Source: Bacillales bacterium UBA1361 (GTDB lineage Bacteria > Bacillota_I > Bacilli_A > RFN20 > CAG-826). From it: 49,146 nucleotides of DNA. The position numbers were made by a program, and so were the translations under genes. A model generated the notes under the pieces. That model was not told the origin of the DNA and did not search any database. It saw nothing but the letters and a program-made list of their open reading frames with translations. Shown here in pieces: positions 1-49,146 of the stretch. The stretch lies in assembly GCA_002306335.1 (NCBI GenBank), contig DBRT01000037.1, positions 329 to 49,474 of the forward strand, in the 5' to 3' direction. Positions within the stretch are counted from its first letter, which is position 1. Each line of letters begins with the position of its first letter.

Positions 1-2
1 GT

Positions 3-800
3 GAAACTTCAGGTGCGGGGTTATGGGCACCAGATATCGTTAAAATTGGTAATACATATAACTTATATTATTCGCTTTCAGCATGGGGCGATCCTAATCC
101 TGGGATTGGTGTAGCAACAGGGCCTTCACCCTTAGGCCCATTTACTGACCAAGGCAAAATCTTTGATAGTAATGAAATTGGTGTTTATAACTCAATTGAC
201 CAAGCAGTATTTGTTGATACAGATAATCGTGTTTACATGTTTTGGGGCAGTTTTAGCGGCATTTACGCTGTGGAATTAACTGCTGATGGGCTTGGCGTCA
301 AAGGTACTATCGCTGAAGCAAACGCTAATAAAGTACTTGTCGCTGGTGTTGATAACAAGCGATGGGACATTGGAAATTACGAAGGTGCTTATATCATTCG
401 TGAGCGCGGTTATTACTATATGTTCCTTTCAACGGGGACATGTTGCGAAGGTCACCACTCAACTTATGAAGTGCGTGTGTGTCGCAGTGAAAGTATCTTA
501 GGACCTTATTACGACAAAGCTGGGAACTTAATGACTTATCGGCAAAATCTAGGCACGCTAGTTGTGCGTGGTAATGATGACTTTGCTGGGGTTGGGCATA
601 ACTCAATTGTCAAAGATGACGCTGGTGAAAGTTATATTGTTTATCACGGTTTTGATAAATTTGAAGATCCTTATTATGGGACTACAAATCGCCGTGCATT
701 ATTAATTGATAAATTAGTGTGGGACAAGGAACATTGGCCAAGTGTTGAAGGCTTAGGACCTTCACGTGGGGCCGAGAGACCTTATATTGCACCACGCTAA
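3..800 (+). CDS. Glycoside hydrolase family 43-like (arabinanase/xylosidase type), 5' end cut by window edge
   Basis: The frame of the 237..800 ORF stays open back to nt 3 (ETSGAGLWAPDIVKIGNTYNLYYSLSAWG...). GH43-like strings present: WAPDI, YYMFLS, GVGHNS. Confidence 0.75.
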   Translation, partial: ETSGAGLWAPDIVKIGNTYNLYYSLSAWGDPNPGIGVATGPSPLGPFTDQGKIFDSNEIGVYNSIDQAVFVDTDNRVYMFWGSFSGIYAVELTADGLGVKGTIAEANANKVLVAGVDNKRWDIGNYEGAYIIRERGYYYMFLSTGTCCEGHHSTYEVRVCRSESILGPYYDKAGNLMTYRQNLGTLVVRGNDDFAGVGHNSIVKDDAGESYIVYHGFDKFEDPYYGTTNRRALLIDKLVWDKEHWPSVEGLGPSRGAERPYIAPR

Positions 801-828
801 CAATATATATTTAGGAAAGGTAAAAATT

Positions 829-2154
829 ATGAAAAAGAAAACGATTCCATTATTACTACTTGCTCTCGTATTAACGGGCTGCGGACAAACAAGTGAAAAA
901 CCTAGCCAACCCGGTGGAGGTGGTGAAGGTAGTGTTGAAGTATCATTACCGACATTTGAGAATGTCGCCTTAACTTACGGTAACCCAATTACGGGTGCAG
1001 ATGGAACAGCAATGCGTCGCCTTGTCCGTGAATTTAATGAAGAATATCAAGGACAAATTACGGTGACTGAATCATTTATGCCGGAAGTAGATTTCTATGA
1101 ATCACTTGTTGCGACAATTCCAATGAAACGTTCATTTGATATTGCTTTAATTCATAGTTATCGTGTACCATCATTCGCTAATAAAAACTTATTATTCCCG
1201 CTCGATAATTTAACAGCATCGACGGGAGTTGATATAACGCGTGAAAATTATATTGAAGATGTGTATGATGCGATGATTTGGGACAATAAGCAATATGGTG
1301 TCCCGCTTGATGTACATAGCATTATGCTTTATTACAATAAAGATTTACTTGCGCAACATGGCTGCGAAGTCCCGACTAATCGCGCAGAATTAATCGCTGC
1401 GGCGAAAAAGATGCCACAAACTAATGCTGGTGGCTGGGGCTTACCGCTTTCAACAACATGGCCAAGTGAATATATTTTTACAACAGCTTTATATCAAAAT
1501 GGCGGGAAAGAAATTGATAAAAATACTTTAATGCCAGCCTTTAATAACACTGCTGGGGAAAAAGCACTGAAAGCAGTGGCGGATTTAATTCATATTGAAA
1601 AGATTTCACCACTTAATGTGAATGTTGATGCTGATTTACTCATGTTCCAACAAGGGAAAGCAATGTTCCACATTAACGGGAACTGGATGCTTAATAGTCT
1701 TGTTGATTCAGGAATTAATTTTGGTGTTACTTCCTTAGCGGATATGTTTGTTGATACACCAACTGCGGATAGCAAAAAAGTTGCAAGCCGTAGTCACACC
1801 TTTGTTTTACCACAAGGGCGAAATGAAACAATCAAGCAACAAGCTGCATTAGTGTTTATTAAATATGTTACTGAAAATGCATATTTATGGGCAGAAAGTG
1901 GCGGACATATTCCCGCAAGTAATATTGCGCGTAATACCGAGGAATATTTAGCGCTCCCATATCATCAAACTTATGGTGATGTTAATATGTATACACTTAA
2001 TGAACCTTCCCCATATTATTACGAAGCTTTTGCACCAGTCTTTAGCCGTGTAACAACGGCCATGAGTGACGCTACATATGATGCGATGGCTTTACTTAAC
2101 GCTGCGGCGGAAGAAGGTGAACAAGCCGTCTTAATTGCGCAACTTGAAGGTTAA
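829..2154 (+). CDS. ABC sugar transporter substrate-binding lipoprotein (family 1 SBP)
   Basis: ATG at 829 follows an AGGAAAGG RBS. Lipoprotein signal MKKKTIPLLLLALVLTGC. Length and sequence fit a carbohydrate SBP. Sits directly upstream of two permease genes. Confidence 0.85.
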   Translation: MKKKTIPLLLLALVLTGCGQTSEKPSQPGGGGEGSVEVSLPTFENVALTYGNPITGADGTAMRRLVREFNEEYQGQITVTESFMPEVDFYESLVATIPMKRSFDIALIHSYRVPSFANKNLLFPLDNLTASTGVDITRENYIEDVYDAMIWDNKQYGVPLDVHSIMLYYNKDLLAQHGCEVPTNRAELIAAAKKMPQTNAGGWGLPLSTTWPSEYIFTTALYQNGGKEIDKNTLMPAFNNTAGEKALKAVADLIHIEKISPLNVNVDADLLMFQQGKAMFHINGNWMLNSLVDSGINFGVTSLADMFVDTPTADSKKVASRSHTFVLPQGRNETIKQQAALVFIKYVTENAYLWAESGGHIPASNIARNTEEYLALPYHQTYGDVNMYTLNEPSPYYYEAFAPVFSRVTTAMSDATYDAMALLNAAAEEGEQAVLIAQLEG

Positions 2155-2173
2155 AGGAAAGTTGATATAAATC

Positions 2174-3145
2174 ATGGATGCCAAACAAAAATTAAAGCTG
2201 AAAGAAGGAATTAAACGCTACTTAACAGTGGCCTTCTTCCTATTGCCTTATATCGCCTTATTTGCGACATTCTTTATCTTTCCGCTTTTCTTTGGTGTTT
2301 ATATTTCCTTTTTCCGCTATAACGTCTTTGATCCAAGTGCTAGTAAGTTTATTGGCTTTGATAACTACAAATTAGCGATCTCAGGCTTAACAATTGGTAC
2401 AACGAATGTAACGTATTACGCAAAGATGTTTTGGGGATCACTAAAGAACACGCTACTTTTCGTCTGTGTTTCTGTTCCCTTATTAATTATTATTCCGATC
2501 TTTATTGCAATCTTAATTGATATCCAACCACGCTTTTACAAAGTATTTCGAGTAATCTTTTTCTTACCGACGATTCTTTCAATTTCCGCGGTTGGGATCA
2601 TTTTCAAATGGCAATTTGATACGCAATATGGCTTTGTAAATGGGTTAATTCGCGTGTTCGGTGGTAAAGAAGTTGCATGGCTTAATTCGCAACCTTATGC
2701 ATGGATTGCGATTGTAGTAACGACAATTTGGTGGACAATTGGGACAAATACAGTCATTATTGGCGCCGGCTTAAAAGAAGTCGATAAACAGATGTACGAA
2801 GCTGCGGAAGTTGATGGCGCTAGTTATCCGCGGGTGATTTGGAGTATTGCTTTGCCTAGTATTAAAAATCAAATCTTTATCATTGTGTTTACGACAATTA
2901 TCGCTAGTTTTAATATTTATGGTCAGCCCGATATCTTAACGGGTGGTGGACCAGCACCAAGCGGGACTGTCGCGGCTGGTACACCAGGCACGACAACTGT
3001 TGTAATGATGGTAATTCGCGGGTTAATGACTGGTGTTAATCGTCAACCTGGTTTAGCAGCGGCGATGTCACTAATTTTTGGTTCATTTATCTTAGTTGTT
3101 AGTCTTGGGCAAGCTGCATACAACAAATATAGGGAGAAATACTAA
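2174..3145 (+). CDS. ABC sugar transporter permease (MalF/UgpA-like)
   Basis: Multi-TM protein with an EAA-type loop (YEAAEVDGASYPRVIWSIALP). Its stop overlaps the next start (TAATG). Confidence 0.85.
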   Translation: MDAKQKLKLKEGIKRYLTVAFFLLPYIALFATFFIFPLFFGVYISFFRYNVFDPSASKFIGFDNYKLAISGLTIGTTNVTYYAKMFWGSLKNTLLFVCVSVPLLIIIPIFIAILIDIQPRFYKVFRVIFFLPTILSISAVGIIFKWQFDTQYGFVNGLIRVFGGKEVAWLNSQPYAWIAIVVTTIWWTIGTNTVIIGAGLKEVDKQMYEAAEVDGASYPRVIWSIALPSIKNQIFIIVFTTIIASFNIYGQPDILTGGGPAPSGTVAAGTPGTTTVVMMVIRGLMTGVNRQPGLAAAMSLIFGSFILVVSLGQAAYNKYREKY

Positions 3146-4011
3146 TGGCAATTAAAAGTGGAGTGAAGCGCCGGAAACGTGTCGCATTTATTATTCTCTT
3201 AGTGCTGAGCATCTTATGGGTACTACCGCTTTTATGGGCGCTTGGTACTTCGTTTAAAAGCGCAAACGATATGCGCACGAATGTAATTACGATTATTCCG
3301 CGTGAATTTACCTTTGGTAATTATAAAAATTTATTTGATAATAGCGCGGTATATCCTATTTTTAAATGGTTACGCAATAGTGCCCTTATTGCGATAATTC
3401 ATACGCTTTTATATTTAATTATTGCTTCCATGGCAGCCTATGCTTTTGGGGTAATGCGCTGGAAGGGTCGTAATATTGTTTTTGGTTTTTTACTAGCGAC
3501 AATGGCGATTCCGACGGTGATTAACTTAACGCCGCTATTTACGATGGTCATTCGTTTTGGCTGGCTTGATAGTGAAGCAGCATGGAAATCAATTTTTGCG
3601 CTTATTGTGCCAGGACTAGGCGGAACATTTGGGCTCTTTATTATGCGGCAATTCTTTATGAATATACCCTATGACTTAGTCGAAAGTGCGCAAATTGAAG
3701 GCTTAGGCCATTTTGGTGTGTATCGTAAAATTATTTTACCCTTAGGGAAATCCGCGGTGATGGTTGCGGGACTATTTGCTTTTATGGGAAGTTGGAATGA
3801 CTACTTATGGCCGACTTTAACCGCTGCAGTGCACTTTGATCAAAATTGGTATACATTACAAACTGGGTTAGCGACAATGCAAAGTCAAAGTAATTATGAC
3901 CCCGGTCAAGTAATGGCAGCAGCGATTATTTCGATTATTCCAGTATTAATCGTTTATATGTTTGTTCAAGATAAGATTATTGAAGGTGTCAGTCACACCG
4001 GTATTAAATAG
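3145..4011 (+). CDS. ABC sugar transporter permease (MalG/UgpE-like)
   Basis: Multi-TM protein with an EAA loop (VESAQIEGLGHFGVYRKIILP). RBS AGGGAG upstream. Confidence 0.85.
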   Translation: MAIKSGVKRRKRVAFIILLVLSILWVLPLLWALGTSFKSANDMRTNVITIIPREFTFGNYKNLFDNSAVYPIFKWLRNSALIAIIHTLLYLIIASMAAYAFGVMRWKGRNIVFGFLLATMAIPTVINLTPLFTMVIRFGWLDSEAAWKSIFALIVPGLGGTFGLFIMRQFFMNIPYDLVESAQIEGLGHFGVYRKIILPLGKSAVMVAGLFAFMGSWNDYLWPTLTAAVHFDQNWYTLQTGLATMQSQSNYDPGQVMAAAIISIIPVLIVYMFVQDKIIEGVSHTGIK

Positions 4012-4028
4012 AAGGGAGCATTAACTAT

Positions 4029-5765
4029 ATGTATCGCAAAGAATATCCGCGTCCCGCTCTTGTGCGCAAAGAGTGGCTAAATCTAAACGGAATATGGGAT
4101 TTTGCTTTTGATGATGATAATGTTGGGTTAAACGAAAATTGGGTTGAAAAGGGAAAGTTTCCCTTAAAAATAAATGTACCGTTTGCGTTCCAAACGCCAT
4201 TAAGCGGGATTAATGACCCTAGTTTTCATGATTATGTGTGGTATCGGCGTTTCTTTAGTGTTAAAAAAGAAGAAGGTAAACGCTTTATCTTACATTTTGG
4301 TGCGGTTGATTATGAATGTAAAATATATTTAAATAAAAAACATATTGGTGATCATATTGGTGGCCAAGTTCCATTTAGTTTTGATGTCACTGATTTTTTA
4401 AATTTTAATGAAGAAGAACTAGTAGTGTGGGTTAGTGACCCAAGTACAGAATTAAGTATGCCGCGTGGTAAACAATACTGGAAAGAAAAATCAGAAGTAA
4501 TCTGGTATAACCGCACGACCGGAATTTGGCAAACAGTGTGGTTAGAAATCGTTCCAGAGGCATATGTTAAAAGTATGCGCATTACCCCACTTTTTGATGA
4601 AGGTAAGGTTCATTTTTCCTTAAGTTTTAGTCAAGTTGGTAGAGAACTTATTCTTGAAGATGAAAATGGCAAAATTAAATATGCTAAAGTACCTAATAAA
4701 TTAACACATGAATTTACTGTTCAAACTTTTTTAGACGAGCAAGATTTTATAACAAAAGCGTGGTCACCAGAAAACCCGCATTTATTCCCGTTTAAATTAC
4801 GGTATGGTGATGATTTGATTTCAAGTTACTTCGGTATGCGCAAGGTTCACGCTGATAAGGGGATTACATATTTAAATAATAAGCCCTATTATATGAAACT
4901 TGTGCTCGACCAAGGTTATTGGCCACAAAGCTTAGTGACGCCACCGAGTAAAGAAGCGCTAGAATATGATATAAAAATGGCGAAAGCAATGGGCTTTAAC
5001 GGGGCACGTAAGCATCAAAAATGTGAAGATCCTTATTTTGCTTATTACGCTGATAAATTAGGTTTCTTAGTGTGGGGTGAAATGGCTAGTTCGATTCGCT
5101 TTAGTGAAAAATCAGCGTGGCGTGATAAACATGAATGGCCACAAATTATTGCTCGCGACTATAATCATCCGTCAATCGTCGCGTGGGTCCCACTTAATGA
5201 AAGTTGGGGTGTTGATGATATTGGTCACGATAAACGGCAACAACAACATGCACTTGAGTTGTATTATTTAATTAAAAGTTTAGATAATACGCGCTTCGTT
5301 GTTGGGAATGACGGTTGGGAACAAGTAATTACCGATATTTGTGCGATTCATAATTATAATCATGGTCGTCATGATGATAAAGACGCCATTGCTGCTTTTA
5401 ATAAATCAATTAGCACAAAAGAAGAATTACTGAAGTCAAGACCAGCGAATCGCGATATATATGCAGAGGGTTATAGTTATCGCGGTGAACCGATTCTTTT
5501 AACTGAATTTGGGGGAATTAGTTATCAAATGAATGAAGATAAGGGTTGGGGCTATACTGCGGTTGGTGACGCAGAGCATTTACTAAGTGAATATAAACGC
5601 ATTATTTTAGCAATTAAAGAAAGCACTGCTCTTGTCGGATATTGCTATACGCAATTAACTGATGTTGAACAAGAAACTAATGGACTATTAACACATGACC
5701 GGAAGCCAAAACTTCCAGTTGAAAAAGTAAAGGAGGTGAATGACTTAATTCAAAAATATAAGTAG
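4029..5765 (+). CDS. Glycoside hydrolase family 2-like, cytoplasmic (no signal peptide)
   Basis: N-terminal sugar-binding-like region. Clan GH-A catalytic strings: WVPLNESWG (acid/base NE) and ILLTEFGGI (nucleophile E). RBS GAAGGGAG. Confidence 0.75.
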   Translation: MYRKEYPRPALVRKEWLNLNGIWDFAFDDDNVGLNENWVEKGKFPLKINVPFAFQTPLSGINDPSFHDYVWYRRFFSVKKEEGKRFILHFGAVDYECKIYLNKKHIGDHIGGQVPFSFDVTDFLNFNEEELVVWVSDPSTELSMPRGKQYWKEKSEVIWYNRTTGIWQTVWLEIVPEAYVKSMRITPLFDEGKVHFSLSFSQVGRELILEDENGKIKYAKVPNKLTHEFTVQTFLDEQDFITKAWSPENPHLFPFKLRYGDDLISSYFGMRKVHADKGITYLNNKPYYMKLVLDQGYWPQSLVTPPSKEALEYDIKMAKAMGFNGARKHQKCEDPYFAYYADKLGFLVWGEMASSIRFSEKSAWRDKHEWPQIIARDYNHPSIVAWVPLNESWGVDDIGHDKRQQQHALELYYLIKSLDNTRFVVGNDGWEQVITDICAIHNYNHGRHDDKDAIAAFNKSISTKEELLKSRPANRDIYAEGYSYRGEPILLTEFGGISYQMNEDKGWGYTAVGDAEHLLSEYKRIILAIKESTALVGYCYTQLTDVEQETNGLLTHDRKPKLPVEKVKEVNDLIQKYK

Positions 5766-5859
5766 TTAGCACATCTTTTCGCCACTGTAGGAACGAGCAC
5801 TACCCATAATTAAGAGGCGAAAAAAAGATTACTAATAAAGTTTGATGAAAGGAGAAAAT

Positions 5860-7653
5860 ATGAAAAAAAGAACATCAAAATTAATCATGTTATTACTTGG
5901 TCTCTCTTTACTTGCGGGTTGTTTTAAAACACCTTCAAGTGAAAAACCGCCAGTAAGTTCGGAACAGCCACCTGTAACAAGTGTGACGACTGAAGAGCCA
6001 CCAGTATCTTCAGAAGAACCTAGTGAGCCACCGGTAAGCTCTGAAGAGCCACTAAGCTCAGAAGTTGAACCAGGTGAGCCAATCAAATTAGGGGACGCTG
6101 CTGCTGCGCTTGCCGATCCTAATGAAATGTATTTACAAGTTGGTGAAAAGGTAAATCTCACATATGCTCGAATTGTTGATAATGTACCTCGCATCCAATT
6201 TACTGTTGAAGATGGTGTCGCTTATGACGCACTTAAATTATTCGTCAAATTCCCTGGCGAAGTAGGTAAACGCTATAAGGTTAATGCGGCATTTACTGCT
6301 GCTGCGGCCTTTACTGGCACAATTAATGGCGAACGCTTCGATTTTATTCGTGGTGAAAACAATTTAGAATTTTATTACGATGAACTAGAAAATGAAGTTA
6401 GCATTGCCTTTGTCTTTGGCTTTAATGAAGAAGGTTTAGGCCTAAAAGCCAACAATATTACTTTTGGCGAAGTTAGTATTTCCGAACGCGTTTATGATGA
6501 TCCAGAAACAACGCTTGCTGTTGATGGTGATATCAGCGATTGGAGTAATCTCAAAGCTTTTGAAAACACCGTTGGTGTCCATAGTAACACCGCAGAAGTC
6601 AAGCACAAGAGTGTCGACTTCTATGCAAGCTTGACAAGCACTGGGTTATACTTAGCCGCCGAAGCATATCACGATATTCTCATTGAAGAAAGTGAACACT
6701 GGTGGCAAAGCACTAACTTTGAAATCTTTATTAAGGGTAATAACCAATACTGGGTTAGTGCGCGTAAAGTTGATGGTGCATTCACTAAACGCGATAATGT
6801 TACAGAAGCCGCAATGGTGACAACCCCATTAACGGGTGAAGGTGTCGCTAATTTCCGTACAATTGCTGAAATGTTTATTGCTAACGCTAACTTACCAGAA
6901 GCCGCGGTTGTTGGTGGTGAAATCCGTGTTGGTTTTGCTTGGAAGACAGATGGTGACTTATTAGATAACGGTGAAGCTGCTGGTGGTGGTCTTGACTGTT
7001 ACTGGGTACCAAAAGGTACTTGGACGAATAATGCTGACCAAACATTCGTGACGATTAACGGGATTTTCAAGCAAACACAATTAACATTTGAACCAACGAC
7101 CATGACAATTGATGGTGACTTAACTGATTGGGAAGAAAAAGCTGCTTACACTACTAACAAAATTTATATTGAAGGTAGTGATGCAACAAACCATAAGAAT
7201 GTTACATTCATGGCTTTCTTAAATGATGAAGGACTCTTCCTTGCCGCTTTAGCGCACCATGATGTCTTAATTAATAATGAAGAAATGTGGCACTCTAATA
7301 CGAACTTTGAATTCTTCCTTAATGGTGGAAATCAGTATTATGTTACCGCAGCAGGGCAAGTAAGCTATGGTAAAGGTATTATTGTGACACAAGCATACAA
7401 AGGCGAACCGTATGCAGAATATGAATCAGTGGCCGAATTCTTTATTCCGCGCTGGGCACTCCCAGAAGGTGATATGCACCGCGTTGGCTTTGCGTGGAAG
7501 ACTAATGGCGACACGGCAACTGGTTTAGGTGGCAGTGGTGGTGGACCAGATGCGTGGTGGTTTGAAGCTGGACACTTCCCAAATAATGCTGACGAACAAT
7601 ACTATGTTACCGCTGAAGGTCTCTTTAGAACTGATCCAACACCTGCTCCATAA
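5860..7653 (+). CDS. Surface lipoprotein with P/S/E-rich linker and two tandem CBM9/DOMON-like modules
   Basis: ATG at 5860 follows AAAGGAG. Signal MKKRTSKLIMLLLGLSLLAGC. Two ~195-aa modules each start DGD(I/L)(S/T)DW and contain GL(Y/F)LAA..(Y/A)HD, STNFE(I/F)F and VGFAWKT(D/N)GD. Confidence 0.8.
   Translation: MKKRTSKLIMLLLGLSLLAGCFKTPSSEKPPVSSEQPPVTSVTTEEPPVSSEEPSEPPVSSEEPLSSEVEPGEPIKLGDAAAALADPNEMYLQVGEKVNLTYARIVDNVPRIQFTVEDGVAYDALKLFVKFPGEVGKRYKVNAAFTAAAAFTGTINGERFDFIRGENNLEFYYDELENEVSIAFVFGFNEEGLGLKANNITFGEVSISERVYDDPETTLAVDGDISDWSNLKAFENTVGVHSNTAEVKHKSVDFYASLTSTGLYLAAEAYHDILIEESEHWWQSTNFEIFIKGNNQYWVSARKVDGAFTKRDNVTEAAMVTTPLTGEGVANFRTIAEMFIANANLPEAAVVGGEIRVGFAWKTDGDLLDNGEAAGGGLDCYWVPKGTWTNNADQTFVTINGIFKQTQLTFEPTTMTIDGDLTDWEEKAAYTTNKIYIEGSDATNHKNVTFMAFLNDEGLFLAALAHHDVLINNEEMWHSNTNFEFFLNGGNQYYVTAAGQVSYGKGIIVTQAYKGEPYAEYESVAEFFIPRWALPEGDMHRVGFAWKTNGDTATGLGGSGGGPDAWWFEAGHFPNNADEQYYVTAEGLFRTDPTPAP
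5941..6065 (+). repeat. Imperfect tandem coding repeats (E-x-PPV(S/T)S units) forming a lipoprotein linker
   Basis: EKPPVSSEQPPVTSVTTEEPPVSSEEPSEPPVSSEEPLSSE is read directly from the sequence. Confidence 0.8.
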
Positions 7654-7710
7654 TTAAACAATAAAGTTTAGACATAAATAATACTCAGATAATTTCATTA
7701 TTATCTCTAT

Positions 7711-7745
7711 CTCCTCGCACACACCGTGCGAGGAGACCTTGTTTA
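7711..7745 (+). terminator. GC-rich hairpin after the CBM lipoprotein gene
   Basis: CTCCTCGCAC-acacc-GTGCGAGGAG gives a perfect 10-bp stem. The trailing T-run is weak (accttgttt). Confidence 0.5.
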
Positions 7746-7896
7746 CAAAATGCTCGTAATTAAGAATTTGTTCCTAGTTATATCATTAATAGGACCTTTT
7801 CTATTATTTAGTGGCAAAATCAGCATTTATTACTGCAAAACATACTTATTTTATGTATAATTAAAATGTATTTATACAATGGAAAAGGATAATTTT

Positions 7897-8859
7897 ATGA
7901 AATTATATGTTTTAGAAAATGACTTGCTTAAAGTAACTTTTTTAGATGTCGGTGCTAGTATTTATTCCTTTAGTGTTAAGGCGCTAGATAACCGCAATAT
8001 TGTCTTAACAACAAAAGACAAAAACATTTATAAAGAACCACCGAAGAATGCTTATTTTGGCGCTACTGTTGGGCGGGTTGGTGGCAGGATTGCTAACGGT
8101 GAATTTATAATTGATGGCAAGAAGTATCAAGCCGTGCAAAATGAAAAAGTAACTAATTCACTACACGGCGGATTTGAAAGTTATGCCGCTAAACTTTTTG
8201 AAGTAGTGGAGGAAAAGGAAGATTATATTACTTTCCGTTATGTAAGTAGGGACGGTGAAGGGGGTTATCCTGGTGAACTTGAACTATATGTTAAATACAC
8301 ATTACTAGATAACTGTTTAGCGCTTGATTACGAAGCACGGACAACAAAGAAAACATTAGTGAACATTATTAATCATAGTTACTTTAATTTAAATGGTAAA
8401 GGTGACATTTTAAAACATAAGGTTAGCGCTGATGTTGAAGCAGTATTTGCGCTTGACGATAAACAAATTAACTTACTGCCTCTTAAAGTAAGAAAAGGCG
8501 ACACTTTTGACTTAAGCACTGGTAAAAAGTTAGAAAAAATGGTGTTTGCCAAAGAAGTAAATGTACCACCGATGGGCGGGGTTGACCATTTACTTGTTAC
8601 TCCAAAGCGGAAATTAACGCTTGAAGGTGAAGACTTACGCTTAATAGTTCTTAGTGATTATCCAGCAGTGCAAATTTATAGTACAAACTATCCGCCGGAA
8701 GTAACACTACTTGAAGGCACAAAAGTTATAAAATATGGCGGGTTAGCAATTGAACCAGCGGATATTGTCTGCGGGCAAAATGGTGAATTTAAAAACCTGG
8801 AACTATGTCCAGGTGAAGTTTATAAGCGCCGTATTAAATATATTGTTGAATTACTTTAA
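7897..8859 (+). CDS. galM: Aldose 1-epimerase (galactose mutarotase)
   Basis: ATG at 7897 follows AAAGGAT. Mutarotase-like sequence (GATVGRVGGRIANG, NSLHGG, NHSYFNL). Adjacent to galK. Confidence 0.8.
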   Translation: MKLYVLENDLLKVTFLDVGASIYSFSVKALDNRNIVLTTKDKNIYKEPPKNAYFGATVGRVGGRIANGEFIIDGKKYQAVQNEKVTNSLHGGFESYAAKLFEVVEEKEDYITFRYVSRDGEGGYPGELELYVKYTLLDNCLALDYEARTTKKTLVNIINHSYFNLNGKGDILKHKVSADVEAVFALDDKQINLLPLKVRKGDTFDLSTGKKLEKMVFAKEVNVPPMGGVDHLLVTPKRKLTLEGEDLRLIVLSDYPAVQIYSTNYPPEVTLLEGTKVIKYGGLAIEPADIVCGQNGEFKNLELCPGEVYKRRIKYIVELL

Positions 8860-10011
8860 TTCATGAGTGCCATCACTACTATCACTAGCGAAGAATGACG
8901 GTGCATAACCTATAACTTTCTTATATAAATCAATGACAAGTGGAGCTTGCTTCTCCACTTTTTCTTTTGGCACAATCGCAATTGCGCATCCGCCAAAGCC
9001 GGCACCAGTCATCCTGGCTCCGATTGCTCCTGTTTCTAAAAGGAGAAGAACAATGGTATCAAGTTCAAGCCCTGTTACTTCGTAATCATCGCGTAACGAA
9101 TTATGTGAAGCGGTTAAAAGCTTGGCAAATTCTTCAATTTTCCCCTCTTTCAAAAGCATAGCGCTTTCTAGTGTCCGTTCTTGTTCGGTAATAATATGGC
9201 GAACTCTGCGAAATAGAAGCGGGTCAAGCAGTTTTTCAATTTGTGGTAAATCACTGCTCTTAAGTTCTGTTAAATTATTTATTTTAAAATGATTCTTTAA
9301 TGTTTTAAGTGCTCCCATTGTTTCATTCCAGCGTTCATTGTATTTAGAATCCGCTAAACCGCGCCGCTTATTCGTATTAACAATGACAAGTTGATAATCT
9401 TTGAGGTCAAGCGGGATATAATCAAACTTTAGCGTGTTTGTGTTAAGGAGCAGTGCATTATTCTTTTTCCCGTTAGCGATAACGAACTGGTCCATAATCC
9501 CTGTTAAAACACCAATGTATTCGTTTTCAACTTTTTTTCCTAACACGGCCATTTTTGTGCGATCAATACCGAAATTAAATATATCATTAAGCATTTTAAT
9601 AATAAGCAGTTCAAGTGATGAAGAAGATGATAGTCCGCCACTTGTGGGCATGTCACTTTCTAGATAGAGATTAAGACCGTGTGGCACATGATAACCTTCA
9701 TCTTTTAAAACTTGAAACACACCGCGCACATAATTTGCCCAACCAGTAAAGGAGTCTTTTGATAAGTCCCCAAGATTAATTGTGATTGGGTAATCACTAT
9801 AGCCAGTTGAATAAAGGCGAACTTCGTCGTCATCACGCAAGCTATATGCCCCGTACGTCCCAATTGAGAGTGCTACAGGAAGTACAAGCCCGCCATGATA
9901 ATCAATATGTTCACCAATTAAATTAACTCTTCCTGGTGAAAAATATACCGCAACTGGTGGAGTGTTATAAATAGCGGCAAAGCGATGTTTAATATGATCT
10001 TTAATTGTCAT
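8851..10011 (-). CDS. galK: Galactokinase
   Basis: Galactokinase signature GRVNLIGEHIDYHGG, GHMP kinase motif PTSGGLSSSSS, C-terminal MTGAGFGGC. Confidence 0.92.
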   Translation of the reverse strand: MTIKDHIKHRFAAIYNTPPVAVYFSPGRVNLIGEHIDYHGGLVLPVALSIGTYGAYSLRDDDEVRLYSTGYSDYPITINLGDLSKDSFTGWANYVRGVFQVLKDEGYHVPHGLNLYLESDMPTSGGLSSSSSLELLIIKMLNDIFNFGIDRTKMAVLGKKVENEYIGVLTGIMDQFVIANGKKNNALLLNTNTLKFDYIPLDLKDYQLVIVNTNKRRGLADSKYNERWNETMGALKTLKNHFKINNLTELKSSDLPQIEKLLDPLLFRRVRHIITEQERTLESAMLLKEGKIEEFAKLLTASHNSLRDDYEVTGLELDTIVLLLLETGAIGARMTGAGFGGCAIAIVPKEKVEKQAPLVIDLYKKVIGYAPSFFASDSSDGTHELK

Positions 10012-10178
10012 AAGTTTGTCTCCTTTGTGATGAGATTTTAAGTATATATCAAATATATTTTACCCTATTTCATTTTTAATTACTCTATGAGTAATAATTA
10101 TCAAGTAATCACAAAAAATTGAATTTTAACTACCGTTAAATTATTGGATAGGTTATAATTTAAGAAGGAGGATAATTT

Positions 10179-10790
10179 ATGGTAAGAAAAGAAATTAAAC
10201 AACAAGCAAAAGACCTAATTAAGAACGGGAAATGGTTTTTACTCTTTGTCGTTCTCTTAATTGTTAGTGCAGTTTCAAGTTTAACCGCTGGTATTTTAAT
10301 GCCAGTCGCACTCTTTGGATTACACTTAGCAATTGTAGGTATGTTTGCCGGTCAAGAATTTGACTTTAATCATTTCGGCACACCATTTAATGATTTTAAC
10401 CACGCATTAAAAGTTATCGCGGTTTATTTCTTAACAATGCTCATCGTGATGGTAGGTACAATGTTATTTATCATTCCTGGCATCATCTTCTATATGATGT
10501 ATGTCCAAGCCTATCGTATCATGATTGAAAAACCAGAAATTGGTATTATGGATGCGCTTCGTGAAAGTAAAGAAATGATGAATGGCTACAAAATGGATTA
10601 TTTTGTGTTCCAACTTAGTTTCATCGGTCACTTCTTATTAATAATGATTACCTTTGGGCTATGGGGAATTTATTTAATGCCATACTTTGTTGTTGCCGAC
10701 ACTAATTATTACTTACACCTTAAACAAGTTCGTAATGAAGCAAAAGTCGTCGCCGAAGCTGCACCAGTTGAAGCTGAAGTAGTCGAATAA
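10179..10790 (+). CDS. DUF975-like integral membrane protein
   Basis: N-terminus MVRKEIKQQAKDLIKNGKW is typical of DUF975 proteins. Several TM helices. RBS AGGAGG. Confidence 0.6.
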   Translation: MVRKEIKQQAKDLIKNGKWFLLFVVLLIVSAVSSLTAGILMPVALFGLHLAIVGMFAGQEFDFNHFGTPFNDFNHALKVIAVYFLTMLIVMVGTMLFIIPGIIFYMMYVQAYRIMIEKPEIGIMDALRESKEMMNGYKMDYFVFQLSFIGHFLLIMITFGLWGIYLMPYFVVADTNYYLHLKQVRNEAKVVAEAAPVEAEVVE

Positions 10791-10880
10791 TTTTTAAAAA
10801 TTAAAACTCTCCTGTGCTAAAACATATGTAATTTAATTATTTTCCTTTACAATATGTATAGATAGAGGGGAGTTTTTATT

Positions 10881-11768
10881 ATGAATAAAAAACAATTAGA
10901 AATTATGAGAAGCGGGAAAGGGTTCATTGCCGCTCTTGATCAAAGCGGAGGTTCAACACCAAAAGCATTACGCACCTATGGTGTCCCTGAAACCGCATAT
11001 AAAACTGACGAAGAAATGTTTACTAAGGTACACGAAATGCGGACGCGAATTATAAAAAGCGATGCCTTTAATAGTGAGCGAATTTTAGGGGCAATCTTAT
11101 TTGAAAATACAATGGACCGGAAGATTGATGCAAGTTATACCGCTGATTACTTATGGGAAGAAAAAGGTATTGTTCCTTTTCTTAAAATTGATCAAGGTCT
11201 TTGTGAACCTATAAGTGGTGTCCAACTGATGAAGCCGATGCCGAATCTTGCTAGTCTTTTAGAAAGAGCGAAAGAACGAAAAATATTTGGTACTAAAATG
11301 CGTTCGGTCATTAAAGAAGCGAATGAACAAGGCATTAAACTTATTGTCGAACAACAATTTGCGGTCGCTAAAAAAGTAATAAATTACGGTTTAGTGCCAA
11401 TTATTGAACCTGAAGTGGATATTAATAGTCCAACGAAAAAAGAAGCAGAAACGATTCTTCTAAAATTTATCCTCGAAGAGTTAGCAAAATTAGGACCAAA
11501 TGATTTAGTGATGTTTAAAGTGACTCTACCTACAATGATGAATTTATATGCACCACTTTTAAAAGATCCGCGTGTTGTTCGTGTTGTAGCTTTAAGCGGG
11601 GGTTATACTCTTGAGCACGCTAATGATTTACTTTATTTAAATAAAGGTGTAATTGCTAGTTTCTCACGGGCATTAGTCGCGGATTTACGCGTCGACCAAA
11701 GTGATAAAGACTTTGACAAAACTTTAGCGAAGGCCGTTGAATCAATTTACGAAGCTTCGCTTACCTAA
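10881..11768 (+). CDS. fda: Fructose-bisphosphate aldolase, class I (staphylococcal Fda type)
   Basis: Close to the remembered S. aureus Fda along its length ([32 protein letters not shown]). Confidence 0.85.
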
Positions 11769-11788
11769 ATAAGGAAAAGACATTAAGG

Positions 11789-12631
11789 ATGAATGATTTA
11801 CAAAAAGTATTATTAGAAAATCTAAAAGAGTTTATTCGTGTTTGTGAAAAACATAATTTGCGCTATTACTTAGTAACAGGGAGTGCACTAGGTGCCGTAA
11901 GACATAAAGGCTTTATTCCGTGGGATGATGATATCGATGTAGCGATGCCACGAAATGATGCGATGAAACTTCTCGCGCTAAAAGATGAATTTAAAGAACC
12001 ATACTTCTTACAGCACTACACAACTGACCCCAGTTTTCCTTATCCGTTTATGAAGTTACGCAATAGCGCGACAACTTTTGAAGAAGGTCTTTTAAAGTTT
12101 CATAAGATCAATCACGGTATTTATATTGATATTTTTATTATTGATGGGATGAGCAAGACATCAACCCTTAAAAATAAATGGAAAAACGCTTTAATGTGGC
12201 CAGTGATGTATCTTATTTATGCCGCGAATTTCTGGCAAAAACCGCGTAAAAATACATTTATCCTTCAAATCTTACTCTATCTTGTATCAATTCTTTTATT
12301 ACCATTTAAAATTAATAATTGGCTCATTAAAGCACTTGATAAAAGTATGGCTAAAATACCTTTTGAAGAGGCGACACTTGTTGGTGCTTACCTGCTTTGG
12401 GGCGGGAATAAAGAGGCGATGGATAAACGGATTTATGGTCCAGGTGTTAAGATGAAATTTGAAACAATTGAAGCCGTTATCCCTGAAAATTATGATGCTT
12501 ATTTAATAAATCGTTATGGTAATTACATGGAATTACCACCAGAACATAAAAGAGTCGGTCACCATAAACCGAGCGCCTTAAGCACTAAAGTTAGTTATAA
12601 AGATTATTACAAACGAAAAAAGCGCCGCTAG
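11789..12631 (+). CDS. licD: LicD-family phosphotransferase (phosphocholine/phospho-alcohol transfer to glycans)
   Basis: LicD N-terminal signature LRYYLVTGSALGAVRHKGFIPWDDDIDVAMPR. Confidence 0.75.
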   Translation: MNDLQKVLLENLKEFIRVCEKHNLRYYLVTGSALGAVRHKGFIPWDDDIDVAMPRNDAMKLLALKDEFKEPYFLQHYTTDPSFPYPFMKLRNSATTFEEGLLKFHKINHGIYIDIFIIDGMSKTSTLKNKWKNALMWPVMYLIYAANFWQKPRKNTFILQILLYLVSILLLPFKINNWLIKALDKSMAKIPFEEATLVGAYLLWGGNKEAMDKRIYGPGVKMKFETIEAVIPENYDAYLINRYGNYMELPPEHKRVGHHKPSALSTKVSYKDYYKRKKRR

Positions 12632-12647
12632 GGCGCCTTTTTTGTCG
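12616..12647. terminator. Bidirectional rho-independent terminator between convergent licD and GT4 genes
   Basis: aaaaaaGCGCC-gctag-GGCGCctttttt, with an A-run on one side and a T-run on the other. Overlaps the licD stop codon. Confidence 0.7.
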
Positions 12648-12656
12648 TTTAGTTAA

Positions 12657-13664
12657 CTATTTTTCTTCGAGTACTCGGCGATAAATTTCTCCGAGTTTTT
12701 TACCGATTTCTTTAATGTCACGTTCTGCTGCTACTTTGTAACCTGCTTCCCTTGTATCCGCGGCTTTTTTAGTAATAATGTCATCAAGTAACGCTTTAAA
12801 TTCTTCATTAGTTTTACCTTTATGACAATTGACACCGTGCGTTAACCATTCTTCGTAAATCGGGATATCACGGATGAGAAGTGGACACTTACTTGCGAGG
12901 GCTTCAAGGACAACAATTCCTTCTGTTTCTTCGTAAGTTGGGAAGAAGAAGACATCAGCGTTTGCAAAAGCGCCTTCGATAATATCACCAGCAATGTAGC
13001 CTGGCATAATTACATTATCGGGTTTATTTTTAATGGCTTTTTTAATTTTACGACTTAGAACCGCTTTAGGGGTATGTCCAAACCAAATAAATGTATATTC
13101 AGGCCGATCTTTTGCAATTTCAATTAAGTCGTGGAGACCTTTACGCGCTAAGAAAAGCCCAACAGTCATTACGACTTTTTGGTCAGGTTTAAGCTTAAAA
13201 TATTCACGAAACTTTTGAATTTTTTCTTTATTATCAGCGTTAAATCTCGCTAAATCGACACCGTTTGATAAGGCAACAACTTCACGATTTAAGCCGTATG
13301 TATCAAGTAATTTTTTGGAGTATGGTGTTGGTGTTATGACAAGGTCACCCATTTTGTAAATGCGTTTTAAGTGTATTTTGAAAAAAGGTGCAATTTGATT
13401 ACTTAGCATGAAGGAGTTCATAAAGTCTTCTTTTGTTGAGTGACCATAAACTATTACTTTTTTTCCTTGTCTTCTTGCTTTGCGTGCCATACGGAAAGCA
13501 CTAGGGTCAATGGTGTTAATGACGACGAGATCATAGTCATCTTTTTCATTTGTGGTAAACGGGATTTTTGCTTCTGTTAATGCTTTGACTTGATGCTTCA
13601 TCGCGCGACCCACACCAGACTTATCATATAATTTTTGTTTTTTATTAAATAAGAGAATTCGCAT
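12657..13664 (-). CDS. Glycosyltransferase family 4 (possible glycolipid synthase type)
   Basis: ATG at 13664 follows AAAGGAG. GT-B/GT4 C-terminal motif FFFPTYEETEGIVVLEALA. About 335 aa, no signal peptide. Confidence 0.8.
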   Translation of the reverse strand: MRILLFNKKQKLYDKSGVGRAMKHQVKALTEAKIPFTTNEKDDYDLVVINTIDPSAFRMARKARRQGKKVIVYGHSTKEDFMNSFMLSNQIAPFFKIHLKRIYKMGDLVITPTPYSKKLLDTYGLNREVVALSNGVDLARFNADNKEKIQKFREYFKLKPDQKVVMTVGLFLARKGLHDLIEIAKDRPEYTFIWFGHTPKAVLSRKIKKAIKNKPDNVIMPGYIAGDIIEGAFANADVFFFPTYEETEGIVVLEALASKCPLLIRDIPIYEEWLTHGVNCHKGKTNEEFKALLDDIITKKAADTREAGYKVAAERDIKEIGKKLGEIYRRVLEEK

Positions 13665-13801
13665 ACTCCGGGCTCCTTTCACTCTCTTTTTATCATATCA
13701 CGATATATACTTTTTTGAACGTGTTAATAGTTTATAATTTAATGCTATAATTATTGCTATTAAAGGGAACTAAACCCTTAATAATAGAAAGAGTTAAAGC
13801 T

Positions 13802-14932
13802 ATGCGTGAAGCTTACAAAAAGATACCGTGTCGGATAACGGTCATTGACTTATTAAAACTTACAGGGATGATTTTTATTTGTATCCCGCACTGTTTACAA
13901 AGATGGGGGCCAAGTGATTATACATCAACATTAGGCTTTTCTTTTTTCTATAGTGTTGGTCTTTCGATGTTTTTCTTTAGTAGCGGAATTGTGCTCCGCC
14001 GCATCACATCACTTAAAGATTTGCTTATATTTATAGTAAAAACTGTTGGTGTGTATTTAACATCCGCCTTTATTTTTACTGTTTTATCAATTTATACTTT
14101 GCCGCGCTTTACGCTTTTAGAAAAAGACTTTGGCTACTGGATGAATGAATTGTATTTACGCACTGATACATTTTATTGGTATTTGCTTGTCGCAACATTA
14201 ATTAATATTTTTATCGCTAGTGCATATTACTTTGTGTCTTTAATAAAGAAAAATAACCTTAAGTGGGACATTTTTAAGGCAAGTCTTATAATTATACTTA
14301 CAGTTGCTTACTCAATGATTTTTTTACATATTTATAATAGAGAAGACTTAGGACCAGGGTGCTTAGGTGCTTCTTTAGTGCTTTACTATTTACCGATAAC
14401 TTTATTTGGTTTTCTTTTTAACATATTTAAACCGTATTTACTTAAACTACCACGCCAAGAATTACTTAAGGGTATCGCTACTTTAGTTGCGCTAGTAATT
14501 TATATACCGCTTTTAATTGTGTATCGCGATTGGCTCCCTCATTTAAACGGCTCATTTTGGACAATTAGTGCCTTATGGATATGTTCACTTAGCGGGACAA
14601 TTGTGTATTATTACTTACTTTCCAAAATCTCACACTTTACAATTGCTAAAAAAGTATCATATTACGGCTTCTTTAGCGGACAATTTTATTTAGTGCATGT
14701 GTATATTATTCGTCTTTTTGCTACATATATTCCGCGACCCGAGACGTTTGACTTTCCGGCAATTATGTTTGTTACCTTTTTAACAATTATCTTCACAATC
14801 GGTAGTATTTTAATTACTGTTTTCTTACGCTTTATTCCTTACACGGACTTCTTATTATTTATTAGTTATGATCGCTATAAAGACATTATTTATCCGCATC
14901 GTTGGCTAAAAAGAGTAGTGCTCCAAAAATAA
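13802..14932 (+). CDS. Polytopic membrane protein, acyltransferase-3-like
   Basis: At least 9 predicted TM helices. The N-terminus R-x3-IDLLK...H resembles the acyltransferase_3 start motif. Start is uncertain (TTG 13754 or ATG 13802). Confidence 0.5.
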   Translation: MREAYKKIPCRITVIDLLKLTGMIFICIPHCLQRWGPSDYTSTLGFSFFYSVGLSMFFFSSGIVLRRITSLKDLLIFIVKTVGVYLTSAFIFTVLSIYTLPRFTLLEKDFGYWMNELYLRTDTFYWYLLVATLINIFIASAYYFVSLIKKNNLKWDIFKASLIIILTVAYSMIFLHIYNREDLGPGCLGASLVLYYLPITLFGFLFNIFKPYLLKLPRQELLKGIATLVALVIYIPLLIVYRDWLPHLNGSFWTISALWICSLSGTIVYYYLLSKISHFTIAKKVSYYGFFSGQFYLVHVYIIRLFATYIPRPETFDFPAIMFVTFLTIIFTIGSILITVFLRFIPYTDFLLFISYDRYKDIIYPHRWLKRVVLQK

Positions 14933-15154
14933 AATTTAATGATTTAATTAAGAAGTGCTACGCTGATAGTCGTCAATTAATAATGAAAAAATGTTTCAAC
15001 CGTGAATAAAAATTTGCTGTGTTTATTTTACTTTGCAAAATAAATAATCATAAATTACAAAAAGTGTAATTCTAAAACATTTTTATTGTTAAACACTTTT
15101 TTTATGATATGCTAAATATGTAGACCACATATAACATAATAAGGAGGAACTTTA

Positions 15155-16273
15155 ATGAAAAAATCTCGTCTACTTGCCGGTTTTGTATTACTTGCTGGCA
15201 TTATGCTCTCTGTCACTGGTTGTCGAGAAAAAACCTACAAACTAGCGCTCGTTACTGACGTTGGTACAATCAATGACAAATCATTCAACCAAGGTGCGTG
15301 GGAAGGATTGGAAAAATACGCGAAAGATAAGAAAATGACTTATCAGTATTACCAACCAAAACAACAAACCACGAATGACTACGTTGAATCTGCTAAGGTC
15401 GCCATTGAAAACGGCGCGGAAGTTGTTGTAACTCCAGGCTACTTATTCGAAAATGCGATTTGGCAATTACAAACTGAACACCCAGATGTGAAATTCATCT
15501 TACTTGATGGTTCTCCACATAACGTCATTGACTGGGATACAATGGCAACACTTGATGGTGAAGACCCAAATTATGACATTAAAGATAACGTGTATTCAAT
15601 TTTCTATGCCGAAGAAGAAGCAGGCTTCTATGCTGGCTATGCTTCAGTTAAAGAAGGCATGAGAGATTTAGGATTCATGGGCGGTATGGCCGTTCCAGCA
15701 GTTGTCCGCTTCGGTATGGGTTATATTGAAGGGGCAAAATACGCTGCTAATGAATTAGAATTAGACGATGGTGCTGTCACTATGAAATACACATACCTTA
15801 ACTCCTTTATTCCTGACGCTGCTCACCAAACTAAAGCTGCTGCGTGGTACGGGACTGGGACCGAAGTTATCTTCGCCGCTGCTGGTGGAGCTGGTGGTAG
15901 TGTGATGAAAGCTGCCGAAGAAAAACAAAATAAATGGGTTATTGGTGTTGACGTTGACCAAAGAGCAGAATCAAGAACAGTCTTAACATCCGCTATTAAG
16001 AGTTTAGGCTCAAGTGTGTACCAAACCTTAGACAAAATCTATAAAGATGGCGTTAAAGGTGGTACAAGTGAAACTTTAGACTCAACCGTTGGCGGTGTTG
16101 GTTTACCAGCAAAATCGGATGCTGATTTTGATCGCTTCCAAAACTTTAACAAAGCACAATATGATGCCGTTTATGAACTCGTTAAAAATGGTACCATTAC
16201 TGTTTATGACGATGTTGAAGATCCAGATTATGTTGCCTTAGGTGGCGCAAAAGTTGTTGTTACTGTTGAATAA
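15155..16273 (+). CDS. BMP-family (PnrA/Med-like) ABC transporter substrate-binding lipoprotein, probably nucleosides
   Basis: Signal MKKSRLLAGFVLLAGIMLSVTGC. BMP-like LALVTDVGTINDKSFNQGAWEG. Followed by a double-NBD ATPase and two permeases. Confidence 0.85.
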   Translation: MKKSRLLAGFVLLAGIMLSVTGCREKTYKLALVTDVGTINDKSFNQGAWEGLEKYAKDKKMTYQYYQPKQQTTNDYVESAKVAIENGAEVVVTPGYLFENAIWQLQTEHPDVKFILLDGSPHNVIDWDTMATLDGEDPNYDIKDNVYSIFYAEEEAGFYAGYASVKEGMRDLGFMGGMAVPAVVRFGMGYIEGAKYAANELELDDGAVTMKYTYLNSFIPDAAHQTKAAAWYGTGTEVIFAAAGGAGGSVMKAAEEKQNKWVIGVDVDQRAESRTVLTSAIKSLGSSVYQTLDKIYKDGVKGGTSETLDSTVGGVGLPAKSDADFDRFQNFNKAQYDAVYELVKNGTITVYDDVEDPDYVALGGAKVVVTVE

Positions 16274-16295
16274 TAATTTTTAACATAAGCTAACT

Positions 16296-16327
16296 AAAGG
16301 CCGCGCAATTATACGCGCGGCCTTTTA
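16296..16327 (+). terminator. Strong hairpin between the SBP gene and the ATPase gene (intra-operon attenuator/terminator)
   Basis: AAAGGCCGCGC-aattatac-GCGCGGCCTTT followed by tt. Confidence 0.75.
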
Positions 16328-16390
16328 CTTTATTACCAAATTAAAAACTTCATGTTATAATTGATTTAAAGTTGTAAAGGAGATTTTATT

Positions 16391-17926
16391 ATGTCCTACG
16401 TTATTGAAATGTTGAACATAACAAAGAGCTTCCCTGGCATTAAAGCTAATGACAATGTTACGCTGCAATTAAAGCACGGAGAAATTCATGCTTTATTAGG
16501 AGAAAACGGTGCAGGGAAAAGTACATTGATGTCGATTCTTTTTGGGCTATATCAACCTGATGAAGGAACAATTAAAGTGCATGGTGAAGTTGTCAACATT
16601 AAAAATCCAAATGACGCTAATGATTTAAAGATTGGGATGGTTCACCAACATTTTAAGTTAGTGGAAGATTATACTGTGTTAGAAAATATTATTCTTGGTC
16701 GAGAAGAGACGAAAAACGGTTTTCTAACAACCAAAAATGCGCGTAAAAAGATCTTAGAAATTGCTGACCACTATGGTTTACACATTGATTTAGACGCAAA
16801 GATTGAAGATATTACTGTTGGTATGCAACAACGTGTGGAGATTTTAAAGATGCTTTATCGTGATGCGGAAATTTTAATTTTTGACGAACCAACAGCAGTG
16901 CTTACCCCGCAAGAAATTGTGGAGTTAATGGATAATATGCGTGACTTAATTAAAGAAGGAAAATCGATTATTCTTATCACACATAAACTTAATGAAATTA
17001 AAATGGTTGCTGATCGCTGTACAGTACTGCGGAAAGGACAATACATTGGGACAGTTGATGTAAAAAACACAACAGTTGAAGAAATGGCAGAGATGATGGT
17101 TGGACGCAAAGTTAGTTTCCACATTGAACGCGAGAAAAGTGAACCTGGTGAAGTTATCCTTGAAGTAAAAGATGTTAATCACTTTAATGATTATTTAAAT
17201 AAAAAGGACTTAACAGATGTCTCCTTTAATGTGCGCGCTGGTGAAATTGTCGTAGTAGCGGGGATTGAAGGTAATGGTCAAAGTCAACTGGCAAGTGTCA
17301 TCACCGGCTTACGTAATGTTAAATCAGGACATATTTACTTAAATGGCGAAGAAATAACGCATAAAACAATCCGGCAAAAAACTTTAGCGGGTATTAGCCA
17401 TATTCCTGAAGACCGCCATAAACACGGACTTGTTTTAGATTTTAATTTAGCGTATAACCTTATTTTACAAACATATTTCACTCCTGAAATACAAAAATAC
17501 GGATTCTTAAAATTTAATAGCATTAATGAAAAAGCTGATGAACTTATTGAACGCTTTGATATTAGGAGTGGTGAAGGTAGAAAAACCCCAATGCGGAGTA
17601 TGAGTGGCGGTAATCAGCAAAAAACAATTATCGCTCGTGAATTATCTAGGCCTATGGATTTAGTCGTCGCTGTCCAACCAACACGCGGACTTGATGTGGG
17701 GGCGATTGAATACATTCATAAACAACTAATCAAATTACGTGATGAACGCAAAGCAATTCTTGTTTTCTCCCTTGAACTAGATGAAGTCTTCGCCATTGCG
17801 GACCGCATTTTAGTGATGTTTGAAGGACGAATTGTCGCTAATTTAATTACAGCAGAAACTAATGAAAATGAACTTGGGCTTTATATGTCAGGTTCGAAAG
17901 AGGCAACTTATGACGGAAGTAACTAA
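16391..17926 (+). CDS. ABC transporter ATP-binding protein with two fused NBDs (nucleoside/sugar importer type)
   Basis: Walker A GENGAGKST. Second NBD with signature MSGGNQQK. 511 aa. Confidence 0.9.
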   Translation: MSYVIEMLNITKSFPGIKANDNVTLQLKHGEIHALLGENGAGKSTLMSILFGLYQPDEGTIKVHGEVVNIKNPNDANDLKIGMVHQHFKLVEDYTVLENIILGREETKNGFLTTKNARKKILEIADHYGLHIDLDAKIEDITVGMQQRVEILKMLYRDAEILIFDEPTAVLTPQEIVELMDNMRDLIKEGKSIILITHKLNEIKMVADRCTVLRKGQYIGTVDVKNTTVEEMAEMMVGRKVSFHIEREKSEPGEVILEVKDVNHFNDYLNKKDLTDVSFNVRAGEIVVVAGIEGNGQSQLASVITGLRNVKSGHIYLNGEEITHKTIRQKTLAGISHIPEDRHKHGLVLDFNLAYNLILQTYFTPEIQKYGFLKFNSINEKADELIERFDIRSGEGRKTPMRSMSGGNQQKTIIARELSRPMDLVVAVQPTRGLDVGAIEYIHKQLIKLRDERKAILVFSLELDEVFAIADRILVMFEGRIVANLITAETNENELGLYMSGSKEATYDGSN

Positions 17927-19142
17927 GAAAAGGACATGTAGTCTAAAATTTAAAACCTGGTGGCGCAAAGTTGTTGAATCCACAGGGATTGAGAAATTTC
18001 TTGCGACGATTATTGCGATTATCGCTGGGCTTCTATTTGGCCTTATCGTTATGCTCGTCATCAATATTACTGATCCATTTGTCGCTTTTGAAGGACTTGG
18101 GGCGATTTTAACTGCTGGTTTCTCTAAAGGCGTAAAAAGCATTGGTGAAGTGCTCTTCCGCGCTGCACCATTAATTTTAGTGGGGCTTTCAGTCGCATTT
18201 GCCTTTAAGACAGGCTTATTTAATATTGGCGCTAGTGGACAATTAATGATGGGGTCGTTTTTAGCTGTTTTTGTGGGGATTAAAACCGAATCATGGATTT
18301 TAGCGCTTATTAGCGGTGTGCTCGGTGGCGCATTATGGGCATTAATCCCAGCCTTACTTAAAGCTTATCGCAATGTCCATGAAGTTGTGGCGACCATTAT
18401 GATGAACTATATTGCAATGCACTCTTCAAAGATGTTAATTGAATGGTTAATTTTTATGCCAATTCAGCAACAAGCACGTCCTGTGCCCACAGGCGGACAA
18501 TTACCAACATTAGGACTTGATAAATTATTTAACTTTCCGCGCCTTAATAGCGGGATAGTAATAGCGATAATTACGACAATTATCATTTTTGTGTTACTTG
18601 AAAAAACAACCTTTGGTTATCAGCTTAAAGCAGTTGGCTTTAACCGTGAAGCCGCGCGTTATGCAGGGATTAATGATAAACGTAATATCGTGCTCTCACT
18701 TGTAATTGCTGGCGCTCTTGCTGGTTTAGCGGGGGCTGTTATTTACTTAGTGCCAGCGCAAGGCGAAAGACTTGCCACAAAACACGTTATCTCAAATTAC
18801 GGCTTCCAAGGGATTGCCGTTGCACTCCTTGGGATGAGCCATCCAATAGGAACGATGGGAGCGGGGCTCTTCTTTGGTTATATTGAAGCGGCGAACTTAC
18901 CACTCCAAAGAGTTGGGTTTAAACGCGAAATTATTGATATTATTTCGGCAAGTATTATTTACTTTAGTGCCTTTACGTTATTCTTCCAAATTTACGCACG
19001 ACGCTTTATTAATAAAATGCGTGATTTCTTCGCTAAGATAAAGAAAAAACCACAATTAGCAACTGCCGAAGGAGTAGAAATTGAAACGCTACCACCGAAT
19101 GAAGAAGGTAAAGAAGGAGGACAAGAAGATGACCGAAAATAA
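17910..19142 (+). CDS. ABC transporter permease (BMP/nucleoside system)
   Basis: ATG at 17910 follows AAAGAGG and overlaps the ATPase gene end. Polytopic membrane protein. Confidence 0.85.
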   Translation: MTEVTKKRTCSLKFKTWWRKVVESTGIEKFLATIIAIIAGLLFGLIVMLVINITDPFVAFEGLGAILTAGFSKGVKSIGEVLFRAAPLILVGLSVAFAFKTGLFNIGASGQLMMGSFLAVFVGIKTESWILALISGVLGGALWALIPALLKAYRNVHEVVATIMMNYIAMHSSKMLIEWLIFMPIQQQARPVPTGGQLPTLGLDKLFNFPRLNSGIVIAIITTIIIFVLLEKTTFGYQLKAVGFNREAARYAGINDKRNIVLSLVIAGALAGLAGAVIYLVPAQGERLATKHVISNYGFQGIAVALLGMSHPIGTMGAGLFFGYIEAANLPLQRVGFKREIIDIISASIIYFSAFTLFFQIYARRFINKMRDFFAKIKKKPQLATAEGVEIETLPPNEEGKEGGQEDDRK

Positions 19143-20241
19143 ATCAAAGTTCAAAGTTTTTCTTGCTAAACTTCCGAAACTTTCGAAAAAACAAATTATT
19201 ACAATCGCAGTTTTACTTGTCCTTTATGTGTTACTTGCTATCTTTACGAGTGATAAAATGTACGATCTTTTAACACAGACGATTTACTCGGCAATCCCCT
19301 TAGCAATTGTGGCGATGGGCGGCATGTATAGTGAGCGTTCAGGCGTCGTTAATATTGCCCTTGAAGGGACAATGATGTTTGGGGCATTTGTCGGAATATT
19401 ATGCTTAAGTCATATCCAACATGCGGGAATTGATGGCCAACATATTATTTTCCTTGCGCTCTTAATTGGGGCTATTTCTGGCGTTATATTCTCCGCCTTA
19501 CACGCTTTTGCCTCAATTACAATGAAAAGTGATCAAACAATTTCGGGGACAGCACTTAATATGCTCGCTGCTGGGTTAGCAATCTTTATGGGCCGCGCAC
19601 TTTCACTAGGCCGAACAGAAGAAATTACCTTTTCAAGTACGCATCATCGTATTAGTGCGATTCCGCTTTTACGCCATATTCCGTTCTTTGGTAAAATCCT
19701 GTTTGAAGATATTTACTTAATTTCATTATTCGGTATTTTGCTCTTTATTGTGATGGGTGTTATTGCCTATAAGACGAAGTTTGGATTACGCTTACGAGCA
19801 TGTGGCGAAAATCCGCATGCTGCAGATGCAGCCGGAATTAATGTCATCAGAACTCGTTATATTGCTGTTTTAATCAGCGGAATGCTCGGCGGTATTGGCG
19901 GTGTCTTACTTATTATCCCGACGACCGTGAGTTTTATCGCGAATGTGTATGGATTTGGGTTCTTAGCACTTGCCGTTCTTATCAGTGGTCAATGGAAACC
20001 AAGTCGGATTATGATTTTTGCGATTTTCTTTGGACTCTTACGGAGTATTGCTTTTGGTTTTGCTTTTATTAAGGCAGACTTAAGTCATATTGCGTTCCTT
20101 AAAACATTCTTAGATAAGTTACCGACGGATATTTTAAATATGTTGCCATATGTTGTAACACTTATTGTGCTTGCCTTTACATCACTTAAATCACGCGGAC
20201 CAAAAGCCGCAGGTGAACCTTATGACCAAGGGAAACGCTGA
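19129..20241 (+). CDS. ABC transporter permease (BMP/nucleoside system)
   Basis: ATG at 19129 follows GAAGGAGG and overlaps the previous gene by 14 nt. Polytopic. Ends in TGA. Confidence 0.85.
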   Translation: MTENKSKFKVFLAKLPKLSKKQIITIAVLLVLYVLLAIFTSDKMYDLLTQTIYSAIPLAIVAMGGMYSERSGVVNIALEGTMMFGAFVGILCLSHIQHAGIDGQHIIFLALLIGAISGVIFSALHAFASITMKSDQTISGTALNMLAAGLAIFMGRALSLGRTEEITFSSTHHRISAIPLLRHIPFFGKILFEDIYLISLFGILLFIVMGVIAYKTKFGLRLRACGENPHAADAAGINVIRTRYIAVLISGMLGGIGGVLLIIPTTVSFIANVYGFGFLALAVLISGQWKPSRIMIFAIFFGLLRSIAFGFAFIKADLSHIAFLKTFLDKLPTDILNMLPYVVTLIVLAFTSLKSRGPKAAGEPYDQGKR

Positions 20242-20278
20242 TTATTTGCTAAATATTACATATTTAACTTTATAACAC

Positions 20279-20306
20279 TTGCAAAAATCACTTAAATAAC
20301 TATAAT
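20279..20306 (+). promoter_or_regulatory. Sigma-A type promoter of tRNA-Arg
   Basis: TTGCAA, 16-nt spacer, TATAAT, ending 14 nt before the tRNA 5' end. Confidence 0.7.
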
Positions 20307-20320
20307 GTTTAAGTGACGCT

Positions 20321-20397
20321 GCGGTCATAGCTCAACTGGATAGAGTGCCAGACTACGAATCTGGAGGTTGGGAGTTCGATTCTTCCTGACCGCGCCA
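20321..20397 (+). tRNA. tRNA-Arg (anticodon ACG), CCA encoded
   Basis: Manual cloverleaf: acceptor GCGGTCA/TGACCGC, anticodon arm CCAGA-CTACGAA-TCTGG, T arm GGGAG-TTCGATT-CTTCC. Confidence 0.9.
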
Positions 20398-20534
20398 TTG
20401 CGAATAAACATGCTCCCTAAAATTGCACTAGAGTCTAGTACAATGAAAAGGGGAGCTTTTTATTTATGAAATCTAATTATGTCTAATACATGCGATAAAC
20501 GAATAAATTTGACAAAGTAAAATTTAGATTTATT

Positions 20535-20577
20535 TTAGGGAACAAATTGTGTATAATTAAGTTAGAAAGTTCCCTAA
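20535..20577. promoter_or_regulatory. Perfect 9-bp inverted repeat bracketing a TATAAT box upstream of the Doc/Fic gene (possible operator)
   Basis: TTAGGGAAC (20535-20543) and GTTCCCTAA (20569-20577), with TATAAT at 20552-20557 between them. Confidence 0.45.
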
Positions 20578-20587
20578 GAGAATTGTT

Positions 20588-21523
20588 ATGAGTAAAATAA
20601 ATGAAATACAAGTATTATTATCAAAAAAAGCTGAACTAAACGCACGGCTATCGTTATTGCCGTATGATGGCACTCCTGAAATAAAAACAATCAGCGGCAA
20701 AGATTATCTCTATGTGCGAAAAAGAGTTCTAAATAAAGTGACTTCAACCTATGTTGATGTTTATAGTGACAAGCTTTATAACAATCTACTTCGTAATAAT
20801 GAAGAAGCAAAAAAACTTAGGCGTGAAATACGCAAAATCGATAAAGCTTTAGCGAGTTTTGGTTACAAAGAAGGAATACTATTACCTAATGTCATTTTAG
20901 CGCGGGACTTTGCGCGAAAAAATCGTAATGCGATTATTTATGATCAAGTTATATTAGAGGGAATTGGTACAACTTTTCCCGAGACAGAAGCAATTCTCGA
21001 ACAAGGTATTATCAAGAATGCTAGAGCGGAAGATGTGCAAAAAATTCTTAATTTGAAAAGAGCGTGGGAATTTATTTTAGATGACGATGTTTTATTAACG
21101 AAAACAGATTTTCATCTTATTAGTTATATCGCTAAAATTGTTAATGAAGGATTATTTATTTTTGGTGGCGAAGTTAGAGGGGTACCTGTTAAGATTGGTG
21201 GTTCAACTTATTATCCTCCTATCCCACTTGAATCTAAAGTAAAAGAAGATATCAACGCTTTATTGTCTTCATCGTTAAATGATGTCGATACCGCTATTGA
21301 ACTTTGTTTATACATTATGAAAACGCAAATCTTTAATGATGGCAATAAAAGAACTGCGGTTATTGCCACTAACCATTATTTAGTGAGTAAAGGCATTGGG
21401 TTTTTAGCAATAGCTTACGATAAAGTTCCCGCTTTTAGAGAAATGTTAGTAAATTATTATGAAAATAAAAATATTAATGAAATTAAAAACTTTCTTAAAA
21501 GTTGTATACATTTAGTTGACTAG
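20588..21523 (+). CDS. Fic/Doc-fold protein with non-canonical active-site motif (QIFNDGNKRTA)
   Basis: C-terminal motif IFNDGNKRTAV matches the Doc-type HxFxD(A/G)NKR motif, except that Gln (codon 21326-21328) replaces His. The ~120-aa N-terminal extension has no recognisable family. Confidence 0.7.
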   Translation: MSKINEIQVLLSKKAELNARLSLLPYDGTPEIKTISGKDYLYVRKRVLNKVTSTYVDVYSDKLYNNLLRNNEEAKKLRREIRKIDKALASFGYKEGILLPNVILARDFARKNRNAIIYDQVILEGIGTTFPETEAILEQGIIKNARAEDVQKILNLKRAWEFILDDDVLLTKTDFHLISYIAKIVNEGLFIFGGEVRGVPVKIGGSTYYPPIPLESKVKEDINALLSSSLNDVDTAIELCLYIMKTQIFNDGNKRTAVIATNHYLVSKGIGFLAIAYDKVPAFREMLVNYYENKNINEIKNFLKSCIHLVD

Positions 21524-21691
21524 TGCAAACTTAGCAATATAAAGGGTTTTTTAACAATATTTACTATTTTTTCACAAAACAGTGTTTTTAATCGTATTAT
21601 AAGTAGTAGGTATTAATAATAATGGAAACAAATAAAGTGTTGATGAATTCACAAAAGTGTCGCGTTAATCGTAATAATAGTGTAGGTGCTT

Positions 21692-22165
21692 ATGACTAAA
21701 GAGATGTTTAGTGAAAAGTATCTAACCTACAAAGTCATGGTGTTTCAAATAAGCTATGCATATTTACGGAATATTGAAGATGCTGAAGAGGCGACGCTTG
21801 ACTCATTTATGAAATTTTATAAAAGCACGAAGAAATTTCAGTCAGTTAACCATGAAAAGAATTATTTAATTAGAGTAACGATTAATACTGCAAAAGATTA
21901 CTTAAAGAAAATTAAAGCGTTACCCTTAAATGAAGAAGTTCATGGTGTGTATGACGATAATGGTGAACTTGATAAGCATTATGTATGGGCAGTAGTCGAC
22001 GAGTTAGAAGGTAAATATAAAGATGTTATTTATTTGCGTTATACTGCAGACTTACCGTATAAAGATATAGCAAGCATTCTTAAAATAAGTGAAGCACTAG
22101 CGAGGAAATATCATGAAATTGCCATTAAAACATTGCGTGAATTAATCGGAGGAAATTATGCCTGA
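21692..22165 (+). CDS. ECF-type sigma-70 family RNA polymerase sigma factor
   Basis: About 157 aa. Region 2-like ISYAYLRNIEDAEEATLDSF. Region 4 HTH DVIYLRYTADLPYKDIASILKISEALARKYHEIAIKTLRE. Start is uncertain (GTG 21686 or ATG 21692). Confidence 0.8.
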   Translation: MTKEMFSEKYLTYKVMVFQISYAYLRNIEDAEEATLDSFMKFYKSTKKFQSVNHEKNYLIRVTINTAKDYLKKIKALPLNEEVHGVYDDNGELDKHYVWAVVDELEGKYKDVIYLRYTADLPYKDIASILKISEALARKYHEIAIKTLRELIGGNYA

Positions 22166-23507
22166 ATTAGAAAAGAAATTACATGAAACAAAAACACTTA
22201 TTCCTGAAGTGCCACAAAGATTAGATATTAAAATGGAAGAAAGGATTGATGGTGCTACAAAAGTAAAGCGTCCGCTTAACTTGCGTTTTCGCTTTGTTTT
22301 GGCGACAGCCATTGTCGCGTGTGTGGCTTTAAGCGCGACGACAATTGCCTTATTTAGTCATACTCAAAAAGAACAACAACAATTATTTCACAAATTACCA
22401 CAGTCTAAAGTGCTGATGAATTTAGATGATGACTTAGTAAATAGAACAGCAATTAAGGCGGTTGAGAAATTATCCCCCTTTCTTACTGATGAAAAAGCAG
22501 AAGATACTGTGCTATCACCAGCAACTTACTCCTTAGCGATGGCTGGGCTTTCCGCTGTTAGTGATAACTTTAATAATGATGCTTTTGGTTTAATTAATGC
22601 CGAAGAAGATGTAAAAGCGCTCTTAGAAGCATGGAATTTTAAATTTAAAAATTACACAGGTGAAACTTTTTTCCGCTCGGCAGTCTTACATCAACAAGTT
22701 GGACCAACTTATGCTTTTGATAAGAGTAAACAAGAAGCAGTAAGTGATCATTACATTTCGACAATGGTCTCTTCGCACGAATCTTACCGGAAAGACGCTG
22801 ATAAATTTTTTGATAAGAAGATTGGTTTAAAGCTTAAAGTTCCTGATTTAAATCTTAAAAGTGATGGAGTAGTGACTTACGGTGTTTTAAAAATGAAAGA
22901 TTATGTCGCTAACGATGGGCTTTTTCATCGACATATGCCTTTTACATTTAAAAGCGGGCTAGGCACAGCGGATTCCTATGTCTTTGCTGTAAGAGAAGAT
23001 CCAAAGAAAGTTGCTTATTATCGCGGAGGTAATTATGAGGTATTTAAAGTAAATATTCGAAATACTGATTTAATGATAGTTTTACCAAACGAAGAGGTTA
23101 ATATTAATCATGTAAATATCACTGAAGCTTACACTAATTTTGTTAATGAGGCTGAACTTGTTCCCGCTTTTGGCTATGTACCCTTCTTCCATAACAAAGT
23201 TGAAGGTCTAAATTTAACAGACACATTAGAAAATGTTATTACGCATAACGAAATCTATATGAGTAAATTACTTAAAGATGATGTTTATAATGATTTAGTT
23301 ATTGACGCTGTTGTGCAATCAAATGACTTTGAATTTAATAAATATGGTGTGGCAGGAGAATCAATGACCGCAGTTTCCGGCTGTACATCAACTGGTCCAC
23401 TTTACGATGAACCAATTGATCTTTCTGTTAATCGTCCGTTTTATGCCTTCTCTTTAAAAGATAAATACCCAATCTTTATTAATAAAGTGTCAAAGCCTGG
23501 CGCATAA
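22158..23507 (+). CDS. Single-pass membrane protein with extracytoplasmic serpin-fold domain; candidate anti-sigma factor
   Basis: Start overlaps the sigma stop (ATGCCTGA). RBS GGAGGA. TM helix FRFVLATAIVACVALSATTIALF. Serpin landmarks TVLSPATYSLAMAGLSAVS and VNRPFYAFSLKDKYPIFINKVSKP. Confidence 0.7.
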   Translation: MPELEKKLHETKTLIPEVPQRLDIKMEERIDGATKVKRPLNLRFRFVLATAIVACVALSATTIALFSHTQKEQQQLFHKLPQSKVLMNLDDDLVNRTAIKAVEKLSPFLTDEKAEDTVLSPATYSLAMAGLSAVSDNFNNDAFGLINAEEDVKALLEAWNFKFKNYTGETFFRSAVLHQQVGPTYAFDKSKQEAVSDHYISTMVSSHESYRKDADKFFDKKIGLKLKVPDLNLKSDGVVTYGVLKMKDYVANDGLFHRHMPFTFKSGLGTADSYVFAVREDPKKVAYYRGGNYEVFKVNIRNTDLMIVLPNEEVNINHVNITEAYTNFVNEAELVPAFGYVPFFHNKVEGLNLTDTLENVITHNEIYMSKLLKDDVYNDLVIDAVVQSNDFEFNKYGVAGESMTAVSGCTSTGPLYDEPIDLSVNRPFYAFSLKDKYPIFINKVSKPGA

Positions 23508-23542
23508 TTATTGTTTGTCATAAAACTATTTACTAAAAATAA

Positions 23543-23569
23543 GGCTACATCAAAATGTAGTCTTTTTTT
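23543..23569 (+). terminator. Rho-independent terminator after the sigma/serpin pair
   Basis: GGCTACAT-caaa-ATGTAGTC followed by TTTTTTT. Confidence 0.8.
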
Positions 23570-23646
23570 AAAAATTGATTTTAATTTATTGGTCGCTGCA
23601 TATTCTATTTAAGTATTTAACATTTTTTTAAAAAGTTTTAAAAAGT

Positions 23647-23675
23647 TTGAAAATACTTGTTTTTCAAATTAAAAT
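23647..23675 (+). promoter_or_regulatory. Sigma-A type promoter of the AAA ATPase gene
   Basis: TTGAAA, 17-nt spacer, TAAAAT. Confidence 0.55.
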
Positions 23676-23730
23676 TTATTACAATAAAATTGTAAGTTCA
23701 AAAAACTTGAATATACAAGGAGCAAATAAT

Positions 23731-24870
23731 ATGATTGTCTTAAATTTGAAGTTAGATAATATTCTAGCCTTTAAGGATTTCGAAGTTAATTTTAGTTATC
23801 CGCGTAAACTTAAGAAAACGCTAATTGAAGGAGAACATCTTCGCACAATTCCAACTTTTAGATATAAGAAATTAGTAGTGTTAATTGGTTCAAACGCAAC
23901 AGGGAAAACTTCTCTCATTAAATTAATTTGGAGAATTTCTTTATTTCTGCATCGTAAAAATCCTAGTTTTTTAGATAGTCTTATAAGTGAAAACAATGAA
24001 CACGGCAACATTGAAATTGACTTTGTAAATGAATATGATGATGTTGCTATTTTATACCGCGCTAAAATTAGAATAATTAAAAATAATGTAAATAATCAAA
24101 ACGTTGTTGAAGTTGCAATGTATAGCAAGAAACTCACTGAAGGTGATTCATACGAAAATAGTATTAATGAGTTAGATAATCATGAATATGTCTTTGAAAG
24201 TTGGCAAGTAGCTTTACAAGAGTTTTATGATAATTTTGGTTGGCAAGTAGTCCTTCCATCAACTGAAGAATTATTTGATAAGTTTTATATACATGCTGAT
24301 ATCAATGAAAGTGAAAAAGATGATTATTTAGATATATTAAACAATGTAATGAAAACATTAGATCCAGCAATTAAGAATGTTTTTCATAGTAAAGATGCTG
24401 CTGATGCGATAGTTATTGAATATAGTGATGAGCGAAAAGTATTAATTCAAAACGGTAATGACATTTCAAGTATTCCGCTGCTTTCAAGCGGTACTAAATA
24501 TGGGGTGGCGATCAGTAATATTCTTTTTTCAATTAAAAATCACCGTAACGGACTCTATTTAGTGGATGAGCAATTTTCATATGTGACTGCTGACATTGAA
24601 ACAGCAATTTTAGCAAAAATGACTGCTTTACTTAATAGTGGTGAACAACTATTTTTTACTACACACAATTCAAATATTCTTGAATTAGGTTTTCCTTTTC
24701 ATTCGTTCTATTTTATGAAAAAGACAATCATAGATGGTGCACCAATAATCAATGTGTCTTGTGCATCAGAACTAGAAAATCGCAATAATGTATCACCAAA
24801 GAATATGTTCGATAATGATGCTTTTGGAACAGCGCCGAATGTTGACGGTATCTATTCTATTGGTAAATGA
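23731..24870 (+). CDS. AAA_15/AAA_21-type (ABC/SMC-like) ATPase, orphan
   Basis: ATG at 23731 follows AAGGAG. Walker A GSNATGKTS, Walker B LYLVDEQ, H-loop-like FFTTHNS. No TM region and no nuclease domain visible. Confidence 0.75.
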   Translation: MIVLNLKLDNILAFKDFEVNFSYPRKLKKTLIEGEHLRTIPTFRYKKLVVLIGSNATGKTSLIKLIWRISLFLHRKNPSFLDSLISENNEHGNIEIDFVNEYDDVAILYRAKIRIIKNNVNNQNVVEVAMYSKKLTEGDSYENSINELDNHEYVFESWQVALQEFYDNFGWQVVLPSTEELFDKFYIHADINESEKDDYLDILNNVMKTLDPAIKNVFHSKDAADAIVIEYSDERKVLIQNGNDISSIPLLSSGTKYGVAISNILFSIKNHRNGLYLVDEQFSYVTADIETAILAKMTALLNSGEQLFFTTHNSNILELGFPFHSFYFMKKTIIDGAPIINVSCASELENRNNVSPKNMFDNDAFGTAPNVDGIYSIGK

Positions 24871-25027
24871 AATACATGTTGCAATCCAAAATTCTGGACA
24901 ATAAATATGAATATTGAGTTCTCATTTCTATTTTTGAAAAGAAATTTAGTTTCATGTGCATAAGAATACACTTGACTCTATTATTTGTAAGAGTGTAAGA
25001 TTAGGTAAAAGCGAGGAGTAATGAAAA

Positions 25028-25225
25028 GTGACTGATTTAACACAATATATATTTATGAGTAATGATGAATGGTGGACATATAGTGAAGAATATGACTGCG
25101 CCGTGCCAACCGCGAAATGTCCGGCAAAAGGTATTCGTGAATTTAATCGTAATCGTAATTTAATTACTGGGTTCATTATGATTGGTGATGGTAGTGTTCC
25201 ACCAGAATATGATCCCTATATATAA
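25028..25225 (+). CDS. Hypothetical small protein (65 aa); may continue to 25347 through a (TA)4 slippage site
   Basis: GTG start 9 nt after GAGGAG. No recognisable motif. The +2 frame stays open from 25213 to 25347. Confidence 0.25.
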   Translation: MTDLTQYIFMSNDEWWTYSEEYDCAVPTAKCPAKGIREFNRNRNLITGFIMIGDGSVPPEYDPYI

Positions 25226-25428
25226 GTATTGAAAAGTTTGTTAAAATGCGTGAGTCAATAGGTTACACTCCGCAACAAATAAAACGCGAAACTAGAATTA
25301 TCTATGACCGAACAACACGTCGCGAATATTATAAAAATAAAGTATAAATTTTGTGTTATTAGTGAATAATGCGGCAAATCATACTTAAATTTCTGTTTTA
25401 TTATTAGTGTCGTGTTATACTTTAAAGT

Positions 25429-26628
25429 ATGAAAATAACATTTATGCTTTTTTATTATGACCCCGAGAATCCGACGATTAATTACCTCTATCGTCCGCTT
25501 TGGGATAAGCTAATTAAAGCGGGGCATGAAATTAATATTATCACCCCTAATCCGACACGCGGGATTCCGTTAAGTGAACAAGAAAAATATAAGAAAACGA
25601 GTGTTGAGAAAAAAGGGGCGTTTACGATTCATCGTGTAAAGTGTTACACTTATCACCCGAGTCGCTTTAGTAAATTTAAATTACTTAGACGTTATATCAG
25701 TGTGTCGCGCCGTTTAGCGAAAAAATTGCGTAAAGTAGAAAGTGATGTTGTCTTTGTTTCTAGTAACCCGCCGCTGCTTTATAGTTATTTAGTAACAAGG
25801 TATTGTGCGAGAAAGAAAATACCAGTTATTTATAATGTTCAAGATATTTATCCTGATAATATCTTTAAAGAAAATAGTTTTGCGTATAAAGTTTTTAATC
25901 CTTTACAAGTTAAAAGTTTAGCGCGCGCTAGTGAAGTCGTCACTATTAGTGAAACAATGCGTAAAACACTTTTAAAGAAAGGCGACTTTAATAATAAAAT
26001 AAGTGTCATCTATAACTTTGATATTAGTGAAGTGCGGAAGACTCCGCTAGTGAAGAAGTATACATTTTTTGATCCATTGCAATTTAATGTCGTTTACGCT
26101 GGTAACATTGGCTATGTCCAAGATATTGATGTCATTTTAAGTGCGGCAAAACTTTTAGTGCATGAACCGCGCATTCATATTCATATCGTTGGTGAAGGTA
26201 GTCAAGCTGCAAGAATCGCTAAACGAATTCATGACGAAAATATTGTTAACGCTACTTATTACCCGCCACATAGTGTGGAAGATAGTGCCCAGCTTTATAA
26301 AAATGCGGATGTAAATGTAATATCAATATTGCCAGGGATAATTAAAACGGCATTACCACTTAAAACGGCAAGTTGTCTAGCGGCACAGAAACCGATTATT
26401 TTTATTGGACTTGAAACTTTTTATCATAATGAAGAATGGGTAAATGAGGTAAGTGAGCTCTATCCCATTAATTATCGTAATTATGAAAAGGTTGCGGAAA
26501 CAATTGAAAAACTCGCTAATGCTAAAACTAAGCCAAAATTAAAGTATGATCAAATTGAACTTTTTGATAAAGAAAAGAATGTTAATGAGTACTTTAACTT
26601 AATTACTAAGTACTTAAAAGAAGAATAG
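25429..26628 (+). CDS. Glycosyltransferase family 4 (WcaI-like)
   Basis: GT-B fold hallmarks, about 400 aa. No SD. An extended -10 (TGtTATACT, 25413-25421) ends 7 nt before the ATG. Confidence 0.7.
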   Translation: MKITFMLFYYDPENPTINYLYRPLWDKLIKAGHEINIITPNPTRGIPLSEQEKYKKTSVEKKGAFTIHRVKCYTYHPSRFSKFKLLRRYISVSRRLAKKLRKVESDVVFVSSNPPLLYSYLVTRYCARKKIPVIYNVQDIYPDNIFKENSFAYKVFNPLQVKSLARASEVVTISETMRKTLLKKGDFNNKISVIYNFDISEVRKTPLVKKYTFFDPLQFNVVYAGNIGYVQDIDVILSAAKLLVHEPRIHIHIVGEGSQAARIAKRIHDENIVNATYYPPHSVEDSAQLYKNADVNVISILPGIIKTALPLKTASCLAAQKPIIFIGLETFYHNEEWVNEVSELYPINYRNYEKVAETIEKLANAKTKPKLKYDQIELFDKEKNVNEYFNLITKYLKEE

Positions 26629-26721
26629 TGAACTGATTATTAAAGCTTTTTTAAGCATTATGAAGCTATCCTTTAATACATTTTCTATTATTTGTTGCAC
26701 GAACAGCATAATTAATATAAA

Positions 26722-27268
26722 ATGCGATTGTATGTAAGAAATTTTTGGAGAGTGATTAGGAAAAAGACCAAATTTTTATTTTTAGCCGCACTTTTTGCAT
26801 AAACGCTAACGAGACTATACGGATAAGCTATAACTTTTTAGACTCCACTTATAATGAAAGACTAGCGACAGGTGGGATGCTAATTTATATTCAATTACTG
26901 CTTGATTACTATTCGAAAGCTTTTGAAGGCTTATTTGCGTTTCACGAATGGCCTAAGGCACTTATTGATAAATATTTAATTGATAATAATGTTGAGCTAA
27001 CTATCCCTAATGTTCCAAATATTGAATTTTGTCTCGCGGGCGTAGGTTACGGTCAAGTTTCAGTTGTTATTCCTGGTCCAGATCGTTGTTCGGAAATAAA
27101 AGATGTTTTCGAAGAACAAAATTTACTGTTGAACATGTTGTTGAGAACAACTATTATAAAGTGATTAATCTTGAAGGTAATTTTGAGATTATGTTTAATT
27201 ATTATACTGAACCAAAAGTAACACCGAATTATCCAGGATTTGTCAACATGGTTTTATACCAACCATAA
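26722..27268 (+). pseudogene. Lipoprotein-like gene broken by two homopolymer frameshifts
   Basis: The signal-like MRLYVRNFWRVIRKKTKFLFLAALFA ends in TAA at 26800. Reading continues in another frame from a Cys codon (TGC 26796-26798) after a T5 run, and shifts again at the A4 run 27118-27121, ending ...NYPGFVNMVLYQP. Confidence 0.5.
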
Positions 27269-27475
27269 AAATAAAAGAAACGATGATATAATCCATTTTC
27301 TTAATAAGCATAAACGCAAATTTTAAAGAGAGTGATAGTCTTTTAAATATCTTTTTATCTTCAAGAAACATGCATATTTGATAAAAAAAGATAATTTAAC
27401 CGCTAATCAATTAATAGATAAATTAACCTTTTCGATTGTTAGTGCAAGAAAGCAAGAACTCAAGTTTGTTAATAC

Positions 27476-27504
27476 TTGCTAAATTTTTATACCTTTGATA
27501 TTAT
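27476..27504 (+). promoter_or_regulatory. Sigma-A type promoter of the five-tRNA cluster
   Basis: TTGCTA, 17-nt spacer, TATTAT, ending 10 nt before tRNA-Pro. Confidence 0.65.
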
Positions 27505-27514
27505 ATACAAGCAT

Positions 27515-27591
27515 CGGGATGTAGCGTAGCTTGGTAGCGCGTCTGTTTTGGGAACAGAAGGTCGCAGGTTCAAATCCTGTCATCCCGACCA
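27515..27591 (+). tRNA. tRNA-Pro (UGG), CCA encoded
   Basis: Acceptor CGGGATG/CATCCCG. Anticodon arm TCTGT-TTTGGGA-ACAGA. Confidence 0.9.
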
Positions 27592-27599
27592 TTTATTAT

Positions 27600-27675
27600 G
27601 GGGCCGTAGCTCATCTGGGAGAGCGCTTGCCTTGCACGCATGAGGTAGCGAGTTCGATCCTCGTCGGCTCCACCA
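27600..27675 (+). tRNA. tRNA-Ala (UGC), CCA encoded
   Basis: Acceptor GGGGCCG/CGGCTCC with the G3:U70 pair. Anticodon loop CTTGCAC. Confidence 0.9.
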
Positions 27676-27684
27676 TTATATTGT

Positions 27685-27762
27685 GGCTGCGTAGCTCAGT
27701 TGGTTTAGAGCGGCTGACTCATACCCAGCAGGTCGGGGGTTCAAATCCCTCCGCAGCTACCA
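27685..27762 (+). tRNA. tRNA-Met (CAU), elongator type
   Basis: Acceptor GGCTGCG/CGCAGCT. Anticodon loop CTCATAC. Resembles Bacillus elongator tRNA-Met and lacks initiator features. Confidence 0.8.
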
Positions 27763-27778
27763 ATACTAAAATTAAGCT

Positions 27779-27854
27779 GGACCCTTAGCTCAATGGTTAG
27801 AGCTCCCGGCTCATAACTGGTTGGTTATAGGTTCGAGTCCTATAGGGTCCACCA
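27779..27854 (+). tRNA. tRNA with CAU anticodon, probably tRNA-Ile2 (lysidine-modified)
   Basis: GGACCCTTAGCTCA...GGCTCATAAC...TAGGTTCGAGTCCTATAGGGTCCACCA resembles remembered Bacillus/Mycoplasma tRNA-Ile(CAU). The isotype is an inference. Confidence 0.75.
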
Positions 27855-27857
27855 TAC

Positions 27858-27948
27858 GGAAGCATACCCAAGCGGTTGAAGGGGTCGGTCTTGAAAACCG
27901 ATAGGGGATGCAAGTCCCGCCTGAGTTCGAATCTCAGTGCTTCCGCCA
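27858..27948 (+). tRNA. tRNA-Ser (UGA), long variable arm, CCA encoded
   Basis: Acceptor GGAAGCA/TGCTTCC. Anticodon arm TCGGT-CTTGAAA-ACCGA. Extended variable arm. Confidence 0.9.
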
Positions 27949-27960
27949 GAAAATTAATAT

Positions 27961-27990
27961 ATGCTCATATATTGAGCATTTTTTATTATC
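27961..27990 (+). terminator. Terminator after the tRNA cluster
   Basis: ATGCTCA-tatat-TGAGCAT followed by TTTTTATT. Confidence 0.75.
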
Positions 27991-28077
27991 ATATAAAATG
28001 TTGTATTTCTCTAATATTAAAAATGCTACAATAAATTTAAGGAGAAACAAAAACTTTATGAAAGCAAAATAATTACG

Positions 28078-29214
28078 GTGTTAACCTTTTGTCTTTTAAT
28101 GCTTGTTAGTTGTAATGACAAAACTTCAAGTAGTAATATACCCTCCGAAGAAGTTACTAGTACACAAGTGACTTCAACACCAACATCCACCTCCCTTCCA
28201 AGTAGTGAACCGCTTGAAGAATCAAGTGATGAACCACTAACAAGCGAAGCATCAAGTAACACACCTTCATCTGAGCAATCAACAATTAATGAAGAACTGC
28301 AATTTATATCTAATTCAAGTCGTTACGGGAACACAAACGGGAATACTATGAACCGTAGCCTCGCGGTATATGACTTTGAACGAAAAATGCATTATTATGC
28401 AAATCGTGGTAGCATTTATGCTTATAATCCCGTAACAGCGACAAGCACAGAGTTACTTGCAGACATGTCAAGTATTACATATTTAACGCTTTATGAGAAC
28501 ACTATTTATTTTATCGGTAGTACCGAAAATTATTTATATACATATGACTTATTATCAATGACCACTGATCTTGTGCTAGAACGCGGTGTAAGTTATGCAT
28601 CACGCCAGACTAATTATTTATATTTAAAAACTACGATTGAAGGGTTTGGAGATGATTTCTATTTCGTTTGTTACAATTTAAGTAATATGACGATGATTAA
28701 ATATAGTAGTATGCTTGATAATATTAATCATGTATGGAATAAAGTCATTTATACGGATAGTGAAGCACTGAAGATTAAATTAGCGTCTTATAACTTATCC
28801 GGTCGCACCACGATTGCTAATTTCACTGAACGCGGATTTAAAGCACTTAATTATGTGCATTTATTAAGTGAAGATTATGTCGATGAACATAATCGTTTAT
28901 TCTTTGTGTCTTTACAAACACAAGAAGGACCCGCGTATTACTTTTATGAAATAAAGACTGATACACTTACATTTATATGTAAAGGCGGAGCACATAGCGT
29001 TAATAATGATGATAAATATCTTTATTTAGTAATTGATCGTGATATCGTCATTTATAACTATGTTGAAAAGACTTATGAAAGAACAATATATTTTGATATG
29101 AGTGTCCGCAATTTAAATGTGATTAATCATTACCTTTATTATCAAAGTGGGGACCATAATGATCTTTATATGTATCACCCAGAAATGGTCGTGCCTTTTT
29201 GCTTAACAGCATAG
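28078..29214 (+). CDS. S/T-rich lipoprotein with YxxxxxIYF-type repeat (beta-propeller-like) body; the 5' end appears frameshifted
   Basis: Lipobox LLMLVSC. An SD (AGGAGAAAC) serves an ATG at 28058, which runs ATG AAA GCA AAA TAA. One extra A in the A4 run 28066-28069 would give MKAKIITVLTFCLLMLVSC. Confidence 0.6.
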   Translation: MLTFCLLMLVSCNDKTSSSNIPSEEVTSTQVTSTPTSTSLPSSEPLEESSDEPLTSEASSNTPSSEQSTINEELQFISNSSRYGNTNGNTMNRSLAVYDFERKMHYYANRGSIYAYNPVTATSTELLADMSSITYLTLYENTIYFIGSTENYLYTYDLLSMTTDLVLERGVSYASRQTNYLYLKTTIEGFGDDFYFVCYNLSNMTMIKYSSMLDNINHVWNKVIYTDSEALKIKLASYNLSGRTTIANFTERGFKALNYVHLLSEDYVDEHNRLFFVSLQTQEGPAYYFYEIKTDTLTFICKGGAHSVNNDDKYLYLVIDRDIVIYNYVEKTYERTIYFDMSVRNLNVINHYLYYQSGDHNDLYMYHPEMVVPFCLTA

Positions 29215-29236
29215 TAGTGAGGATTGACACTGATTT

Positions 29237-29259
29237 AACTCCCTAACTGGGAGTTTTTT
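29237..29259 (+). terminator. Terminator after the lipoprotein gene
   Basis: AACTCCC-taact-GGGAGTT followed by TTTT. Confidence 0.75.
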
Positions 29260-29357
29260 GGATTTAATAACTTAATTTACAGTATTAATATTAGAATCTA
29301 ATCTATACCAGTTCATACCATGATAATGTTATACTAATGAAAATAGGAGGTAGAACA

Positions 29358-30062
29358 ATGGAACAAAAATGTCCAATTTGTGGCAAGAAAACATCATCCT
29401 ATATTGGTAATGTGAGAAAAGATTGATTATGTCGAGAACATGCTAAACAACTAAAAGAAGGAAAAATAATAAAATGTGAAAATTGTGGTTCAATTATTAA
29501 AAGTGATGAACCTTGTCCGAATTGTGATCCAGTAAGTGCAACTGTAATAATTGATTCTCAAAATACTTGCATAACATGTGGTGAAAGAACTGATGGATAT
29601 CATTTTTGTAAGGTTTGTTATAACAAATATAAAGATAAAAATATAATAGTCAATATTGCAAAATGTAAGGAAGCGAAAATTTTAGAAGAGGATTACTACA
29701 ACACCATATACAAAACCGAGGATGGTCATCTGGTAAAAAGTAAAGATGAGGTTATTATTGATAATTTGCTTTTTAGTAGAAGAATATTTCATCAATATGA
29801 AAAGCCTTTTTATTCCAAAGATGGTGTTGAGATAACACCGGATTGGACATTACCACAATATAAAGATTTAGGTGATGTCATTATAGAGTATTGGGGAATA
29901 ACGAATGATGAAAAATATGAGGAATCAAAAAAATATAAATTAGATATATACAAAAAAGAAGGAGTTACATTAATTTCAATAGAGCAAAGTGAAATTAAAA
30001 ATCTTGCTGAAATTTTGGAAAGAAAACTAAAGACTGCAAAAAAAGGAAAAATTAATAGTTGA
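29358..30062 (+). pseudogene. Multi-zinc-ribbon protein with C-terminal PD-(D/E)XK-like domain, interrupted by one in-frame TGA (29424-29426)
   Basis: ATG follows AGGAGG. CxxC pairs: CPIC, CENC...CPNC, CITC...CKVC. C-terminus ITPDWTLP...VIIEYWG...KKYKLDIYKK. The frame is otherwise open for 234 codons. Confidence 0.65.
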
Positions 30063-30097
30063 GTTAATTTAAAATGCATATTTAGTAAATTTAAAAA

Positions 30098-30619
30098 ATG
30101 GAAATTATTAAAAGTTTAAAAGATAGTGAGTATCCAAAAGCCGCTTTATATAACGCCCGAATAGCGGCGCGCGGTGTATGTTTAAACGCAAAAGGGGAAA
30201 TAGCTTTGACCCATATTTTAGCAACGGATAAATTTGGTCACCGTGATTATTATGAATTACCAGGTGGCGGTAAGCGTATTAATGAAACAGTGTTAGAAAG
30301 TGCTATCCGTGAGATGGATGAAGAGCTTGGTGTAAAAGTTGAACTCTTAGCGAAAATTGGGATTATTCATGACTTTTATAATTTGATAAAACAAGAAAAT
30401 TATTCGTATTATTATTTATTTAAAGTGACAAAAGTTGGTCAGCGTCACTTTGAAGAAAGGGAATCGCGCCTTATTGATAAAATCGTCTGGGTTCCCATAC
30501 AAAAAGCCATTCTTTTGTACAAAGAACAACTAAAAATCAAAGGTGTTGGTTTGTTAGTAGCGCGTAGAGAACTGCCAATTCTTGAACTTGTGGCGAAATC
30601 CTTTGACAAATATGTTTAA
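30098..30619 (+). CDS. NUDIX hydrolase
   Basis: Nudix box GGGKRINETVLESAIREMDEELGV. Confidence 0.85.
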   Translation: MEIIKSLKDSEYPKAALYNARIAARGVCLNAKGEIALTHILATDKFGHRDYYELPGGGKRINETVLESAIREMDEELGVKVELLAKIGIIHDFYNLIKQENYSYYYLFKVTKVGQRHFEERESRLIDKIVWVPIQKAILLYKEQLKIKGVGLLVARRELPILELVAKSFDKYV

Positions 30620-30645
30620 GACAAGTAAAATATCTTTTGCTAACT

Positions 30646-30722
30646 GGCGGCCGTGGTGAAGCGGTTAACACACCTGGCTGTGAACCAGGCATTCGGGGGT
30701 TCAAGTCCCCTCGGTCGCCCCA
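30646..30722 (+). tRNA. tRNA-His (GUG) with encoded G-1 and CCA
   Basis: G-1 pairs with C73. Anticodon arm CCTGG-CTGTGAA-CCAGG. Confidence 0.9.
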
Positions 30723-30734
30723 GTTTATAACAAG

Positions 30735-30764
30735 AGGTTTGATGAAATATCAGACCTTTTTTTG
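30735..30764 (+). terminator. Terminator after tRNA-His
   Basis: AGGTTTGAT-gaaat-ATCAGACCT followed by TTTTTT. Confidence 0.75.
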
Positions 30765-30943
30765 TTAATAGAAATGTAAATAGGGTTGTTTTATATCTTT
30801 TCTTGGCAAAATTTTGGCATTTATTATGCTGTTCCTATGGGCATAAAGATATTTGCTATCTTGTTAATGGTGAATTAAAATAGTAAAGTGAAATTGAAAA
30901 TATTTATTATTTTAGTAATATTAATCACCGTGTTCGCATTAGT

Positions 30944-31903
30944 TTGATAAAAAGAGGGAATCAAAAAGATGAACAAAATCGAAAATGGTTAGCTAGGAGC
31001 GCCGTTATTTCGCTATTAATTAGTGCAATTATCACACCAGCGTTTTTTCGTAAGGACGCGGTAAAAACAAAAGCGGCAACGACGATACCGGTCTTAGTCG
31101 GCGATTCAATTGGATGGGAACCATCAGTGTCATAAAAATTCACGGAATATCCCGGCGGTTCTGATATTTATGTATATACCTTTACGCAGTCGCACGCTGG
31201 ATATTACAAAATATATGACTATAATACTGGGGCACCAATGGAAGACCTTCAATTTGATACGACACCATCGCTTTCACGCGATTATATTTATCGATATGAA
31301 GATTCGCCCGATGCTAACTTTATTACAATTTATCCCGGAGAAATTAAGGTTCAAGTTTTTAATCCTGATAACGCTGGGGGTAGTCCTGCGGGCGCAAGGC
31401 GGATGAAAGTCGAGTATACAAGTTTACTCGGGGCAACACCATCAACACCAACAGGTACATCTTCGTATGCATTGCGGGGCCCTGCTGTTGGTGACTGGAC
31501 AACGCACGATATTAATAATTGTTTAGTTGGTATCAGTGGTTATGATGGCCGTTATCTTTCACTTACTAGAGCCTTTAACGCTGATGATTTTAAAATCTTT
31601 GTGTACAAACAAACATTAAATGAACCTTATTAACGCGGATTTATTGATTTTGATGATCATAAGTCGAATGCAAGTGATGTAATTATGCCTGGTGATCCTT
31701 CTTCAGGTTATCATGAGAGTTTTGATGTAAATACTGCTGGAAATTATATGGTCGTTTATGATCTTAAAATGCAAAAAATTTACTTTCACAATGCTGGTAC
31801 AACGTATCATAAAGTAACAAAATATTATGGCGAACTTTTAATTGAAGAAGCAGCAGCCTTTACTGGTTTAAATTATACCCCGGCACCATTTTATCAACCT
31901 TAG
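30944..31903 (+). pseudogene. N-terminal part of a decayed surface/carbohydrate-binding-like protein gene (two in-frame TAA codons)
   Basis: ORFs 30944-31135, 31238-31633 and 31685-31903 share one frame. They are separated only by TAA at 31133-31135 and TAA at 31631-31633. An N-terminal TM segment is present. Confidence 0.6.
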
Positions 31904-31958
31904 AAAAAATACTTGATGAATTTGAAGAAATTTAAAACGAAAAAAGGAGAACAACTAA

Positions 31959-32213
31959 ATGACACTATCAAGAATTAAAGAATTACTCGAAAAACGATTT
32001 CAAATCAAGATGACAAGAAATCAAAGTTATCAACTCTTATGGCACAGACCCGGTGAGAAAATTTTAGTATCATATATCCGAATTGATTATAAGGTAATAG
32101 AAATTGTAAAAGGATTAACAACGCTAGAAACAGTATTCGCTGATGAAAGAGAATTAATTAAAATCTTAAACTCATTTGTGAATATTGCCGGCGAATTAAA
32201 TGGGACAAAGTAG
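31959..32213 (+). CDS. Hypothetical 84-aa protein inside the inserted segment
   Basis: ATG follows AAAGGAG. Overlaps the following methyltransferase fragment by 14 nt. No recognisable motif. Confidence 0.4.
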   Translation: MTLSRIKELLEKRFQIKMTRNQSYQLLWHRPGEKILVSYIRIDYKVIEIVKGLTTLETVFADERELIKILNSFVNIAGELNGTK

Positions 32214-32520
32214 CATATTTGATTTTCTGTATGAAGCTTATAAAATAACTAAACCGGTAAGAATTATCGACTTATTTGCGGGGTATGGAAGCCAACATTT
32301 GGCACTTACTTATTTAGGGGTCGATGTTAAAGGACATAAGATTGTAGAATGGGCAGTTCCAAGTATTCAAGCGTATAAAGACTTACATTACGCCAATATA
32401 GATACCGACCATACGCAAGGATTAACCGATGATGAAATTGTCAATGCTTTATTAGAAACGGCATATGTTCCAAAAGATTTAACAAGTGACATTACATTGT
32501 ACGCTAAATTTGTGGATTAA
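32200..32520 (+). pseudogene. Truncated DNA (cytosine-5) methyltransferase fragment (motif I/II region only)
   Basis: VRIIDLFAGYGSQHLALTYLG is C5-MTase motif I (FxGxG). There is no PCQ motif IV and no later motifs. The ORF stops after 106 codons. Confidence 0.6.
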
Positions 32521-33167
32521 TTTAAGGTTTTACAATCGTAATTTAGATATTAAAGTGGATAACGGCGGATTTAACGAGTATGTTGTATTTGCTTATGGTA
32601 AGAATACAGACGGAACTGAACCATTAGGAGGTTGGCCAGGCCGGATGATGCAAAAAAGTAGTAGATATGGGACATGAATTACCTTACGGCTATTATGCAC
32701 TTAATATTTCAGGACAAGATAGACCAGAAAAAGTTACTTTTAATAATGGATGTCAACCTTTCGAACCAGAGCATGTTTCAACCCCGGAACTTGTGTTACC
32801 CGCTGATAAGAATCTCTATGAAACAAGAAACTGTGACGCAACTGGGGCGGTTAATAATATCTCAAGTCATAAATGGGAGGAACTAGGAAATTTATTTAAT
32901 GAATTAGCGCCAGATGTGCAAGCAGACTTAAAAAATGCGACTGCAACATTAAGTGGTGACTTAGTGTCACAAGCTATGGCGCGTTATGTATATATTTTAC
33001 AAAAATATGGAACGGTTACATTTACAAACTTCATTGACCGTATACTACCACCAAGCGGTATACCCGCAGTTCGTGGTGATAATAAACAAAATTTCTATGT
33101 ACTAGGCATAATGGCCTTTATCGCTGTGGCGGGTTTTTTCTTCCTAAATCGTAAGCGTCGTTACTAA
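32483..33167 (+). pseudogene. C-terminal part of the decayed surface protein (CBM-like WPG module, frameshift at A6 run, C-terminal membrane anchor)
   Basis: ...YVVFAYGKNTDGTEPLGGWPGRMMQK shifts frame at 32652-32657 to VVDMGHELPYGYYALNISG...VTFNNG. It ends with the TM segment FYVLGIMAFIAVAGFFFL plus NRKRRY. Confidence 0.55.
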
Positions 33168-33202
33168 TAAGTTTAATAGTTATTGTATAAATTTAAAAAT
33201 AT

Positions 33203-33250
33203 AAAAAAGAGCGGTTATCATCATTTTATGAAGATGTACCGCTCCTTTAA
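33203..33250 (-). terminator. Long imperfect hairpin with T-run on the minus strand (terminator of the PstS-like gene)
   Basis: GAGCGGT...ACCGCTC with inner CATC/GATG pairing, preceded on the plus strand by AAAAAA. Confidence 0.6.
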
Positions 33251-33286
33251 GAATGTTATCGTGACAGTTAGATAACAAGTGATGCG

Positions 33287-34261
33287 CTATTCAAGTGCGG
33301 ACCACGTAATTGTTTCAGATTTGTAAATTTGTTTTAATTGATCGCGTGTAATGTCACTAAGGACATGGTTTTTATTGCTGACGACAGCAACGATAGCGTC
33401 TTTACTAATTACGCCATAACTGCCAACAAGTGCGGGTTCAGTTTCATTAATATCTAAATCCCGGGCTAAAAAACAAATATGAAGTGATTCAGCGCTATCT
33501 TTTTTAATCCCTTGTGTTGCTTCGTAAGCCATTTCATTACTAGTGTAGTTATGAACAGCTTTAAAGGCGGGCACTAAAGAAGTAAAAGCACTACTTAAGG
33601 CACGACTAATACTTTCGACAGATTTTGAACCACCAAGTTTAATGTGGATTGGTGCTTCATTAGTGTTATAAAGCATTTTCGCTAGAGCGCTATTTTCGCT
33701 TTTCGCTAAGAGTGTTGTAAAACTTTCAGCCTCTTCAATATTTTGGGTAACGATTCCGTCTTTGGCCTTAATAATACTTAAGCCTTCGCGTGACTTACTA
33801 AAGGCGATGAACCCTGTAATTAGGGCATATTCTTTTTCACTTAAGTCACTAGGAGCTTTTGTGATGTAGTTAAAGTTTCGTGATAATTTGTACGAATCAT
33901 CAATAATTGATTTTTCGGAGACGCGAACCCCTTCAATCATTAAAGCTTTAAGCTCGGAAGATTCAAGTGCGGCGTAGGAAATATATCCAATACCGTATAA
34001 ATCGTTATTGAGTAAAGAGATCATATCGCTATCATCCGCAGTTAGTGTAGCTCCTTTAATAATAGTGTTATCACTAATAGCGGCTTTAAAATCAATCGTG
34101 GTAAAAAAACTGTCACGTATGGTGGAAGAAGTTTCCCGTGTATAACGGGTAATAGTGTTACTTGTATCAAATGGCTCTTCCTTAATCCGCATGGATACAA
34201 GCTCGAGACTACCCATAGCAATCGCCATAAGTACTCCGATTCTGCAAATTGCATTTTTCAT
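33287..34261 (-). CDS. PstS/PBP_like_2-type periplasmic binding protein, apparently circularly permuted
   Basis: ATG at 34261 follows AAAGGAGGTG. Motif order is RETSSTIRDSFF, YGIGYISYA, then IKLGGSKSVESISRALSSAF, KDAIVAVVSNKN..ITRDQLKQIY..TITW. The canonical order is the reverse. Confidence 0.65.
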   Translation of the reverse strand: MKNAICRIGVLMAIAMGSLELVSMRIKEEPFDTSNTITRYTRETSSTIRDSFFTTIDFKAAISDNTIIKGATLTADDSDMISLLNNDLYGIGYISYAALESSELKALMIEGVRVSEKSIIDDSYKLSRNFNYITKAPSDLSEKEYALITGFIAFSKSREGLSIIKAKDGIVTQNIEEAESFTTLLAKSENSALAKMLYNTNEAPIHIKLGGSKSVESISRALSSAFTSLVPAFKAVHNYTSNEMAYEATQGIKKDSAESLHICFLARDLDINETEPALVGSYGVISKDAIVAVVSNKNHVLSDITRDQLKQIYKSETITWSALE

Positions 34262-34327
34262 ATCTGAACACCTCCTTTCAGACACATAAACTTTAAAGCA
34301 AACGAAGAGCCAGATATATCATAAAGC

Positions 34328-34354
34328 TGTAAAAAGTTGTAAAGAAGTTGTAAA
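34328..34354 (-). promoter_or_regulatory. Three phased TTTACA direct repeats (Pho-box-like) upstream of the PstS-like gene
   Basis: The minus strand reads TTTACA-N5-TTTACA-N4-TTTACA. Plus-strand TGTAAA lies at 34328, 34338 and 34349, 67-93 nt upstream of the ATG. Confidence 0.45.
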
Positions 34355-34700
34355 AGTGGTAGTTTTTCGCTGATGCTTTTGGTTAAAATATCATTAAAGT
34401 AATAGTTTTATTACTAAAAAACTTAAATTTTCCCGCAAAATTTTTAATTTTACAGTTAATTTAGGTTTGTTTTTAGTGTGCCTTTCTCACAAAAAAGTGA
34501 CAAATTAATAGTTAAAGATATAAAAAACAATAAAGCGAAATCTATTTTTTGATTCAGTTCATACTCCTATTGATAAACCTTCACCTGATCGTCGCGCATG
34601 TATATTTAATGTTTACTTTGCAGATGATATGTTAATTGTTGATTATAAGTAATAAGATACTTGTACAGTTACGATACTTTATTTATTAGCTGCATTTTTT

Positions 34701-34753
34701 ACCACAAATATAACTGGCAAAATACCACAAAAGTAAACAACAAAACACCACAA
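34701..34753 (+). repeat. Three ACCACAAA direct repeats spaced 22-23 bp in a long intergenic region
   Basis: ACCACAAA at 34701, 34724 and 34746. Confidence 0.5.
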
Positions 34754-34966
34754 AATATAGTAATTACTTTTTAAAACAATCGTGTAACGCATAATTTTAT
34801 GTGAAAACCATTTGTGCTCTTAAGGCATAAACAAAGTACAAAAATAGTTTTATAATGTTTGAAGTGGAAGAGATTATAATCAAAAAGTAAAAAAGTCTTT
34901 AATTTATAAAAAGTCTTATATTATATTTGCTAAAATAAAGATAATTGAAAAGAGGAGCTACTTATT

Positions 34967-35641
34967 ATGAGTCCACTAGAAATTGTGTTAGTAAGTGTCT
35001 TAGGCGCACTTATTTTAATTGTTGCCATTTATTTATTTATCGTACACACAAATGCAGTTAATCGCTTAGAAATATTTGAAGAAGTTAACAAAGAAGCCAA
35101 AAGCGGAAAGATTGCTTTTTTAGGTGATAGTTTAACAGACTTTTTTCCGATTCAAGATTTCTTTCCGGGTGTAAAGATATATAACCGCGGTATTGCTGGT
35201 GATACGACCAAAAATGTATTAAAAAGGCTTGATAATGTAGTAGCACTAGCGCCAAGTAAGTTATTTTTACAAATTGGCACGAATGACTTAGCCAAAGGAA
35301 GTAGTCCTCGTAAAATAGTCGCTAATATAAAAAAGATTATTACAACATTCAAAAAAGAAGTACCAAATATTGAAGTAATTTGCATTTCACTTTATCCTGT
35401 CTCACGCACTAAAAAGTTTTTATCCACATTTATTGTTGGATTAAGAACGAATAAGAAAATTAAAAAGACAAATGAACTCTTAATTAATTTTTGTGCTGAA
35501 GAAGGACTTAAATATTTAGATTTCTACACTCTTTTAGCGGATAAAAAAGGGCGGATTGACCGCCGTTATACAGTTGAAGGGTTACATATTTCAGGTAAGG
35601 GTTATGCGGTAATTGCAAAGGCCTTAGCCCCTTATTTATAA
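34967..35641 (+). CDS. Membrane-anchored SGNH/GDSL hydrolase
   Basis: N-terminal TM helix. Block I FLGDSLTD, block III GTND, block V-like region near the C-terminus. RBS AGAGGAG. Confidence 0.8.
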   Translation: MSPLEIVLVSVLGALILIVAIYLFIVHTNAVNRLEIFEEVNKEAKSGKIAFLGDSLTDFFPIQDFFPGVKIYNRGIAGDTTKNVLKRLDNVVALAPSKLFLQIGTNDLAKGSSPRKIVANIKKIITTFKKEVPNIEVICISLYPVSRTKKFLSTFIVGLRTNKKIKKTNELLINFCAEEGLKYLDFYTLLADKKGRIDRRYTVEGLHISGKGYAVIAKALAPYL

Positions 35642-35642
35642 A

Positions 35643-36419
35643 TTAACGATAAGGAATAATTAATCCGCGGAAATGTTCAACGATAAAGTCACCGATTTCA
35701 TCACTATATAATACTTTCATTAGTGCGCGTATTCTATCATTATTTTCTTCGCCGCGCCGAATACCGACAATAAATGCATAATCATTACTAGTTTCAGTAG
35801 CGAGAATATGTTCATAACTAAGTCCGCTGTTATAAGCTTGTGAACCAGTCATAATGTAAAAAGCTTCTTCGGGATGCTTTTGGGCTTCAGGAATTAAATC
35901 TGGATTCATATATTCAATTGTTAAAGAGTCAAGTGGTGTTTGTCGATAATTTGGTGTTTTTTCTTGTTCGTTAAATACAGTAACAGTAAAAACTTCCTCG
36001 ATAAAACTCATAATCCGTTCATAATCTTCAGCGCGATCACTAATGACAATTTTGTCGCCAGGATTATAATCCTTGAGTGTTGTTTTCGTTCCTGAATATA
36101 CACCAAGTGCTGAAAGATAGACGCGACCAGCACTAGTAAGCTCTGCGCGTTTTGATACCCGGTTATTATAGGCAATTAAATCATCTGTTCTTTGAATAAT
36201 ATTTGCGTCAATCCCGCCACTTGATAATGAAGAATTAGCGAGCAAAGCATTATCAATTGTTTCAAGATTTAAGCGATAACCCATTTCCTTAAGTGGAGCT
36301 TTAGCCGCGTTTAAAATCTCTTCATGAATGCAACCTCTCGTTGCGACACGAATTAATTTCTCAGTCTTACAACCGACTAAGGATAAGAGCATTACTAACG
36401 GGATAACAATTTTTTTCAT
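35643..36419 (-). CDS. NlpA/MetQ-family substrate-binding lipoprotein (orphan)
   Basis: Signal MKKIVIPLVMLLSLVGC. MetQ-like layout (IDANIIQ, LGVYS, ISDRAEDYERI). Confidence 0.7.
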   Translation of the reverse strand: MKKIVIPLVMLLSLVGCKTEKLIRVATRGCIHEEILNAAKAPLKEMGYRLNLETIDNALLANSSLSSGGIDANIIQRTDDLIAYNNRVSKRAELTSAGRVYLSALGVYSGTKTTLKDYNPGDKIVISDRAEDYERIMSFIEEVFTVTVFNEQEKTPNYRQTPLDSLTIEYMNPDLIPEAQKHPEEAFYIMTGSQAYNSGLSYEHILATETSNDYAFIVGIRRGEENNDRIRALMKVLYSDEIGDFIVEHFRGLIIPYR

Positions 36420-36674
36420 AAGCTTTAAGGTTAGTGTGCGAGATACATTTTAATGATTACTTTCGCTTATAATCTACCTTTATTAAAAGGTATTTCATCT
36501 TAATTAAAGCATATTTGCAGGGAATTACAACCAAAAACATCTAAAAATACGAAAAAGATGATAACGATAACATTTTTTAGCCAATTTAGCGACTTTTCTT
36601 AGTAAATAATGCGTTTTCTTTACTAAAGAAAGAAGTAGTGTAATGTGATATCATAGTGTAAGCAGGAGGTAGTT

Positions 36675-37385
36675 ATGGTCAAACAACAAAATAATTTATT
36701 TCTCTTAAACAACTTATTCAATGTGCGTGACTTAGGTGAGATTGATACAAAGTATGGTACTAAGACACGGCGTTATAAATATATTAGAGGTACTGCCAAA
36801 GGCACAATGACTGAAATCGAAAAAGAGCACTTTTATAACTTAGGAGTAAGAGTAGTAGTGGATTTACGCTATACAAATGAAATCGAAAAAACACCAAGTC
36901 CGTTACGAGGTTATAAAGATATCAAGTATTATCATGTCGATATGATGGGCGAATTTTGGCAAATGCGTGAACAAGGTTATAAAGATATGACCGACTTATA
37001 CATTGATTTGCTTGATGACTCGCAAGAGAAACTGCTAACGATCTTTAAAATCTTCTTAAAGTATCCGCGGGACGGTATTTATTTCCACTGTACCGCTGGT
37101 AAAGATCGGACCGGAGTTGTCACAATGTTACTCCTAGACTTAGTGGGTGTTCCGCATTCTGTAATCGTTGAAAATTATAGTGAATCGTACACTAATAACT
37201 TATCACGACCAGGCTATAAATTTATTAAACCAGAATGGCGACGCTTCATTCTTAGTGAACCTGAATACATGGAGCGAACATTAGATCATTTATACACAAA
37301 GTATGGTGGGAGCAGAGCTTACTTATCGCATATTGGCTTACGTGATGATGAAATTAATAATCTCGCGGCCACAATTGTCGAATAA
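36675..37385 (+). CDS. Protein-tyrosine phosphatase (Tyr_phosphatase_3-like)
   Basis: CX5R P-loop HCTAGKDRTG. RBS AGGAGG. Confidence 0.8.
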   Translation: MVKQQNNLFLLNNLFNVRDLGEIDTKYGTKTRRYKYIRGTAKGTMTEIEKEHFYNLGVRVVVDLRYTNEIEKTPSPLRGYKDIKYYHVDMMGEFWQMREQGYKDMTDLYIDLLDDSQEKLLTIFKIFLKYPRDGIYFHCTAGKDRTGVVTMLLLDLVGVPHSVIVENYSESYTNNLSRPGYKFIKPEWRRFILSEPEYMERTLDHLYTKYGGSRAYLSHIGLRDDEINNLAATIVE

Positions 37386-37454
37386 CATTGCAAAAAGCAC
37401 CTAAAATAAGTACAATTATTGTGTAAACACCGCTATAAGCAAAAGGAGATACAT

Positions 37455-38210
37455 ATGAAAACCTTAGCAAACTTACTAGATAATGATACAGTAACGATTG
37501 TATTATTTTTTGCTTTCCTACTCTTAGCGGTCGTTATTTATCTTATTGTTTCCAAAAAAGAACCAAGTAAAGAAAAAATGCGGCCTGAAGAAAGAGCGCT
37601 AAAAATGGTTGAAGCGCCTAAAACAGAAGTTAAAACAGAAGTAACGCCAGAAAAACCGGTTACTGAAGAAGTTAAAACAAAAAAAGTAGAAAGAGAAGCA
37701 CAAAAAGTTAAAGTTAAAAAAGAAGACACTGATGACGATCAATTCGCCGCCATTAAATATAGTTATTCTTATACTGCACAAGTTAGTTTAGCGCCAGAAG
37801 CAAGTCGCGAACGCTATTTAAAAATAAAACAAGAAATTCTCTCTTACACTAGTGTTAATAATACTATTTCATGGCGTGAAGAACGCTTTACATTAAGCGG
37901 GAAAACAATTGTTAAATTTAAATTGATTGGTAATGTTTTACGGATGTATATTGCCTTAACGCTTGAAGAATTAAGTGATGTAAATATTAAGATTGATGAT
38001 GTTAGTCGTTATAAAGAACACGAATTAACACCAAGTTTATTACGTATCAGTGGTAATACTGGTGTCAAGCGTGCGCTCCAAGCGATTGATATTTTAATGC
38101 AGAAACTTGAACTAAAAAAAGACCCACAATATAAACTAGGGGCAAGTGATATACCAGCAGCGCAAACAATCGATGAACTCTTAGAAGCTGGACTTATTCG
38201 GAAAATTTAA
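37455..38210 (+). CDS. Single-pass membrane protein with K/E-rich spacer and conserved-looking C-terminal globular domain, function unknown
   Basis: ATG at 37455 follows AAAGGAG. TM helix VTIVLFFAFLLLAVVIYLIV. Charged repeats (KTEVKTEV...). Confidence 0.6.
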   Translation: MKTLANLLDNDTVTIVLFFAFLLLAVVIYLIVSKKEPSKEKMRPEERALKMVEAPKTEVKTEVTPEKPVTEEVKTKKVEREAQKVKVKKEDTDDDQFAAIKYSYSYTAQVSLAPEASRERYLKIKQEILSYTSVNNTISWREERFTLSGKTIVKFKLIGNVLRMYIALTLEELSDVNIKIDDVSRYKEHELTPSLLRISGNTGVKRALQAIDILMQKLELKKDPQYKLGASDIPAAQTIDELLEAGLIRKI

Positions 38211-38213
38211 TTT

Positions 38214-39065
38214 ATGAAGAAGATAGCCTTAGTTTTAGGTGGTGGTGGCGCGAAAGGCTCCTATCAAATTGGTGTATTAAAAGCGCTGCACGAGACTAAA
38301 ATATTAAAACGCGTTAGGGTCGCTAGCGGTACCTCGATTGGGGCCATCCACACCCTTTTATTAATGCATGATTTAAGTATTGAAGAGATGATTAATGTGT
38401 GGAAAGAATTCACAAATGAAGCGATTTATGGTAGAAACAAATTCAAAGAAACATGGAATGTAAGCGGCTTTTATAACACTAAAGGTATCTTAGAAAAAAT
38501 ATTACCGTTCACTAATGAAGAAGCATTTAGAAATACAAAGATTGAAGGCTATGTCACTTTAGCAAAAGTACCCACTAAAGGTTTATTTGCAAAATTAAAT
38601 ATGAAAAATTACGAAAAAGAAGTTGTCTTTTTAAATGAAAGTGAACACCCGCTAAAAGCTGTTTTAGCAAGTGCTGCTATTCCGCTTGTCTTTGGGGAAA
38701 AAGAAATTGAAGGCACTCGTTATGTGGATGGCGGTTTAGTCGATAATTTCCCGTTTACACCAGCGCTTATCGCTAACGCTAATATAATTATTTCAATTGG
38801 TCTAGATCCAAAACTTTTACCAACAAAACCATTACCTGGTCGTTTACATATTGATTTTACCCCGCTAGAAGAGTTAGGACCGTTTCCTAAAGTGTCGCTT
38901 GATTTTAGTCCTGAAAAAACACAGCAATATTTTGATTTAGGGTATGAGAATGCTAAGGCGTTGATAGCGTACTTAAAACGCGAAAAGTTTTTCTGGTTTG
39001 GTGGAAGACTAAAGCTAAGAAAAGGACGCCTAGTAACGTTAGAAACATTAACAGCAAAATCTTAG
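38214..39065 (+). CDS. Patatin-like phospholipase
   Basis: Oxyanion GGGGAKG, nucleophile GTSIGA (GxSxG), catalytic DGG (YVDGGLVDN). Confidence 0.85.
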   Translation: MKKIALVLGGGGAKGSYQIGVLKALHETKILKRVRVASGTSIGAIHTLLLMHDLSIEEMINVWKEFTNEAIYGRNKFKETWNVSGFYNTKGILEKILPFTNEEAFRNTKIEGYVTLAKVPTKGLFAKLNMKNYEKEVVFLNESEHPLKAVLASAAIPLVFGEKEIEGTRYVDGGLVDNFPFTPALIANANIIISIGLDPKLLPTKPLPGRLHIDFTPLEELGPFPKVSLDFSPEKTQQYFDLGYENAKALIAYLKREKFFWFGGRLKLRKGRLVTLETLTAKS

Positions 39066-39111
39066 TAGCTTATATATAGAGAAAAAGAGATTTTACTGGC
39101 ATAATAATGCT

Positions 39112-40842
39112 ATGAAAAAAGGATTATTCAAATATTTTAAAGTAGTATGGAAAGAAGGGATTCTTGCCATCTTTTTTATTTTATTTGAAACTGTTTTAGA
39201 AACACTAGTGCCATTTATGGCAAGTCGCGTTGTTGATGTTGGTATCGCTAATAATGATTTACCTTATATCTATAAATGGGGTGCCCTTATGGTATGTTCG
39301 GCTTTTCTTGCTTTCTTTATTGGCATCATTGGTGTCCGTTATGTCGCTCGTACTGGTCAAGGATTTGGGGCGGAATTACGTCGTGCTCAATTTGCGAAAC
39401 TACAAAGTTTAGACCAAGAAGCGCGTGATAAATTCGCTGTATCTTCTTTGATTACACGGCTTACAAATGATACTTACACTATTCAAAATGCCATCATTAT
39501 TGGGATGCGCGGGATATTCCGTGCTCCATTTATGATTACGATGGTATTAATGCTTAGTTTCAATATGAATTCTAAAGTAGCAATTGTATTTGCACTTACG
39601 CTTCCTGTTATTGCGTTTGCGATGCTAGTCATTGTTTTTCGAGTTAGACCACTTTATGAACGGATGCAACGTAATTTTGATGAATTAAACCGTACTTTAC
39701 AAGAAAACTTTCAAGCGATCCGTGTTGTTAAAGCTTATGTTACGGAAGAGCAAGAAGAAGCAAAGTTTAAGGCGATTAATAAGATGTATCGTAAAGTCGC
39801 TAGTAATGCGTTTATGACAGTATCACTCAATAGTCCGATTATGCAACTTGGACTTTATTCAACGATTATTGGTCTTCTGCTTGTCGGTGGTAATTTAATT
39901 AATACTGGCGAAGCTAAAATTGGTGAAATTCAAGGGTTACTAACCTTTGTTTTACAACTCTTAAATGCGATGCTGATGCTTGCGCAAATATTAATTATGT
40001 TTGGTCGCACTAGCGCTTCAAAAAGTAGAATTAGTGAAGTACTTAACACTGACACTAGTCTTGAATACTTGATTAATGATTTAAGTGTTAAAGCAAAACC
40101 GAGTTTAATTGTGAAAGATGTAAGTTTTAAGTATCCGGGCACAAGTGATGATAATTATGCTTTAAAAAACATTAATTTCACGCTTAAGGCTGGTGAAACA
40201 CTTGGGATTATTGGTCAAACTGGAAGCGGTAAATCAACACTCGTCCATCTTTTAGCACGGCTTTATGATGTAACTGATGGTGAGATTATTTTAGACGACC
40301 ATAATGTTAAAGATTATAGTGCGGATAATCTTCTAGATGCTATTAACATTGTCTTTCAAAATAATATGCTCTTTAGCGGAACAATTCGTGATAACTTGCT
40401 ATGGGGTAATAAAGATGCAAGTGACGAAGAAATTAATCGGGCATTAGAAGCAAGTCTAAGTGACGAAATTGTGAATAAATTAGCAAATGGTTTAAATAGT
40501 GAAGTCGGGCAAGCAGGCTCTTTGCTTTCAGGTGGTCAAAAACAACGAATAGCATTAGCAAGAGCATTACTAAAAAGACCAAAAATATTAGTGCTTGATG
40601 ATTCTTTATCAGCGATTGATACGATTAATGAAGGGAAAATTCGCACTAAATTACGGAAACTTTATCCGCAACTTACTTTAATTATTGTTGCGCAACGTGT
40701 GAGTGCTATTAAAGACGCTGATCATATTTTAGTGTTGCATGAAGGGGAAATTCACGGGGCAGGTACGCATAACTCACTTGTGGAAAATGATGAGATTTAT
40801 CACGATATTTACACGACCCAACTAAAAGGAGCAAAAGCATGA
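39112..40842 (+). CDS. ABC exporter half-transporter (TMD-NBD), degenerate-site subunit of heterodimer 1
   Basis: Walker A GQTGSGKST, signature LSGGQKQR. Walker B is followed by Asp instead of the catalytic Glu (ILVLDDSLS). The H-loop His is replaced (VAQRVS). Confidence 0.9.
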   Translation: MKKGLFKYFKVVWKEGILAIFFILFETVLETLVPFMASRVVDVGIANNDLPYIYKWGALMVCSAFLAFFIGIIGVRYVARTGQGFGAELRRAQFAKLQSLDQEARDKFAVSSLITRLTNDTYTIQNAIIIGMRGIFRAPFMITMVLMLSFNMNSKVAIVFALTLPVIAFAMLVIVFRVRPLYERMQRNFDELNRTLQENFQAIRVVKAYVTEEQEEAKFKAINKMYRKVASNAFMTVSLNSPIMQLGLYSTIIGLLLVGGNLINTGEAKIGEIQGLLTFVLQLLNAMLMLAQILIMFGRTSASKSRISEVLNTDTSLEYLINDLSVKAKPSLIVKDVSFKYPGTSDDNYALKNINFTLKAGETLGIIGQTGSGKSTLVHLLARLYDVTDGEIILDDHNVKDYSADNLLDAINIVFQNNMLFSGTIRDNLLWGNKDASDEEINRALEASLSDEIVNKLANGLNSEVGQAGSLLSGGQKQRIALARALLKRPKILVLDDSLSAIDTINEGKIRTKLRKLYPQLTLIIVAQRVSAIKDADHILVLHEGEIHGAGTHNSLVENDEIYHDIYTTQLKGAKA

Positions 40843-42686
40843 AAAAGCAAAGTAAGCCTAAACATATGAAGCAAACAATGCGCCGGCTCTTTAGTTATTT
40901 ATTAAAACGACCTGTGCCGCTAGTTTTTATTGTACTCCTTGTTGTGTGGAGCGGGTTTACTAATGGTTACGGTATTTATGTAATGCGTGAAATCATCGAT
41001 AAAAGCATATTAGACTTTGATATAAATGGTTTAAATAAGTCACTTATTAAATTAGCGATCCTTTTCGGTTCAGGTGCTTTAAGTGCACTTATTTATAACC
41101 CGATGATGGTTAAATATTCACAAACTGTTATCGCCGACATTCGCAATGAACTTTTCGCTCATAGTCAAAAATTACCGCTATCTTATTTTGACAGGACACC
41201 GCGCGGTGAAATTATGAACTATTTCACTAATGATGTTGACACACTTAATCAAGCACTTAATACTGGGTTTACAACGATGATTTATTCAGTAGTAACAGGC
41301 ATTGGCACAATTGTATTTCTTTTCCTTATTAATTTTTATTTGTCACTGATTGTTGTCTTTTTCATCGTTGTAATGTTTTTTATGGTACTGCGTAATAGTC
41401 AAAAAATGCGGGTTGGTTTTGCTAGTGTTCAAAAAGATACTGCGCATTTAAATAGTTATATTGAAGAAATGATGTTAGGGCTTAAAGTATCAGCAATGTT
41501 TTCACACCAAAAAGAAGACATGAAAGAATTTAAGCGGCGCAATGATGCATTAACGAAAAGCGGAATATACGCGAATACTTTAGTGTTACGAAAGACACCA
41601 ATGATTGTTAGTTTGTCGTATTTTAATTATGCGATTAGTGCGATTGCTGGTGCGCTTTTTGTATTAAATGGCTGGCTAAGTTTAGGAGCACTAGGATCAT
41701 ACTTAATTTATGTCCGCCAAAGTTCAAATCCGTTTAATAACTTTATGACTGAATTAAATGCTCTCTATAACGGGCTTTCAGGGGCAGAACGGATTTTTGC
41801 TTTTCTTGACTTAGAACAAGAAATAGATGAAGGTAAAGTCCGGCTTGTCAGCGCTGTTGAAATTGATGGTAATATCGTTGAAACTGAACACCCGACTAAT
41901 AGTTTAGCGTGGAAGATTCCGACGGCTAACGGGGAATTCACCTATGAAATATTTAAAGGGCGAGTCGATTTTACTAATGTTGTTTTTGGTTATAAGCAAG
42001 ATGAACGCGTCTTAAATAATATTAGTTTACATGCCGAAAAAGGTGAAAAAGTTGCGCTTGTTGGTTCAACTGGTGCCGGTAAAACAACAATTATCAATCT
42101 TATTACTCGCTTTTATGAAATTGATAGCGGCACGATTAATTATGATGGGATTGATATTCGCGATATTAAAAAAAGTGATTTACGCCAATCAGTAAGTGTC
42201 GTTATTCAAGATACACATTTATTTACTGGTACTATTTTTGAAAATATTGCTTATCCTAGTCCTGGCGCAACAATTGCCGAAGTAGAACGCGCCGCTAAAA
42301 TTGCGCACGCTCATGATTTTATTGTTAAATTACCACAAGGTTATGAAACGATGCTTTACGATAACGGGGCAAATCTTTCAAGTGGACAGCGGCAACTTAT
42401 TGCTATTGCGCGCGCTGCTATTTTACAACCACCAGTCTTAATCCTTGATGAAGCTACTAGCTCAATTGATACCCGTAGTGAAAGACTCATTGAAAAAGCG
42501 ATGGATGAGTTAATGGAAGATAAAACGGTATTTGTTATTGCTCACCGTTTGAGCACTATTCGAAACGCTAAAGCAATATTAGTAATGGAAAAAGGCTCAA
42601 TTATTGAACGCGGAAGTCATGAGGATTTAATTTTAGAAGGTAAAGTTTACTATCAGTTATACACTGGTCAATTTGAATGGACATAG
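40839..42686 (+). CDS. ABC exporter half-transporter, consensus-site subunit of heterodimer 1
   Basis: Overlaps the previous gene by 4 nt (ATGA). GSTGAGKTT, LSSGQRQ, LILDEATS, IAHRLST. Confidence 0.9.
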   Translation: MKKQSKPKHMKQTMRRLFSYLLKRPVPLVFIVLLVVWSGFTNGYGIYVMREIIDKSILDFDINGLNKSLIKLAILFGSGALSALIYNPMMVKYSQTVIADIRNELFAHSQKLPLSYFDRTPRGEIMNYFTNDVDTLNQALNTGFTTMIYSVVTGIGTIVFLFLINFYLSLIVVFFIVVMFFMVLRNSQKMRVGFASVQKDTAHLNSYIEEMMLGLKVSAMFSHQKEDMKEFKRRNDALTKSGIYANTLVLRKTPMIVSLSYFNYAISAIAGALFVLNGWLSLGALGSYLIYVRQSSNPFNNFMTELNALYNGLSGAERIFAFLDLEQEIDEGKVRLVSAVEIDGNIVETEHPTNSLAWKIPTANGEFTYEIFKGRVDFTNVVFGYKQDERVLNNISLHAEKGEKVALVGSTGAGKTTIINLITRFYEIDSGTINYDGIDIRDIKKSDLRQSVSVVIQDTHLFTGTIFENIAYPSPGATIAEVERAAKIAHAHDFIVKLPQGYETMLYDNGANLSSGQRQLIAIARAAILQPPVLILDEATSSIDTRSERLIEKAMDELMEDKTVFVIAHRLSTIRNAKAILVMEKGSIIERGSHEDLILEGKVYYQLYTGQFEWT

Positions 42687-42789
42687 AATAAACTTCCTTA
42701 TGAAAGCACTTTACTAGCTACAATTTGTGTAAAGTATGTAAATATGTACCTATTTTAATTTTATCGTTGTTATAAATTATTCCATTTAA

Positions 42790-42797
42790 TGTATAAT
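42790..42797 (+). promoter_or_regulatory. Extended -10 element upstream of the second ABC exporter pair
   Basis: TGTATAAT (TGn + TATAAT), 43 nt before the ATG at 42841. Confidence 0.5.
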
Positions 42798-42840
42798 AGT
42801 AGAGATTGTTTTAATAGGATCTATTAAAAGAAGGATAGAT

Positions 42841-44667
42841 ATGAAGAGAAAAAAAGCAAAGAAACATTCAATCTTACACTTACTAAAAGGCCACTTTTGG
42901 GGGATGTTTTTTGTTACGCTTTTAGTTATCTTCCATCGTGTATCGTATTCCTTTGTACCACTATTTACACAGTACATTTTAAAATACTTACAAAATAATG
43001 GAGTAGTGACCGGTGTTAATTTACCGTTATTTGTTATTGAAATATTTGAAAAGGGTCAAAATGTTTTTGAGGTTTCACTTTATGTTGCCCTTACGCTCCT
43101 TTTATATCAATTGTTTCGTTTTAGTTTAATGGTTGTTGAGCAACGACTTAAAGGCCAAGTGCAAGAGAGCATTGCTTTAAAATTACGCGTTAAACTTTTT
43201 GATCATATTCAGTCACTTAGCTATCATTATCATAATAATAGTGACACTGGTGACCTCATTCAAAGAGTAACGACTGATGTGGAAGTGACAACAAACTTTG
43301 TCGTAATGCGCGTAATGGATGCGGTCGGTTTAATATTCATGGTCTTAAGCGGGGCGTATCAAATGTATTTTTTAAGTCCGCTTTTAATGTATATTTCGCT
43401 AGCGGTCATTCCGCTTTATGGTATTTCTTCTTATTTCTATTTTAAAAATATTTGGAAGCGTTATAACGATATTGAAGAAAAAGAAGCGGAAATTTTAACC
43501 GTTATTCAAGAAAATGTCCATAACGCTAAAGTTGTGAAGGCTTTTGCTAATGAAAAGTTTGAAACAGAAAAGTTAGAAGTTAAAAATAAAGCACATAAAA
43601 ATGCAGTGATTAAAACTAATAAAATTGTTGGTATGTATTGGGCAGCAATGGATTTCTTTGCTCTTAGTCAATATTTTGTAATTACCCTCATTAGTGTGTT
43701 TCTTGCTAGAAACGGACAAATGGATGCTGGTAACGCTGCCGCAGCGTTAATGCTTGTTGGCCTTTTAATCTGGCCAATTCGTGGTTTAGGCCGATTAATT
43801 AATGATGTCTCGCACGCTAATGTAGCATATAACCGTATTACGACAGTACTCGATGAAAAGAGTGAATTTGAAATTAATGGTGATTTATTACCGGAGATTG
43901 CGGGAAAAATTGAATTTAAAAATGTGTCCTTTAAGTTTCCTGGTGATAGTAGTTATACCTTAGAAAACTTGAACTTTACAATTGAGAAGGGCCAAACTGT
44001 AGCGATCGTTGGGCGCACTGGTAGCGGGAAAACAACGATTATTAATTTATTAATGCGGATGTATGAATATGAAGGGTCAATTTTAATTGATGATATTGAA
44101 CTTCGCGACATTGAAAAACATCACTTACGGAAAAATATGGGTACGGTTTTACAAAATCCGTTTCTTTACTCCCGCACTATTCGTGACAATATTAATATTA
44201 CTGCGCGTAAGGCCCCGATGGAAAAGATTATTAATGCCAGTGAAATTGCCACAATTGCCCATGATATTCGTGATTTTGAAAAAGGTTATGATACGATGGT
44301 TGGCGAAAGAGGAACAACGCTTTCTGGCGGGCAAAAACAGCGGGTAGCGATTGCGCGCGTGCTTATTAGTGAAAAACCAATTTTAATATTTGATGATGCT
44401 TTAAGCGCGGTTGATAGTCGCACCGATACCCTTATTCGTCAAGCATTAAAACAAAAAGAACAAACATCGACAACGCTTATTATTACTCACCGGATAACTA
44501 CCGCTAAAGAGGCTGATCAAATTATTGTAATTAATAACAAGACTGTTGAAGATATTGGAACCCATGACACCCTAGCGAAAGCGGGCGGGTTATATCAAGT
44601 CTTATGGGATATTCAAGGAGATTTAGAAACAGAGTTCTTAGAACTTGTTGCTAAGGAGTGTGTTTAG
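42841..44667 (+). CDS. ABC exporter half-transporter, degenerate-site subunit of heterodimer 2
   Basis: GRTGSGKTT, LSGGQKQR. Walker B is followed by Asp (ILIFDDALS). Confidence 0.9.
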   Translation: MKRKKAKKHSILHLLKGHFWGMFFVTLLVIFHRVSYSFVPLFTQYILKYLQNNGVVTGVNLPLFVIEIFEKGQNVFEVSLYVALTLLLYQLFRFSLMVVEQRLKGQVQESIALKLRVKLFDHIQSLSYHYHNNSDTGDLIQRVTTDVEVTTNFVVMRVMDAVGLIFMVLSGAYQMYFLSPLLMYISLAVIPLYGISSYFYFKNIWKRYNDIEEKEAEILTVIQENVHNAKVVKAFANEKFETEKLEVKNKAHKNAVIKTNKIVGMYWAAMDFFALSQYFVITLISVFLARNGQMDAGNAAAALMLVGLLIWPIRGLGRLINDVSHANVAYNRITTVLDEKSEFEINGDLLPEIAGKIEFKNVSFKFPGDSSYTLENLNFTIEKGQTVAIVGRTGSGKTTIINLLMRMYEYEGSILIDDIELRDIEKHHLRKNMGTVLQNPFLYSRTIRDNINITARKAPMEKIINASEIATIAHDIRDFEKGYDTMVGERGTTLSGGQKQRVAIARVLISEKPILIFDDALSAVDSRTDTLIRQALKQKEQTSTTLIITHRITTAKEADQIIVINNKTVEDIGTHDTLAKAGGLYQVLWDIQGDLETEFLELVAKECV

Positions 44668-44670
44668 AGT

Positions 44671-46509
44671 ATGAGTGCAGATGTTTTTCGCGAAGAAGAA
44701 GCAGTTAAAAAAGTAACTTTCGGAGTTTGGAAACAAATCTTAAAGATTATTTTAAGAAGTAAAAAAGAACTATCGTTACTCTTAATTTTTGCGGTGTTTA
44801 TGTCACTCGCGGAAGCTTCAACAATTCCGCTTAATGCTTATGCAATTAGTAATCTTATTGAAACATATAATGAAAGTGCCTTACTCCCCTTTATTGTATT
44901 AAGTGTTACCCAAATTGTTGTCTTTGCCTTTGGTGTCTTTGGCTTTATTTACTTTGGTTCAAAACTTGAAACACAAGTACGATATACATTACGCAAAGAG
45001 TCATTTAAAAATTTACAAAAATTACCATTTAGCTATTATGACTCGACAAAACAGGGCTGGATTATGGCCAGGATGACAAGTGATACAAACCGTTTAGCGC
45101 GCATTGTCTCATGGGGAATCTTAGATTTAACTTGGTCAGGTTTCTTTATGTTTTTCACGATTGTTGTCTTATTTATTAGTGAATGGCGGCTAGCTTTAGT
45201 GTTTGTTTCATTTTTACCAATCTTACTTTTTATTGCGATTATTTTCCGTAAGAAAGTTTTAATCTTAAATCGTAAATCACGTTTCCATAATAGTCAGTTA
45301 ACTGGCCTTTTTAATGAATCATTTTTAGGCGCTAAAACAACTAAGAGCTTAGCAATTGAAAGTGAATTAAGTGACGAATTTACGAAAGAAGCGCGCGTAA
45401 TGAAAAAAGTGACGTTAAAGGCGATTCTTTATGGCGCTATTTTCTCGAGTTTCCTTTTAGCGGGCAGTTACACAATTGTTGCCTTTGTCATGGCGCTTGG
45501 TGGGTACTTTGCCCTCCAAGGCTTAGTGACGATGCCGATTCTCTTTATGTTTATTCGTGCGGCAATGAATACTTTTGAACCTATCTTAAACTTAACGAAC
45601 TTTATTAATGAACTACAAGTCGCGCAAGCTAGTGCTGAACGTGTTTTACAATTAGTCAACGAAAAGCCGTCGATTGATGATACGCAAGAAGTTAAAGATG
45701 TGTATGGTGATTTATTTGATAAGAAAAAAGAAAATTGGGAAGAAATTAAAGGTGATGTTGAATTTAAAGATGTGACATTCTATTACAATCCAAAAGAAAT
45801 TATTCTCGATAAATTTAATTTAAAAGTTAAAGCTGGGCAAACAGTAGCACTTGTTGGTCATACCGGCAGCGGGAAAACAACGATTGTTAATCTTTTCGCA
45901 AGATTCTACGAGCCGCGCGCTGGTGAAATATTAATTGATGGTAAAGATTATCGAAAGCGTAGTCTATCATGGCTCCATAGCCGCTTAGGATATGTTTTAC
46001 AAATGCCCGAGCTTTTCTCCACATCGATTAAAGAAAACATTCGCTATGGTAATTTAGAGGCAAGTGATGAAGAAGTCATTGCTGCGAGTAAAGCAGTCGG
46101 CCTTGATGAATTTGTGAATACCTTAGAAAAGGGATACGACACGCATGTTGGTGAAGCTGGTAACCTTTTATCAGTGGGCCAAAAGCAACTCATCTCTTTT
46201 GCGCGAGCAATTATTGCTGATCCACGAATTTTAATTCTTGACGAAGCGACTAGTTCGATTGATAGCGAAGCTGAAGCAAAAATCCAAAAAGCCACTGATG
46301 AACTCTTAAAAGGCCGAACAAGTTTTGTTGTTGCGCACCGCTTAAGCACGATTGTTAATAGTGATTTAATCGTTGTTTTAGAAAACGGTAAGATTATTGA
46401 GCAAGGTACTCACGCTGAATTACTAGGTAATCGCGGGCATTACTTTGAATTATATCGAAATCAATTTATCGCGGAACGCCGTGAAGAAAAATATCTGGAG
46501 ATTGATTAA
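44671..46509 (+). CDS. ABC exporter half-transporter, consensus-site subunit of heterodimer 2
   Basis: GHTGSGKTT, LSVGQKQ, LILDEATS, VAHRLST. Confidence 0.9.
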   Translation: MSADVFREEEAVKKVTFGVWKQILKIILRSKKELSLLLIFAVFMSLAEASTIPLNAYAISNLIETYNESALLPFIVLSVTQIVVFAFGVFGFIYFGSKLETQVRYTLRKESFKNLQKLPFSYYDSTKQGWIMARMTSDTNRLARIVSWGILDLTWSGFFMFFTIVVLFISEWRLALVFVSFLPILLFIAIIFRKKVLILNRKSRFHNSQLTGLFNESFLGAKTTKSLAIESELSDEFTKEARVMKKVTLKAILYGAIFSSFLLAGSYTIVAFVMALGGYFALQGLVTMPILFMFIRAAMNTFEPILNLTNFINELQVAQASAERVLQLVNEKPSIDDTQEVKDVYGDLFDKKKENWEEIKGDVEFKDVTFYYNPKEIILDKFNLKVKAGQTVALVGHTGSGKTTIVNLFARFYEPRAGEILIDGKDYRKRSLSWLHSRLGYVLQMPELFSTSIKENIRYGNLEASDEEVIAASKAVGLDEFVNTLEKGYDTHVGEAGNLLSVGQKQLISFARAIIADPRILILDEATSSIDSEAEAKIQKATDELLKGRTSFVVAHRLSTIVNSDLIVVLENGKIIEQGTHAELLGNRGHYFELYRNQFIAERREEKYLEID

Positions 46510-46511
46510 TA

Positions 46512-46715
46512 GTGACACGGACTTATATTGTTGAAGGGATGAAAAACGAACGATCCGTACGTCGTATTGAACGCGCGTTATTTAGAGTGGATAATATAAG
46601 TTACGAAATAAATTTAGAAAAAAATACTGTTGTGATCCACTTTAGTAATAGAGTAGATGATGACAAAGTTATCGGTGCAATTAGTCGCGCTGGGTATCGG
46701 GCAATGCGATTATAA
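46512..46715 (+). CDS. HMA (heavy-metal-associated) fold miniprotein lacking the CxxC metal site
   Basis: GTG start 2 nt after the ABC gene stop. YIVEGMKNERSVRRIE...NLEKNTVVIHF...VIGAISRAGYRA fits the CopZ-type beta-alpha-beta-beta-alpha-beta pattern, with GMxCxxC replaced by GMKNERS. Confidence 0.6.
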   Translation: MTRTYIVEGMKNERSVRRIERALFRVDNISYEINLEKNTVVIHFSNRVDDDKVIGAISRAGYRAMRL

Positions 46716-46861
46716 TTAATGAAAATTTAAAATTTTGTAATAAAAAACTTGATTTAAACACATTTATAAATAAAGAAAATTAGTTGTAAATTAATGCATC
46801 AGCGGGTTTACTTCTAATAATTATAAGATATAATAGAATATGGAAGGAAGAGGAAATAAAT

Positions 46862-46984
46862 ATGGTATTAGGTTCTGAAAAGAAATATTTATGTTTATTA
46901 TGCGGGATGATTATTGATAACCCAGATTATTGTGAATACTGTGGTGCAACATCAGAAAACATCGTTCCTTACGAAGAAGAATAA
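46862..46984 (+). CDS. 40-aa zinc-ribbon (rubredoxin-like CxxC...CxxC) miniprotein
   Basis: Not in the ORF track (below 60 aa). ATG follows GGAAGGAAGAGGA. Product MVLGSEKKYLCLLCGMIIDNPDYCEYCGATSENIVPYEEE. A terminator follows. Confidence 0.45.
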   Translation: MVLGSEKKYLCLLCGMIIDNPDYCEYCGATSENIVPYEEE

Positions 46985-47001
46985 ATATTAAATAAACATA
47001 T

Positions 47002-47031
47002 AAAAAAGCATGGGGCAACCCATGTTTTTTA
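47002..47031 (+). terminator. Rho-independent terminator
   Basis: aaaaaaG-CATGGG-gcaa-CCCATG-tttttt. Confidence 0.8.
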
Positions 47032-47083
47032 TTATTAATAAAAACATGCTAAAATTAAGTATCTAATAAATGAGGAAAACATT

Positions 47084-48355
47084 ATGAAAATACGTTTTAT
47101 TAACGCACTTATTCTTACAATGGAAGAAAATCGTCCGCTTTTTTATGGTGAAGTCCATGTTGAAGGTAATAGAATAACTTATGTTGGGCCAAGTGGTGAC
47201 TTTAATGAACCGTTTGACCGTATTATTAACGCTGAAGGTAATTTACTCATGCCTGGCTTTAAAAACGCCCATACGCATTCACCGATGACATTTTTACGGA
47301 GTTACGCTGATGACTTACCGCTTTATGACTGGTTACATAAGGCCGTATTTCCGCTTGAAGATAAACTTGAGCCTGGCGATCAATATGTCTTAAGTAAAAT
47401 TGCTTTTGCGGAATACTTAACAAGTGGCGTGACGGCATGTTTTGATATGTATTATTCACCACTTGAAACAGCGCAAGCGGCAATTGATGTTGGTTTTAGA
47501 GCGGCACTTGTGGGCACTGTTACAAAATACAAAGAAAGTGTTTGCGAAATGAAAGCAGCATATCACACGATTAATAAAATGCATCCGCTTGTTAGTTATC
47601 ATCTTGGGTTCCACGCTGAATATACAAGCACGCCCGAAATATTAAAAGAATTAGCGAAAGCTGCTCACGAATTAAAAGTCCCAATTTGGAGTCATATTAG
47701 TGAAACAGAAACGGAAGTAAAAGAATGTATTGAACGCCACGGCTACACCCCAGCAGTGTATTTTGATAAATTAGGTTTATATAATTACGGTGGTGGCGGT
47801 TTCCACGGAGTGCACTTTAGTGATGAAGACTTTGCCGTGTATAAAAAGCGCGGTTTAAGTATTGTGACCAATCCTAGTTCAAATACTAAACTTGCAAGCG
47901 GAATTGCCCCGATTAACAAATTCCTTAAAGAAGGGATTAATGTTGCAATTGGCACTGATGGGCCCGCTAGTAATAACGCGCTTGATTTCTTCCGTGAAAT
48001 GTGGCTTGTTACTGGTTTAGCGAAGTTACGTGAAAAAGACGCGGCGGTTGTTGATGCTTATGATGTCCTTAAAATGGCTACTGTAAATGGTGCTGAAGCA
48101 ATGGGATTAAAAGACGCTAAATATTTAAGTGTTGGCAGTCTAGCGGACATCATTATGCTTGATATGCAGCAACCGAATATGCAACCTGTTAATAATATTG
48201 AAAAAAATATTGTGTACGCTGGTAGTAAGGTTAATGTATTATTAACGATGATTGATGGCAAGATTTTATATGAAGACGGTGAATTTAATCTTGATGAACC
48301 TATTAGTGAAATTTATCGTAAAGCGCAAGCTATTACTGAACGGTTAAAAAGTTAA
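47084..48355 (+). CDS. mtaD: Amidohydrolase, 5-methylthioadenosine/S-adenosylhomocysteine deaminase-like
   Basis: Metal-binding HTH motif (FKNAHTHSPMT), later HISE and GTDG motifs. Length and N-terminus are typical of MtaD/chlorohydrolase proteins. Confidence 0.75.
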   Translation: MKIRFINALILTMEENRPLFYGEVHVEGNRITYVGPSGDFNEPFDRIINAEGNLLMPGFKNAHTHSPMTFLRSYADDLPLYDWLHKAVFPLEDKLEPGDQYVLSKIAFAEYLTSGVTACFDMYYSPLETAQAAIDVGFRAALVGTVTKYKESVCEMKAAYHTINKMHPLVSYHLGFHAEYTSTPEILKELAKAAHELKVPIWSHISETETEVKECIERHGYTPAVYFDKLGLYNYGGGGFHGVHFSDEDFAVYKKRGLSIVTNPSSNTKLASGIAPINKFLKEGINVAIGTDGPASNNALDFFREMWLVTGLAKLREKDAAVVDAYDVLKMATVNGAEAMGLKDAKYLSVGSLADIIMLDMQQPNMQPVNNIEKNIVYAGSKVNVLLTMIDGKILYEDGEFNLDEPISEIYRKAQAITERLKS

Positions 48356-48357
48356 AT

Positions 48358-49032
48358 ATGCCAAATTATAATGAACTTAAAGGCAATAATTTAAATTTTA
48401 GTATTGAGAAAAATAAGCCAAATATTTTAAAAGGTAAAACATTATTATTTCTTGGTGCGTCTTTTACTTATGGTCACGCTTCGTTTGGTGAATCGTTTGT
48501 CGAATATATTGAAGTGCGGAATGATTGTACTTGTATTAAAGAAGCCGTGAGCGGCACAACACTTGTGGAGCATATTGAAGATAGTTATATTACTAGGCTA
48601 AAAAAAGTACCGTTAGGCAAGAAGTATGACGCATTACTTTGTCAGCTCTCAAGTAATGATGTGCGGCTTAAACAAGAATTTGGTGTTATTAAAGAAAGTG
48701 ATTACGATACGAAAACAATATGTGGCGCTATTCAATATATTGCAAAGTACGCTCGTGATGTGCTTAAGTGTCCTGTTATTTTTTACACTTGTCCTTATTT
48801 TGATAAGGAGCGGTATCAAAAATTAGTAAGTATACTTAACGAAATTGCTACGAAAATGCAGTTTAGTGTAATTGATATGTATAATGACAAAAACTTCAAT
48901 AATATTTCCGCGGAGACATACGCTTTATATATGGCTGATCCTGTTCATCCAACTAAAGCGGGATATTATTATTGGCCTACTCCTTACATAGAAAGCCACT
49001 TATTTGCCTTTTTCACTAAATTAATTAGATAA
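48358..49032 (+). CDS. SGNH-hydrolase-like protein (divergent block I)
   Basis: LLFLGASFTYG takes the place of GDS(L). Also SSND and DPVHPTKAGY (DxxH block V). Confidence 0.6.
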   Translation: MPNYNELKGNNLNFSIEKNKPNILKGKTLLFLGASFTYGHASFGESFVEYIEVRNDCTCIKEAVSGTTLVEHIEDSYITRLKKVPLGKKYDALLCQLSSNDVRLKQEFGVIKESDYDTKTICGAIQYIAKYARDVLKCPVIFYTCPYFDKERYQKLVSILNEIATKMQFSVIDMYNDKNFNNISAETYALYMADPVHPTKAGYYYWPTPYIESHLFAFFTKLIR

Positions 49033-49033
49033 T

Positions 49034-49061
49034 TTGCATTAATTAATAATCATGTTATAAT
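49034..49061 (+). promoter_or_regulatory. Sigma-A type promoter of the initiator tRNA
   Basis: TTGCAT, 16-nt spacer, TGt-extended TATAAT, ending 10 nt before the tRNA. Confidence 0.65.
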
Positions 49062-49071
49062 ATTAATACAT

Positions 49072-49146
49072 CGCGGAGTAGAGCAGTGGTAGCTCGTCGG
49101 GCCCATAATCCGGAGGTCGGAGGTTCAAATCCTCCCTCCGCAACCA
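49072..49146 (+). tRNA. Initiator tRNA-fMet (CAU), CCA encoded, reaches the window end
   Basis: C1xA72 mismatch and A11:U24, both initiator hallmarks. Overall similar to remembered Bacillus/Mycoplasma tRNA-fMet. The anticodon loop reads CCCATAA. Confidence 0.85.

Follow-up and report, generated by a model that had tools for sequence, protein, structure and literature searches.

A candidate ECF sigma/anti-sigma pair with a membrane-anchored, serpin-fold sensor domain in Bacillales bacterium UBA1361

ECF sigma/anti-sigma pairs constitute a major bacterial signalling route, in which the signal perceived by most anti-sigma ectodomains is unidentified. The 49,146-nt stretch of Bacillales bacterium UBA1361 DNA analysed herein (hereafter "the window") raises the question of whether a serpin fold may serve as such a sensor; i.e., its forward strand, on which all features of the pair are located, encodes an ECF-type sigma factor followed by an overlapping gene for a membrane-anchored protein with a serpin-like outside domain. 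A preliminary description of the locus had proposed that the two products form a protease-sensing sigma/anti-sigma module, a reading that depends on the identity of each protein, on the recurrence of their pairing, and on what the outside domain might do.

The sigma gene (21692..22165) begins with ATG at 21692, with GTG at 21686 as an alternative start codon, and encodes a 157-aa protein matching Pfam Sigma70_r2 (residues 11-73; 3.9e-9) and Sigma70_r4_2 (residues 98-140; 6.2e-8), as well as the NCBIfam sigma70-ECF model TIGR02937 (55.5 bits vs a cut-off of 42.9). Consisting of regions sigma-2 and sigma-4 alone, it has the layout of a group 4 ECF sigma factor. When a named ECF group or equivalog was sought, the best NCBIfam models (TIGR02954, PRK11924, sigma_PG0214, and SigV) all scored far under their cut-offs, and sigmas from the main clade of related loci share 21-28% identity with the protein.

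As first described, the sigma gene ends inside the start of the next gene: the ATG of the partner at 22158 and the sigma stop codon TGA at 22163-22165 form an 8-nt ATGCCTGA overlap, with a ribosome-binding site, GGAGGA, read from the sequence at 22148-22153 within the end of the sigma gene. This partner (22158..23507; 449 aa) is the candidate anti-sigma gene with a serpin ectodomain. Its product would start with a cytoplasmic N-terminal tail (residues 1-45; 22158..22292), a putative sigma-binding module, and continue into a single transmembrane helix (residues 46-66; 22293..22355) that was also read from the sequence and around which AF2 models a helix spanning residues 48-75. A juxtamembrane linker and pre-helix-A extension follows (residues 67-90; 22356..22427); its residues ~76-90 are modelled with pLDDT 71-89, and it is also found in lipoprotein forms of the same serpin. 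The topology initially drawn for the protein thus stands as regards the transmembrane segment (F44-F66, with 46-66 as its core), with the lengths revised to ~45 aa from ~50 for the tail and to 383 aa from ~370 for the outside portion. Sigma-linked relatives have a homologous tail, MxFEKxMKK..VPNPY..FPxWAKI; searching residues 1-90 for an anti-sigma domain (class I ASD, zf-HC2, RskA, etc.) gave no Pfam or NCBIfam match at E values up to 1. A tail that is very short and displays no known anti-sigma domain counts against the best explanation that we put forward below.

Residues 91-449 (22428..23504) form a serpin-fold domain as judged by Foldseek and the family profile. Two AF2 models (pLDDT 81.9 and 85.0) yielded 341 and 374 matches in the PDB at E<=1e-3, with the best 50 listed per model all being serpins; best E values were ~1e-17 to 1e-19 (4.7e-19 for the window model, with a top target-normalised TM of 0.68-0.71), and target-normalised TM ranged from 0.55 to 0.71 among the listed matches. 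The fold search is thus unambiguous, and the refuting outcome named in the preliminary description, an ectodomain that does not model as a serpin, was not observed. Pfam Serpin (PF00079) falls below its gathering score on the window protein (20.3 bits vs 27; residues 302-447), and a Pfam search of the ectodomain detected no family besides this weak match and no RsiV-type ectodomain. Many homologues of the window protein carry a precomputed PF00079 match, and the family profile matches the PDB serpins alpha-2-antiplasmin (8.5e-7), alaserpin, and conserpin. Serpin landmarks were located, in agreement with the preliminary description, at both ends of the outside domain. Near the start, VLSPATYSLAMAGLSAVS (residues 118-135; 22509..22562), a serpin s6B/helix-B (shutter) motif, aligns to the LSPxS region, with S120 and P121 invariant. 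Near the end, the s1C/s4B/s5B region (23421..23498) contains the serpin-signature-like LSVNRPFYAFS...FINKVSKP, of which VNRPFYAF...FINKVSKP (residues 424-447) can be aligned with the C-terminal signature of serpins and in which the family never varies at R426, F428, or P438; LSVNRPFYAFS differs at two positions from the PROSITE serpin pattern.

The hinge, GVAGESMT (residues 397-404, P15-P8; 23346..23369), is already a strand beside s5A in both AF2 models, for which the closest matches are cleaved or latent serpins. This loop-inserted form would fit a spring-loaded and a relaxed serpin alike, and so cannot separate the two at the level of a predicted model; that the hinge is inserted in both models means that the domain may be constitutively relaxed, which also counts against the best explanation. 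Entropies of the hinge columns in the family alignment are, from P15 to P8, 0, 0.85, 1.97, 0.19, 0.94, 0.27, 0.72, and 0.22 bits, with an invariant Gly at P15 and near-invariance at P12, P10, and P8; the pattern G-x-x-[GSA]-x-[ST]-x-T is retained in divergent subfamilies. Inhibitory serpins have a P15-P9 hinge in which Gly precedes small, uncharged inward-facing residues and Pro is absent; the conserved residues at P15, P14 (Val), P12, P10, and P8 are in line with this, while Glu at P11 and Met/Ile at P9 are atypical. The hinge had previously been considered not to be of the Ala-rich inhibitory type; it indeed has no Ala run, but where residues would face inward (P14 Val, P12 Gly, P10 Ser, P8 Thr), they are small and conservation is strong, so the hinge would be more insertion-competent than was then implied. 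Downstream of the hinge lies a variable, low-confidence loop (residues 405-421; 23370..23420), the distal reactive-centre-loop equivalent, in which Ser411 would be a canonical P1. In the AF2 model, pLDDT is <50 at residues 408-418, and entropy across the loop runs from 2 to 3.4 bits, positions 410, 411, and Pro414 excepted. The ectodomain nevertheless varies most at residues 327-336, outside the loop, which is a further point against the best explanation. The exposed stretch remarked upon earlier is thus located where a reactive-centre loop belongs (397-422), and its somewhat greater length holds as well; i.e., Gly397 to Pro427 covers 30 residues in the window protein, ~5 more than the 25 of the equivalent span in alpha-1-antitrypsin.

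For every homologue of the transmembrane form with readable upstream DNA (16 GTDB species loci plus metagenome contigs), a sigma gene was found to overlap its start, always by 4 or 8 nt, whereas the genes on either side bear no relation from one locus to the next. As this arrangement recurs in dozens of independent loci, it is not a product of chance, and the recurrent neighbourhood by which the initial reading was to be judged is present wherever it could be read. At nine loci encoding the lipoprotein form of the same serpin, there is no sigma gene upstream, and at locus L041, lipoprotein serpin, sigma, and a protein of tail and transmembrane helix are encoded by separate adjacent genes. The tail and transmembrane helix were also detected on very divergent serpin lineages (L103, L064, P0261, P0282, and P0292), the last three of which have Pfam Serpin matches over threshold. 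When metagenomes were scanned with the sigma alignment and matches were confirmed against the divergent window sigma, most of the sequences recovered were generic ECF sigmas, alongside the loci L048/L049, L097, and L117 and the divergent partners L064, L078, L103, and L111. The hosts are uncultured gut/rumen MAGs labelled Bacilli, Candidatus Enteromonas, Erysipelotrichaceae, or Mollicutes, and the two largest contigs, at 0.93 and 1.33 Mb, suggest small genomes.

The cytoplasmic tail was found only in sigma-linked proteins. Together with the transmembrane helix, it is shared with sigma-linked proteins of non-serpin ectodomain (L046/L047), whose sigmas belong to the same family, and P0313 displays the same tail with a similar non-serpin sequence. 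The 562-aa partner of sigma P0177 was considered as a hidden serpin and rejected, with only its first 55 residues matching the family profile and no Pfam match. Profile searching with a 59-column tail alignment returned seven short fragments only and so did not provide a survey of ectodomain types. Sigma identity, compared over 12 pairs, is correlated with tail identity (Spearman 0.90) and not with ectodomain identity (-0.01); as the tail co-diverges with the sigma and not with the ectodomain, sequence comparison favours a sigma-tail interaction. No other conserved neighbour of the sigma that could serve as its anti-sigma was found among the transmembrane-form loci compared. With the two genes always adjacent and overlapping amidst differing flanks, and with the tail confined to sigma-linked proteins, the sigma/anti-sigma arrangement originally put forward is well borne out, and the window very probably encodes an ECF sigma/anti-sigma pair in which the sensor domain has a serpin fold.

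Upstream of the pair, two promoter-like motifs are present on the same strand: a distal copy, TCAC-N17-CGTA (21572..21596), and a proximal copy, TCACAAAAGTGTCGCGTTAATCGTA (21649..21673), located 19 nt before the sigma start codon and kept in the related loci L013 and L017. Relative L013 has the same duplication. The TCAC-N17-CGTA pattern has two matches in 49 kb, both before the operon, with 0 expected by chance; set against an ECF-type AAC-N16/17-CGT pattern, the window thus has this variant twice, with its copies also fitting a sigma-70-like pattern (TTCACA-18-TATTAT for the upstream one). An analogous TTGA(A/G)CA-N18-(C/T)GTC lies at the same position upstream of the main-clade sigmas, and a promoter-like AC-N17/18-CGT motif immediately before the sigma is conserved in all clades. 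The two-gene unit is thus probably autoregulated, as read from these motifs. Regulon copies of the motif were not found elsewhere in the 49-kb window, and inspection by eye gave no convincing match to the main-clade motif before the L041 lipoprotein serpin. The pair's own terminator, reported in the preliminary description, consists of a 10-bp stem (23541-23564) and a T-run (23541..23575 overall). Also upheld are the tRNAs on both sides, with a tRNA-Arg upstream at 20321-20397 and a tRNA cluster downstream at 27515-27948; the accessory nature ascribed to the stretch between them is plausible, given its lower GC content (31-33% in 21-27 kb vs 36-41% in 15-21 kb and 37.5% in 27-28.5 kb) and its Doc/Fic-like and AbiLi-like neighbours. 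Among the scanned window ORFs (four large ones at 40839-46509 not among them), no site-2 protease and no secreted or candidate target protease was found, which likewise weighs against the best explanation; the flanks of the pair consist of genes for glycosyltransferases and for sugar, nucleoside, and ABC transport.

Several known systems share parts of this architecture. In Bifidobacterium, serpin expression is protease-inducible via a two-component system, linking an outside protease to serpin expression in a gut bacterium, as proposed for the window; there, however, sensor and serpin are separate, with a histidine kinase and response regulator, whereas the serpin fold itself is the proposed sensor here, with a sigma factor as output. 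In the SigV/RsiV systems of Bacillus subtilis and Clostridioides difficile (PMC4183432, PMC5014341, PMC6066255), an ECF sigma is likewise co-transcribed with a single-pass anti-sigma, of which the ectodomain is a hydrolase receptor. Direct binding of the host hydrolase triggers site-1 cleavage (PMC4183432, PMC5014341) and then intramembrane cleavage, and the operon is autoregulated; the same scheme is proposed for the window. RsiV, though, does not have a serpin as its ectodomain, and its ligand, lysozyme, is bound non-covalently; in addition, the window tail is shorter than, and unrelated to, that of RsiV. Other ECF anti-sigmas with exchangeable sensors (PMC7826278) follow the same logic of a sigma-binding part, one transmembrane helix, and a variable outside sensor; in the window family, serpin and non-serpin ectodomains are found behind one and the same tail, and a class I anti-sigma domain (zf-HC2, RskA, etc.) is undetected. 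On the serpin side, tengpin (PMC1905895; PDB 2pee and 2pef) is among the best structural matches listed for the window protein; both proteins have an N-terminal extension before helix A, which in tengpin controls the conformational state of the serpin. Miropin of Tannerella forsythia is a surface-anchored lipoprotein serpin (bioRxiv 10.1101/2025.09.05.674453), resembling in its anchoring the lipoprotein forms of this family. Both differ from the window protein in having neither a fused cytoplasmic tail and transmembrane helix nor any coupling to a sigma, and serpins of the miropin/tengpin type are 12-19% identical to the window protein, the hinge of which is Gly/Ser/Thr-based instead of Ala-rich and the loop of which is ~5 residues longer. 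The word "serpin" is absent from the main text of the ECF classification (PMC7826278), and our literature search retrieved coincidental co-mentions only, with no description of serpins tied to ECF or anti-sigma factors. The belief that no ECF group with a serpin sensor had been described was therefore matched by the literature searched, and the combination of a sigma with a membrane-anchored serpin is apparently novel.

How, then, might such a pair signal? We propose a self-contained unit in which the ECF sigma would be held by the short cytoplasmic tail of the anti-sigma (residues 1-45), while the exposed variable loop (405-421) would be the bait taken by an extracellular protease, be it of host, dietary, or rival microbial origin. 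Once the loop had been cut or the protease trapped covalently, the hinge (397-404), with its conserved residues, would enter sheet A. Through this irreversible rearrangement of the ectodomain, which is membrane-tethered via the packed N-terminal extension, the juxtamembrane segment would be opened to site-1 and then site-2 proteolysis. The freed sigma would transcribe its own operon, replacing the consumed surface serpin, together with other regulon genes. Tail-sigma binding, a protease as the signal, serpin metastability, and regulated intramembrane proteolysis are all steps that we infer, and we assign the whole chain a probability of roughly 0.45. Protease cleavage is a plausible signal. 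That the stressed-to-relaxed transition of the serpin serves as a one-shot transmembrane switch, i.e., that the protein is a suicide-substrate protease receptor, is put forward more tentatively; in that scheme, covalent trapping or bait-loop cutting would lead to loop insertion, the N-terminal extension would relay it to the membrane-proximal segment, and destruction of the anti-sigma would set the sigma free. The link from loop cleavage to site-1 cleavage is speculative, since a cleaved serpin ectodomain is not shortened and the relaxed form resists proteases.

The serpin fold could instead be a non-inhibitory sensor, either as a stable or relaxed scaffold binding a non-protease ligand, as hormone-carrier and chaperone serpins do, or as a bulky plug, with regulated proteolysis set off by its routine degradation. 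The loop-inserted models with their cleaved or latent nearest structures would suit such a domain, as would the Glu at P11 and Ile/Met at P9 of the hinge, which break the inhibitory-serpin rule of small hinge residues. The breach Trp typical of inhibitory serpins is also not evident in the family alignment, and a tail that is joined to a non-serpin ectodomain elsewhere implies a module accepting different sensors. Against this, AF2 does not tell which state is populated, and P12, P10, and P8, buried only upon insertion, rank among the most conserved residues of the protein even in subfamilies of <20% identity, as expected if loop insertion is functional. The distal loop is moreover variable and disordered, like a bait loop, and the paralogues of lipoprotein form look like established surface inhibitors of the serpin family (e.g., miropin). 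On balance, we regard a non-inhibitory sensor as less likely than the protease-bait reading.

Less probable still is a membrane-anchored inhibitor that guards against proteases and simply shares a transcript with the sigma, neither binding nor controlling it, with the sigma only driving inhibitor expression and itself controlled elsewhere. The undetectable anti-sigma domain, a cytoplasmic tail of just 35-45 residues, and lipoprotein serpins that do without any sigma are compatible with this arrangement, which leaves unexplained why the tail should be conserved, limited to sigma-linked proteins, common to proteins with unrelated ectodomains, and co-divergent with the sigma and not the ectodomain. 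The universal 4- or 8-nt overlap (translational coupling) and the lack of an alternative conserved neighbour as anti-sigma also argue for the tail-held sigma. The unit might otherwise be a decaying remnant, losing function in the sub-clade of the window, with the window copy inactive or becoming a pseudogene. In the closest relative (partner 69% identical), the sigma gene has TAG opposite the window's Trp codon TGG, as seen on three contigs; genetic code 4 was ruled out as an account of this in-frame stop, the codon being TAG and not TGA. In L017, the partner gene is broken in two, leaving a 44-aa remnant and a C-terminal piece of 246 aa, and P0200 resembles a frameshifted copy of the window protein. 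Since one sub-clade relative thus has a sigma nonsense codon and another a broken partner, the system is dispensable, which also speaks against the best explanation. Both window genes are nonetheless intact, with ribosome-binding site, promoter motif, and terminator. An identical sigma is present on two further metagenome contigs (L048/L049), each with a 449-aa partner of equal score, and the listed family-invariant residues are all present in, or aligned with, the window protein, making decay of this copy highly improbable.

Ultimately, the pair suggests, at the level of sequence and predicted structure, an undescribed bacterial way of sensing outside proteases. A serpin ectodomain brings with it an understood mechanism, namely bait-loop cleavage, insertion, and a large gain in stability, and thus a handle on how a signal is transferred across the membrane. 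If the proposal is true, serpins would gain a signalling role and a new prokaryotic domain architecture; should the suicide-substrate receptor also prove true, its sensing principle would be one undescribed in bacterial signal transduction and a new role for the serpin mechanism. A compact, modular, protease-responsive two-gene unit with a reprogrammable loop would then also be attractive as a biosensor. For the gut and rumen bacteria that carry the pair, which meet host as well as microbial proteases, sensing these enzymes would be relevant to survival.

The unit comprises two genes on the same strand, a sigma gene (21692-22165) and a partner gene (22158-23507), which meet at ATGCCTGA, where the sigma TGA stop lies 3 nt past the partner ATG and GGAGGA is located 4 nt 5' of that ATG. 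This overlap and ribosome-binding site are as the preliminary description had them, as are all of its quoted sequence strings and the pair's own intrinsic terminator (10-bp stem plus T-run, 23541-23575). The 157-aa sigma protein contains Sigma70_r2 and Sigma70_r4_2 only; its score of 55.5 bits exceeds the cut-off of 42.9 for the NCBIfam ECF superfamily, it reaches that of no named NCBIfam equivalog model, and it is an ECF sigma factor whose group is unassigned. In the 449-aa partner, a charged N-terminus of 45 residues (the cytoplasmic tail) leads into a single hydrophobic helix (46-66), beyond which 383 residues lie on the outside (the ectodomain); no known anti-sigma domain is detectable by Pfam or NCBIfam. 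A sigma with 100% identity to that of the window also occurs on two metagenome contigs from JGI, Ga0209718_1000863 (38 kb) and JGI24708J26588_10003841 (10.6 kb); each has a 449-aa partner of equal family-profile score as well, and both are probably from the same organism.

In structural terms the ectodomain is a serpin, although the window protein falls short of the Pfam Serpin threshold (20.3 bits, residues 302-447); for many of the 74 homologues found a PF00079 match is precomputed. Against PDB sequences, a 30-sequence family profile matches alpha-2-antiplasmin (8.5e-7), alaserpin and conserpin, and the alignment spans the LSPxS region as well as the C-terminal stretch RPF...PLF.G.V.NP. The AlphaFold2 (AF2) model of the window protein (mean pLDDT 81.9) is confident over residues 80-449 save 408-418, and its best 50 Foldseek matches in the PDB are all serpins (best E 4.7e-19; target-normalised TM up to 0.71). 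A second model, of the relative P0028 (67 sequences; pLDDT 85.0), gave the same outcome, such that the serpin fold first proposed from sequence motifs is recovered in both.

With Gly397 taken as P15 by alignment to alpha-1-antitrypsin numbering, the hinge reads Val, Ala, Gly, Glu, Ser, Met and Thr from P14 to P8. Column entropies over 397-404 are 0, 0.85, 1.97, 0.19, 0.94, 0.27, 0.72 and 0.22 bits, against an ectodomain mean of 1.8 bits (67 sequences); P12, P10 and P8, which face the core once inserted, are nearly invariant, and the pattern G-x-x-[GSA]-x-[ST]-x-T is kept in subfamilies of <20% identity. In both AF2 models, the hinge forms the strand directly after s5A (397-406 and 397-404), and the serpin structures matched best are in a cleaved state (serpin 42Da, CBG) or a latent one (tengpin, antithrombin), with native forms ranking below them. 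Loop-inserted models together with conserved P12, P10 and P8 are read as evidence that selection acts on the loop-inserted state, which says nothing on the state of the uncleaved protein. The stretch 405-421 varies (2-3.4 bits) and is modelled at low pLDDT; within it, Gly-Ser at 410-411 and Pro414 are semi-conserved, and the canonical P1 would fall at Ser411. The most variable ectodomain stretch is 327-336, not this loop.

The family has two architectures: a lipoprotein form (~400 aa; signal peptide ending in Cys) and a TM form (440-510 aa) with the conserved tail MxFEKxMKK..VPNPY..FPxWAKI. The preliminary description had asked whether sigma and TM-serpin genes are recurrent neighbours; in the gene contexts looked up and in a GTDB scan with a single genome for each species, all TM-form genes with readable upstream DNA begin just before an ECF sigma stop (4 nt in the main clade, 8 nt in the window clade), at 16 GTDB species loci plus several metagenome contigs, and the flanking genes vary between loci. 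Upstream of lipoprotein-form serpins, a sigma gene was found at 0 of 9 loci. The hosts are all uncultured rumen or gut MAGs labelled Bacilli, Candidatus Enteromonas, Erysipelotrichaceae or Mollicutes. When 1.84 billion cluster representatives were searched exhaustively with the profile, only 52 reached E<=1e-30 and 129 reached E<=1e-10, which makes this a small family of narrow distribution. Some database entries (P0009, P0016 and P0211; 741-750 aa), in which a family serpin is joined to a longer protein, are probably merged gene calls; P0009 and P0016 have a precomputed Pfam aldose 1-epimerase match, and an aldose 1-epimerase also lies in the window at 7879-8859, ~13 kb 5' of the sigma gene.

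Three independent lines point the same way, i.e., to the tail as a putative sigma-binding module, and at the level of architecture they uphold the sigma/anti-sigma reading proposed earlier. The tail is separable from the serpin: P0177, a sigma of the same family, is followed with the 4-nt overlap of the main clade by a 562-aa protein having only the tail and TM helix in common with the family and a non-serpin ectodomain; P0313 combines the same tail with similar non-serpin sequence; and among serpin lineages that have diverged very far, the tail recurs on L103 and L064 (hhalign probabilities of 99% and 98%) and on P0261, P0282 and P0292, all three above the Pfam Serpin threshold. Sigma-linked partners of 562-586 aa (L046:3995-5683, L047 and P0313) bear this tail on an ectodomain with no Pfam match and no likeness to the serpin family, a candidate for a second type of sensor used with these sigmas. 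The tail also co-diverges with sigma, and the ectodomain does not: across 12 sigma/partner pairs, sigma identity correlates with that of the tail (Spearman 0.90) and not of the ectodomain (-0.01), the 66 pairwise comparisons being non-independent, so that it is the contrast that counts and not the p-value. The window pair fits this pattern (21-28% identity to the main clade in sigma, 19-32% in the tail, 33-47% in the ectodomain). Lastly, in a Clostridia MAG (L041:2896-4892), a lipoprotein serpin, an ECF sigma of the same family (21 nt on) and a charged-tail plus TM-helix protein (ATGA overlap) are three consecutive genes, at the last of which the contig stops; this trio links serpin and sigma functionally without fusion.

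Directly 5' of sigma, the main clade carries TTGA(A/G)CA, 18 nt counted from C, then (C/T)GTC and a GAGAGG ribosome-binding site, and the window clade (window, L013, L017) carries TCAC-N17-CGTA. The window has tandem copies at 21572-21596 and 21649-21673, both 5' of sigma and the only two in its 49 kb (0 expected by chance). The AC-N17/18-CGT layout is typical of ECF promoters (SigW, SigX, SigM, SigV) and suggests positive autoregulation of the pair; we only infer this assignment, because a weak sigma-70 pattern is matched by the window copies too. Between the copies sits a 25-codon ORF (21622-21699, +; METNKVLMNSQKCRVNRNNSVGAYD), ending in ATGACTAA and overlapping the sigma start. L013 has a 26-codon ORF with the same ending (..NSVGSYD), and this conservation may simply be due to the promoter DNA inside it.

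The tRNA-flanked setting already described is delimited by tRNA-Arg (20321-20397) and a five-gene cluster (27515-27948; Pro, Ala, Met, Met, Ser), which bracket a 31-33% GC stretch containing a Doc/Fic-like gene, the pair, an AbiLi-like ATPase and a glycosyltransferase. The AAA ATPase just 3' of the pair (23647-24870, +; PADLOC AbiLi model 1.6e-23, weaker matches to AriA, PtuA and mad3) has no obvious partner gene after it, with only short ORFs up to the glycosyltransferase at 25429, and could be an abortive-infection module that stands alone or has degraded. The 5' neighbour of sigma (20588-21523, +; Pfam Fic 1.2e-6) has the motif QIFNDGNKR, with Gln at the position of the catalytic His of Doc proteins. 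A Fic-family gene (L017:1576-2430; motif HPFLEGNGRATR) is likewise directly 5' of sigma in L017; members of the window's sub-clade thus share the Fic-sigma-serpin order.

Surface lipoprotein serpins such as miropin are known (bioRxiv 10.1101/2025.09.05.674453), but no counterpart was found for a serpin on a sigma-linked cytoplasmic tail, of which we could not find an earlier description in the literature searched. Across 8.3 million full texts, serpins had no substantial co-mention with sigma/anti-sigma, databases such as InterPro and ECF Hub lying beyond text search; the ECF re-classification (PMC7826278) lacks 'serpin' in its main text, and the serpin superfamily phylogeny paper lacks 'sigma' and 'membrane-anchored'.

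There is strong support for the architecture-level interpretation, an ECF anti-sigma whose sensor domain is a serpin, and the best-supported model of the unit is a single-pass anti-sigma with the serpin as sensor. A non-inhibitory serpin scaffold sensing something other than a protease is a possible, if doubtful, alternative, against which the conserved P12, P10 and P8 speak. That the partner is a protective inhibitor without control over sigma is unlikely. In the closest relative (L013:695-1165, also L014 and L015; three contigs from one study; partner 69% identical), sigma has an in-frame TAG opposite a window TGG (Trp), and the partner gene is intact there. In L017:2989-3904 (934-kb MAG contig), sigma is intact and the partner is broken into a 44-aa tail remnant and a separate 246-aa C-terminal serpin ORF, without TM helix and N-terminal half of the serpin; this is a pseudogene or else reflects an error of assembly. 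That the system is decaying in the window's sub-clade is rated less probable still.

Under the sensor model, activation would proceed broadly as in RsiV/SigV, a family that the window pair would resemble in its working and to which it does not belong; there, a host hydrolase binds the anti-sigma ectodomain, leading to site-1 cleavage and intramembrane proteolysis (PMC4183432, PMC5014341, PMC6066255). Either a cut in the bait loop or the covalent trapping of a protease would drive hinge insertion, and the conformational change would be relayed via the N-terminal extension (residues 67-90), which the models place against the serpin body and which is joined to the TM helix. A precedent for this relay is tengpin, whose conformational state is governed by an N-terminal extension (PMC1905895). 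Autoregulation would then replenish the consumed surface serpin, a plausible output of the system.
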